DNA of 63,514 nucleotides, the filler included, from Reticulomyxa filosa (Eukaryota > Protista > Foraminifera), in the NCBI GenBank assembly GCA_000512085.1. It is 18 parts of 18 records of this genome, joined end to end, with 100 filler letters (N's around TTAATTAATTAA, not from the genome) between each part and the next. Parts side by side here need not be neighbours in the genome. Positions count along the whole stretch, not along the records: positions 43,575 to 55,582 come from ASPP01000763.1; 17 more parts are not named here. One strand, 5' to 3'. Positions 1 through 63,514 of the stretch are shown in pieces. The notes under the pieces are model-generated. The model had not been told where the DNA came from, ran no database searches, and worked only from the letters and a program-made list of their open reading frames with translations. Position numbers and translations under genes: made by a program. Every line of letters begins with the position of its first letter. Position 1 is the first letter of the stretch.

Positions 1-676
1 TTTTTTTCGATTCATAAAACGTAATTCTATATCCTTTAAATCTTTTTCTTGCCACTTAATTTATAAGACTTGTGCCATCTTAAGTGTAAATGTTTTTTAT
101 AAATACTACTTATTAGATTGATCATAATGTTGCTAATACAACGTTTACTTTTTTGAATCAATTAGATATTAAAGATCACTAAATTATGGAAAAACAAAAA
201 AAAAACGTAACAATATTTTACTTTAATCATCATAAAAGCATTACAGCAAACAACGTTTCGCAACAAAGAAATCAGTCATAAATTTTTAAAATTTAAACAA
301 TTTTAAAAATTGTATGTATGTAAAAATAAATAAATAACACGATAGTGTTAAAATAAAAACTGGATGAAATGTTTGTTTTCATAGAGGAAATCAATTATAT
401 CCATGAAGTAGCATAATATGGTGATAAATTATCAATTCTATTCGTGCAAAACTACATTGCAATGAAGTACAAGAGCGAATACTTACGCACTCCTTTAGAA
501 ACCACAGCACCAGAGCACGGTTAATACTACTACAAGTAACAACTGAATCATGCACGAAAACTGGTTTGTTTTTTGCAGACGGACCTGGTTAAAATTTTTC
601 TTCTTTCCCCCTAATTAAAATTGTTTGATTTGTTTGTTGATCATTTTGTTGTTTTCTTACTAAAAAGCGAAACCAT

Positions 677-1522
677 ATGGCTGACAAGAGTAACGAATAC
701 AAGATTGTCGTGTTGGGTGGCGGTGGTGTAGGCAAGAGTGCTCTCACCATTCGTTTGGTAACGGACAACTTTTTGGACGAATACGACCCAACAATTGAGG
801 ACAGCTATCGCAAACAAGTGTCAATTGATGACAAGCCAGCGTTGTTGGATATATTGGACACTGCTGGACAAGAGGAGTTTTCATCGATGCAAGACCAATG
901 GATGAGAGAAGGAAAAGGATTTTTGTTGGTTTACAACATTACCTCAAAACCAACCTTTGAGGAAATTGAAGTATTGCGTGAAAAGATTGTCCGAGCCAAA
1001 GACACGGACAAAGTTCCAATGTTGAGTACCAAAAAGAATTCTTGTTTATGTGTTTGAGAAGAAAATTGATACAATAGAAACCTGTTTTTGTTATATGATA
1101 TGTGTATTTGGATGTTGCTTTTTTTTACGTATACATGCAACAGTGTAATTGCAGGTAATAAATGTGACTTAGCTCAAAACCGACAAGTACCAATTAAGGA
1201 TGCCCAAGCATTAGGTAAACATTTGTTGTATTTTGTTTTGTACATGGTTTTTTTATGCGTGTGTATACGTGACCTAGACTTTGATGTTCAAAAAAAAAAT
1301 TTGACAATGAAGTAACGCAAAATAAAAATTTTGGGGGGAATTTTGGAAATAGTTCAAAAATGGGGTGACTCCTGCGCGTTCTTTGAAACAAGTGCAAAGG
1401 ACAAAATTAACAACGAAGAGGTGTTCTTTGAAGTTGTTCGCAAAATTAGATATCTTGAAAATGATGGACCGAAACCAGGACCAAAGGTTGCGACAAAAGC
1501 ATTCAGCTGTGAAGTTTTATGA
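677..1522 (+). CDS. ras: Ras-subfamily small GTPase, 3 exons (677-1020, 1144-1214, 1353-1522)
   Basis: GGGGVGKS P-loop, YDPTIEDSY effector loop, DTAGQEEF, and after splicing GNKCDL and ETSAK. C-terminal CaaX box CEVL. GT-AG introns restore the frame (KVPI|VIAGNKCDL; AL V|QKWG). Confidence 0.97.
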
Positions 1523-2385
1523 AAAACACAAAGTAATAAGTGAATTTGTTTTTTTTTCCTTTGTTTTTTTCCTTTTTATACCAAAAGAAACACTTGTGTG
1601 TTTAAATTGTTTATCTTACGGAAATGCGAGACGATGTGTAAGAGTGTCATAAAAAGAGCAGTCCTTTGTTAAATTTTGCTTGAGATAAACTCAAAACTTA
1701 TAAATCCTTAACAACTTTCTTGATAGTGGAAAAATCAAGAAAATCTTTTAACGGATGGGCGATATTTTTTGTTAGTGAGTAATAAGAATTGCTTTTGAAT
1801 ACTGTGCACCACAAACATGAATTTTGTTAAAAAAATGAATAATTCATGTTAAAAAAGACGTTGAATATTTTTTGTCATATTTTGAGAAATTTGAATTGAT
1901 ATCAATATTTTACATTTTTCGTAAAGAAATTGATGTGCGGACCGCACAGCAACTTGACGTGGAGGCACAAAACAAAGAAAAAATGCGTGCAATGTTTATT
2001 ATGCTGTTAAACAGATAAAAAACTAGCATATGAGAGAACAATAAGTCGTGAAGAATACGTAAGACAACCAAACACATTTATAAACAAAAAAATCTGCAGG
2101 ATCAACTATGATCTCTTGTCCCAACAGAAAAAGTTTTCTAATTTGTGTGGGAGTTGACAAGAGCAGAATAGAACTTTTATTCGATTTATGTTATTAACAG
2201 TTTTTGTTGGCGATGTCTACTAATAAAACAAAAAAAACACTATTCTTATCTAATAACATTTAAAAAAGAAGCCGGTTGATAAAACAGTATTTTTTTTATA
2301 AACATCACTTTTGAGGAGAAAAAAAAAGTGTAGTTTGGACTGTTCAATCTTGGCTTTTGGAATCTTGTGCAATTCTTGATGTCTC

Positions 2386-3027
2386 TCATTCTGAGTGATT
2401 TATAAAGAAAGCCAGAATTAACAAAAAAACGCATATATGTATATACATACGTATATAAATAAGAACGAAACTATTAGAACAATCCCGGTAAGACTTGTAG
2501 AAAAGGAAAATAGCACCTAGAAATAAAATAACGGCTAAGCCTATTCCGGCATAGAAAGACGCGATTTTGAGAGAATCAATGAGTTCAAGTTTGCTGGAAA
2601 AAGAGCGGATAACATCGGAAGGGGCATAGCCAAAAACGGTTTGATAAGCCATGGGTACGATCATATTGCTCAAATTGGAGAAACTGTTGGGCCCAACTGG
2701 AACGCGTCCACACATCATGGTCGTGGACAAATTGAACAATAAAAAGTTGGTTTGAAAGGAAAGCACGCTATTCAAGACAATACCAGTGCGCGGTTCCACA
2801 TCAAAGAAAGTGGAGTCTACAGCAGCATTGGGAGGAGAGATATTCATGGGAATTCCGATAGTTTCCACATAGTGTTGTCCTTGATAAAAATGTGGAAGCG
2901 ATAAATACGAAAAAATCGTGCCATTTTTTTTGGGAGTGATATTGAACAAGCCGTCGTACTGATCAAACGCATAAAATCTTGCATTGTACGGAAAATTCGT
3001 GGCATTTTGCAATGTATTATTTGACAC
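2386..3027 (-). CDS. CD36/LIMP-II (scavenger receptor class B) family protein, C-terminal part, 5'-truncated by contig end
   Basis: YLSLPHFY and FFDVEPRTGIVL motifs typical of the CD36 family, followed by a C-terminal TM helix (FYAGIGLAVILFLGAIFLFY). Confidence 0.85.
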   Translation of the reverse strand: MSNNTLQNATNFPYNARFYAFDQYDGLFNITPKKNGTIFSYLSLPHFYQGQHYVETIGIPMNISPPNAAVDSTFFDVEPRTGIVLNSVLSFQTNFLLFNLSTTMMCGRVPVGPNSFSNLSNMIVPMAYQTVFGYAPSDVIRSFSSKLELIDSLKIASFYAGIGLAVILFLGAIFLFYKSYRDCSNSFVLIYIRMYIHICVFLLILAFFINHSE

Positions 3028-3069
3028 TTTTTTATTTTTATTTTTATTTTAAAAAAAGATTTTTAAATG

Positions 3070-3169
3070 NNNNNNNNNNNNNNNNNNNNNNNNNNNNNNN
3101 NNNNNNNNNNNNNTTAATTAATTAANNNNNNNNNNNNNNNNNNNNNNNNNNNNNNNNNNNNNNNNNNNN
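3070..3169. other. Artificial contig linker N44-TTAATTAATTAA-N44. Also at 5283, 6383, 17594, 20528, 22762, 23966, 32827, 34316, 35855, 39171, 41439, 43475, 55583, 59035, 60728 and 62357 (100 nt each)
   Basis: Identical 100-nt blocks with a palindromic core that has stops in all six frames. Flanks are usually homopolymers or microsatellites, as expected at assembly breaks. Confidence 0.99.
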
Positions 3170-3455
3170 GGGGGGGGGAAAGAAGGATTGGGGCTCGCTT
3201 AACATCGTAGATTTGGGATATCGTTGGTGGTGCTTGCAAAGCTATCTGCGCTTCCAGCGCTGTAACTTGGACGGCTCCTTGGCCTGCCGCTTGGCTTTCG
3301 TTTGTCGCTGTAACATCGTCGTCTGACGGAGGTGGAAGTTGCGCTCCTTCATTTCAATCCACAATACAGCTTTTTTTTTTCTTATCATTCAAGATACAAA
3401 GAAAAATATATATCGATTTTTTTCTCTTTTTCTTACCTCCATTGTCACCGTCCAT
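3170..3455 (-). CDS. Hypothetical protein, 5' part (MDGDNG...NEGAQLPPPSDDDVTAT...)
   Basis: GC-richer open frame on the minus strand, a short first exon ending at a GTAAG donor, then runs into the gap. Confidence 0.35.
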
Positions 3456-4525
3456 TTTCAAAAAACAATTTTCTTCTGGGGGAAAACTTCAAAGTTCAAG
3501 AAGAAAGTTTCGTGTACTAAAAAGACAAAGGCGTACAAAGTATACCCATTTGGAAACCATAAAAGTTGCATAAGCTCTGGGACACATTATACACTACAAT
3601 TAGCTGAAAAGTCATAATTAAAAGGCGTAAAAAAAAAACTAAATGCTGTTGTAATTTGTATTGTTTTCTTTAAACATTGAATCACTATTTTCAAACAAAA
3701 TAAAACAAATTAAGCTACCTCTTTACTGCAGAACCGATGTTCTACGTAAAAAGGACCGTTTTCTAAGTTGCTAATCGTAACAAATAGATACACATGTTGC
3801 TAAGTATCAAGACTCTGCCAAGAGGTGTTGTACGAGTTCCATGTTTGTCTCTTTAAATCTTTTTTGAGCGTTAATACTAAACAATAACGTCTTTGTTTTA
3901 GTCAAACAAAAAGCGCATGTGGCAAATACGTACAATCCTATTGACTTTGTGGGATACCAGATTAAAGAAAGCATTTTTAATTAACAAAATAATTGTACAC
4001 GCTTTGATTAATTTAAATATGTATTAATTTTTTAAAAAACTCTACTAATTGTTATATTCAAATGGCAATTGCTTAATCCGAAAATAAATCTTCTTAACTG
4101 CAAGCTATGGGTCAAAAGATGATAAAATTACTTCAAAGTATACCCTCTAAACAATTAGACTTTTTCTTTTTTTGTTTTTTTTGCTAAGCTATAAGGAAAC
4201 AATTCGATTTTGAGCATGACATTATTATATGTACGAATGTGTCACAAAGTAAATGTTTCTGCACTCTTTGTGTTAGATCAAAAGTATGCATTTGAAATAA
4301 ACACTATAGAGAAGAGGAAACACATTGAAAAGTGGACAAAATTCTACTTTATACCTCTTGTCGCCGAAGTGTGAAAAAAAAAGAACATTGAACTGTATTT
4401 TTGTTTAACGTCTCCAGAAAGAAGGGAAAAAAAACTGGATTCGCAAACTTTTTTTTAGTTTGTTTTTGTCTTGTTTAACCCAGTGCGGTTAGGTGTATTT
4501 CTTCGTATCAAAGCAGAACAAAATA

Positions 4526-5250
4526 AAAAAAAGAGCAAATGTGGACCACAAAGATGAGGTAAATTTTTATCAAACACGAAGATGTGTGAGTGTAGTGTCT
4601 TTAAGAGATTTTTTCTTATGGTTGTACCATTCTTTAAAAAAAAAAACATCGCAAACGATTGTGGTAACCAAAGTGCTTGCTTATTTTTTTTTTCCCTTTT
4701 GAAAAAAAAATAAAAAAAAAGTGACACAAAAAAAAAACGAAAACAAACACAAATAAACAGACAAACAACAATAAAAATAAAAATAAAAAAAAAAACAAGT
4801 GGAAATGGAGCATCATTGATGATGCCAGTAGATATGATAGGAGATAGAGTAGCAATAGTAATATATGACGGAAATACCAGGTCGGTCACTAGAGGCAAAA
4901 GTGGCTCAGAGAGGGAAGCAAATTCAGGCTGGGTTCAGGTGCCGATTTTGCACAACGACGACACGATCGTAGTTCCAGTCCAAAGGACTGTGGATCGGTG
5001 TTCGTTGGACAAAATGTATATCGTCATCGAAGACTCATCGTTCCCATCTGCCGTTTCTTCATTCAGTGTCCCTACCACTGCTGTTGGCATTGGAGATGGG
5101 GCCCCGGTTAATCCATTGCTTTCATTTTCTAGTCCAGTGCCAACGCACCTTCCTGGGATCCTTTCCAAAAGTTTTTGCTCTGTCGACGTCGGCTGTAATC
5201 AATCCGTCAGTTATCCGAGTTGGCCGGGATCAATTGTAACAAATCATTAT
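4526..5250 (+). CDS. Hypothetical protein, partial
   Basis: Coding-like composition at 4800-5245 after an A-rich intron-like stretch. No recognisable motif. Confidence 0.3.
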
Positions 5251-5382
5251 AATAACAATAACAAAAATAATAATAATAATAANNNNNNNNNNNNNNNNNN
5301 NNNNNNNNNNNNNNNNNNNNNNNNNNTTAATTAATTAANNNNNNNNNNNNNNNNNNNNNNNNNNNNNNNNNNNNNNNNNNNN

Positions 5383-5945
5383 TTTTTTTTAACTTTTGAA
5401 TGTTTTAAAACTCAAATCAACAAATGTATAAATGCATATATTTACAAAGAAATTTTATGTGATAAAATAATCAAAAGCATTAATTGATGTTTAGAATATA
5501 ATGACGATTGGATATTTCAGCAAGATAATGTCACTAGCCACAAAGCAATTACAGTAAAAGAATGTTTTGAAAAAATAATATCAAAGTATTATATTTCACT
5601 CCAAATTCTCCAGACATGAATACAATAGAAAATTTGTGGTTGATAGTGAAAACAAAATATACAAAAATTGATCATTAATATCAAAAGAAGAACTTTGGAA
5701 ACAAGTTGAATTAGAATGTGAAAAAATTGATAAATAAACATACACAAACTTAATAAAATCAATACTAAAGCGAATACGAGCATTATACAATGCAAAAGGT
5801 GAGTTAACCAAATGGTAGTTTTCACTAAAAAAAATCTTACTACAAAAAAACTTTAGTTTTTATGCTTTTGAATTAACTTGGTGAGTGAAAAGTGTTAGGA
5901 AAAGTTTAACCTACCGGGAGCTCATCGGCCCCTTTAACGATTCTG
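5383..5945 (+). mobile_element. Degenerate Tc1/mariner (DD34E) transposon: transposase C-terminus plus probable right end
   Basis: Translated across one stop and small indels it reads INAYIYKEIL...WIFQQDNVTSH...FTPNSPDMNTIENLW...IRALYNAKGELTKW*. There are 34 residues between the D and E once one A is restored. The element ends ...CTG|TA at 5945. Confidence 0.85.
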
Positions 5946-5974
5946 TATATATAGTAGGAGCTTCTCCTACAATA

Positions 5975-6100
5975 TTTTAAAACTACTCTATTTGTAGATA
6001 TTTTTTTAAAAAATTAGATCTGAATGTTGTTTTTTCATGAAGAAAATCAATACTATATGGTGCAGTTTTATATGTCAGCTTTACTTTGCATTCTACTATA
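5975..6100. repeat. Diverged single-arm copy of the MITE terminal repeat seen at 30862-31201
   Basis: CTATTTGTAGATATTTTTT...GTTGTTTTTTCATGAAGAAAATCAAT...TGTCAGCTTTACTTTGCATTCTACT closely matches 31085-31200. Confidence 0.8.
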
Positions 6101-6562
6101 CTAATAATGATCGATAGATTCACCATGTATGTAAATGCAGCATCATTAAAAACTAACTCAGCAAATGAAGTCTCATTAGAGTTTGTGAATAAATAAATAT
6201 GCAAATTTAGAGTACTGAAACAATACTATATAATAATGGCCAACAGTTCAGATGAATGATTGTAAGCATGTTGCTGAATTTTACCTTTTCTTTTGTCCAC
6301 TTTTCCTTTTGTGAGTATGTAAATGTTATAATATATCTATTGAACATCTGTCGGAAACGATTGGCAGATTCCAACGCAAGTTNNNNNNNNNNNNNNNNNN
6401 NNNNNNNNNNNNNNNNNNNNNNNNNNTTAATTAATTAANNNNNNNNNNNNNNNNNNNNNNNNNNNNNNNNNNNNNNNNNNNNGAGAGAGAGGATTCACAT
6501 AATAACTGATTGACCATAATGTATGTGTGATCGCAACAAAAATATCACTGTAAAAAAAAAGG

Positions 6563-7310
6563 CTACATGTGGATATTGGGTGACGCTTTCATGCGAGAAT
6601 GGTACACTGTATTTGACGTTGGCAACTCCAGACTGGGCTTTGGAAGAGCAGTGTCGTCCTCGTCCTCAGGCACAACAAGCCCTCCTGTAACCACCACAAC
6701 CAAATCAGGTGGCACTACAACGACGAAATCCGGAGCAACCACAACCACGACCAAATCGTCGGGAACCACTACAACCCAGTCCTCAAGTAGTTGCTCGACT
6801 TGTACCGATCAATGGCGAGTTGGCTACACACTGACCTCCACGAGCTATTACACCACTGTGGCCAATTTGGTATGGAATAACACCCTTTATGTCGTTAAGT
6901 CGCACACCACTCGAGGATACAGCATCAGTGGCAGTTATAGCACTTCGTACTTGGACGCCGCTGTCACCGTCTACAGCAACAGCGATGCCGTTACGCTGAA
7001 GAATTACGTGACAAGCGGCAGTTACATCACCTCCCTTAGTCGTCTCATTAATTCATACATTGTCGCGGGAAGCTTGTCTGTTACCGTTCAACCGATCAGT
7101 GCCGCCATTAACAGTGGACAGACTTACACGTCCGACTCCAGCAGTTCGAGCAGTGGCAGTAGCGAATCAGACAAATGGGTGTGGCCAGTTGGTATTTTAA
7201 TTGGAATGTTGATCGGTTTTGCTATTGCATTTTGTGTGGCTCATTGGCGGAAGAAAAAAGAGGAAAAACAACCAAACTATGTAAAAATGGTCGACTTTGT
7301 TCAAACATAA
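6563..7310 (+). CDS. Pepsin-like (A1) aspartic protease, last exon: C-terminal lobe end, Ser/Thr stalk, extra domain, TM helix and cytosolic tail
   Basis: WILGDAFMREWYTVFDVGNSRLGFGRA is the canonical A1 C-terminal motif. Followed by TTTTKS repeats, TM WVWPVGILIGMLIGFAIAFCVA, and a basic tail containing YVKM. Confidence 0.85.
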
Positions 7311-8225
7311 ACAATAAAAACTCGAACAATGATATTAAGTTTGTTGTTTTTGTGAGATTTTTTTTCTCTTGGTTTTTTGTTGGACGCTTTGTAACAGTTG
7401 TTATTGAAATTTGTCAAGTCTTTGACTATTATTCAAAAGCCTTTTTTCCTCTTCGTCTTGATATATTTTGAGTACTATCGATATCAATAAATACAGTAAA
7501 TATACATTCGTCCCTTTAGTTTGGCAATGCTCTTAAGAAATACTAAAAATATATAACCGAAAAATCAACTAGATACACATTAAAGTAGCTTTATTTCAAA
7601 AACGTTTATACGTATAATAAACTTTTTCCGATCCTTTTGAATAAACAGAGAAAAATTTTTCACCATGAAAAACATGACAATATAAATATGTTGAATGCTG
7701 GTATAAGTGATAATAATTCATTCAAAAAGCAATTACAAAACAATGTCAAAAAGATTATTCGTAAATGACAAAACAAAAAAGTTATGTTGCCAGTTGACAA
7801 ACGTTACTTTGTCATTTTCAGCCAATTTGGTATACGTGACTTTGTTGTGTTTCAGAAAGTAAAAAAAAAGTCCAAGTCTTTGGAAATACTGAAATAACTA
7901 GAATGATGACAGAAAAAAAAATTAAAAAAATGGAACTAAGCCCTTTTTAAGACTTTTGATCGGCTCGATCTCATCAAATCTTTCATATGTTTATTTGTGT
8001 TTATTATTTTTTTATTTTATGTTTGTAAATCAAAATCTATGAATGTGCAATCAAGGCATTATCTGACAGTAAAAGTGATATCGTTACAAAACTAGAATTT
8101 AAAGAAGAAAGACAATGGGGATAAGACAATCAACACAGTTTTTTGTTGTTGGTACAGTTGAGCCCTTTTTTACAAGATAGGTAACAAACAAAACTTTTAA
8201 AGTGTATTTTTAATTTTAAATAATC

Positions 8226-10952
8226 ATGTTACAATCGTCATCTCCTTCAAACGCAGTTCCTTCAAATGTGGTTCCTTCGAACGTGATTCCTTCAAACGTG
8301 ATCCCTTCAAGTACGATCTCGTCAGCCCCCGTCAAAAAGCTAAAGGCAACAGCTTCCAATGGCAAAGCAAAAGGAAAGACACCCCCTGTGAAACAAAAGC
8401 AGTGTGACGAATTAGACTGGAAAACGCCCGAGCACCCAATCCAAGAGAAACAGGATTTCGATATGACAAAATGGTTAGTAGAAAACGACTTAGTGATCCC
8501 ATTTGACGACGAGTTCAATTATAAGGAGTTGCCAAACATTTTCAGTCAAAGAAAAATTCAAAAAAAGCATTTGGTGAATCTGAAGACGGACGAAGACATA
8601 AGGTACTTTTATCTTTAAAAAAAAAAAAAGAGAAAAGAAAAAAAAAAAAAGAATTGGGTGTGTGTGTATGAAATGTGAAATAAAAAGGTCATTCGTAACG
8701 ACGAGCCTTAAAATAAGCAATGGGATGTTTATTGGGACGTTTATGGAAGCAGTAAATGCATTAAAGCAGGAAGAAGCACTGATCGGGAGTATGTCCCCAA
8801 CATCGCATATATCATTGAGACGAAGTAATGGAAATGTGAAAAGCGGCGAAGGGGCGAAAATGGACGAAAGCCGCAATAGCGAACCCGGTCATATTTTGAC
8901 ACAATACAAAGTGATCACATGTGAAGAATATGAAATGATAGAAAAGCTCGCTTCGAAAATGGAGCAAATGAAACTGTTGCTGCATTCTTTGAGAGAGAAT
9001 CTCATCCACGTGGAAGAATGCAAAAAAAAATGTGCAGCTGAAATTAACCAGTTCACTGAGGAGTTAAAGCATCGCATTGATGAGAAGCGAGAAACACTGT
9101 TGATGCAATTGAATCAATTGCAAACACAAAAAACTGATGAAGTCAAGCAACAATTTGAACGCGCGCAATCTGCTTTTAATCAAATGAAACAGGTTTGAGA
9201 AATGAAAAAAAAAAAAAAAAAGGGGGGGGGAAGGGGGCACGTTAATATAACCTTACATATATAAAAATTTATAATTATATAAATATTGCATGTAAATTTT
9301 GTATATGCATGTGCATATGTGATTGCCTATATGGAGTAAAGACTCAAACAGAAGTCGATGAATGGCTGAATGACGGCGGAATTCCGGTGCGAGAAAGACA
9401 GGAACGGGTGCAATCAAAAATTGAAGAAACATTGAATTATGGTGCTGACGGGGCGTCGTCGGCAATCCCATTGACCAATCCATTGATGGTTGTCTGCTTC
9501 AATCCGGCCGTTTTCAAAGTTTTGATGCATCTATTTGTCTTGCGCAAAGTGTGCACGTTACATTTTACAATTTAATATTGTTGCATTGTTTCAATGCAAT
9601 TAGAACGTGGACGAAATCGGAGAGATCAAGATTATTAATGGACTGTCGAAACCACCAGAATTGAAAGTCACAGAAATTGGGCCTTTTTCTGTCAAAGTTG
9701 CTTTACTTAGTTTTTTTTTTTTTTTTTTTTTTAAAACAAAACACAAAGTTCAAATTTTTGTTTGTTTCGTTTTGATGATGGGGTGTGTATGTATATGGTG
9801 TGTCCAAGTTTGAATGGAAATGTGAAGAAAATACGTTTCCTGAACTGACTGAGTTTGCGATTGAATATCAAAAATCAGATCCAATTACAGTGTCACGAAA
9901 TACAACGCCATTCGGCAAAAATCAGTACGATTGGAATGTGTGCGCTATGATGCAGAAGCAATACAAATGCAAGCTGTTGGATCTCACTCCAAACTCACAT
10001 TACAGTGTTCGCGTGAAAGCGCGCAGCGCCGAACTCTATCAAAAATATCCGTTTCTCAACCTGTGGACAGATTACGCCGTCACCACTTTTCAAACCAGTT
10101 TGACTTGGGTCTTTGTTGTTGTTGCTTTTGTGTTTAATTTTTGTTGATCTTGCATGATCTTCATCGCAAAATTATTGTTTGTTTCTCCAAACAAAAAATA
10201 AAAAAAAATAAAAATGAACAAGCCGATGAAAATAACTTGGAAAACCCATTGAAACAAGAGGCAGATGATTGCATTCCATCCAACATGTTGAAAAGCCCCG
10301 AAAAAGCGGCACTGCTACGTTTGGTAAGGGAAAAGTACAGTCACGGTGTCACCTTTTCACTTTTGTTTGATGCAAAGAAACATGGATTCAATGCAAGAAA
10401 TTTCCATGACAAGTGTGACAACAAAGGCCCAACCCTTATTATCATTGAAAATGAACTTGGGCATATCTTTGGTGCTTTCACCACAGTTTTTTTCTTTTTG
10501 TTTACACTTATATTTATATTTATTTTTTTTATTCACTTTAAAAAAAAAAAAAAAAAAATTTATTTGTAATTCAGGTTTCTTGGGGTTCTCCAAAGTCAAA
10601 GACGGTTTGCAAAAATGATTCCAATGCTTGGTTGTATGTTCTAAAATTGCCACCACAATTCAAATCTGGCTCAACTCGTGCCAGTCAAATTCGAGCGCCC
10701 ATGGCTTGGGATATTCATCCACAATGCACAAATTATGCCATTGCACATAATAGCTGTCACGGACCAATGTTTGGTTTCAACGGCAATGACCTCTCCATTT
10801 GCGATCAAACTGGAAAAACGAGCTTTCCTCATTCTTACTTTGAAAGAGAACGCATGGATCTCTTTTCTTTGTTTTCAGGAAATGAGCAAGATAAATCTTT
10901 CAAAATCAAACAATATCAAGTGTTTCAAGTTACCGGTGTGGAACAATTTTAG
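8226..10952 (+). CDS. Multi-exon protein with coiled coil, FN3-like domain and C-terminal TLDc domain
   Basis: Heptad-rich coiled coil 8900-9190. FN3-like W...F.IEY...LTPNSHYSVRVKA. TLDc motifs LLFDAKKHGFNARNFHDKCDNKGPTLIII...IFGAFT and GPMFG. Confidence 0.8.
8243..8312 (+). repeat. Coding 15-bp tandem repeat (PSNxx x4-5)
   Basis: CCTTCAAACGCAGTT / CCTTCAAATGTGGTT / CCTTCGAACGTGATT / CCTTCAAACGTGATC. Confidence 0.8.
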
Positions 10953-11326
10953 CTTTTATCCCTCTTTTTTTTTTTGTGCAAACTTTCATTCCTATCGGTA
11001 ACTGAGCAAATAAAGCATGTCGGAGCCAGACAAAATTAATGTTGTGGATCTTGTGTTGTTTTGTGATGCTGATTTTTTTATTTTATTTTGGGGTGCTCTA
11101 TCATTTTTTATTTTCTTTTTTTTTCTCAAAAGTAGTAAATTTTTCTTTTCAATTACCTATTTTTTTCTTAAAAGTGGTCAAATGCATCAAGGCTGCGGAA
11201 TTGTCTTTGTAATTTCTTAATCGTTCTGAGAATTCAACATTGACGAGATATTTTGTTTGTCTTAGTCACTACATCGTACTTTTTTTGAACAAGAAAAAGG
11301 GGTTTTCCAATAAATTCGCATTACAA

Positions 11327-13228
11327 ATGTCTGAAGATGATGAGACAAATACAGACATGCGCTTTCAAAGCGACATTGTCAATGGGCAACTGTATATTGA
11401 TTGCCTTGATCTTTCAAAAAGTACAATGGAGCACTTGTTGAACTTTTTGACTGGGAAACCAGAGGAAGTGAATGGGATTGTAGCACAGTGGAATATTCCA
11501 ACTCTACTTTTTCTAACAAATTTGAGTTTAAAAGTGAGGAGCCTTAAAGCATGGCAACTTAAGCTACATTCTTGCGATCGTATTTCCAGCAGCACAGAAA
11601 ATTTTACAGCGACGACAAAATTTCTGTCAACGAACAATCTTTCGTCCTTGGACCTGCACATAGACGGGAATTTGAGCCAATGGGGGGCTATCTTAAACCA
11701 TTTGAGTGAAAACTGTTTTTTGGCACAAAGCTTGCACAAGTTGTGTTTTTCAGTGACATTATTTGACAGTGTATTTTATGGCAAGCAAGAAACAACCAAT
11801 GCAAAAATAAGGCATGAGTGTATGTCTCGGCTTGGCTCAGTGTTTGAAAAATGTAAATTGTTAGAGTCATGTCAGATTCACATTACTGACGATGAAGGCG
11901 TGGGATTGACCATGCCGTCTGACAATGTCCAAACATGGAACAAAAGGAATAAACAACCAGCACTGAGAACGGAGACAACCAAGTGTTTGAAAAATATGTT
12001 CGAAAATGTGAGTGAGGAATTGGACATACCAATCCATTTACTGGAGTTGGTGTCGTTACAAACAATCGTGAATGCTCGCAAATTGACTCTGTCTTGTTTG
12101 CACGCCAAAGAGACAAATGAAGACAGCACACTATCTCAAACGACATTTTTCAAATGTTTGCAAAAGTCTTACAAAACCTTGATTCATGTCATAAATCGCA
12201 GTCGAGATGTGCAAGAGCTTGAGCTGCGCTACTGGCCATGGGCACATATGGATATGTTGTGTCAACTGTTCCTCCGATTTTGGAAAGCCAAGTCGGTCAA
12301 TTGGAAACACATCACACATTTGACTTACTATTTTCCCGACGATGTCTATCATGACACCTCGAAGTTATCCTGTCAATCAAATGTAAGTTTTCCATGTGGT
12401 CCTATGGGTGTGTTGATATATCTCTCAACAAATATGTTACTTATAACATAGAGAGAGAGAGAATAGAATATTTAAAAACATCTACACAATATGTACACAT
12501 ATACACGCTGCCAATTTTGAAAACATATCAGACTCATGTCGTAAAATGGATAAAGCAGTTGTATCGCTATTTTCCTTATTTGAAGTGTTTGCGGTTTGTC
12601 GGGGGTAACTATATCATGCATTTACAATCACATGTCCTGGAATTGCTGTGCAGTCATTGCATCCCAAAATTATTGTTCCTGGAACAAGTGACCATTACAG
12701 GGCTAACTGAAGTCATTTTACGAAGATATAATTGTACTGGTGAATCATTTTTGCAACAGTTGCCTCTTTTCTTTTTTTTGTTATCTTGCTCTTTCTTTTC
12801 CTCTCTTATTTAATTCCTTTTTTCTCGTCTCTTCTTTTAGATGCATCAAAAGTGTTGAGCTGCAGCGCAAAAATATTCTCACGTTTAATCTCTGCGGAAA
12901 GATTATCAATGCCTTTCAAAGTGAACATTCTGCTCTCAGTCTTCCGCTCATTTATCGTATTGTTTTGGAATACTGTTTTGGAGAAGATGTTGGTAAGATC
13001 AATTTAACTCCAGGAATACTTGATTGGGATATATCTTACAAGAAAACTTTTCGATACTCTCTTCGATTTGTCACTTCCACTGAATCATTAACACAATTGT
13101 ACAAGGTTTCAATAGCCGACAATTTCAAAAATGCAAATCTTTTGCAGTCTCAAAAGTGGAGACAATTTCAAGATAAATGTGGAAATTTTGATTTCTCTGT
13201 ATGTAAGCCCAGCTGGCAGGCAATGTAA
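11327..13228 (+). CDS. Hypothetical Leu-rich (RNI/LRR-like) protein, about 3 exons
   Basis: Long ORFs with LxxLxL patterns (LSSLDL, LHKLCF, VQELELR, LKCLRF). Splice-like boundaries near 12383/12530 and 12762/12840. Confidence 0.55.
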
Positions 13229-13420
13229 TTTGACATTTTTTTCTCTTTTTACAATAAACTAAAACAAGTGACATATTCTTTCAGCAAAATATTTTACATT
13301 TTCGTCTTGCATTCTTTAATTCTTCAACTCGAATATTTCTACAACAATTTGAATTCGAGTTCGTTATTAGGCTTTTTTGAAACTGAGCTCCTGTATTTGT
13401 GTTTATACCGATTTTGAAAA

Positions 13421-14822
13421 ATGGGAGGATTTCAAAGCAGCAATGAGCCGAATTCAATCTCTGAGAATGTGACAAGTCCTTCGGTTGAATCGGAAGCCAA
13501 GGCAACTAATTCCCAAACTGAAAAAAAATGGGGATGGTACGCAAAAAAAAAGCAAAAAAAAAAACAAAAAAGTAACAAGCTCAAAAATGTCAAAAAAAAA
13601 TTGAAAAAGGTCTCCTGACGCGTTTGAAGTAATGCCAAACACAGGAATAATGGTATGTAACATATCTGGGGAGCTATATGCACCGGTAGTCGACGCGAAA
13701 ATGGTAAAATGGTACAACAAAACTTTGAGTGTGATGAACATGACGTATTCATAGTAACATATCCAAAATGCGGTACAACTTGGGTGCAAAAGATATGTGT
13801 GGAGCTGATGAAGTGCGTGGACCACAAATACAAAGCAGATATAACAACAAACAACGAGGAAAAGGTGCAGCAGCAAACGGATGAGACACAAAATAGTGAA
13901 ACGGAGTTGTCTTTGCAAACGCTGTATTTAAGCGGAAGATGGAGTCGGATATTGTGGTTAGAAAAATGGATGAGTCAGACATCGGACTCCATTTCTGCAA
14001 TTCAATTTTTTTGGAATCAAACTCAACAACAACAGCAACTTTCTTGTCAAAAAGAATCCAGTCAATGTGACAGCACGCTTGTGCGGAAAAGATATCCTTT
14101 TTTTCGATTTTGGAAAACTCATAGCTGCACTTCCATGTTCCCTGTTTACAAATGGCACAAACATGCAAAAATTATTGTCATGTTACGTAATCCTAAGGAC
14201 GTTGTTGTGTCTTACTATGAACATTTAAAAACTGTTGGAAGTCCTGTTTTCACTGTTTCCTTTCAGCAATTTCTCTATGCATTTGCTCTTGGCTTGGTGC
14301 CAGGTGTTTTTTTATGGCTCTACTTTTTTTTCTTTTGAAAGGATAACCTAAACAAACGAAACAAGTTTTGTTTATTTGTCTGTTTGAGGTGGTAATTATT
14401 GGGATTTTGTTTTGGACTGGTATCGCTTGTATCATAATGACAGCCATCAGCCAATGGAGGAGCCTCGTGTTCTTGGGAACAATATTTTGTGGCTCTATTA
14501 TGAAGATATGAGTAAAGATTGTTTGAAAGAAATTGCAAAAATTGTCGAGTTTTTAAACTTGGGTGACCTGATTGACAGCCAAGATTTGGAAAATATTGCC
14601 AAAAATTCATCCTTTGAGACTATGAAAACTATGGCAAAAGAAGGAAAAGAGACCTTTCCTGTTGAATTTTTTAGAAAGGGCGTTTGCGATGATTGGAAAA
14701 ATTGCTTCAATGAAGAATATGCTGGTTTATTTGATACAATCACAAATACCAAATTTGCTGGTATCAATATTCCATATTGCACAAAAGTGCAAGGAGGAAA
14801 TTCTTCTTTTACAAAGCAATAG
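13421..14822 (+). CDS. PAPS-dependent sulfotransferase (Sulfotransfer_1 family)
   Basis: 5'-PSB loop DVFIVTYPKCGTTW, catalytic KTH, 3'-PB RNPKDVVVSYY, LYYEDM, and C-terminal FFRKGVCDDWKN. Apparent 1-nt homopolymer frameshift near 13710. Confidence 0.93.
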
Positions 14823-15146
14823 TTTCTTTGCCACTATTCTAAACAGTCTTTTACTGACTCCTTTTTTTTCTTAAGCATGTACGCATTTTGTCCTAAAGAA
14901 ATCCAACACCACAAAATTCAAATATTATCAAAAACAAAACTTTTACGCTTTGCTCCCAAATTATTCGTTTGTCCTTCGTCCTATTTCGTTGTGGCTGACG
15001 TCTTTTATTACTAATTCTTTGTTGAATTTTTCTGTTATAATTCTGCCCCTTTTGAATAGTCAATTCAATCCCATAAAATTTCAAAATTATTTTGATTGTG
15101 CAAACATTCGTGTTTCATTCCAACTAAAGATAGGTATTCAACAACT

Positions 15147-15404
15147 ATGAGTAAACAGAACGTTACGACAGACAACACCTCAAGAAACACCAGCGAACAA
15201 GACTCAATGGATATGGCAACACTACTGACAATGATGCAGCAACTGAACCTGGTCGAATACAAATCAGTGACGAATGATTCAGCTACAAGTGCAAAACAAA
15301 AGACGGAACAGCTTCGGTCATTACTGCAAAGGGATTTGAAACATTTGCGTTTGTCAGAAGATAATCTCAATAAAATTGTTGAAAGTATTGTGGAATTTCT
15401 TTGA
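15147..15404 (+). CDS. Small hypothetical protein (85 aa), possibly SAM-like
   Basis: Intronless ORF with the pattern MMQQLNLVEY...LRSLLQRDLKHLRLSEDNLNKIVESI. Confidence 0.4.
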   Translation: MSKQNVTTDNTSRNTSEQDSMDMATLLTMMQQLNLVEYKSVTNDSATSAKQKTEQLRSLLQRDLKHLRLSEDNLNKIVESIVEFL

Positions 15405-16038
15405 GTCCATTATACGAATTTCAAAAATTTACGTTTTTCACTCCAAATGTAAAATTGCCAATGAAGACCATGTTTTCAATTGGTAAATTTTTGCTATTGT
15501 AGATGGATTTTTGGCTTGTGTTTGCTTTGTTTTTCTTTTGAGCAGGGAATTGATTTTGCTGGTTTCATGGCTAATAATTGACTATTTGTGGAGGCTTTAG
15601 TTGTTTTTGCCAATACTACATACATCCACATCACTGTGCTTATTTAAACTGAAGACAGAGTTACCGCCTCTTTTATGAGAAAGAGCAAAATGCTCGTAAA
15701 TGTTTTACATTATCACTTATGCGATACATTAGAACGAGATCCAACATTTGCAAAACTCGTTATAACCGCTTGTAGCCTTAGTGGTGATCTATATACCTAA
15801 TAGATTTATATGTTTAAAACTTTAAAAAAAGAATGTATTCGCAATATGGCACGAAGGTAGGCAAATAATGATGGAACAAATTTAAAAATAGCTTAAAGGT
15901 TTCCTTTTTAAAAAGGGATAGGTCGTAATTGAATAATATTGTTACATAGTACTGTAATTTTGATTGTGTTAAAAAGCCTGACTTTGGGAGTTGGAAAGGG
16001 GAAATAAAAACGAAAAAGGAATAAAATTCGCGTAAGAG

Positions 16039-17540
16039 ATGCGTTCATTTTTGCTTTGGTTTCTCAAAGTGACTTTATTAATTAACTATGGCCTTGCTGT
16101 ATTCACACCAGCGGGAACAATTCTTCCCAGTGCAATTTCTAATTGCACAGCGGCTGTAGTCGGCGACAAGATAGTCGTTGCAGGAGGTGTAACTTTGTTT
16201 TGTGATCACAATTGTGTAATATATGCAAATTGTATTTTTTTTGTTTGTTTCAAGTGCTGCAAAGACGAGGTCTATTATCGCCTTTTTTTTTTGAAAAACA
16301 TGTTTGGTGTGGTTTGATGATAAAATAGGAACTTCGACTTTTTCTTTGAATTTGAGTAGTGTGACAAGCCAGAATAGTGTTTCTCCAGGCTTGTTGGAGT
16401 GGACAGAAGTTTCCCTCAATCAAAGTGATCCAATGTATGGAGTTACATTCAGAGGTCAAGTGTCAGCCACGGCCAATGGCGTTGTATATGCATATGATGA
16501 AGAAAGTGGAACTTGTTAAGTTGTACATACACTTGCTTACCGTGTATGTGTGTATATGTATATGTATGCGTTCATGCCTCGTGTTGCATCTTACCGCATG
16601 CAAAAGCGAATTGGCGGAATTGAGGAGAAGGAGAAGAAAAATTATAGAAGTGAATTTATGTCTATATAATGTATATGGATGTGTCGTGAGTATAGTTTTT
16701 ATATATGACTCGGCGAACGGAAGTTGGACGCAGTCAAGTTCATCGGGCAATCAATTGAGTGCCCCGTGTGTCGCGTTCGACAGCGATCAAAACAAGGCGA
16801 CAGTATTTGGCACAAAGAATGCATCCTCTTATTTGTTGGAATACGATCCTTCGACCGACGCGTGGAGTAGTTTGTTTGGAAAACTTAACAATGACGGCTC
16901 GTGTTGAGTATACCTTTTTGATATGTAATCTTTTACCCCATTTCTCTCTCTCTTTCCAAGTATTCCACGCAGGAACATCATAGCGTTTTTTTTTTTTGAG
17001 ATACTATGTATGTGTTTGTTGGACATGACCACAATAGTCTTTTCGTTACTATCTCCGCAATGTGCCATCTATTCCAATGCTGTTGTTATCTTTGGTGGGA
17101 TGTCTCAGTCAAGTGGTGTCGTCAGTGAAGATGTTTATGTGTACAACACTTTACAATGGACAAAGTCTTCCAAGATGACAGTTGAACAACAATACCCTAA
17201 AAAAAAAAAAAAAAAAATATTTTTTTTAAAAAAAAAACTCTCAAATTTCGACACGCATACAGTTGCCTCGTTTCCTGGGACAAGCCGTAGTGGTGGACAA
17301 CTATGCGTTAGTATTCGGTGGAAATGGTGGTCAAAGCTTTCATTCCTTGGCCACTGCGGAAATATTTGATTTGTCCACGGTTACGTACTTGGGATTTGCA
17401 CCTTCATTGTTTTTATCACGAGACTCATTTGGACTGGCCTTTGATGCCACTAGAAAGATATTATTTGCAGTTGGTGGTCAGCAGAGTGGACAAGCTCTGA
17501 GCGAATGGGAGTATTTGGACTTACGAACCACTGCAGTTTC
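16039..17540 (+). CDS. Secreted kelch-repeat beta-propeller protein, multi-exon, 3'-truncated
   Basis: Signal peptide MRSFLLWFLKVTLLINYGLA. Kelch GG motifs IVVAGG, VVIFGG, ALVFGG and LFAVGG, plus YDP..D.W. Confidence 0.75.
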
Positions 17541-17693
17541 CGGATTACCCATTTCTTGTGCGTGTGCATTTTTTCTTTAAGAGAGAGAGAGAGNNNNNNN
17601 NNNNNNNNNNNNNNNNNNNNNNNNNNNNNNNNNNNNNTTAATTAATTAANNNNNNNNNNNNNNNNNNNNNNNNNNNNNNNNNNNNNNNNNNNN

Positions 17694-20490
17694 AAAAAAA
17701 AAATGAATAGTTAACTTTGTTTTCTTTTAACAACAGCTGCAACCCTGTTGTTCAAAAAAAAATTGTATACGTCAACGTCCCCATCATATGCACAGAAAAA
17801 CATTGGGGTTGAAGCCACCCCGCATTGAAGAAAAAATAAAATGGTTTGTATTTTTTTTTATTTTTATGTTTTTTTTTTAAAAAATATTTTTGTGCTTGTA
17901 AATAGGCACGCCCCCATAAAAAAAAAAATCTATGTGCACCCTCACCGTAATAAAGAAAAAAAATAGATTATATGGAATTTGAGCTTTTGTCTCCAAAGCA
18001 AACGTATGTTATTTGTTTTTCTTTAAAAAATAAAAATATTATTTTAATTTGTGATTGTGTGTTAGGAACAATAGCAAGAACGTATTGTAAAGTTTTTTTA
18101 TTTATTTTTTATTTTTTATTTATGTTTGAGATTAAATGGATTGGGAAAAGAAAATATAGAAAAAAGGGGGAATATGGAAAAAAAGGGTTGTGAAATTTTA
18201 TTTAAGAAAAATGAAAAAGAAGAAGAATGATAAAATAAAAAAAAAATGAAAAAAGAGATCAAAAATGTTGGAAAAAAATAAAAAAGATACAAAAAATGTT
18301 GGAAAAAAGAAAAAAATGAAAAAAGATTAATTGAAAAAAAGGAAAAAAAAAATTAAAAAGAAAAAAAAAGAAGAAAAAAGAAGAAAAAAAGGTAGTAAAA
18401 GAAAAAAAAAATTGGAAATGCGCATTAGCGCAATGTTCAAAGAAGATGTCGTTCTCGACAATGAGACGACAAGTCAAGTTTTATTTGTTTGGTCAGTCAG
18501 CTTGACGACTGAGAAAAGTTTGTTGTTCGTTGGACAACAAGAAATGGCTGGCTTGATCATCGACGAGTGGACTAAAGCAGACACAACTGCAACTGCGTTG
18601 AGAAAAATACTTGGATGCTAATGAAGGATATAGCTGGACAAGTTGCATTATGACTCAAACGACTGCAGTGTGAACAAGATAGTTTACTGCATGCAAAGGT
18701 CGCTGAGTCTATTTGGACAAATGAAGTTCAAATGCAACCGCCAGTATTGCAATTGCGTAGTTATTTTGATTGTATGTGATTGCGCTGTTATTTCACTTGT
18801 ATGTCCATTTAGTCGAAAATTTTATCTAAGCTGCAATCTTCAACACAAGAAACCACCAAGCCAGATGACGAAGCTGACTATAAACACAATTCGCATCATT
18901 TCAAAGTATGATATGAAATTCAGTTTTCGTAGCAAAATTGGTGGCATTATTTCATTGGAACCACCGAGGCAACTATCATTGATAAAATTATTGGCATTTG
19001 GCTGTGTTATCTCTTGTCTGTAATAATTAACAAACAAACAAATATATATTTACATGTTTATATTTATACTTGTTATTATTTATAATTAACTTGTTTTTGT
19101 GACTAAGACTAGATTCGTTGGAGAAGAGTATGCAAAAAAGTGTGGATTTTGCACGTAGAAAGGCAATCTCCAATGCAGTGAGTGCCCGCACGAAAAAGAT
19201 AGCCACACGAAATTGAAAGTCTTGCAATTCATGAACTCAATGGCCGAGTGGTAAAGACGATCGAGTACAGGTGAAACTATATAACAAAAAGAAAAAAAAT
19301 GAAATAGTTTGTAGTGAAAGAAGAAAGCATAATCATATTGTTTATCTGGGAAATACCATCGGATTCTGCACACTGACTATTGACCCTGATGCTTTTAATA
19401 GAATGCCATGTTCGAACAAGATGCTGCGCAATTGGGACCATTTGTTTCTTAGGAAAAGTTGATTCCAAAGATCAAATTGCCATTTTTATTGAGTTGTGGA
19501 CGAGTTGCAGACATCTTCAGAATTCCTGTCCATTCACATTGCCAAGACAGATCTGGATGCTTTGATTTTGTTTCGCTGCTTGGACTTGGGTCAGTACTAT
19601 GTAGTACAGTCCCGCTTCCAGTTTGTCCAAGCTTGCAAAGTCGGAGGCAAAGTAAAAATGATCCATGGCAAAATGAAGTGAGATCAAATTCATTGGATTT
19701 AGCAAACGCAGTGAAATGATCATTTTGTAGTTAATCAACGAGTAAAGTGTGCACATGACTGATAAAGGGGCCATGACGGATAAAGGGGGAACATGACGGA
19801 AAATTCCATGTCGTGGGAGTTACCAACTGTGGCCGTGACAGGGTCGACACAAGAAGCAAAACGTCAAAGTTGGCAGTAGTGTTCGCAAAGGTGTCGTGAA
19901 ATGAGTTGGCAGACTGACTTTAGTCGCTGGAGAAACGGGACTCGAACTCGATGATTGACAGATCAATAGTTATAATTGAAGAAATATCACAAGTTCACAA
20001 CAACAGTAAAAAAAGACTCTACTTACCTTGTGTGTTTCAATACAGAGTACCGAAAACAGTGAATACTTGTTCGTCGACGTTACGGGCAAGCATAATAGTG
20101 AGAGAAGATCATGAAAAGTGATTGGCATCAAAGGATCATTGCATAAAGACCAGCTCGAAGTATTGGACAAAAAGAACAATTCAAATAAGAGATGCACCAT
20201 TTGGAAAAATCTCATCCTCCAACTTTGCAAGACTTGGCTAGTGAAAAATGATGATATGATGAAGACAATCGGCCGTGAACAGAAGCAATGACGAAAAATC
20301 TTTGGACGGTATCAAAAAAGCGAGGAAGAAGCAGAAGAAGACGACAAGCAGAAAATGGACGCACAAAAAAAACATGGTGATGAATTTCGTTGACGTGGCT
20401 GTCGGCGACAGAGTTTGAATCTAGGGAAGCAAGAATTCTAGTACGCTCCCGAATACAATTTCGTTGTGGAGAAACTAGGGCCAGTGGGTA
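17694..20490 (+). pseudogene. Highly degenerate large-gene remnants, including CAP-Gly-like fragments at ~19755-19960
   Basis: Coding-like composition with many stops and frameshifts. KGEHDG and GVVK*VG...GLELDD resemble CAP-Gly motifs. Confidence 0.3.
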
Positions 20491-21392
20491 TAATTTATTT
20501 ATTTGCTTTTGAAAAAAAAAAAAAAAANNNNNNNNNNNNNNNNNNNNNNNNNNNNNNNNNNNNNNNNNNNNTTAATTAATTAANNNNNNNNNNNNNNNNN
20601 NNNNNNNNNNNNNNNNNNNNNNNNNNNTTGGTACACTTAAAGCAACTGAGGTCAATATACGCGGTAAGTTTAAAGCACTTCCACCTCTCACAGTCACACA
20701 ACACGCTAGATGCAGAACCGACGATAGTAGCCCCCGAAAATGAATTGCAACAAAAACGTTGCCAAAAGGTGAAAAAGGTTAAAAACCACACAATACTAAC
20801 AATATCACAAAATCCAGCTACTATATAAAATTAATTTTACTAGTAAAAAAAAAAATTTTCGGACTTTGACTTGAGGATTCTTGTTGTGTTAAAACGACTT
20901 GGCTTTTTATACGATTTTGAGATATATCGATATATCTAATTGTTTTAAGTTTACTTGAAGTGGTCTCGAGATAATCTTGACGATTTTTCACGACGATCGT
21001 TAATGATGATAATATAGATTTATATTTTTTTTTTTGAAAGAAATTCGAAGTTAATATTCGATTATTAACAACGATTTGGTCGTCAACAAGATCGTGGCGA
21101 AAACAGACACAGGGAAGAGCCAAATTTGTTTTCGCAACCGTTGATTGATCTTGCCGTACAATCTTTGAAGTTTATTTGTTTTTTTTTGATATTTTAAAGA
21201 TTAAATTAAAACTTAAAATTTTTTTTTCACTTATTGATTGTTTTCATTATAGTACTGTGTTCCTTTTGGGACGAGGTGCTTATTTTAACTTGGATAAGAT
21301 CTCATTCTTACTAAAAAAAAAATCTTGCACCAACCAAAAGGTCCATGCAAAATAATCAAAAGAAAAACAATAAATTGACTTTCATTTAACCA

Positions 21393-21900
21393 TCACATTA
21401 ATCCCCTTGTGATGATTCTTTCCATCAATTTACCAACACTTGGCAGCAATGAAATTGGTCTATGATTCTTGCTGTAATGATATCTTTTGTAATCGATATA
21501 AACTGTCACTCCACCATGGCTTGTTGCCTTTCCATATTGTCCTGATACCAATTGTCGCTTCACTAGCTTCAACAATACATTTGGTCCAAGATTCAACTGC
21601 TTTGTCCAATGTCTCAGTGTTACCAAATGCAATAGGGTCAATAGATTGCATCCAATTGTCAATGTTTCTTTTCAATCTCAATCTAAATTGTTCCCATTTG
21701 TTACTTCTCAGATTCCAAGTCTCAATCTTTTGTCATTCAATTCGTGGTGATGACCACGTGGTTTTGATATTAAAGTGACTGTGAGTTGATCTGAGTGCAC
21801 ATCCAATTCAACATCATCCGTTCTCCAATTACTAATAATCTATACAGTAATTTTCCGGACATAGCACTCCAGATCTAGCGATGATGAGATGTATTTTGGT
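21393..21900 (-). mobile_element. Non-LTR (LINE) retrotransposon relic: APE-endonuclease end plus RT start, internally deleted
   Basis: ...LDVHSDQ (SDH-like), WNLRSNKWEQF, KPWW, then NHRPISLLPSVGKLMERII (RT domain 1 motif). Contains frameshifts and stops. Confidence 0.8.
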
Positions 21901-22862
21901 ATTCTTGTCATCCCTTTCGCTCGGCTGTTACCCCCTGTTGGCTTTTAGCTAACCAACAATGATAAAGTGTATATTTTATTTATTTTTTTTACTCAATTTT
22001 CAAAATCTTCTTCAAAACTTAAGAGATATCGAAGTATCTTGATACTTCCAAGCACAATCTTTCAAAATACAACTTTTTAAGAAAAGTTAATATTAACGAT
22101 TTGATAAATATTAAATTTTTTTTTTCCATTTCTCAAAAGGCGATTTGTTGTGGTGTGGAAGTCTTGTAATCTTCATTGACAATTTGCTCTGGATCAGGTT
22201 GCACATCTGGATTGCACTGCAATTCTTTATGCAAATGAATAATTAATTAGTTGAAAAATTCTACTTATTTCCTTTTTTTAAAAAAAGCAAACATTTTACA
22301 AATTTTTTCTTTTTGAAAAAATATGTCATAGCAAGTGTTATTCTCACTTTTTACATAATAGTGATTTATCAATTTCATTGTTATCCCAAACATTCAAAGA
22401 TAAACCTATATTTGTTTTTGGTTACATGATAAGAATAAGATCTTTTTTTCCCCTAAAACCACAACAAATGAATATTTCATGTCCGTATATGCTTGCAATA
22501 GTGAAATTGTCAAATCTTTGATATTTTAAAATTTTGTATTAATCATTTGCTGTTTAAAAAAACGATAATAATTTTATTAAAGTCAGTAAATAAAAACTGA
22601 TAAAAAAAATCTTACAACAAACAAAGCAAAAAAGATAAAAATTAATTAAACAGACTAAATTTCATATAGTAAATGAATCAATAAAATTCATGAAAACATA
22701 ATTACCAATAACATCATATCAATAAAAAAATTAAGAAAAATAAAAATAAAAAATTATTTTANNNNNNNNNNNNNNNNNNNNNNNNNNNNNNNNNNNNNNN
22801 NNNNNTTAATTAATTAANNNNNNNNNNNNNNNNNNNNNNNNNNNNNNNNNNNNNNNNNNNNG

Positions 22863-22895
22863 AGAGCCGCAGCTTAAGCTGCGGCTCTTTTGTTT
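22863..22895 (+). terminator. Rho-independent terminator upstream of folP (likely ends the preceding gene, typically ftsH)
   Basis: Perfect stem AGAGCCGCAGC-TTAA-GCTGCGGCTCT followed by TTTGTTTG. Confidence 0.8.
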
Positions 22896-22910
22896 GTGTG
22901 GATGTCTGCC

Positions 22911-23753
22911 ATGTCTGCTTTTGCCTGCGGCCGTTTTACGCTGGATTTGTCCCGTCCTCTGGTGATGGGGATTGTGAATGTGACGCCGGATTCGTTTTCG
23001 GATGGTGGTCGTCACGACGACGTGGCGGCGGCGGTGGCACACGCGAGGCAGCTGTTGGCCGAGGGCGCTGATATTCTGGATATCGGCGGCGAGTCCACGC
23101 GCCCGGGTGCCGCCTATGTCAGCCCGGAGCAAGAGCTGCAGCGTGTGATGCCGGTTTTGCGCGAGCTGGTAGCGCTGCAGGTGCCGCTTTCGCTGGATAC
23201 CCGCCGTACCGTGGTGATGCAGGCGGCGCTGGCGGAAGGGCTGGTGGACTTGATAAACGACGTGTCGGCACTGGAAGACGAGGGGGCACTGCCCTTGCTG
23301 GCGGCGGCCAACGTTGGCGTGTGTCTGATGCACAAGCAAGGTAACCCGGACAACATGCAACTGCGGCCTGATTACCTGGACGTGGTGGATGAAGTGGGCG
23401 ATTACCTGGCTCGCCGCGTGCAAGTGTGTGTCGATGCTGGCATCGCGCGTGACAGGCTGCTGATTGACCCCGGTTTTGGCTTTGGCAAAACGCTAGCCCA
23501 CAACCTGGCGCTGCTGCGTGCCTTGCCGCAGTTGATCGCCCGTAGCGGGGTGCCGTTACTGGCGGGGTTGTCGCGCAAGAGCATGCTGGGTGCCATTACC
23601 GGCGAACAGGCAGCAGACCAGCGACTGGGTGCCAGCGTGGCTGCCGCGTTGCTGGCAGCGCAGGGCGGGGCGCGCATCATACGCGTGCATGACGTGAAAG
23701 CCACGGTGCAGGCCATGCAGGTACTGGCCGCTTGTGACGCGTTATCTGCATAG
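22911..23753 (+). CDS. folP: Dihydropteroate synthase (bacterial contig)
   Basis: [49 protein letters not shown] and IIRVHDV motifs. High GC, no introns. Confidence 0.98.
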
Positions 23754-23816
23754 CATCACGACACATTGCAGCAATAGCGGTAGAATCAGGCAAATTTCTT
23801 TATCGAAGGACGTGCG

Positions 23817-23965
23817 ATGACGCGCAAGTATTTTGGTACCGATGGTGTCCGCGGTGAAGTGGGCAAGTTTCCGATCACGCCGGAGTTTGCCTTGCGTCTA
23901 GGCTATGCCGCCGGCAAGGTGCTGGTCGACCATGAGCATGAAGAACATCCTACCGTCATCATCGG
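23817..23965 (+). CDS. glmM: Phosphoglucosamine mutase, N-terminal fragment (bacterial contig)
   Basis: [16 protein letters not shown]...[20 protein letters not shown] Shine-Dalgarno upstream. Conserved folP-glmM order. Confidence 0.95.
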
Positions 23966-24085
23966 NNNNNNNNNNNNNNNNNNNNNNNNNNNNNNNNNNN
24001 NNNNNNNNNTTAATTAATTAANNNNNNNNNNNNNNNNNNNNNNNNNNNNNNNNNNNNNNNNNNNNAAAAAAAAAAAAAAGAATAG

Positions 24086-24972
24086 GCTATTGATGGAGTC
24101 ATTGGCATGCGATTACCTGCCACACAAACTGCAGCCATCATTTGGAAACAACAACTTGAAAAGTAGCCATGATGTCGAAGATGTGAGTCGGAGTTCAAAT
24201 GAGCCGGAGCCATGGCTGAAAACCAACCTGGTCACACAACCAATCTACAACAAACAAGAAATTCGAAATGCTGTTGAAAAGGTCACAAAGATCTCCATGA
24301 ATCAAGTGTTACAAATCAATCCCGATTTAAAAATTCAATCCATTGCAAGTGGTTTATTTATTGGTTCTTGTAATTGGCATATTACTGTTATATATACATA
24401 TATATGTGTATATGTACATATATGTATATGTTTATATATGCATATTCTTCCACTCATTAACCCACTTAAAACATATACATACACAAACAATAAAACAGAT
24501 TGGAAATACGAAAGTGGCAGTGGTTAGCGGCTCCAGTGGATCTCAGTATCGACATCCATTACCATTGAACTTGAACGCATTAGCAAACGCGGGAGTAGAC
24601 TATCTTATCATCGATGATTTGCAGTTCTTGCAACCAGGCGGAGAAGACAAAAAAACGACCGCTGCGCAGTCGTTAGCTCTCGTCGAAAAAACTCTATGTT
24701 AGAGAGATAGAGAAAAAAATAAATACATATCACTATGTATGCTATACTTTTGTGTGTGCGTGGTGCACTCGACAAAGAAGACAAAAACTTGTTTGCTTTA
24801 TTTTTTGTTCGAATCAACTTTTTTTTTTTTGAACTTGTTGACAAGTGGAAACCCTGCAGAATGGAGGCAATGTGATATTGCCGGTTCAGCCGTGCGGCGT
24901 TGTGTACGATTTGATGGAACAAATTTATAGTGTATTGAACAAGTATTTCCTGAAAACAGTTTTGATCCTTTG

Positions 24973-25020
<48 letters not shown>

Positions 25021-26317
25021 GTTATTATTATAAACAAAGGGCCATAAAAACTGTCCACCAGTCTATTTCATTTCCCCAGTTGCAAAATCCAGCATTGCAT
25101 ACTCGTCTGTGTTTTCTGAATATTGCAATGAACACATCCGCATGCAAGTCAAAGATGGCAAAAATCCATTTCGCTTTGAGTCATTCATGAACATTCAACG
25201 TCTTATCGTTTCAGTGTTTATTTTTTTAATTTGTGTATTTGTCTATTTATTTGCCCCTTTTTTTTTTTTCTTGATGCACGAGCAAGTCGAACAATACATA
25301 TGAAATAATGAAAGTGTTGGAAACATTGGAGCAATGGATTAGTCAACAAATATTTCCGTAACCAAAGCAAGCAATCGTGTGTAATAATATGCGAGTCGCC
25401 ATCCCTGCGCTACGGCGATGTGTTGCACATTATCAATGCCTTTAATTCCTCCAAAAACGTGTTGATTTTAACTGACCCCGCATTTCCCCCACATCTCGCC
25501 CTCTGTCCTTTTCAATCACCTGCGCACGATCCATTATTGCCAGTTTTATTTCCAAAAAATAACAAAGGGGGCAAAGGAGGAGGGAGTTGTTATCCAAACA
25601 ATAACACATTTTTTTTATTTTTTTATTTTTTTAGAAACTGTCAAAAAAAAAAAAAAAAGACTGAGAATGAAAGTGTATTATTTCCCCATTGATGCTCGTT
25701 TGAGCATACGCGAAGTGGCACAATTGATCCAAAAAGTAAGATGCAAGCAAGTGATAACGAGCGAAAGCAATTGCAAACGCATATTACAGCATACCAAAAA
25801 AATATCGACACAGATTCGAATGATTGGCTTGGAAAGGCACACTGATATTTGTTTGAATTTACATTTGTCCGAATTTGTTCGCTTGTCTGTTGATGCCAAC
25901 TTACTCCACTCTCGTCTGCTGTCCAATTCTCATGCCGCCAAGTCTTTCGTTGAAATTCGTGGGTGGGCTCATAGCGCCAGAAACAATGCCAGTCGTGTTT
26001 TGATGCTCGACACTACCAGCCATTTACTCGTTCAACATCAACTTTATGGGGATATCAATTCCGACAAGTTCATTCAGGAATTGGTCCAGTCGCAAATGAA
26101 GTTTGAAATCATATCTCAACACGCTGAAACGGCTCCTCAGCCCGCTTCCGATTTGGTTATTATCTTGTCTAATCTCAATATCCAGGTCTCTTTTGCCAAT
26201 GATACACGGACGATACGCATCGAGGAAATTGGACATTCGTCCGACCCTTCTCAATTTCATACACGCCAAAACAACCAATTGATCATTTTTAATTTATTGA
26301 AAAGTGCTCTTGTTTGA
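24086..26317 (+). CDS. INTS9: Integrator complex subunit 9 (inactive MBL/beta-CASP fold), multi-exon, 5'-truncated
   Basis: SGLFIGSCNW, VSGSSGSQYRHPLPLN, TLQNGGNVILPVQPCGVVYDLME, FISPVAKSSIAYS...SEY, PSLRYGDVLH and PIDARLS match INTS9 blocks. Confidence 0.88.
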
Positions 26318-26700
26318 TCATGTCTTTCTTTTTTTTTTTTTTTTTTGCACTCAATTTCTTAAGTCAAACGCAGCGTCAGATTCTATTCATTTCACTGCAA
26401 AAAAAAACAAACTACAGTCAGTACGATACACAAAACAGCAACAATATTACACAACAACTTTTGCAATGAATACATAATCATTTGCATTTGAAACAGTGGT
26501 CATTGCTTTTGTAGATCTTTTCACCTTTTTATAAAAATTATAGAATTATTAAGTATTCAGCTGCTTAAAACAACTTATACTTTTGCTTACTTATTACTAA
26601 AAGACAAGGATATAATCATATCGAGAAGTAATCTTGGTCTTCTTTTTGAAGAGTGAACAAAACAAAGGGAAACCCCGGGGAAAAAAAGAAAAAGAAGAAA

Positions 26701-27389
26701 ATGTCAGGGTGGTTATCTTGGAATAATAATACTTCTTCAAATGATCAATATCGATTATTAGGGTTTATATGTGCTGGAATAATTATACTTATCACAGTAT
26801 ATACCTCAAAACGACGTCCCAAGACGCCACCTCCCCCTTCCAACTTCTACCAGCAACTGAGAAAAGGGGATCTTCAGCCAGCAATAGAGGGATGTGAGGA
26901 AGTGGAATTGAGCGACAACTTGAGTCTATTGACAGCATTTTTGAGTGAGATACCGTTTGGAGGCAATCGTTACAAGCGGGAGTTGTTGGACAAATTGTAC
27001 GAGCGAATAAAGGAGAGTGGATTTTTGCAGCAGTCATTTATGACATTAATATATAGTAACCTTGACGGTCCATTTTTCTACGAAGCATTCCGCAATCATG
27101 GTCAGTTTGAGAAGCTGATAAGTATGTATATAAAGAAAGGAGTAAAACAAGGCAGTTTGATTCCGTTGCAGGCAAGTGTTAAAAAAGTGAACGATAAGAC
27201 TTTGGAATACCACGGCAACAACATATTGGAGCTGTTTTCAGTCCTGGCGTCGGGCAATGGATCCAAAGAGAAAGCAGAGACAGATATAGCAAAGGTACTG
27301 TCCAAAAACAATAGTGCAATATTGCACGTGCAATTACACAATTGTATTTTTTTTTTGAAAATATATGAGACAGACTTACACACACATAA

Positions 27390-27435
<46 letters not shown>

Positions 27436-28536
27436 TAAATATAGATTGAGGCTGGCCTTTGCATAACAATAAAAAATTAGCAAAGATATGCGACATAGCA
27501 ATGGCGTACATATGTTAAGTGATCCAATGACCGGGAATGGCAATGTGAAGAGTGTGGAGGTAGTGAAAGTGTTTAATAGTAATGCCAAACCGCTATTGAT
27601 AAAGTTGAACTTCCACAATGTGTCATCCTTCTCGTCCAGTTGTTCCGAAATGGTATTCAAAACGGGAGACGATCTGCGCAAAGACGCGAGTGTGCTGTCG
27701 ATGATTCAGTTCATGAATTTGCTGTGGCAAGAAAACTCTGCCACCAAACATGTCCACGCGCTGACGTACAAATGCATTCCGATGAGTGGCGACAAATGGG
27801 GAGTGATCGAGTTCGTCCCCAATTGCATTCCTTTGCGAGACGTGGCCTCCTTGAACGGGACTTTGAAAGACCAGCAAATCGACCAACTGATTGCCTCCGC
27901 TGCGGGTTCATTCATCGCTTCTTTTATTTTGGGAGTTTTGCACTGGCTTTGTATGTTCAAAACGTACACTTTGTCAGCCACACATCGAAACAATGTCTTG
28001 TTGCACAATCATAAATTCAGGTACGAGATCGACATTTTGACAATGTACTTATTCGAAAATCCGACGCTACGTTGTTCCATATTGATTTTGGCTACGTTCT
28101 TGGGTTTTGTATTTTCTTGCTTTTTTTTTTTGTTGTTGTTATTATATTTATTTGCAACTTTTTTATTTTTTTTATTTAAAAAAAAAAAAAAAAAAGAGAA
28201 AAACTCAGTGGATTGGATGCGGATGAAATGGCTATCACTAGTGACTTGCAAAAATTAATGGACAAAAAATGGGATACGTTTGTCGGCTTATGTGTGCAAG
28301 CATTCATTGTGTTGCGAAATAATCATCATGACATTGTCCAATTTGCCAAAGTTGCGCTGCCGTGTTTGGAATGGAACTCCGTACGATCGTTTCTCTTGCA
28401 AAAACTTTTGGTTGCTGATGATGTCACTTCGGATGATGCTGCTACACACATTCGAGAAAAAGTTACCAAAGCACCTGGCCGTTGGAAAACTAAAATTAAA
28501 AACACCTTGCACACTTTTGCTGTGAAAAGCATTTAA
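26701..28536 (+). CDS. PI3/PI4-kinase family protein with an N-terminal TM helix
   Basis: SNAKPLLI, FKTGDDLRKD, WGVIEFV, ASFILGV|RDRHFDNVLI (after splicing) and LFHIDFGYVLG. N-terminal LLGFICAGIIILITVY. Confidence 0.88.
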
Positions 28537-29554
28537 TATCCTTTTTTTTTATCGAATACAACAATTTTATGCTGTTTCTTTGTTTTATGGACATGTTTTT
28601 AATTTCTTTTTTTTTAAGAGGTTTTTGATACTACGACAACAACCAAATGAAGTTAATGAGAAAAATTTAAATATTTCCAAATCAATGGTAACTCATGTAG
28701 GAACTCCATCATCACATACAACTTGAAATTTACAAATTGCTCTTTTTGGATACTGCATATGAATATGCAACTTCAAAGTCTAGTAGATTCAGATAACTTT
28801 ACAATAATAATTTGAAAAATAGAAGAAAAAAATTACGTATGGCGATGAGAGGGCAATCCTTTGATGGTTTGTAACTAAAAAAGGTGCGAAGAAGAGCAAT
28901 TTTTGTTCAGACAGCGGAGTGAAACCGTGATAACCTGCAACAAAAAAGTTTTGTCATATCTAATGCGTGACGTGATGAAGGTCGACGTTCGAAGTAAAGA
29001 AAGAGATAAAGCGTCAGCAACCGAACAGTGCGCGACGCAGTGAACGACACAAGCTGACAGTGGACTCAGCGGGGTATTGTTCGATGCGATATACAAGCCG
29101 CATACATGGGGTGACTTGCAAAAGTTTCTAACACTAAATAGCACATTATGAATATAATTAACATTTTTTCAAGTATTTTAAAAAATATATCAGAATTTTC
29201 AAGAGTTTCAAAATGCATTTCATTTTTTTCGACAATTTTTTGTAAATTACAAACTTTTTATCATTTTCTGCAACATTTACATTTAATGTATCAATTTTTT
29301 TGTTTTTAAATACTTTTGTTTGTTTATTTTAAGTTTTTTGTTGTTAGCTTGTCTATATTATTATGATAGCTTTGATATGATTTTTTAAAATGTTATTAAC
29401 ATTTTGGATTGTTATGATTTTTGACAATTACATTTTTGTGTTAACACAATTTTTAATTTTCATGCGCTTTGTTTATGTTACTATATTTTTTTATTAGATT
29501 TCAGAGTTTTCTATGCTTTTGAAAACATCAAACTTCAAAAGATGCAATTTTAAT

Positions 29555-30430
29555 TAAGTCATTGCAATTTTCAATATTTTACACTAATAATCCAATTTTT
29601 GTGGCTTTCGAATACATTGGATTGGTTGTTTCAATATCAATATTCGAATGGTTTTATCAAATGATCCAGAACAAATTGTATATCCATTTCCAGCAATCAC
29701 ACTAATATTATTCATTTTATTATCATTTTTGTTATTATTGCTTTACAATTGTGAAATATCAACACACAAAACACTACCTTCATGTCCATTGAAAACATGT
29801 AATGATTTTGATGTTTCAACATCCCATAAACGAATTGTATTGTCAGCAGACCCAAAACACAAATATCTACCACTGTTAAATAGTGAAATTCAATTCCATT
29901 AACGACACTTGTGTGTTTATTGAATATTTGTAGTTGCTTATTATGTTTGAAATCCCAAAAAGAATAGTTTTGTCGATTGATGAAGAACAAATGACATTTT
30001 GACGATTATTATGATAATAATATGATGAAATTCACACAATTCACTCGAAATGAATGTCCATTGAATGATTGAATTTGTTTGTTGTTGTCAACATCACATA
30101 CACGAACTGTGTTATAAGTTGATCCAAAACAAATGAATTGACATTCATCAAATATTGGATAATCAATACTATACACAATCTTTATATGTCCAGTGAATGT
30201 ATTGATTAATTTGGATGATGAACAAAATGTATCAAACATGAAGACATTAAACACCTATGTTAAATAATATTGTAATGTTTTGATTGACATTTAAGAAAAG
30301 AAGAACAAATGGACTAACATAATTGATAATAAATTTGTCAAAATCTTCGGTCCATCCTAATTTAATGTTCGAATCCAATGATGAATAATGATTTTGATCT
30401 CTTCTTCTTTTGACTGTTTCAGTCATAAAA
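29555..30430 (-). pseudogene. Degenerate WD40-repeat gene of a lineage-expanded family
   Basis: KLGWTEDFDKFIINYV, FMFDTFCSSSKLINTFTGH, KQIQSFNGH, WDFKHNKQLQIFNKH, GYTICSGSFDKTIRI. Multiple frameshifts and deletions. Confidence 0.8.
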
Positions 30431-30861
30431 AGGAAAAACAATAAGAGAAAAACATAAAAAAACGACTTAAACGAAACTTTCATTACTAAGGTAAAGTATC
30501 TTTTTTTCATTGAGATTATCTTTGACGAAAAAGATGCTGTCAAAGTTTTTTTTTAAGATCACGAACGGTCGATAAAAATTCTTTATTTAATAAATATAAA
30601 CTTTGTAAAAAAAATAAGATTTTATCATAACATATTAAAACATCACAACAATAAGAAATAATTTTTCAATTTATTTTTGTCTGAAAGAACATTTGCTTTG
30701 GATTACAAGTATAAATGTTTCAACAGATCGTAATACAATCGTATCAATTTTTTATTAGAAAATATTCACAAGCAAAAACGTGAAAGAAAAGGATATTGTT
30801 GCAATAAGAAAGTAGTCTATGTTAATATTTCATTTCGGAAAAGATCGACTATTTTGCATTA

Positions 30862-31201
30862 CATTACAATGCAAAATAAAGTTGACACATATAACGGCAT
30901 CTATATAGATGGTTGATTTTCTTCATGAAAAAACAACAGCAGACCTAATTTTTTAAAAATATATAAGTATTGAACACTTTCTGAAAATGCTTGAAAAAAG
31001 TTTCAAATTTCATGGTTACGACACATTCACTATTGTCAACTTTTTCTCGAAAATTTTCAAAAATCAAAATGATATTTAAAAACTGCACTATTTGTAGATA
31101 TTTTTTAAAAAATTAGGCATGTGTGTTGTTTTTTCATGAAGAAAATCAATCATTTATATAAGGTGCCGTTTTAGGTGTCAACTTTATTTTGCATTCTACT
31201 G
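30862..31201. mobile_element. MITE, 340 bp, ~110-bp imperfect terminal inverted repeats, TA target-site duplication
   Basis: Left end TA|CATTACAATGCAAAATAAAGTTGACAC... versus reverse complement of the right end TA|CAGTAGAATGCAAAATAAAGTTGACAC.... Similarity extends through GATTTTCTTCATGAAAAAACAAC...CCTAATTTTTTAAAAA. Confidence 0.85.
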
Positions 31202-31481
31202 TAGTTTATTCAACAGCTTCATGTAAATGATAGCTTTTAGTGAATGTATAAGAACCAAAGTATTTATTTCATTATATTGCATATAAAACTTTAACCAAAA
31301 TACAAATCTTCACATTAACTTGATTGAGAAAAAAAACAAAAAAAGAATATCACTTAACAAAAAAGTACAATTGCAACAAAGCAAGCCTATTGTTTCTGCA
31401 AATACTTGAAACAGCTTTAATGCAATATTTGAGAGAAAAAAAAGAAGATGAAAAAAAAAGAAGGAAAAAACAAAAAATATA

Positions 31482-32780
31482 TTAAAAAAATGTGTTGGTG
31501 ATGTCCACTTTGAATTTGTTTACATCGAAGGTATCGTCAGGATTGTTACTGGCAGTATCACTATCTGATTTTTGCCTTCGAAGAACCTTTTTCTTTGCAT
31601 CGTCTTTTCGTAAGTAATCATATGTGACCTGTGGACTTGTGTCTTTTTCATCTGCATGATAGTCAGTCTCCTGCATTTGTTTTCGTTTTTGCTTATAAAT
31701 TAGTTTCGCTTGTCGATTGGCCATTAAAACAGACACCCTTTCGTGTTGTCTATTATTGAATTGATGTTGCACCGATAAATTGCTGACATTGCTATGGCGA
31801 CCCTCTTTTCTCTTTTCTAGTTCTTTCATTTCTTCTTCGGTGGTATGTATTTTTTCTTTTTCCGTTTTACGACCCAATGAATCAAGAAGATCCGATTCAA
31901 ATTCTTTTTCTTTTTTTTTTTGTTTGTTTATTTTGTTTTATCTTTGTTATTGACTAAAATAAAAAAAGAAAACAAACTTGCAAATGGACTGGAATCACTC
32001 AAAGCAGCACTTGGGGAAGGCGAAGGAGATCTGTTTTGATTCGATGGCTCCAACAAGTTGCGCAAACTTCCACCGGTTTTCTTCCCCAGACCGGATAACA
32101 GATCCTTTGGAACACCGGTAGAACGCTTACTAAGCTGCGTATAAAACTCTCCCAACATGTCCGTCTCTTGTGTAGACTGCTGTCTATGCATGCTCGGCGG
32201 CAGTTCATTTTGATTCGAAGTGTTCACAAAGGTTTGCACTGCTGTGACCAATTCCTTCCAAATTTCATCTTTCAATCGCAAGTCAGGATCTGAATGGCTC
32301 CGCTTCCCTCGTTGTGGGAGCAAATGGACCCCCATTGGTTGCAACGTACTCGTTATACCTCCACTGTTGCTTTGATTAGCTTTATTTATTTTTATTTTCA
32401 TACATTTTTTTTTTTTTTTTTTTTTTTATATTTACATATATTCTTTTATATTTACATTTATATTTATACATTTATATATGTATATATTTGGACAACAACT
32501 TGGAATGTTAGACAACGGTAACAATCCGCTCTTGCGTTCATCAGGATCGTGGTCAGGTGTTGAAGCACCGCTGATATCGTGTGCAGAAGCGAGGATATCC
32601 CCAAGAGCTAATTGCTTTGCGTTCACTGCGCCGTTTCCAGAAGACTCAGTTTTTGATGGCATACGCACAGCAGTTGGATGAGACTCCAAGTTGCTGCTAG
32701 TCGGCGGTTTCATTTCGATCAGCTCTGTCTCGTCGATCATATCATTGAACATATCGTATGTAGGCTGTGGTGGCAGCCCA
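31482..32780 (-). CDS. Hypothetical low-complexity, Ser/Pro/charged-rich protein, C-terminal exons
   Basis: Three GC-richer minus-strand ORFs separated by AT-rich intron-like segments, ending ...DITNTFF*. Confidence 0.55.
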
Positions 32781-32793
32781 TTTACATATACAC

Positions 32794-32826
<33 letters not shown>

Positions 32827-34701
32827 NNNNNNNNNNNNNNNNNNNNNNNNNNNNNNNNNNNNNNNNNNNNTTAATTAATTAANNNNNNNNNNNNNNNNNN
32901 NNNNNNNNNNNNNNNNNNNNNNNNNNCAAAAACAGTAACAAATTGGAGAATTGTGAAGCAGATGTAATGGCAAGCACGATACAATCGAATGATCAGTTCA
33001 AATTGTGCAAACGGTCACGAGCGAGTATAGATCCAGCGACATTTTTTTGCAGTCAAATGTTACATGTACCAAGTCGACACAAATGCAGAAATCAGCCACC
33101 AATACTATACATCGTCGCAACAATCGTGCCATTCCAACGTACCGATGCCAAATACAATCAATATCCAATTGCAAATCCGCGCAAAGTCCAAGTACAAACT
33201 CTTGGTGATGATATGCAAATTTCAAAAGCCATTTTGCAAGTGTTGTCCAAGGTTGCAATGTTAAGTTTCTTTTTTTTTTTCTTCATTTTTTTTTTTAATA
33301 AAAAAAAAACAGACAAGACAAAAAAAAAAAAATTTGGATGGATTGTATGATAAAACAGATCACAAGAATGTGCGAGTATGTGGTGAAGAATGGACAAATG
33401 GCGATGGAAACTTTTACACATGGTCAGACTAGCTCTTGCTGGTAGAACTTGTGACGAAAGTTCGTCGTCATGGCCAAATGGCTCAGTACATGCCTTTAAG
33501 GCGAAAGTAGCGCTGTTGGCGCATAAGAGAATTTGAGCAATAACGCACACGACTAGCAATTAAATTGCAAGTCAATCGTGATTGCCCATCTTCTTTTATG
33601 CAACGCAGCAATACTTTCTCCTAGGCGTGGTACTTCAATGGCACTTATGCCTTCAACACATTATCGCGCAATATGCAAATCATTTTCTGACAATTGCAGC
33701 GCTGTGAATACTTACTATTAATTTACAAATCGTGCAAAGTGGATATTCAAATACAAATGTCGGCTATTTCTCGTGATGTCGCCAAGTTAATTTTATTGTA
33801 TTGTAGTTGCAATAATGGATATTATTTTTTTTGATTGTTGATTGTGTATGGTAAATGTTTATGAAACTTAGAGATGAATGTGTTGTGGTTCCTCTACTCC
33901 AATCATTCGCGCCAAATGAATGTACAATATCACCACTCGGTTGTGATTACATAATGCGAGTGGTTCATTGCAATTACACGCGCAAAAAGAAGGTAAAATC
34001 TTTAGTTTTTTGTTTTGTTTTACTTATAACTATGGATTGTGTGTTGTTTACAATATAGTACCACCACTGTCACCAAAAGAAAAGAAGAATACGGGGTAGA
34101 AACCACCCCGTCTCCGAAAGGAGAAACAAAGGTTTGTTTTATATATTTATTTATTTATTAACATGTTTAAGTGTTGTGTGTTATGCGTTGTGTAACATAG
34201 GTTCCCCCCGTCCGTCAACATCATAGTATTTATATATCCCCATCCCCTTCACACAAAAGAAAAAAAAAAGAAAAATCGGGGTTGAAATCCACTCCGTCTC
34301 CGCGAGGAGGAAGAGNNNNNNNNNNNNNNNNNNNNNNNNNNNNNNNNNNNNNNNNNNNNTTAATTAATTAANNNNNNNNNNNNNNNNNNNNNNNNNNNNN
34401 NNNNNNNNNNNNNNNCCATTGCAAATTCATCCACAACAACAAAAATACTCGGCACACCTTTTTTTTTTTTCCTCTCTCTCTACCTATGAATATAGCTTTT
34501 GATCAAATCAAGTCTTTGTCAAACAAAATTAGGTTATTTTGTTGTAAATGGTTTTAAAAAAAAAAAAAAAAATTATCCTCTTCGAAACTCAGACAACTAA
34601 CTCTTTCTTTGCCACATCTTACACATTTTTCCTAGCCGATCAATATTGCCAAACTTTCGTGGTTGTTGTCGGAACCAAAATAAATCGTGGCCATATCAGA
34701 A

Positions 34702-35818
34702 ATGCTTTTTCGCGGTATTAATTTAACTGAAAATCGAATAAAAGTAATACTCAATACGACAATTCGTATCACGTCCTAATTAACTCAGCCTGATCTTTAG
34801 CTTAATGTTGTCTTTTCACTTTTCCACTTGCACTCCTTGCAAATGTGCAAACAAGACCCAAAAGACAGAAACTCAAAGGCTTTTTGTTGTGACGAAAAGG
34901 CCCTTTTTGCAGGGGAAAAAGTTTGGAAAACAACAATGTTGGAAAGTATGGAAGGGACTGGGAAAAGGCGGATGAGGACTGTCGAACTTGTCGTATCATT
35001 GATTTTGCATAAAAGAAAATCTTGGAGTATTATGCCAAGCTTGAATAATGACGAGAAGATTGTGTCGGAGGTGTTCAGACAAGCGTCTGGACAACCAGTG
35101 ACGTATTCTTCGAAGAATCTAACAACATGTAAATGTTCAGGTATGGGCAAACATTTTTTGTGCATTTGATTTTAATTTCCCAAACAAAGAGGGGAGGAAG
35201 GATATAACAATAATCCCATCAAACAAAAGATGAGCCAATGGAAAGACAAATGTTAAAAGTGGCCTCAATATTATGCCAAAGCATGAGAATATCCAAAAGA
35301 GCGTGTAGCAAAAGAAAAAAGAGCCAAGGATGTGGTGGATGACAATAGATTTGGAGCCACTGTTACGGCAGCAAAAAGGAAGAGAAGCGAAGCAATTGGA
35401 AGCGATTGGAGCGAGTGTGATGACGCTATTTTTAAGAAGACAGAGAGAGATGAGTAGTTTGCAATGTAGAATAAGAGTGAAGAATAAGAAGGATGAGACG
35501 ACGATAGCAGCAGTGGAGTACGTACAACTAGCACGACGGTCGACGATGGAGTACGTGCGAATGTATGTGATAAACTGGAGGCTGTTGGAAAGACAGAGGA
35601 CGCACACATCACCAGAAGACGGACTCAAATTAGCGAATGAGTACATCCACATGGGGAGCGAATATCAATGGGGGCACGACGCCATCGAAAAGACAATTGC
35701 GAATTTGGAAAAGGGTTTGGCTATTCAAGTGACACTTTTGGGTTTGGATCATTGGAAAAACGCAAATATTTTTTGTGGTTTGGCACGTATGTACGCAAAC
35801 TTATATCATAATAATACC

Positions 35819-35854
<36 letters not shown>
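34702..35854 (+). pseudogene. TPR-containing gene (kinesin-light-chain-type repeat), interrupted and 3'-truncated
   Basis: LANEYIHMGSEY...IANLEKGLAIQVTLLGLDHWKNANIFCGLARMY. In-frame stops upstream at ~35230-35310. Confidence 0.5.
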
Positions 35855-35954
35855 NNNNNNNNNNNNNNNNNNNNNNNNNNNNNNNNNNNNNNNNNNNNTT
35901 AATTAATTAANNNNNNNNNNNNNNNNNNNNNNNNNNNNNNNNNNNNNNNNNNNN

Positions 35955-36155
35955 TCCAAAAATATTTATTGTTGATGTTTGTCGTGGTGAAAGTATACTA
36001 ACTGCTCATAAAATGACAACGAGAGGAACAAATATAAACAAAGATATATCATTATATGGACATAATGGCGATGGATTTTTGACCATTTGGTCAACTACTC
36101 AAGGACATCAAGTTGCTGATTTTCATTGTTGAGTAATTGTATGACAAAGGTTATC
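35955..36155 (+). pseudogene. Caspase-like (peptidase C14) C-terminal fragment, paralog of 44402-45373
   Basis: PKIFIVDVCRGE...MTTRG...LYGHNGDGFLTIWSTTQGHQVADF aligns with PKIFIIDVCRGE...MAMRG...LLGHNDDGFLMIWSTTQGYQIGDF, then frameshifts and truncates. Confidence 0.85.
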
Positions 36156-36809
36156 TGTAAATTGTTTAAATTCTTCAATTATAATAATAAATTCAAATCT
36201 TATTCATTAAAAATAATTCAAAATAAATCAATATTTAAAATACACTAACGCAGATAAATTAGTATACTTTTTATGATTACGTTTTAATTTTTTGATGCTT
36301 TTTATATTTTTGAATGACAATTTATTTATAACATCCTTGAGAAGTTTGTATACGCCTGAAAATATTTTTTTAAAAAAAGCACAAGCCAAAGATTGCAGAA
36401 GCGAAATCTTGTTCGATCAGTGATTATTTCACTGTTTGTTCTTGTGGAATCATGGTTGATAAAAATGAGTTTGGTTAAAAGAAATGTGCAAAAAAAAAAA
36501 AAAAAGGCTATCAAAAAAATTTAAACTCCAAATTTGCTAAACAATCAAATGAAATAGAGTGTAAATCAGGAGAATAATTGATTCATTAAATTTGAAAAAA
36601 AACATCATTTAAATTAATTTATAACAGATACAAAATCTTTGTTTTAAATCACATTGTAATCTTTAATAAAAAGCTCCCATTGAAATGTTTTCATTAATTG
36701 CAATAATTTTTGATAAAGTTTTTTGTTTTATTTAACTCTTATATTTGTTACATTTTTTGATTGATTTTTTTCTCTGAAGTACTGAATAACTATGCACCCA
36801 ATTATTATA

Positions 36810-38483
36810 CTAGCTCGCTCGTGCATGCATCAGTTGTCGTGCAATTCAATGTCATCGATGCAGCCTATGTCGTGAACAGCTGGACGCTTTGACATGCATT
36901 GCAACTGTGTTGCCTCCAAATTGGTACTGCGCACGCGGATAGACAGTGACGCGTTTTGCTTCACACGGGCGGACAGTTGGTCCGAAGACTGAAATACGTC
37001 CGGATATCAAAGATATCCAAATGATTACCGCTTTGTAGTCCAGTCAATAACACCTCAATGTGTCTCACTGTCAATGTTGACGCAATACAACTTTGCATTT
37101 GCACAGGACATTTTATCAAGGCAGCGCAATTTGGCAGTACTCTTCCGTGCACTTCAATTCCTTGTTCTTGCACTCCGAGTCATACACGTAGCTGTTGTTG
37201 CTGCAAGACATACGCTTCGTTATTAGTAGCAACGTTGGACTGGCTTGTGTAAGTGTATCATTATTATTTATTTATTTTTTAAAATTAAAAAATTTATATA
37301 CATATATGTATATATGTATATGTATATGTATATATATACATATATATAAAGAACATGTTGATGCATGCAACAGATATTGCTCATGGCGAATAATTGGTAC
37401 ACATAGACACGGAATTACACTTATATTTGCGAAGGGATGATGAAGCGACCATATTGCAAACAAATTCGTAATTTGGACTACAATAAATGACAGGCAAGGC
37501 ATACGTATTATTGCATATTATCGTCGCGTTCAATTGGGGATGTGAACATTGGCTGTGGTCATGATTTTGGAGGCAAAACATGACAACGGCTGCGTACAAA
37601 ACAAAGCAAGTGATTATTGAGGTAGCGTGATTTGCATGGAATAAAAGCTGTTGATATCATTTGCATTTGCACTGGAATATAACACGACATTTTTTTTTAG
37701 CATTAGCACTTTTCAGATACGACGCATAAAATGAAGTGCGATGGGCATAAATGATCAATCGATCGGCAATATCTGCGTTGATGATCAACGATCGACACTT
37801 TAGATACTTGCACGACATTGCCAATGATAACACAATCTTCATTGCTATACTTGGTATCATATTCAATTACGTACCAACTATTTCGAGGAGTGCGAGATGC
37901 CGAGGGTGGTTCATACGATCACAATGTTCCACGCGATGCATAATCGTACACACTGTTGTTAGTTTCTGTCAATACACAAAATCGACTCAAGTCGCTTCCG
38001 CAATTCGCGTCAAATCTATATTCGATCCATTCGTCCCATGTATACTCAATCCTCTTCCATTTTCATATCCTAATAACCAAATGTCCACTTTTCTCACTTG
38101 CATGCTCGTTGCATCGATCCGCGCCGAGTCACAACTGTTCTCACCATTACAAAGGATTTCGCAATTCATCTCTCTGCATACTAGCGTATCACTCGCACAT
38201 GCTTCTTGTTCCATCACAATCGTACCTTGTTAGTCCTCCGTCACGTTCTGTTCTTTGCATCTCTTTTCCATGTCAAACACACAATTGCTTATATGTATTT
38301 ATTTGTTTGTTTTTTTTTTTTTTAATAATAATAATAATAACTCGACAATATTGCTAGGAATTGTATTGGAAAACATAAAAGAAACGTTGTTTTTGTTTTT
38401 TTTTGAAGAAGACCCTTAACTCGACAATGCTGTCTCCAATATGAACACAAGCAGCCATAATGATTTCCAAGACAGAGTCATCA
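36810..38483 (-). pseudogene. Secreted Cys-rich repeat (surface) protein, degenerate
   Basis: Signal peptide MMTLSWKSLWLLVFILETALS. Repeats such as EACASDTLVCREMNCEILCNGENSC and CAALIKCP...SC. Several stops and frameshifts. Confidence 0.5.
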
Positions 38484-39270
38484 TTTATCAGACTTCTTTT
38501 CCTTTTTTTTTGAAATAATATTGCAAAAAACGGTCAAAAAAAAAAAGAGAAAGGCTTTCAAAAATTTGGAAAAGTTCAAAATAGACTTTTACTAAGTAGT
38601 TACTGCTTATATTTTTTTGGTGTACTTCTGATAAGCTGGTTTCTTCCTGTATAATGCTACGAAAAAGGTTCAATTAGAACAATTGGCAAACATTTTTGTG
38701 AGATTCAAAACATAATTAAAAAATAAAATATTTTAACTAGAGGACTCCAAATTTTTAAAAAGCAAGGCGCATCAAGCAATCTTACATATCAAGTTAGCAA
38801 ATCTCGCCCTAAAATTTGATATAGTGAACTTTAAAGAAAAATAAAAAAAACAAGAACTAAACAAATCTTGTCATCAAACAACCATAACATGCAAACTTAT
38901 TATAATTAATTATAATAAAGATATCATATTTGTTTGTTCAAAAATTAAAAAAACTACGGAAAAAAAAAAGAAGCGATTATTGAATATAGAACAATTTAGT
39001 GCAAAAAAATATCTAAATTGAACAAAAAATAAGCTAAAATTAAAGTGAAATGAATATTTTGTTGTATTTTTGTGCAAATTAGCAACTCAATAAAAAGAAA
39101 TAAATATTTTATTTATAAATGGAATTATAATTTATATGTTTAAATAATTTTTTTTTGCGTTTTATTATTTNNNNNNNNNNNNNNNNNNNNNNNNNNNNNN
39201 NNNNNNNNNNNNNNTTAATTAATTAANNNNNNNNNNNNNNNNNNNNNNNNNNNNNNNNNNNNNNNNNNNN

Positions 39271-39305
<35 letters not shown>

Positions 39306-39389
39306 GAAAAAAAAATTTACATATATGTTATATACATATATATTTTCTAATATCAAACAATGATTTTTAAAAAAAAAAAAAAAAAAAGA

Positions 39390-40254
39390 TTGTTTGCTTG
39401 CGTCAAGCACCAGAATTGGGCACGCCTATCCCTGAGCGAGAGTTGTTTGGACATACGAAGGCAGTGTATTGCCTGTATGGAGACGAGCAGCATGGCCGTC
39501 TGTTCAGTGGGGGAAATGACAATAGCATATGCGTTTGGTTCCGGAATGAGAAATTGAACGACTTGATGCAACTCCAAGCACTGACATCGGTGCACAAATC
39601 GAATGGGTTCACATGTTTGGTGGTCATGTCGAACATCGACAGCATTGCAACTGGCACAGACAATGGCTACGTATCGATATGGCACGAGTGCGAGTACGAC
39701 ACTCCGGAGCCCCTGTATGTGGACCAGATTCGTTCCAATTCAATACACAAATCCAATGGCCAAGACAGTAATCTTACTCGTTCCAATCAATTGGACACTG
39801 ACGAACATGAGCGATGGTCAATCGAGCCCGTGTTATATCGGAACAGATGATCCGATCCAAATCCCTTTTCTCTCATCACTTACTTGATCAGTCCACCTCC
39901 ACTTCTGCTCCAAAGAAAACACAGACACGAAACAAAGTCTGGAAATGTGTGTATTCATGGCGTGCTCATGACGGCCGGGTGTTGTCCATCCAATATATTG
40001 AAAAAGATAATGTGCTGGTTACCAGTGGCGAAGATGGGTGTGTTCGTGTTGTATATATGTGCCATCCTGGATTATTCCCCAGTGTTCAGGTCGCACCCAA
40101 AGACAATGATTTGGAAACTGTCCACTTGTCATTCAGTCAACTCAACAAAAACAGACTTTCCGCTGGAAATTATTCGCCCATTGTCCGACAGACGTTGGGC
40201 AATGTATTTGATGAAATCGAGAAAAGAGACAGTATCGGGTACCAAACTAAGTAA
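39390..40254 (+). CDS. WD40-repeat protein, C-terminal part
   Basis: LFGHTKAVYCL...LFSGGNDNSICVW, IATGTDNGYVSIW and AHDGRVLSI...LVTSGEDGCVRV. Frame change near 39830. Confidence 0.75.
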
Positions 40255-40878
40255 ATGTTATAACATGAATTATTAAGGCCAAAATGCTTTTTTCTTTTTT
40301 AAAAAAATTATGGGGATAGAAAAAGTCAAAGGCGATTGAAGGACAAGAAGTATATGTTTTTTTTTTCCTACAATTATTTCTATTCTTATTTGATTCATTA
40401 AGTATTGCCAGCATTCAACTAAAATTCTCATTGTGTTTTTGTCTTTCCTGTTTCGGAGGAGTAACATCAACAAAGCTCTTCTTACGAAAGAAAGAAAATG
40501 TAGAGTCTGTTGGGACTAGGAGATATGTCACGAATCGACCTTAATAAACTGCTTCATTAAATCATAGAAGACGAATAGATGTAAAAATTATTAGCACGTA
40601 AAATGATCGAGCAATTTTCAAGCCTTATTCAGTAAAGGAAATAATCAACTGAGTTCTACGTTTGTAAAATGTGAATAGTTACTTGCGCTTGGGATTTTAA
40701 AAAAGCATAAATGATATTTACAGAAATGCTTTTACGCTATAATGACCACATGAATTGCAAGCACATTACCCTCAAGAAAAGAGGAAACAGTTTTTTGAAA
40801 GTTAAAAGTTCTTAATTTTGGAGATAAGAGCGCTTGTTGAGTTGATTGTGTTCGGTAAAATTTTAAACATTTTGGATC

Positions 40879-41438
40879 ATGAGCGACGAAATGAACGAAG
40901 AGGGCTATGAGAAGGACGACACAATCCCTCCAATGGATCCAAACAAAATTGCCTGCGTGGAGCAAAGCGTAATGGAACAAAATGACAACATCAATGTGAC
41001 AGACACGTCACAGTTGGAGACGAAAGATACCGAGAAGACAATCGACAACGGAAACAAGCAAAGTTCTAATGAACGTAAGAATGCAATTACTTTTGGGGAA
41101 AAAAAAACAAGTGTAAGTGAACAAAAGAACAACAATATCCAAAAAAAAAAAGCAGATAGCAAAGAACAAGAAAGAAAAGAACAGGAAAGTGAAGAGGAAG
41201 AAGAAGAGAAGAACTTGAAAGCTAATGACGACACATTACAAGAAACCGAAACGAAAGAGGACGACAAAGACCAAAGCGTCGTCGACACAACTCACGCAAA
41301 AGAAAATGACAAATCGTTAGTTGCAAAGGGGGGGGGGGAGGGGGAAGGGAGGGAAAGAGAGAGAAAGAGAGAGAAAGAAGAAAGAGGAGGAGGAGGAGGA
41401 GGAAAGAGGGAATCAATAAATAATAATAACAATAACGA
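40879..41438 (+). CDS. Acidic/lysine-rich hypothetical protein, 5' part
   Basis: ATG-initiated E/K/D-rich ORF running into the gap. Confidence 0.5.
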
Positions 41439-41538
41439 NNNNNNNNNNNNNNNNNNNNNNNNNNNNNNNNNNNNNNNNNNNNTTAATTAATTAANNNNNN
41501 NNNNNNNNNNNNNNNNNNNNNNNNNNNNNNNNNNNNNN

Positions 41539-41891
41539 CATTTTAATTCTGAACATCTTTTAACGGCCGCAGAATAGAGAGTGATATCTTGAGATGAACT
41601 CTCTTTGAGATATTGAATAATCTCTTTATCAGATTCCATTTTTTGAATTAATGATCGTTCATGTTTTGATTCAGGGGATGATGTTGTTTTTGATAATGCA
41701 CCCTGTTGTCCCTTTAGCTTTTTCATGTACTGAGTCCTTTGATACTGTTCATCCAATCTGACTTGATGTGTGCTGGATTGACGAAGGCGTCTAATGAGAA
41801 TGCAAGGAATAATGTTCCAGATTGGCCTTTTGTTCAGTGCTCCTTGTCTAAGGCCAGTTCTTCTGATAGTTGCAATCATCATTGCTGTCAT
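41539..41891 (-). CDS. PPR-like protein with putative mitochondrial presequence, 5' part (copy 1)
   Basis: Arg-rich, acid-poor N-terminus. DITLYSAAVKRCSELK resembles a PPR helix. Near-identical to the ORF at 43083. Confidence 0.6.
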
Positions 41892-43082
41892 TTATTTTTT
41901 TATCAATTTCTATACTTGAACTTTGCGAACCTTTTAATTAAAAAAAAGATTCCAAATTTGAATGTTTTAGTTGGTATTTATTGAATGTTAATTAAAATTA
42001 TTTGTGAAATACTTTTTTATGTTGGTTTGTAACAAATAAGTGGGCATTTTTAAAAAAATCAACATCTTTGCTCAAAAACAAAATGTTTCTGATTGAGATC
42101 GCTTTAGATAACATAAACTAAATTAAGTCTGATTTGCCATTGAGACACAATACTTGGAAAGACGCAAAATATAGGTATCAATTATTAAGAAGTTTTGTCT
42201 TTTTTTTTTGTCTCAATTCCATTCCATTCCACAGCAATTAATTAAATCCATAAATAATTGTCATCATGGTTAATCCCTTTGTCAATATCCAATTTGGTTT
42301 TCATAAGAACTGAACTGTGTTTTATTTTGGAAAGAACTTTTGTTGTAATTTCAACTCTTTTATGTGAAACATGTTTGCAAGGCAGCAAATATTTTATGTT
42401 CAAATGAGACTATTTTAATTTTCAATTAGTCACTCAAGTTTTTCACTTTTTTAATCTTTTCATGCACTTTGAAAATACAACTCTAAAGAATATTTACTCA
42501 TCACTTTTGTTCTTTTTCAATAACAGAACTTTATTAAAAGCCTCAAAAAACAGTTCATTAACAGTGATATTTTCTATCATATATATGACATTTGATCATG
42601 TCTTTGTTGTGAGATATATAAACTACAATGATAAAACACTTTTTAAAATTTTTTTCATTGAAAAAAACATGGACAAATGATCCATTTGTCTTGATTTGAT
42701 TGTACATAAGTAAAAGGATATTCTCTTTTTTTTCTTCCCTAAAATGGATATCAAGAAAATTATGATTATAACAAAAACTACCTTTCATATCTGTTATATC
42801 TTGCGATCTTGGATTTTAACGTAAGATATCAGTTATCTTACATTTTTTCAAACCATATTTTCTTTGAGTTGCGTTTTTGCAACTGTTAAGATCAACGGAA
42901 AATAATCTCAAGCTTTCTTCTAAAACATTAGCTATCAATAATTGTCAAATAATTCATACATTTGCAAAAATTTAAGATATCTTTGGAAAATCACTTCAAC
43001 AAATTCCTTCCACAAGTAACGTTTAAAAGTGAGTTCAAAAAAAATTAAAGTTCAACTTTTGAATTGATAATAAAAAAATCAA

Positions 43083-43474
43083 ATGACAGCAATGATGATT
43101 ACAGCTTTCAGAAGAACCGGACTTAGATGTAGAACAATGGACAAGCGACCAAGCTGGATTCTTGTTCCTTGTGTTTTCATTAGACGACTTCGTCAATCCA
43201 GCGCATATCAAGAGTCATTGGACGAACAACATCAAATGACTCAATACAAGAAAAAACTACAGGGACAACAGGGTGCATTATCAAAAACAACATCATCTCC
43301 TGAATCAAGACATGAACGATCATTAATTCGAAACATGGAATCTGATAAAGAGATTATTCAATATCTCAAGGAAAGTTCATCTCAAAATATTATTATTTAT
43401 TCTGCAGCTGTTAAAAGATGTTCAGAATTAAAATGTCCCAATTCAATCATTCGAATTATTCAAATTATGCAAAG
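43083..43474 (+). CDS. PPR-like protein with putative mitochondrial presequence, 5' part (copy 2)
   Basis: MTAMMITAFRRTGLR...NIIIYSAAVKRCSELKCPNSIIRIIQIMQ. Paralog of 41539-41891. Confidence 0.6.
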
Positions 43475-44401
43475 NNNNNNNNNNNNNNNNNNNNNNNNNN
43501 NNNNNNNNNNNNNNNNNNTTAATTAATTAANNNNNNNNNNNNNNNNNNNNNNNNNNNNNNNNNNNNNNNNNNNNTCTCTTCATATAATGCCATTTAGGTA
43601 TGGCAGTTTTTTTTGCAATATACTGTACATCATGATATTTAAAAAAAAGTCCAAACTTTTGGGGCTTTGTTGGATATTTCTTTTTGTTTTTAAATTTCGA
43701 ATGCTCTTTCAATTGCAAATCTTGTTGACAATTTCAGTTCCAGAAATATCTTGTAGGGCAAGCCCATATTATACATGGCTGAACTCTTATGGAACTGAAG
43801 AGCTCCCTCTGGGTTAAACTTGTTTTTGGTCTTTCCTTTTTACTTACTGAGTTATTTATTGTGATTATTTAGTTTACTTTGTTTTACTGAAAGCCACTCT
43901 CAATTCGAGTAAAATCTTTTCGTATTACATTTAGTGTAGCTCTCTACAGTAGACACACCACAATATAATCGTAAGAATTTTTGAATTGGAAAAATGAAAA
44001 TAAAAAAAAAAGAAAAATTACATTTCATAATTTATTGTTTTTTGATGTTGATGTTTATTGACCGGTGTGTGTATTTTTTTTTTTGGGACCAATTTTTTTT
44101 TGTAAAACAAATAAAGGGAAATACAAATTGGAGTAAAAACAAACAATACCACAAATTATCTTTAATAATGAACATATCAAACTTTGGCAATGTCAATTAA
44201 CTGTTTTTCAAGCTTGCTTAAATAGTATTCACTTTCCAAAGGCAAGTTCTGAATATGTATGAAAATGCTTAAGAGTAAATCTCAAGATTATTTTAACTTT
44301 TAAAAAAGATCTTTGGTATATCACAAATTTACAATTCAAGACTTTTAAATGAGACAAATCATCGATAAACAAAGTCTTTATATCAAAAATAAAAAAAATT
44401 A

Positions 44402-45373
44402 TCATGGTGTTCTTTTGGCAACAAAAATCATATCATATGAAGTAGTATCTTGTGTTTCTATACAATACCATTCACCACTACTTCTCTTTCGGATTTCTTG
44501 TCGAATATCGTCAAACATTTGCTTAAATGGATATCCGCTTTTGTATTTAGACTTCACAACACTTTTCATGCTACTACTCAGTAATGAGAAATCTCCAATT
44601 TGATATCCTTGTGTAGTTGACCAAATCATCAAAAACCCATCATCATTATGTCCAAGTAACCGTATATCTTCTTTTTTTTCTACCTTTCCTCTCATTGCCA
44701 TTGTTTGAGAAGTTGGAATGTTTTCACCACGACATACATCAATGATAAAAATTTTGGGGAAATTTTTGAAAGATTCCATTTTATCACAATTAAATGATGC
44801 ACGTATTTCATCAATTGATAAAGATTTTCCATCACTTGTCACCAACATATTTCCATTCTTTCCATGTCCACAGATAATCATTATCAATCCATCATATTGT
44901 TTTGCATTTGTACGAAGTTCAAAATCAACAAATAATCGGTCCATAAATACTTGTACATCTTTTTTTGTCATTTGTGGAGATTGATTACACACAAATTGAT
45001 AATTCAATTCTTGCTCAAATAATTTTTTGAAATTCTTGACATCCTTTTTTTTCACATTTGGAATATTAGGCCATTCTGTGGTATAAATATATTCACTAAT
45101 TCCAATCATTACAACTAATGCGTTCTTTATTATCTTGTATTTTCCACTTATTATCAATTGCTGTAAGGATCTCGAACGTATTTTAAATGAAGGCTCTTTC
45201 GTCATAAATGCTTGTTTAACTGCTTTATCAGAATTAATAACATTGTTCTTCATATCAACTAATTCGAATGTCAAATCTAAACAAGAATAACTCTGACGAG
45301 TCAGCTCTTCTAATGTTAAATCTTTCATTTTTATCAATTTCTTTGTTTCATTCACTATCACATATGCTTGTTG
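44402..45373 (-). CDS. Caspase-like (peptidase C14, p20/p10) domain exon
   Basis: ALVVMIGISEY, DGLIMIICGHG, LVTSDG, F....MESFKNFPKIFIIDVCRG and DGFLMIWSTTQGY. Confidence 0.92.
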   Translation of the reverse strand, partial: QQAYVIVNETKKLIKMKDLTLEELTRQSYSCLDLTFELVDMKNNVINSDKAVKQAFMTKEPSFKIRSRSLQQLIISGKYKIIKNALVVMIGISEYIYTTEWPNIPNVKKKDVKNFKKLFEQELNYQFVCNQSPQMTKKDVQVFMDRLFVDFELRTNAKQYDGLIMIICGHGKNGNMLVTSDGKSLSIDEIRASFNCDKMESFKNFPKIFIIDVCRGENIPTSQTMAMRGKVEKKEDIRLLGHNDDGFLMIWSTTQGYQIGDFSLLSSSMKSVVKSKYKSGYPFKQMFDDIRQEIRKRSSGEWYCIETQDTTSYDMIFVAKRTP

Positions 45374-47991
45374 CTGTTATTTTTGTTGGAAAAATACAAA
45401 TTTACAATAAATTAAAAAAAGAAAAAACAAAACCTCATTTTCTTTTTTTTCTTGTTTGTGATCTTGATTACTCTATTTCAATTCACATACAATTGTTTGT
45501 TTGATCCCTATATAAAAAAACAAAATCATTAAAAAAATTAAACATTATCGATAGAATGACAATCAATATACAATTCAATGGCAACACGAATTGCAAAAAT
45601 ATATTCATTCTTCAAATCATTTTTCCATTTATTTTGATTCAACAACCACGTTATAAAATCATTTCGTGTTAATTGTTCATATTTTTCAATAATTTTAGCT
45701 TTATCATTTTCATCTCTTTCATCCCACCATTTCAAACCTTTTTCCTTCTTTTTTTAAATTTATAATAACAATTATTATCATATTATTATATATGATCAAA
45801 AACAATTAAACAACGATAATCAAACTTCATTGATCTTTTCCAATGTTAACTTCACATTCTGTGTTTTCTGATGTTGTTCACCAAATCTTTGATTAAAAAT
45901 TTTGATCGCTTTTTCATAATATTTTCTTGCTTTAGTTTTATTTCTCTTTGCAAAATGAATATCTCCTAAAAGAACATAAGATTCACCAATGTGTGGATGA
46001 TTGCAATCTAATTTATTCAATCTTAACTCTAATGCCTTTTCTCCAAATTCAATTGATTTGTTCAATATATTATTATTTTTAAATGCACTTGCCAAATAAT
46101 GGAAAGACAAGCCAATATAAAGACGATCATCATTCAAATTTTTACGTCTAATTTCCAATGGTTTTTCAAAATATTGAATTACTTCTTCATTTGTTCCATT
46201 CTTTTCCAATATCAATCCCAACACATCAAATTTCTTTAATATAATATTCAATGCATTCTCATGATATTTGATTGATGTTTCATATTCTCCTGTTTCCAAA
46301 TATGAATTTCCTAAATTATAGGACCATATTACTACATCTATGTGATTTTCATTTAATTGTTCTAAAGAAATTTTCAAGCATTTTTTATAATATTCAATTG
46401 ATTCGGCATAATTTCTTTTTCCATAATGAATGTTTCCCAAATGATTGTAACAAATGGCAACATCAATTTGATTTCCGTCGATTTTTTTAGAATAAATATC
46501 CAATGCTTTTTTGTGATATTCATATGCTTCATCATAGTTTGTTTTCATATAATAAACACTTCCCAAATTGTTGTAAGAACTGGCAATATCAATGTGATTA
46601 CTATCTAATTTTTCTGACCGAATTTCCAACACCTTTTGGTGATATTCAAGCGCCTTGTCGTATTTTCTTATGCTTTCATAAGCATTTCCCAAATTGTTAT
46701 ATGAAGTAATGACATAAGTATGGCCAGGCCCCAATTGGGTTAATTCTATTTCCAATGCCTTTTCGAAATATTGTATTTCTTTGTCATAACTTCCTTTGCT
46801 TTTATATGCATGTCCTAAACGGTTGTATAAATTTCTTACATCAATGTGACCCGATCCCAATTCATCTGATGTTATTTTCAAAGCCTTTTCATAATATTCG
46901 ATTGCTTTATCATATTCTACTTTCATATAATAAGCATTTCCCAAACGTCTGTAAGATTTAGCAACATCAATGTAATCAGATCCCAATTTATCTAATTTTA
47001 TTTTCAATGCTTTTTCATGATATTCGATTGCTTTGTCATATTCTCCTTTCCCATGATATGCATCTCCTAGGTAGCCAAAAGCGTATCCTACTAAAATATC
47101 AGAATCATCTAGTGTTTGCAATCTAACACAAAGCACAAAACGAATCAACGAAATTGCTTTATCAAAATTTAGTATCTTGTATGAATTCTTTTCCTAATTG
47201 AATAAGCTTATCTGTATTAATGGGCCATGAGACAATGAAAATAGGTTGCTTAAAAGTATAATTAATAACAGATTTTTTGGTATGAATAAGATGTTGAGTA
47301 ATGTGAAAATGACCAATTCCATCAATCATACAATCAATCACATAAACACATCCATCGATTGTAATATTATCAAATTTGATATTTTTTGAATGAAATGAAT
47401 AAACAGTATATGGTGAAATTATCTTTTTTTTCATATATTGTTTTGAATTAATCATCATTGAAAAATGGATATCTTGAAAATTCTTTTGATCATTTGATTT
47501 TGCAAATTGATCAAGATTGATTGAAACAATCACAATTCCTTTTTGTCTTTCTTCAATCATTTCATTCACTATCCTAAGCGCTCTCTTGTTTGCTTCGATC
47601 CATGGCTTATTCTGATCCAATTCAATAGTTTTAATATTTTGTGTTTCAACATCAGGATATTTCATTTCTTCATCATTGTTTTCTGATTATTTGCATTTCC
47701 AATTCAATTATTTTTTTTAAAAGAATATATCTTTTAAAAAACGAAAACAAAACTGTTTATGAAATGAATAAAAAGGCGAACAGGGTTAGTATCAAATGCA
47801 ATTCGGAGTTTTTGATTATTGTCGATGTTTTGTCCATTTATATCTCTAATTTTAAACTGGAGTAAATTTTTTGATTGAGTTCTGTTATTGAGGATCTCTT
47901 TCACTTTGTCTTCCAAACTTTTCAGTGACAAGGAGGTGAGCGTCACTTCATGACTTTTATTTTCAAAGTAAACAGAAGCTTGGAAAGACAT
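44402..47991 (-). CDS. Predicted single gene: PB1-like / spacer / ~10 TPR / linker / PB1-like / caspase-like C14 protease. Exons 47991-47754, 47682-45826, 45747-45544, 45472-45434, 45373-44402; 1-nt frameshift at ~47164
   Basis: All four inferred GT-AG introns keep the frame. About 42-aa TPR repeats (e.g. SYNNLGNAY...YDKALEYHQKVLEI). His-Cys dyad context IICGHG and PKIFIIDVCRG. Confidence 0.7.
45826..47160 (-). CDS. TPR repeat array (about 10 repeats)
   Basis: Repeated [S/L]YxxLGxAYxxKGxYDKAIEYxEKALxIxxxxLGxxHxDV units. Confidence 0.93.
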
Positions 47992-49481
47992 GCTTACTAA
48001 AAAAAACTCTAAAATTTCTTCTACTTTATTTTTCCTCTTTTTGTTTGTGTCTCGTTACCCGTCAAAATCCTTGTGTCATTAGCATTTAACTATTGCCACT
48101 AAATGTGTTTCAGTTCTAACCTCTCTAGCAAATCATAACTACCTTTTTCAAAAAAAAGAAACCACAAATTACGTCATTAATCTATTACATTCTTATTTTG
48201 GAAAATGGAAGCGTTTGCATAAAAAAAATAAATCGACTCTTGTAATATGCTATCCTTTGATTGAAGAAGACAAGTTTTAATAATTGAAACTGAAACAATG
48301 CCTTGAGCAACTGCAAACAACGCAACTAAAAAAAGGAGACAGCCACAAATGTAAAGCTCATTTTTTGTTAGGTTTTTACATAGTCTTTTTCCAAGACAAC
48401 AGTTGAATCAGTCTCAATAAGAGAAGACTGGATAATTTAGGCAATCCAGAGGAACTATTGACTTGATTTGCAATGGAATTTCGAACACAGTTGACAAGCG
48501 TACTTGTTTGGGCCACCTTCTTTCGAATGGTCCATTAAATTATATTTTGATCCAAATAATCACATAATTTGCAGTGTGTTGGCATTTCATTTGCATCAAT
48601 AAGGTAAATACGTCATACCAGCCTCTCCAAAAGTCGCGATATTCAACGTCCTCTTTCACATTGCCATTTTTTTGTAGCGCGAATAGCCCGCTACTATCTC
48701 TTCCATTGGTTGAAGAGATTATGCTGTTGACGATAGCTACTCCTGTTTTGCGGGCAAATTGTTATCCATCGCTTTTTGATACAGCACGCAATGATTTACT
48801 CCTTTATTGCCTCAAACTATGCCAAAGGTGCACGTTTCACAACAATTGTCCATTTCGTCACAAAACTTTCAATACTATTGCATTCTGCAAATCTCGATTT
48901 ATTGTTGTTGCGTTCACTCTTTGTTTGTGTTGATGACCGCATCTGAATATATGATGTACATGTGCTTATTTCAGTATACGTATTTTAAAACGATCTTGTG
49001 GATATGCAATTTCCATACCATTCACTGGGGGAGGGGGGATGTCAATTCCAACTATATTATTTCCCTTCCTTTCTAATGCCTTGTGGATGTATATAAAGAT
49101 GACCATAATTTCCAATAATTGAGATCGTGACTTGCGTTGATATTTATCAGGTACGGAGTTTCAGTGATTCATCATTATTATATCCTTTTTTACTCTGTAA
49201 GATATATCAACTTAAAATTAATTTACTCAATAATCGTTTTTCGCCAAATTCAAACTTTTCTGTAACAAAATTTGTCTAACAGTATGATGTTTGAGCTCTT
49301 TGCATTGATGATGAAAACTACAGTTTTTAAAAAGGGCAATATTTTTAACTATAGCGATTTTTGACGTTCAGTTTAACCCACCACTAAAGAAACTGAATTA
49401 TGTAAATAAGAAAAATGTACTAAAACGATAGTAAAACAAACAAAGCAGTATTTACTTTTTTCAAAACAAAGGTTTTTAGAA

Positions 49482-52000
49482 TCAGCTTTGGTTTGTAAAC
49501 AATTCTTGGTCTCTTATGTCAGCAACTTTGGAGATCTGGCCAATGATTGACAGCAGTTTTTGGTCTTTTAAAACGCATTTCACACCAGATCCTTTGTTAT
49601 CGAGTTTAATCGTCACAAATTCTTTTAGTACTTTCACTATATGATCCTTCAATAAAGTTTTCGTTTGCTGAGTTTGGTGAACATTTTCTGCTTTGCACAA
49701 ACCCAACAAAGACCGCCAAATTCGTTTTGATTGCGTACTGTCTTGCAACAAAAATCCCAACAGCAATGCCAAACAAAATAATAATAATTTGTTGGAAGAG
49801 TATTTGTGGCAATCGCGAGCAACAATATCGTGACTATTTTCTGCTGCTTCAATGTCGTTAATCATCCCAAACAATCGAAAGAAATGTTCTACCATGTACT
49901 GCAGCGCATTTGTCCCGTTTAAATCTGTAAAAAAAAACTTTAAAAAAGGGGAAAAGGGGCAAAGAAAAAAAAACTAACTGTAAGCATAAAATTGTTTCTG
50001 AAAAGTTTGGTTTCTTTCGGCGCAGTTAACCAAGACAGATAAACACACAACCGAACAGTCAACCATTTCAAATTTTTCAAAATGTCCAAAAATGTCGAAC
50101 AGAGCTTGTAGAGTCTCTTCTTTAAGTTTCACTGTGCGGTTGTGCGTAACATTGGTGAGCAGTTTCAGTGCTGTTTCTGTGATCTGGCATAAAAACTCGT
50201 TTATTTTGTTATCTGTTAAGCTCACCTATGAAGTTCTCCAAGGCACCACCCAACCAAACAGTATTCCTTTTGCAGAAAAAAAAGAGATTATCAAAACCAA
50301 CATTTTTTTTGAGGAGCAAAAGTGGAAAAAAAAGTTCACATGTAAATGTTATTTTAAATTACCTGAATTCCCCTCAAAACGATACCACAACATTCTATCA
50401 TTTTCAGCAAAGTTTGCTTTTGGACCAGTAGCGCCAGGGAGGTTTTGGCAGGCGACAAATCAGGTTGTTCCAATTCATTTGAGGTATTGTTCTTATTTTT
50501 AGACTCTTGAGAAACGTTTGCAGTGAGCCCCGTTTTCAAAAACGCAAGTTTTAATCGCATACTACTTTCGATTGCAAATAATAAAAACATGGTCTGACAT
50601 TGTTGTTGGCTGATAGGTTTAGCCCACTTTGATGTCTCATTGGACATAGCATTATCATCGGCATCATCGTTACCATTATTGTCATTGTTGTCATTTTCAT
50701 TTGTTGTTGTTTGATTGTTTGGCAAATCTATCTTTTGGCACAGTTTTTCCAATTGCACTGTCATTCGAAACAATACCGGCCACTCGTTCAAATAAGACAA
50801 CAACGATTGCGCTTTCTCTTTCAAGTCTGTTTTTGCCTCGTTTTCATTCGATTGCATCGCATCTAATCTTTGTGACAACAATGATAATGCACTACTGGCA
50901 ATCCAAGACGGCGTCACCTTTTTTTTTTTTGGCAAAGAGATAAAGAAGAGGAAAAAAATGTACAAATAACAATAATTAAAAAAAAAAATGTAAGAAATAA
51001 ACTTGAGTTATAAATTGGTCATATGTTGACCAACTGACAAACTTTTGATGTTCATTTTTTTTATGAGCTCCAGACATGGTTAAACGAACAACTTGGTGTA
51101 ACAGTGAACTGGACTTGTCGTCTCTGTTGCTCCCACTATCGGCTTTGTTCTGTTGCTGTTGTTGGTGTCGCTTTCGGCGACTTAATGTCGGTCTTGGACC
51201 TTTGTTGCTTGTATTCTGATTTTCCCTTTCTTGTGCCGCTTTTGTCTGGCTCGACTCAAACAAGTCTTCAATTGTCCACTCGTCACACCGCAGCAGTTCC
51301 ACCAGCATGTTTATCAATGTGTCCGACAGTTGGCCTAGCCAATGCTCACTCTCTTCACAGAAATAGTGCAACACGCAGCTTAGAGTCAACCACATCGTCT
51401 GTTGTCAGTTTGAAAATGAAGTGCAAAAATACACTAGTCTTTGCGTTACTTTTCATGAGTATCATAAACACATATACATATATATAATTGTAGGTATTAT
51501 AATATTAATTTTTTTTTTTTTTTTGTTATGGACCAAAAAAAAAAAAAGGATGACTAAGATTTTAGGGAGCATCGCGCTTTTTTGTGTTTGCGTTTTTTGC
51601 ATCTTTTTTTTTTCCCCCCTCTCTCTCACTTTCTTCCTCCTTCCTTCCCTCTCTATTCCAAAACTGGATCTTTGCCAGCATGAGCTTGGAAGCAGGCTTT
51701 CAACTGTGCTAAAATGTTGGGTACAATGTGGAGTGATTTCAGTATGATTTGTTTCATCTCCATTTGCATGTACATTATCAGCTTGCACATGGCGTCGTCA
51801 ATTACTTTCTAAAAAAAAAAAAAAAAGAGATGTCAAGTCAAGAAAACGTATAGGGTGTAACATGGGACTTTCAGCCGTGTCTTTTTTGTTCGTTATTGCT
51901 TTAAGTGAATTGTTTCAACTGGGCTATTTTTAGGATGCAGTCCTTCCAAAATATATTTTAATTCGTCCATGTTGGACCGCTGTTTGGTCAGCTCAAAATC
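49482..52000 (-). CDS. WAPL: WAPL (wings apart-like) cohesin-release factor homolog, multi-exon; start uncertain
   Basis: Helical-repeat blocks ALKLLTNVTHN, LSVLVNCAERN and CLALLLGFLLQD, plus terminal VLKEF...IIGQI, match the WAPL C-terminal domain pattern. The N-terminus is low-complexity. Confidence 0.55.
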
Positions 52001-53234
52001 TTTTTATCACGTTGAAAAGTGCAAGGTATGTAAACACATTATAATACAATACAAATACAATCGAGTTGGTTAAACAATATTTTGAGAAAAAGATTCGGAG
52101 TTTTTTAGGAATATGAATAAGCCAAAAAAAAAAAAAATACAACAAAAATTGTAAATTGGTATAGAAACGTGTGTAACACAAAAAACCTTCACAAAGTAGT
52201 GTGTCCTGAAGGAAAGAGTCTTTCACAATTTCCAAAGGATGCTTCAGTTCATTTGTCGAATCGGAACATTTCGGCATTGAAGTGCAGCGACCTGGTTACG
52301 TGTAATTTACTCGGATGTGTGACATCGAATTAACAAAAAAGACAACGAAAAGATTATTCTGAGTGTAAATGTTGACTTGGTGTGCTTTGAGCTTGTCCAT
52401 GCGTATTTGGTTTATTCATCTTTTGATAAATCTTCACAAGTTCGGTCTTCACCTTTCTTGTCTTTTCACTCAAAACACTTTGTGTGGACTTTCAAAAAAA
52501 GACAGTGTTTAAAAAATTATTTGAATGCTTTTTTAATTGCCCAGCACCAAAGTTTAGTTATTAAAAACTATCAGCGTGTTTATTCGCTAGAATGAGACGC
52601 ATGCCAAAATTTAAACGTATTTAACAGATTTGTATGATGAATTAAAAAGAAAAACCAGTAAGTCATTTAATTGTGGCTGATACACACTTTTTTAATCTTT
52701 TCTAAACTTTCCAACTTATTTATTTCCTTGCTTTTTGGCTCAAAGAAATGTTGTGCATCTTCTCGCGTGAATACGTTGAATAACGACACGCGTCCAACAG
52801 ATAGAGCCAAGTTGATCAAAGATTAAGAGCACACTTGTAATCATGCTTTACCAGCGGCTGGTTTATTTCTTTGCTTTTCAAAGCCAAATTGAATAGGATA
52901 CAAATACGTAAACGATCATGTGTTTTTTTTTAAATGAAACAAGTTGCCACAAACAAGAAGTGATTGGAGCCATATCCGTATCAAAACAGAGCACCAAAGT
53001 AGCCCTTTCACGTGAACATAGAAAAGAGAAAGAGTGAACAAGGTATACCTCTGTCATTATTCCTAGTATAATTTTTTAAAAATTGAAACGGGAGAAGTGA
53101 AAAAAAGAAAAGAACATAGGAAAAACGAAAACGATAACATTCCAATCAAAACATTCAAAAAAAATAAAAAAAAGTAATATGTTGAGTTGTCCTTTTTCAC
53201 GCACTCCAAAGTTGGCCACTTCTAAACTTAGAGC

Positions 53235-54593
53235 TTAATCGTGCTTATCCAAGACAAAATCTGAGTGAGAAGCATAAGATATCCCAGTGGCAGCACCTAA
53301 GAAAGCCAACCCAAAAGACCCTCCAATGGCGGTTTTGAGTCCCCATCCAGCAGCAAGTGTCGGTCCTCCCACAGCGACAGCCGCAATGCTACCCATTGTC
53401 GCGTAGACCCATGTCGACGTATGAACGCTGGACAGTGTAGCCACTCCGGAATCGACGAAAGAGTTGCAATGATTAACATTGGAGCCAATTCGATCGATTC
53501 CTTCTTGTTGTCTAATGACTACGTCCCTCAAATCTTTATTCATTTCCCACAGGCTCTGTAACTGTTTTCAAGATGAATTTTTTGGTATATTGTCATCTTT
53601 AACATTGTTTAACAATCTCAATCTTTTCTCTTCCTCACTACTTCACGTAGACAACTCAAACAGTTTTACTAGCTCAATTTTTTTTTTTAAATATATTTGT
53701 TTATTTATATGTTTTATACTGACTCTGTTTTTTTTTTAAAAAAAAAAGGAGTAGCAACTGACATTTGCGTCCATCTGTTTCATTTCTTTCGTAATGTATT
53801 CACTCGGCAACTCTAAATTGTCCGTCCATGGCACAAATTCCATGTCTATATTCGATTCTTGCAGCTGCTCTTGCTTACCTATTTGTGTCTCTTTTTTTTT
53901 TAAAAAAATTTTAAAACCACACAGATTATATATGTTTATATACACAATGTTTTTTTTTTTTGAATTAACGATTTGTAGACGATTGCTTTAATCCTAAGTT
54001 ATACAGATTGTCTTCATTAGTCCCTACTGGATTTAAAGGGGATTGGAACCACTTTTCCTCTGAAACCTTGTCTTTTTCGGACATTTCATTTTTATTTACC
54101 AATAGGTGCAGTCCTCTTGCACATTCGGTTTTAATTTCGAGACGTACACTTTCGAACACTTGCACAAATGCCTCCAATTCACTGTTCTCATTCTTATCTT
54201 TTTCTTTACTTTTCTCAATTAACAATTTCATTTGTCGCGATACAAGCATATTACCTCGCTTTTTTTCTGCTTCGAATTGGCCACGAAATCGGACACTCCA
54301 TGGTCGATCCACTAACTCATCCACTATTTTACGTAGTCTAAATAAGGATTTTTGCGTCTCAAGAAGGAGTTCTGCTTCCTATTGTTTTTGAAGGACGACA
54401 AGAGTGAGCATAATAATAGTATTTCGTTACATAAAGCACCTTCATGACCAGCAAATTTGACATAATATAGTATTCGAGGAAAAAAAAAAATGCTATATTC
54501 AATCCAGAAATTCACAAAATTTTTTAAGCAAACGGTTGTTTTTTTTTTTGGAAAAGAGCATTTTTGAAAAGCTATCAAAAGCAGGCTAGTCAT
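53235..54593 (-). CDS. Qa-SNARE, syntaxin-17-like (SNARE motif plus Gly-rich hairpin double TM)
   Basis: EMNKDLRDVVIRQQEGIDRIGSNV SNARE motif with central Q. About 45-aa Gly/Ala-rich hydrophobic segment VGGPTLAAGWGLKTAIGGSFGLAFLGAATG split by a Lys. Helical Habc-like exon upstream. Confidence 0.7.
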
Positions 54594-54881
54594 ACTCTAT
54601 TATTCCATGAAAATAATTAAAATTTGAAGAATCTTTGATAAACGTTCGTAAGTTAGATATTTTTGATTAGCGTACAACTGTTTTTTAGGGTAAAGCTGCA
54701 ATTATGACTTGAAATCCGTTCTTGCCCAAGTTACTTTTGCCCTCGCTTTTTCTGTTGGAAACATGTGGCAGTTTAAAACAACTACTTCATCAAGGTTCGG
54801 TAAAAAAGTGGTTCAAAGTGTGCGCGTCCTGTGATAGTTCAGTATAAAAAAAAACCTATTAAAAATTATATCGCTTGATCA

Positions 54882-55582
54882 ATGTCTGCTTTGGCTCCTT
54901 TTCAGCCGCATGGTCGTGGTCGAGGACGTGGGCCGTGGGATGTCCGAGGAGGACGAGGTCGCACGATAGGTCGTGGTTATGGTCCACCAGCAGGACGAGC
55001 ATCTTTTGCAAACTACGCACCTGCTCCGCAAGCAGCAAGGTACGTGAAAATCCTGTAGACAACAGTAACCACAATTTTTTTTTTTTTTTGCTACTCGGAG
55101 AGAATATCTTCCAAAAAAAAAAAAAAACACAAACATATAAAAAAGGCCCCCCCGACATGTGTCGATGTTAGAGCGCGAAGTGTTTCGCAACGAAAACTTC
55201 AGTTGCACACGTTACCATTGCGGGTTTATCCACTACCAAAAGACAGCTCACGACAACACGTGTCACTTTTATGTGCACTGGAGCAACTGGGGGATCGAAG
55301 ATGTCAACCTTATGGCGTTGTGTCATCACCTGTCGGATCGTATCAAGCAGACATGCACGCTGCAAGACCAAGCCCATTCTTCTTCTTCTTCTTCTTCTTC
55401 TAACGCCTTTGCGGTCCAGCGCATTGTCATCTCCTGCTTTCTTGCGGGAAACCGTTTGACTGCTCAAGGCTTAAAAGTCCTTCTCAACGCCATCTTCCCT
55501 TTCTGCTGTGAAAAATTGGATTTAGCAGGGAACGCTTTTGCTGATGATGGTTTTTTTATTTTTTATTTTTTTTTAATTTTTT
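54882..55582 (+). CDS. RGG-box plus RNI-like LRR protein, 3'-truncated (exon 1 54882-55039, exon 2 from 55146)
   Basis: MSALAPFQPHGRGRGRGPWDVRGGRGRTIGRG splices in frame to ...WSNWGIEDVNL...FLAGNRLTAQGL...KLDLAGNAFADDG. Confidence 0.65.
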
Positions 55583-55682
55583 NNNNNNNNNNNNNNNNNN
55601 NNNNNNNNNNNNNNNNNNNNNNNNNNTTAATTAATTAANNNNNNNNNNNNNNNNNNNNNNNNNNNNNNNNNNNNNNNNNNNN

Positions 55683-58600
55683 AAAAAAAAAAAAAAAAAA
55701 AAAATTGAATTATAAAACTCTTAATCTGTTGGCATGCGCAGCAGCTTCACTTCGAGCATCGAAGAAACCAAATCGGCAGTGTCGCCACGAGTCTTTCGAA
55801 TGATTTCAAAGTACTCTTTGTCCGCGATCGACTCTTTGTCAAAGACGCCTCGATTGGGCTGTGCGCAACGCACAATGGTGTTCTGCGTGGCTTCGTGATA
55901 ATACGTCAAAGCGGCCAATCGTCCTTTGCTTCGGAACTTGGCAGCTCTCTTCACGAGGTCGTCTGGGGCATTAGCTGGGACATAAAAGACGGCGGGATAG
56001 GTTGGACACAACTCGTAGCCTTTGTTGCCATAAAACGGCTTCCATTTTGTGCGCGGCACTTGTTCGCGCTCAAACTCCTCGCAGCAGTCAAACACTTTCC
56101 AACAGGCATTGGGAAAAGGGAGGAACTTGTCTTTGCCTTGGCGTCGATACGCCATCGGCACGTCCGGCGATAAGGGGTCGTTCACCAGATGGTCGTTTAG
56201 TCGTTTGTATAGTTCCAACAGTCCGACGCACTTCCGAAGCGACTCTTCTTCGATCACTTGGCCCACATATGGTGGCTTCAAATACTCGCTCTTGTCTTGG
56301 AGTTTTACGTTTCTTTTTTTGCTTCCATAAAAATTAAACATTGATTTTTTTTCTTTTCCTTTTTTTTTTTTTTTAAAAAAAAAGTATATTATACGTATGT
56401 GGTGATGTGCATTATTTATATTTGTAATGAATACCAAATATTTTTTTTTTTTTTTTAAAAAGTCCAACCGAAATCGTCATTTTGAGCAGTGAAATCAAAA
56501 TCGGCGGTGTTGGTAACATTGATAACGCGTGGCGGAGGAAGGATCAACTCAATGTATCGTGCGTCTTTGCAAATGATTTCCAACACATCGCCGTATTCCA
56601 CGGCGCTTTTCTTCTCTTTCATTCCAAGCGCTTGCTTCAATGAAATGACCTTTCCATCGTTGCCGGCCGGCGTTGGTGTCGGTGTAGACACTGATGAAGG
56701 GCTGGCGCTGAAATTGAAATTGAACACGGAGTTGGACGCATTCGCGCTGGAAGCGGAATTGGACGCCGAAGGAGTTTGGACAGACTCATATGTATTGACA
56801 TTGGCATTATCATTGTCATTGTCCACTGCACTGTCATCTTGTGACTTGAACATGAGTTGTGTGCCAATCCTTTCTTTCAACTTGCCAAAACTGCTCATTG
56901 CCGATTTATTTTTTTGCTTGTCTTTATGTCTTCGCAGCGAAATAATACTACCGAACAGCACCTCCATAGACCCTCAATCGGCTCAAACTTCAACAACAAC
57001 CGGAAATTCGTTAGGATCACATCGCCTTGGAAATACTTTCGATTGATACACAACTTGATGTCCTCCATCATCAACTCGACCTGCTCCACCGCCACCGGAT
57101 ATTCGACCCAACGGCCGTCGTCGATTTGGTCCAGGTCCTTTGGGCTCGGTGCTGTCATTTGCAGCAACTTGTTCAATTGTTCTTCTTTCATCTCGTCACT
57201 AGATCTTCGCTTGGATCGCACAGAGGACACGTCTTCCTTCGTCTCTTCTTTGTCGATTATCAACTTGCGCTTGCTCGACTCTCGTTGGCGGTACTGCTGG
57301 CCATAGCGAGAGTACTCGGCCAATTTCAGATCCGGAGGATATCTTAGGCTTTCTTGCACACTCATATAAAACGAATCTGCGTTTGGAATACTGTTCAATC
57401 GTCCAATATTCGCACGAGACTTGAATACAAATTCATTGCTTTCGTCGACCTCTTTCGTCTCTTCATTTCTTTATGTGCATACGTATACACATATATGTAC
57501 ATGTGACAATGTTATGAAAAAAAAAAAGGGGAGGGGGAGGGGGGAGTAACAAAAAATGTTGAAATATACAATAGTATATATATGCAAAATTCAAAACGGG
57601 GTCTTTTAATGGAATGAATTTGTACTAAACTGTCCAAGCGTCTTTTTGAAAGGAAAAGTTTTTGCATTCTTTTTGTCGTCACTCGTATTTCGCGGTGTGG
57701 ATACGTCTGTCGTATCATCCACGATTTCCGACGTCGTGGAGGCATTCAATCGTGGCGGAGGCGGCTTCTTTCGCCGATTGGCAGTGTCGTCATTCTCACT
57801 TCCCCATGTTTCAAATTTCTTCTTTTTCAAATCTGTTTGGCCACTCTCTGCTTTCTATGTTGCATTTATAATCGTATCAATGTTTCTATTAATGTAACCT
57901 AATACCCACTCATTGCCCCCCTTTTTTTTTTTGTATACGTATACAACTCGATGTTCTCTCTCCGTCGTATGTACCGTAATTCTCCAACAAACAACAATAA
58001 CATAAACATATATACATATATGTGTGTATATATGTATATATATATATAAATAAAAAGCAAAACGTATGGATTAACTTTAGGATCTTGTTGAAGGAAAGGG
58101 TTGGTCGAAAATGCAGAACGAACAGGACGTTGGACGGTATGGTCATCGTCGGTGGATGGTGTTGCTTCTTCTCGTGGTTGAGTTTTCACTGCATCGGAGG
58201 GAACAGGTGGAGGTGGTGGTTGACCATACACTTTACGTAAAGTTAAAGACAGATGATCACTCTCGTCGGCGTTGGTGCTATCCAGTGACCCATTCGACTT
58301 GACCTCCACAAGTTCTTGTTTCAGCATAATCGGATTAAAGTCCATTGCACGACAAAACGACCACACGTCCTTATTCATGTATTGAGGTATCCCAATCAAA
58401 CGGAAAAAACATATGTATACAGGGTCGAATGACGATGAATAGAGGAGAGGAGATACACACATATATATGCACATATGCACATATACACATATAAAAAATG
58501 GAAAAAAAGAGAACATACCTCTAAGTAGTCGCCAAACTCGGTCGCTTTTGGCTTTTCTTTGGTTTCCAATTTGACACAGAGCTCACCTTGAACGTTGGTA

Positions 58601-58930
58601 GACTTTGCAAACTTTCGATTTAAAGAGACCCAGCGGAAGTCCTCGAAAAGCTTGTAATCTGCCAAATGGATGAGCACCCGACCAATGTCCTCGTCGCTTG
58701 TGACGGTGTCGCGGTCGTATACATCAATCACCACAAAGCTCTCATGTCTGATCGTAAAGCGAAACTCCTCGTTCCACGTCGGATTCAATGACGTCACCGT
58801 CTTCGAACACGCGCTCACATTTCCCACCGTCACCACACAATAGCAATCGGTATTGCCACTCACTCGATCCATCGCCGGCAAATTGCGTGCACCCCGTAAG
58901 TGCACTGTTAACAATGACCTATTTATTGAC
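55683..58930 (-). CDS. Myotubularin-related phosphoinositide phosphatase with N-terminal C2 domain and split PH-GRAM; truncated at both ends
   Basis: C2: LTVHLRGARNLPAMDRVSGNTDCY...LNPTWNEEF...VYDRDTVTSDEDIG. GRAM: GDVILTNFRL...LEIICKDARYI. Myotubularin: YELCPTYP, AAKFRSKGRL, IVRCAQP, and after a 1-nt shift DARSEAAAHANR. Confidence 0.88.
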
Positions 58931-60827
58931 TGGGTTGACGAAAGGTCTGTTTTTTTTTTAAAAAAAAAAGGGGAGTTTTGTTACACTACACACATACATA
59001 TATACATATATATATGTATATATATGTATATATANNNNNNNNNNNNNNNNNNNNNNNNNNNNNNNNNNNNNNNNNNNNTTAATTAATTAANNNNNNNNNN
59101 NNNNNNNNNNNNNNNNNNNNNNNNNNNNNNNNNNCGCCGCCTGTTTCGTTCTTTTATTTTTCGCTTTTCCCTTCTTTTTGCTTTTTTTTTAAAGGTTTGT
59201 GCTTATGTCCTTCTTTTTCTCTTTTTTTTTATTCAAAAATTTGTAGTACTAGCATTATCAGTGGAATTTCCTGCTTAACTCATAAAACCTTTTTTTTGCA
59301 GCAAATTTCTTGTTTACATTATTCTCTTGTGTTGTTATATTCGTTGTTGTTTTATTTTATTTTTTTTTAACTAATTTTGTGTTTAAAAGATTGCTTAAAG
59401 ACCAACTATTCATATTACGCTTGACATTTCAGTCTGGACAATTATTGTTACAAATTTATTTTTAATTTTATATTTGTTTTTTTATGTTTAACTATTATTT
59501 TATTTGTACATTATAAACAAACTTAAACATATTTGCTAAAAGTTTGCTTTTTTAATTTTTATAAATATTGTTTTTTTTATTGTTTTCAATACTTTTTATA
59601 CATTAAATACCATTTCATTTGTTAAATTTTTTTTTTTTTAACTAATTTATCGAATAACAATACATTTATAATACGTTCATCAAAAATCATATAATATAAT
59701 TTATTTACATTTATCTATATTGACAGAAATCTTGGCACCAAATGACACCTTATTAAAATGATTAATTTTCTAATTCAAATATCAACCTTTTTAACAATTT
59801 TTTCTTTTACAAATAAATCAACTATTCTTCAATTTTTTTAACATTATTTTCTTTTTTTTCTTTAATTTTTTGTCGATTATAAACTTGCTTATCATTTTCT
59901 ACAACATTAAATTTTTTTTTGTTCAAATTAACAAAGTAAAATATGATTTGTCATAATTGTTTGACGTGTTCAAAATTTCGATCCACTGCATATTATAAAA
60001 AAAACTCGGAAAAACACAAACTAATCCCAAGAAACGTGATAATTATCCATCTGTTTTCTGGAGGAATCAAACAGATCACAGCGTCAATTGTACAGAAAAT
60101 TCTCCAAAAAGTGTTCAAAAGCAAGGTACAAAGCGGCAAGGATGGAAAATTCTAGATGATTGTAATGTCCGACAAGTATTTTTAAAATTGAGCTGAAGAT
60201 GGTAATACAAAAGTTTCTTAACAGATTAATATGACAGAAAAAAAAAACAAAACAGCTCAAATTAAGCAAATATCCACAGCATGAGCTGCTTTGTTCAAGG
60301 AACAATTTCCCAAAGCAAAGTCAGCGTTCAAAACAACATAGTGCTAACTGTCAACAATTTTTTTTTTTTTTGATTGGGTTGTTATTTTCATTTTTTTTTG
60401 GTTTGTTTTGTAAAGAAAAAAGAATAAAATAAACAAATTGAAAGCAATAAATAACTCAAAACTCTAAATATTCAATAAAATTTTTCTTAATTATTCAAAA
60501 TTATGATAAGTACAATCAGAATTCTTTTTTATGGTGTTTCTTTTTCGTACGCATACGCTGGGGTTAAAACAGTTTAAAAAAAGGATACAAATTAAGACAT
60601 ATTCATTTGATTCTGATCGAGAAAACTTTTCGAAAAATGGCAGTGAGAGAGCTCTTTGATGGACTGAAAAAAGAAGATGAAACAGTAACAGAAGAAGAGC
60701 AAAGAAAGCAAGTAATGTTTTCCTGTANNNNNNNNNNNNNNNNNNNNNNNNNNNNNNNNNNNNNNNNNNNNTTAATTAATTAANNNNNNNNNNNNNNNNN
60801 NNNNNNNNNNNNNNNNNNNNNNNNNNN

Positions 60828-63514
60828 TGAGCTGTATTTTCACGTCTTTTTTTTTTTTCTTTCTTCTTGGTAAAAGCTTGCGTTTGTGGTCGGGTAGCAC
60901 CAAGATTCATATTGAACTAAGATAATTTTTTTCCAACTGTTCCAATGCCATCATATGATGAATATTTTCAACATACGAAATTCATCTACTATCGTCGCCT
61001 TTATGATGACGGACATACATGGGCGCTTTCTATGGGAAGGTATTGCATATCTGGAAGTACGCAAAGTCGCTACTTGCAGGTGTGAAGAACCAGTACATAA
61101 CCAAAATGGTAGACGAGTTTTTTTTTTTGTTTTTTTTTAAATAGATCCAATGCGATACAATTTTGATGTATCTTTCTTCACTTCATCCCCGTTCTCATCC
61201 TTCTAATCTTTTTCTTCTTGGTTGACAATGTGTTAACGAAGTTTCGCACAACTCATCCACCAAGTTGAACCAATCTAACATAGAATGTTCTACCAATGAG
61301 TGATTCTCTCGATCGCCATGAGTGGGCATTTTTTGACAACTTCCACGCTACTTTGTTAATTGTCTTCCACTTCTCTGTCGCCGTTGCGACACAACAAAGT
61401 AAGTATTATTTCTACTTTACGCGAGCATCTTCAGTACATTCAACGTTTCTATCGACAATCTAATGAGTGATGGAGTACTATTCTTATTTCCTTTTTCATT
61501 CTTGGACGCATTTGTTGCAAAGATTCTTCCTATCGGCATATTCACGATCCAGAATCCAAAGTTGCGAATGTGCGTCATTTCCAAAACAATTGAGTTTCTC
61601 TTGCTCGTTGGCGCTGGTAGATCGCAGTTCGACACATTCTTTGCAGATAATTGTTGGCACGGCGCAGCACCAGAGACTTGTGTCCGCCTACATTGATGGC
61701 AAATAAGTTCTTTGCAATACTTGGGATTACAACTGCTAGACATTGCAATATTCGTTTAATATTTTCCATTGGAGCGCGCTATTGGAAGTTAGTCGACACC
61801 CGCGAGTAGCGACTTTGCGCGTTTCCAGACCTAAAGAGAAAGTCCATAACCAAATTCAATAAAGCCGGCGGACTGATTGTTTGTTTTGTTTTTTTTCCTT
61901 TTAAACAAATCCAACACGATACAGACTTGTAAGTTTTTTTCTTATATTCATCATCATCATCCTCTTCACCTTCTTGCTTGCTAGTGACCTGCGAGTTTCA
62001 AACGACTAAATTAAACCACTACTACATGTGATGGTTCGCCCAATGTAGTGATTTGTTCAATCGCAAAGTCGCTTGTTTTTTAACAGAGTTCAAATCCTTT
62101 TCTTCCTCTCAAGGTCTAGATTGTTTTGCGATTGATCTGGAAGAATCTTGCCAACTGTCCCAGCTCCATATCGTGATGTTTTCTAACTATAAGTCCATCT
62201 GCTATCGTCGCCGTTGCGATGATGGATACACTTTTGGTCTGATCGAATGGATGTGAGCATTTGCAGTGATTGTACCATTTGCAATGAGGGATTGTACCTT
62301 TTGCATATTCTATTTTATTATCAGGCGTATTCCCTGTTTCTATTTTTTTTTTTTTTNNNNNNNNNNNNNNNNNNNNNNNNNNNNNNNNNNNNNNNNNNNN
62401 TTAATTAATTAANNNNNNNNNNNNNNNNNNNNNNNNNNNNNNNNNNNNNNNNNNNNCAGTTCTTCTCACAAGCATTTTAGATTTAATTCTGCTACAATTA
62501 CCCAAGAACGAATTATAAACGTGGTAACAGGAAAGAGAAAACAGGCACACAAATAACCAACCAATAACAACAGATTCTTGAGTTTCTTGTGTTGAAATGC
62601 GCGCGTTGATCCCAATGATAATGCATCCATCAAGTATTCCATTATTTGGAACAATTGAACTGTGACTTGGGGGAAGCTATTATCGTTGAAAGGCTCTTTC
62701 TCTAGAGCTACCATTTTTTTTTGAGTGGTGGTCTTGTTAATGGCAGACCCGAGTGATCCAGTTTTTGGTAACCGAAAAATTCGTTCGTGTCCACAGCGCC
62801 AATTTCTTTGAGAAAAGAGAGGGTGTGGGGCTCAACTGCTGACATAAAATTGCCCAAATATCCACTCAGCAGGGCCCAGAGCCACCAATACGTTGTCAAT
62901 ATCCAAACCTTTGTTTTAATTTGCCAAATAATGGATCCACTTTTGAGTCGTCAATCCAGTTATCAATCGATTGGCACGACGTTGCAGTTTTTTGTGATAA
63001 ATGGCACATAACAGCATTAGTTCTCTTCCGTGCACGCCAACAGCAGCATCCAAATATTGACACAGTCCAATGTATTGAAGAAATTGACAATAAATAGAGA
63101 ACATGGGCTGCGTTTCGTGGTTGTCATCATCATGGCTGGTACTAAGCTTGACATTGTCATGTCCATCAAGTAGTTTCCATTGGGGGGGTTGGTGGGGGGC
63201 ACACTATATGAAATTGTTCCATGTTTAAAAATGCGCAAAGTCGCTGCTTGTGTATGTAAAGAGCCATAACCAAAGTAACAGCGACAAACTATCATATTTT
63301 TTTTTCTTTTTAAAACAAATTCAACGATAGTATGGCATTGGAATTTTCTTTTTCTTCTTCTTTGTCGTCATCTCCCTCTTCTTATTCGCTGATAGCCTTG
63401 ATTTGAGATTCAGAAAACTCATCCACCAAATTGGAGCCACAACATCGAGAGAATGGTCCCATACGAGAGTGATCGCAATATGTAATTGTTTTTTTATAAC
63501 GTCCACCATTCTCT
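60828..63514 (-). pseudogene. Degenerate copies of an unidentified multi-copy gene family (two contigs)
   Basis: Shared blocks CGCAAAGTCGCT...CATAACCAAA at ~61060, ~61810 (inverted), ~62062 and ~63235. Many stops and frameshifts. Confidence 0.35.

What the first reader, a model, noticed from the sequence alone, without database searches (positions are those of the whole stretch)
44402..47991. Hidden ~1,100-aa TPR-caspase fusion: candidate single-chain sensor-protease system in a protist
Seen: five ORFs listed separately (47734, 47162, 45820, 45538, 44402) lie on one contig and one strand. They join in frame through four short GT-AG introns (47753-47683, 45825-45748, 45543-45473, 45433-45374) plus removal of one extra T at ~47164 (KF|DKAISLIRF). 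The apparent TPR stop (GAA|GTTTGA) is the same donor sequence used elsewhere in the window (e.g. 9193). The product is beta-grasp / spacer / ~10 TPR / helical linker / beta-grasp / caspase-like protease with an intact His-Cys dyad. Known: TPR or alpha-solenoid scaffolds control caspase-fold proteases in bacterial TPR-CHAT proteins and in separase, whereas metazoan initiator caspases use death-fold prodomains. Inference: the TPR array senses a ligand and activates the fused protease in a defence or cell-death pathway.
Basis: partly seen in the sequence, partly recalled or inferred. Interest (0 to 1): 0.85.

Follow-up and report, generated by a model that had tools for sequence, protein, structure and literature searches.

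The report
Foraminiferal TPR-caspase fusion gene, already annotated
The five reading frames really are one roughly 1,100-residue gene of the foraminifer Reticulomyxa filosa that joins a TPR repeat array to a caspase-like protease. The public genome annotation already models it that way (RFI_00725), so it is a real but uncharacterised member of a large modular protease family, not a hidden gene.

Summary
The piece is Reticulomyxa filosa contig ASPP01000763.1. The five minus-strand ORFs at 47991-44402 join in frame through four GT-AG introns plus one 1-nt frame break.

The fusion is not hidden. GenBank already annotates exactly this span as RFI_00725 (1101 aa; UniRef name 'Caspase family p20 domain-containing protein').

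Paralogs confirm each junction:
- L006 holds the 167-aa domain plus the TPR array in one 590-aa ORF.
- L001 reads from TPR into the 'KWW' linker with no intron.
- Many annotated proteins join the KWW linker to the caspase domain.
- Seven annotated R. filosa proteins carry both TPR and Peptidase_C14.

The layout is PB1-like beta-grasp, unknown 167-aa domain, about 10 TPR units, KWW helical linker, a second homologous PB1-like beta-grasp, then a caspase domain. His166 and Cys210 are intact.

Sister genes replace the TPR array with Kelch or zf-TRAF modules.

The substrate pocket is not the canonical caspase one: the QACRG motif reads DVCRG and the 'SWR' arginine is missing. Aspartate specificity is therefore doubtful.

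The sensor, defence or cell-death role is inference only. No RNA or read data were available, so the frame break could be a sequencing error or a young pseudogene. Interest is moderate.

The parts
47754..47991 (-). Exon 1: N-terminal PB1-like beta-grasp domain (residues 1-79). The ATG at 47991 is the first start codon of the ORF.
   Evidence: ORF. It is 100% identical to residues 1-79 of the GenBank product P0182. The AlphaFold model has pLDDT about 80 over residues 1-80. Best structural matches are PB1 domains: MAP2K5 Z 10.0, MEKK3 9.8, Par6 9.6, NBR1 9.5. The domain sits upstream of the 167-aa domain in 8 paralog models. Its 3' end and donor are conserved at L006 nt 1-38.
47683..47753 (-). 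Intron 1, 71 nt: CA|GTTTTG ... ATCAG|A
   Evidence: Read. Identical to the GenBank intron. Donor, acceptor and flanking coding sequence are conserved in L006.
47165..47682 (-). Exon 2, first part: conserved 167-aa domain of unknown fold ('M167'; conserved I-D-G-C-V-Y-x-I-D-C core)
   Evidence: No Pfam hit and no ESM Atlas hit. The model is poor, pLDDT about 55. It is 52-72% identical to the N-terminal region of 13 R. filosa TPR proteins.
47165..47193 (-). Zone in which both reading frames are open and a 1-nt frame break must lie
   Evidence: Three-frame translation. P0040 aligns colinearly across it, with residues 5-176 in frame -1 and 171-589 in frame -2. All 13 paralogs are in frame here. 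GenBank bypasses the break with a 40-nt 'intron' (47233-47194) that drops the conserved VSWPI(N/D) motif.
45826..47181 (-). Exon 2, second part: TPR_12 (kinesin-light-chain type) array. It has seven regular 42-aa units plus cap, truncated and C-terminal units, about 10-11 in all.
   Evidence: Pfam TPR_12 at E 8.8e-97 with 8 stretches. The protein period is 42 aa and the DNA period 126 nt. L006 carries M167 plus TPR in one 590-aa ORF that ends EKINEV*, as here.
45748..45825 (-). Intron 2, 78 nt: GAA|GTTTGA ... AAAAAG|A. The apparent TPR stop codon lies inside the donor.
   Evidence: Identical to the GenBank intron. The same EKINE|GTTTGA donor is conserved and used in L006.
45544..45747 (-). Exon 3: 'KWW' helical linker module (KEKGLKWWDERDENDK...). 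It contains no ATG and has in-frame stops just upstream of the acceptor.
   Evidence: Read. It is homologous to the N-terminal module of more than 20 annotated R. filosa caspase proteins. In L001 it is continuous with the TPR repeats in one ORF, 1415..2257.
45473..45543 (-). Intron 3, 71 nt: AAT|GTTTAA ... AATAG|A
   Evidence: Identical to the GenBank intron. The splice sites are conserved in L001.
45434..45472 (-). Exon 4: 39-nt mini-exon encoding SNQDHKQEKKENE
   Evidence: Conserved with its splice sites in L001, where it encodes NNQDHMQEKKENE. It matches the linkers of P0013 and P0008. GenBank extends it to 45398 through a T-rich stretch (VLFFLFLIYCKF), leaving a 24-nt 'intron'.
45374..45433 (-). 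AACAG|C
   Evidence: The donor hexamer is identical to that of intron 1. The acceptor is shared with GenBank, L001 and L006.
45149..45373 (-). Exon 5, first part: second PB1-like beta-grasp domain, the prodomain directly before the protease
   Evidence: Profile-profile comparison with the exon-1 domain gives probability 93% and E 3.5e-7 over 69 columns. The model shows alternating beta/alpha elements at pLDDT 60-79.
44402..45136 (-). Exon 5, second part: caspase-like Peptidase_C14 domain and stop codon. His166 is at 44866-44864 and Cys210 at 44734-44732.
   Evidence: Pfam PF00656 at 68.3 bits. The model has pLDDT 80. Foldseek's best hits are caspase-6, -8 and -3 at E 2.5e-11. A family profile against PDB hits caspase-3 at E 8e-16. 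The dyad is conserved in 27/30 and 28/30 family members.

Best explanation
SHOWN. The span 47991-44402 (minus strand) is one five-exon gene of Reticulomyxa filosa, GenBank RFI_00725. It encodes a protein of about 1,100 aa with this domain order: PB1-like beta-grasp, a conserved 167-aa domain of unknown fold, about 10 kinesin-light-chain-type TPR units, a 'KWW' helical linker, a second homologous PB1-like beta-grasp, and a caspase-fold protease with an intact His/Cys dyad.

It belongs to a large, fast-evolving R. filosa family. Family members share a [KWW]-[PB1-like]-[caspase] cassette attached to interchangeable N-terminal modules: PB1-like-M167-TPR, Kelch propeller, or zf-TRAF.

This copy carries one 1-nt frame break between the 167-aa domain and the TPR array. 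That is either an assembly error or a very recent inactivation.

INFERRED. The protein is a zymogen. Its TPR solenoid is a protein-binding platform. Its two PB1-like domains drive self-association or partner association, which brings protease domains together (proximity-induced activation). Cleavage then follows in the disordered inter-subunit linker, whose only conserved feature is a basic (R/K)-G pair.

The canonical caspase S1 residues are absent: Q283 is Asp in 29/30 members and the 'SWR' arginine region is deleted. The enzyme therefore probably does not cleave after Asp and may prefer basic P1 residues, as paracaspases and metacaspases do.

A role in regulated proteolysis for defence, self/non-self recognition or cell death is suggested only by the module-swapping, expanded-family pattern.

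Junctions confirmed in paralogs:
- M167 to TPR lie in a single ORF in L006 and L005.
- TPR to KWW lie in a single ORF in L001.
- KWW to caspase are joined in P0004, P0007, P0008, P0010, P0013 and P0041.
- The exon-1 domain precedes M167 in 8 models.
- Seven models carry both TPR and PF00656.

Folds:
- The exon-1 domain matches PB1 domains at Z about 10.
- The two beta-grasp domains are homologous at hhalign probability 93%.
- The protease model matches caspases at Foldseek E 2.5e-11.

Coding constraint: dN/dS against paralogs is 0.32-0.58, and apart from the one frame break there is no stop in the roughly 1,100 codons.
Against: - No transcript or read evidence could be obtained. No run was listed.
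- GenBank splits the homologous locus L001 into a TPR-KWW gene and a separate caspase gene. Separate or alternative transcripts are therefore not excluded.
- The frame break, an 11-residue gap in the prodomain and a gap of roughly 55 residues in the TPR array relative to paralogs fit a decaying copy.
- dN/dS of 0.3-0.6 is only moderate constraint.
- The S1-pocket reading rests on sequence alignment to caspase-3, not on a structure with substrate.
- The PB1-PB1 pairing test gave no verdict.
- The model of the 167-aa domain is poor.
Confidence: 0.75

Rival explanations
1. This particular copy is a pseudogene. It is a recently inactivated paralog whose frame break is real, so no full-length protein is made from this locus, although the architecture is valid for the family.
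For: A frame break lies within 47193-47165, whereas all 13 paralogs are in frame there. There are in-frame gaps relative to paralogs in the TPR array and the prodomain. Other family loci also show frame breaks or tiny annotation 'introns' of 24-40 nt. dN/dS is 0.3-0.6.
Against: There is only one disruption in about 3.3 kb of AT-rich coding sequence, where about 9% of random codons would be stops. The splice sites and the catalytic dyad are intact. The draft assembly shows many similar single breaks, which could be sequencing errors.
Confidence: 0.3
2. These are two or three separate neighbouring genes: a TPR protein, possibly with the KWW module, and an independent caspase gene starting at the ATG of '...IKMKDL'. 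The fusion would be a gene-prediction artefact.
For: GenBank models L001 this way, as 449 aa plus 312 aa. P0180 and P0183 are PB1-like-M167-TPR models with no protease.
Against: - The KWW exon has no ATG and has in-frame stops right after its acceptor.
- The TPR 'stop' sits inside a donor that is conserved in L006.
- Coding conservation (AYVIV-D/N-E, the first strand of the beta-grasp) extends upstream of the internal ATG to the acceptor.
- Seven independent models join TPR and C14.
- KWW is joined to the caspase domain in more than 20 models.
Confidence: 0.07
3. The gene is intact in architecture but is not a defence or death sensor. The kinesin-light-chain-type TPR array would target the protease to cargo or the cytoskeleton for housekeeping or remodelling proteolysis in this organism.
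For: The TPR units are of the TPR_12/TPR_10 kinesin-light-chain/NPHP3 type. No NTPase, death-fold or other immune signalling domain is present. That R. filosa relies on intense microtubule-based transport is from my own knowledge.
Against: The family is expanded, fast-evolving, swaps modules (TPR, Kelch, zf-TRAF) and has tandem copies. That pattern is more typical of conflict or recognition systems than of housekeeping enzymes. No direct evidence favours either role.
Confidence: 0.2

Closest known systems
Animal caspases (MEROPS C14A; caspase-3/-6/-8)
   Same: They are the nearest relatives by sequence and by predicted fold: a family profile hits caspase-3 at E 8e-16, and Foldseek hits caspase-6/-8/-3 at E 2.5e-11. 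The layout is p20-linker-p10, with His in an x-H-G motif and Cys in an x-C-R-G motif. Klim et al. 2018 (PMC5982838) placed R. filosa proteins on the caspase branch.
   Different: There is no CARD or DED death-fold prodomain; a PB1-like beta-grasp stands in its place. The N-terminus carries TPR, Kelch or TRAF modules. The S1 pocket residues are not conserved: Q of QACRG is Asp, and the SWR arginine region is deleted. Asp specificity is therefore unproven.
Paracaspase MALT1 and metacaspases (C14B)
   Same: An Asp stands two residues before the catalytic Cys (D-x-C-R), as in MALT1 and metacaspases. That comparison is from my own knowledge of those sequences. Non-death-fold accessory domains and a possible basic P1 preference are also shared. 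The linker has a conserved (R/K)-G.
   Different: Sequence and profile searches list only caspases among the 60 best PDB hits shown. No Ig domains and no metacaspase-type prodomain are present. Specificity was not measured.
Bacterial caspase-fold proteases fused to repeats (orthocaspases with TPR/WD40; TPR-CHAT proteins)
   Same: The concept is the same: a clan-CD protease on one chain with a TPR or beta-propeller repeat module.
   Different: The protease here is PF00656 of the caspase branch, not CHAT. The repeats are N-terminal. The gene is eukaryotic, with spliceosomal introns. It also has PB1-like domains and a KWW linker.
PB1 and CIDE-N beta-grasp assembly domains (p62, Par6/aPKC, MEKK3/MEK5; DFF40/45)
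   Same: The exon-1 domain model superposes on PB1 domains at Z 9-10 with rmsd about 2 A over about 70 residues. CIDE-N domains follow at Z about 8.3.
   Different: There is no Pfam PB1 hit, and sequence identity is only 12-16%. Whether the basic or acidic PB1 interaction motifs function here is unknown.

Membership tests
Peptidase C14 (caspase/hemoglobinase fold, clan CD) | Pfam PF00656 match above the curated threshold | tested here: met
   68.3 bits against a 21.4 cut-off, E 1e-18
Peptidase C14 (caspase/hemoglobinase fold, clan CD) | Catalytic His and Cys in their conserved motifs | tested here: met
   ICGHG (His166) and IIDVCRG (Cys210) align to caspase-3 SHG and QACRG. They are conserved in 27/30 and 28/30 family members.
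Peptidase C14 (caspase/hemoglobinase fold, clan CD) | Caspase fold | tested here: met
   The AlphaFold model has pLDDT 80. Foldseek's top 50 hits are all caspases or CED-3, at E about 1e-11 to 1e-10 and target-normalised TM 0.6-0.78. This is a prediction, not a solved structure.
True caspases (C14A, Asp-specific) | S1 pocket Arg179 / Gln283 / Arg341 (caspase-1 numbering) | tested here: not met
   The Gln283 position is Asp in 29/30 members. The caspase-3 'YSWR' segment aligns to a gap. No Arg is seen at the Arg179-equivalent loop (N-V-K-K-K-D); that part was aligned by eye.
True caspases (C14A, Asp-specific) | Cleavage after Asp | not testable with these tools
   This needs an enzyme assay.
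True caspases (C14A, Asp-specific) | Initiator-type death-fold prodomain (CARD/DED) | tested here: not met
   No CARD or DED hit in any exon. The prodomain is homologous to the PB1-like exon-1 domain.
TPR repeat proteins (TPR_12 / kinesin-light-chain type) | Multiple Pfam TPR matches with regular 42-aa spacing | tested here: met
   TPR_12 at E 8.8e-97 with 8 stretches. Seven consecutive units are spaced exactly 42 aa apart.
PB1 domain | PB1 beta-grasp fold | tested here: met
   The six best structural matches (seven of the top nine) are PB1 domains, Z 8.6-10.0, rmsd 1.7-2.7 A for the top six, 70-79 residues aligned. The model is at pLDDT about 80 from a shallow alignment.
PB1 domain | Sequence membership (Pfam PB1) and functional OPCA/Lys interaction motifs | tested here: inconclusive
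   No Pfam hit at E up to 1. The N-terminal copy has an invariant Lys12, and the prodomain copy has an acidic I-x-S-D-E stretch, but neither was validated. The complex prediction gave no verdict.
Bacterial TPR-CHAT | CHAT protease domain | tested here: not met
   The only protease family hit is PF00656.
STAND / NLR-type sensors | Central NACHT or NB-ARC NTPase | tested here: not met
   No NTPase domain in any exon or in P0182.

The most novel reading that the evidence does not exclude
Foraminifera evolved their own proximity-activated protease system. Caspase-branch enzymes use paired PB1-like beta-grasp domains, instead of death folds, for head-to-tail assembly. They carry interchangeable TPR, Kelch or TRAF recognition modules and cleave after basic residues rather than Asp. 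This would be an independently built immune or death signalling toolkit in a giant syncytial protist. It would also undercut the use of R. filosa 'caspases' as evidence for Asp-specific caspases in the last eukaryotic common ancestor.
Probability: 0.2. Interest if true: 0.8.

Novelty: new variant of a known kind. Interest (0 to 1): 0.5.

Why it matters
R. filosa is the only non-animal eukaryote reported to have proteins on the caspase branch (Klim et al. 2018). Those proteins are used as outgroups and as evidence about the origin of apoptosis.

Three results here change how they should be interpreted:
- They are large multidomain proteins with PB1-like prodomains.
- Their N-terminal repeat modules are swappable.
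- Their S1 pocket is not caspase-like.

These results also give concrete targets for biochemistry: P1 specificity, PB1-mediated assembly and TPR ligands.

On the practical side, the public gene model has two local errors: a 40-nt and a 24-nt pseudo-intron. The family's models are often split or patched. Catalogues of domain architecture built from them will undercount the fusions.

Tried and rejected
- An exact look-up of the 167-aa ORF in other assemblies, made to see whether the frame break recurs independently, found nothing on record.
- The ESM Atlas search for the 167-aa domain gave no usable hit. Pfam gave only noise (DUF2481 at E 0.012). Its AlphaFold model was too poor (pLDDT about 55) to search.
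- Complex prediction of the N-terminal PB1-like domain with the prodomain PB1-like domain scored 0.24 against a mark of 0.34. That is no verdict and counts as evidence neither way.
- The idea of a STAND/NLR-like sensor was rejected because no NTPase domain is present. Membership of TPR-CHAT was rejected because the protease is PF00656.
- Literature searches for Reticulomyxa + caspase + TPR found 0 papers. A search for PB1-prodomain caspases in protists found nothing relevant. The R. filosa genome paper is not in the searchable library, so I make no claim about its sequencing technology.
Searches were done exon by exon by reference, or with GenBank's own product P0182 as returned by the search tool.
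Full report
**Identity of the piece**

A protein search with the 319-aa caspase ORF returned only Reticulomyxa filosa proteins, the best at 79% identity. A later search returned P0182, GenBank 'hypothetical protein RFI_00725', which UniRef names 'Caspase family p20 domain-containing protein'. P0182 is 1101 aa and sits on a contig of 12,008 nt, exactly the length of this piece. tblastn maps P0182 onto 47991-44405 at 100% identity in exon 1 and in near-perfect colinear blocks after that. The contig look-up confirms record ASPP01000763.1, with the gene at window 47991-44402. The finding's coordinates are therefore those of an existing public gene model. The fusion is real but not hidden.

**Check of the observation**

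The five minus-strand ORFs are present. Pfam assigns TPR_12 (E 8.8e-97) to the 442-aa ORF and Peptidase_C14 (68.3 bits, cut-off 21.4) to the 319-aa ORF. The 85-, 167- and 65-aa ORFs have no Pfam family.

Reading the sequence, all four proposed introns are GT-AG and in frame:

| Intron | Window coordinates | Length | Boundaries |
|---|---|---|---|
| 1 | 47753-47683 | 71 nt | CA\|GTTTTG...CAG |
| 2 | 45825-45748 | 78 nt | GAA\|GTTTGA...AAG |
| 3 | 45543-45473 | 71 nt | AAT\|GTTTAA...TAG |
| 4 | 45433-45374 | 60 nt | GAG\|GTTTTG...CAG |

I reconstructed the exon map of the GenBank product by exact spliced matching. Intron 4 shares the acceptor. At this base composition about 9.4% of random codons are stops, so open frames of 442 and 319 codons are far beyond chance.

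**Independent support for every junction, from paralogs**

- Exon 1 to exon 2. Eight annotated paralogs have the exon-1 domain directly upstream of the 167-aa domain. The first 38 nt of contig L006 conserve the end of exon 1, the donor, the intron and the acceptor.
- 167-aa domain to TPR. L006 carries both in one uninterrupted 590-aa ORF. L005 carries both in one 369-aa ORF.
- TPR to KWW. The L006 ORF ends EKINEV*, exactly as here, and its GenBank model uses the same GAA|GTTTGA donor. In L001 the TPR repeats run straight into the KWW module with no intron. In the window the KWW exon has no ATG at all and has stops just upstream of its acceptor, so it cannot start a protein.
- KWW to caspase. 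Many annotated proteins join them, including P0004, P0007, P0008, P0010, P0013 and P0041. The 39-nt mini-exon and its splice sites are conserved in L001.

Seven R. filosa models contain both TPR and PF00656.

GenBank bypasses the frame break with a 40-nt 'intron' (47233-47194). That removes VSWPINTDKLIQL, yet VSWPI(D/N) is conserved as coding sequence in the paralogs. GenBank also reads the mini-exon on through a T-rich stretch (VLFFLFLIYCKF), leaving a 24-nt 'intron'. In the models I mapped, the introns fall mostly between 55 and 105 nt (one is 155 nt), and the 24-40 nt ones look like annotation patches.

**The frame break**

Frame -1 (the 167-aa domain) is open down to 47165. Frame -2 (the TPR array) is open from 47193. 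A single-base change anywhere in that overlap joins them. The position therefore cannot be fixed.

All 13 paralogs are in frame at this point. Without reads I cannot tell a sequencing error from a recent inactivation. It is the only disruption in about 1,100 codons. dN/dS against the nearest paralogs is 0.32-0.58, which is moderate constraint.

This copy also has gaps relative to paralogs: 11 residues in the prodomain and roughly 55 residues in the TPR array.

**Domains**

- Exon 1 folds, at pLDDT about 80, into a beta-grasp. Its best structural matches are PB1 domains: MAP2K5 Z 10.0, MEKK3 9.8, Par6 9.6, NBR1 9.5. CIDE-N and ubiquitin-like domains follow.
- The roughly 75 residues before the protease are homologous to exon 1 (hhalign probability 93%, E 3.5e-7).
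- The 167-aa domain is conserved, with an I-D-G-C-V-Y-x-I-D-C core, but has no detectable relatives and only a poor model.
- The TPR array has seven exact 42-aa units plus cap, truncated and terminal units.
- The protease model (pLDDT 80) matches caspase-6, -8, -3 and CED-3. A family profile hits caspase-3 at E 8e-16 over both subunits.

**Active site and pocket**

His166 and Cys210 are conserved. In the alignment to caspase-3, however, QACRG is D-V-C-R-G, with Asp in 29/30 members. The caspase-3 'YSWR' segment, which holds the P1-binding arginine, falls in a gap. I see no arginine at the third pocket position; that part was aligned by eye.

The inter-subunit linker is disordered (pLDDT below 50 over residues 215-237). 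Its only conserved feature is (R/K)224-G225, present in 28/30 and 27/30 members. From my own knowledge of MALT1 and the metacaspases, an Asp two residues before the catalytic Cys is part of their acidic, Arg/Lys-binding pocket. I therefore infer that this family may not be Asp-specific. This has not been shown.

**Family context**

The same [KWW]-[PB1-like]-[caspase] cassette is attached to other N-terminal modules:
- Kelch propellers: P0039, P0043, P0047, P0050, P0083, and P0010 as read by eye from its sequence (Pfam found no Kelch domain in it). L003 has a Kelch gene directly upstream.
- A zf-TRAF/coiled-coil module: P0059.

L008 has two family members in tandem. More distant homologues occur in the foraminifera Nonionella stella and Bolivina argentea, the latter with a SAM domain, and in metagenomes.

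Klim et al. 2018 (PMC5982838) reported R. filosa caspase-like proteins on the animal caspase branch. That paper mentions neither TPR nor Kelch. No paper in the library combines Reticulomyxa, caspase and TPR.

**Mechanism**

The gene structure, the domain order, the dyad and the family modularity are shown. The rest is inferred: the TPR array acts as a binding platform, the PB1-like domains drive assembly and proximity activation, the linker is processed at the basic site, and the role lies in defence, recognition or death. The only direct test available, a PB1-PB1 complex prediction, gave no verdict.

**Verdict**

The functional story is untested, and the 'hidden' claim is wrong. The novelty lies in the undescribed architecture (PB1-like prodomains, swappable repeat modules, non-canonical pocket) of an already catalogued protein family. 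I rate it a new variant of a known kind, of moderate interest.

Searches used single exons by reference, or GenBank's own product as returned by the tools.

Noticed in passing
L009 (this contig) and L003, L005, L006: GenBank models of this family contain very short 'introns' of 24-40 nt. Examples are P0182 (40 and 24 nt), P0040 (27 nt), P0004 (28 nt) and P0018 (26 and 34 nt). Most other mapped introns are 55-105 nt. The short ones look like patches over frame breaks or read-through, so family members are often mis-modelled or split.
   Followed up: partly
L001:680-3342: The closest paralog locus is annotated as two genes, TPR-KWW (449 aa) and caspase (312 aa). Yet the mini-exon and splice sites linking them are conserved. 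The TPR array there also has its own frame break near 1415-1449.
   Followed up: partly
L008:725-5108: Two family members lie in tandem on one strand: a 320-aa caspase gene followed by a 952-aa Kelch-KWW-caspase gene. This suggests local duplication clusters.
   Followed up: no
P0059 (RFI_37412), residues ~540-552: In the zf-TRAF-KWW-caspase paralog the catalytic motif reads K-I-F-F-I-D-I-S-R-G. The catalytic Cys appears to be replaced by Ser, so this may be a pseudo-protease.
   Followed up: no
L005:2228-3570: A 369-aa single-exon gene carries a divergent copy of the 167-aa domain (26% identity) fused to TPR units, just downstream of a caspase gene. The TPR similarity continues in another frame after the stop (3334-3570), so another frame break is possible.
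   Followed up: no
L002:108-3181 (opposite strand to the caspase gene): The neighbour of caspase paralog P0007 is an 873-aa protein with a weak nSTAND3 hit. Large WD40 proteins flank several family loci (L002, L004, L007).
   Followed up: no
window 53235-53543 (-) and 55159-55582 (+): There is a 102-aa ORF with a Gly/Ala-rich hydrophobic tail and no Pfam family. At the piece's edge there is an ORF with a weak LRR_6-like stretch (E 0.047). Neither appears among the genes called on this contig.
   Followed up: partly
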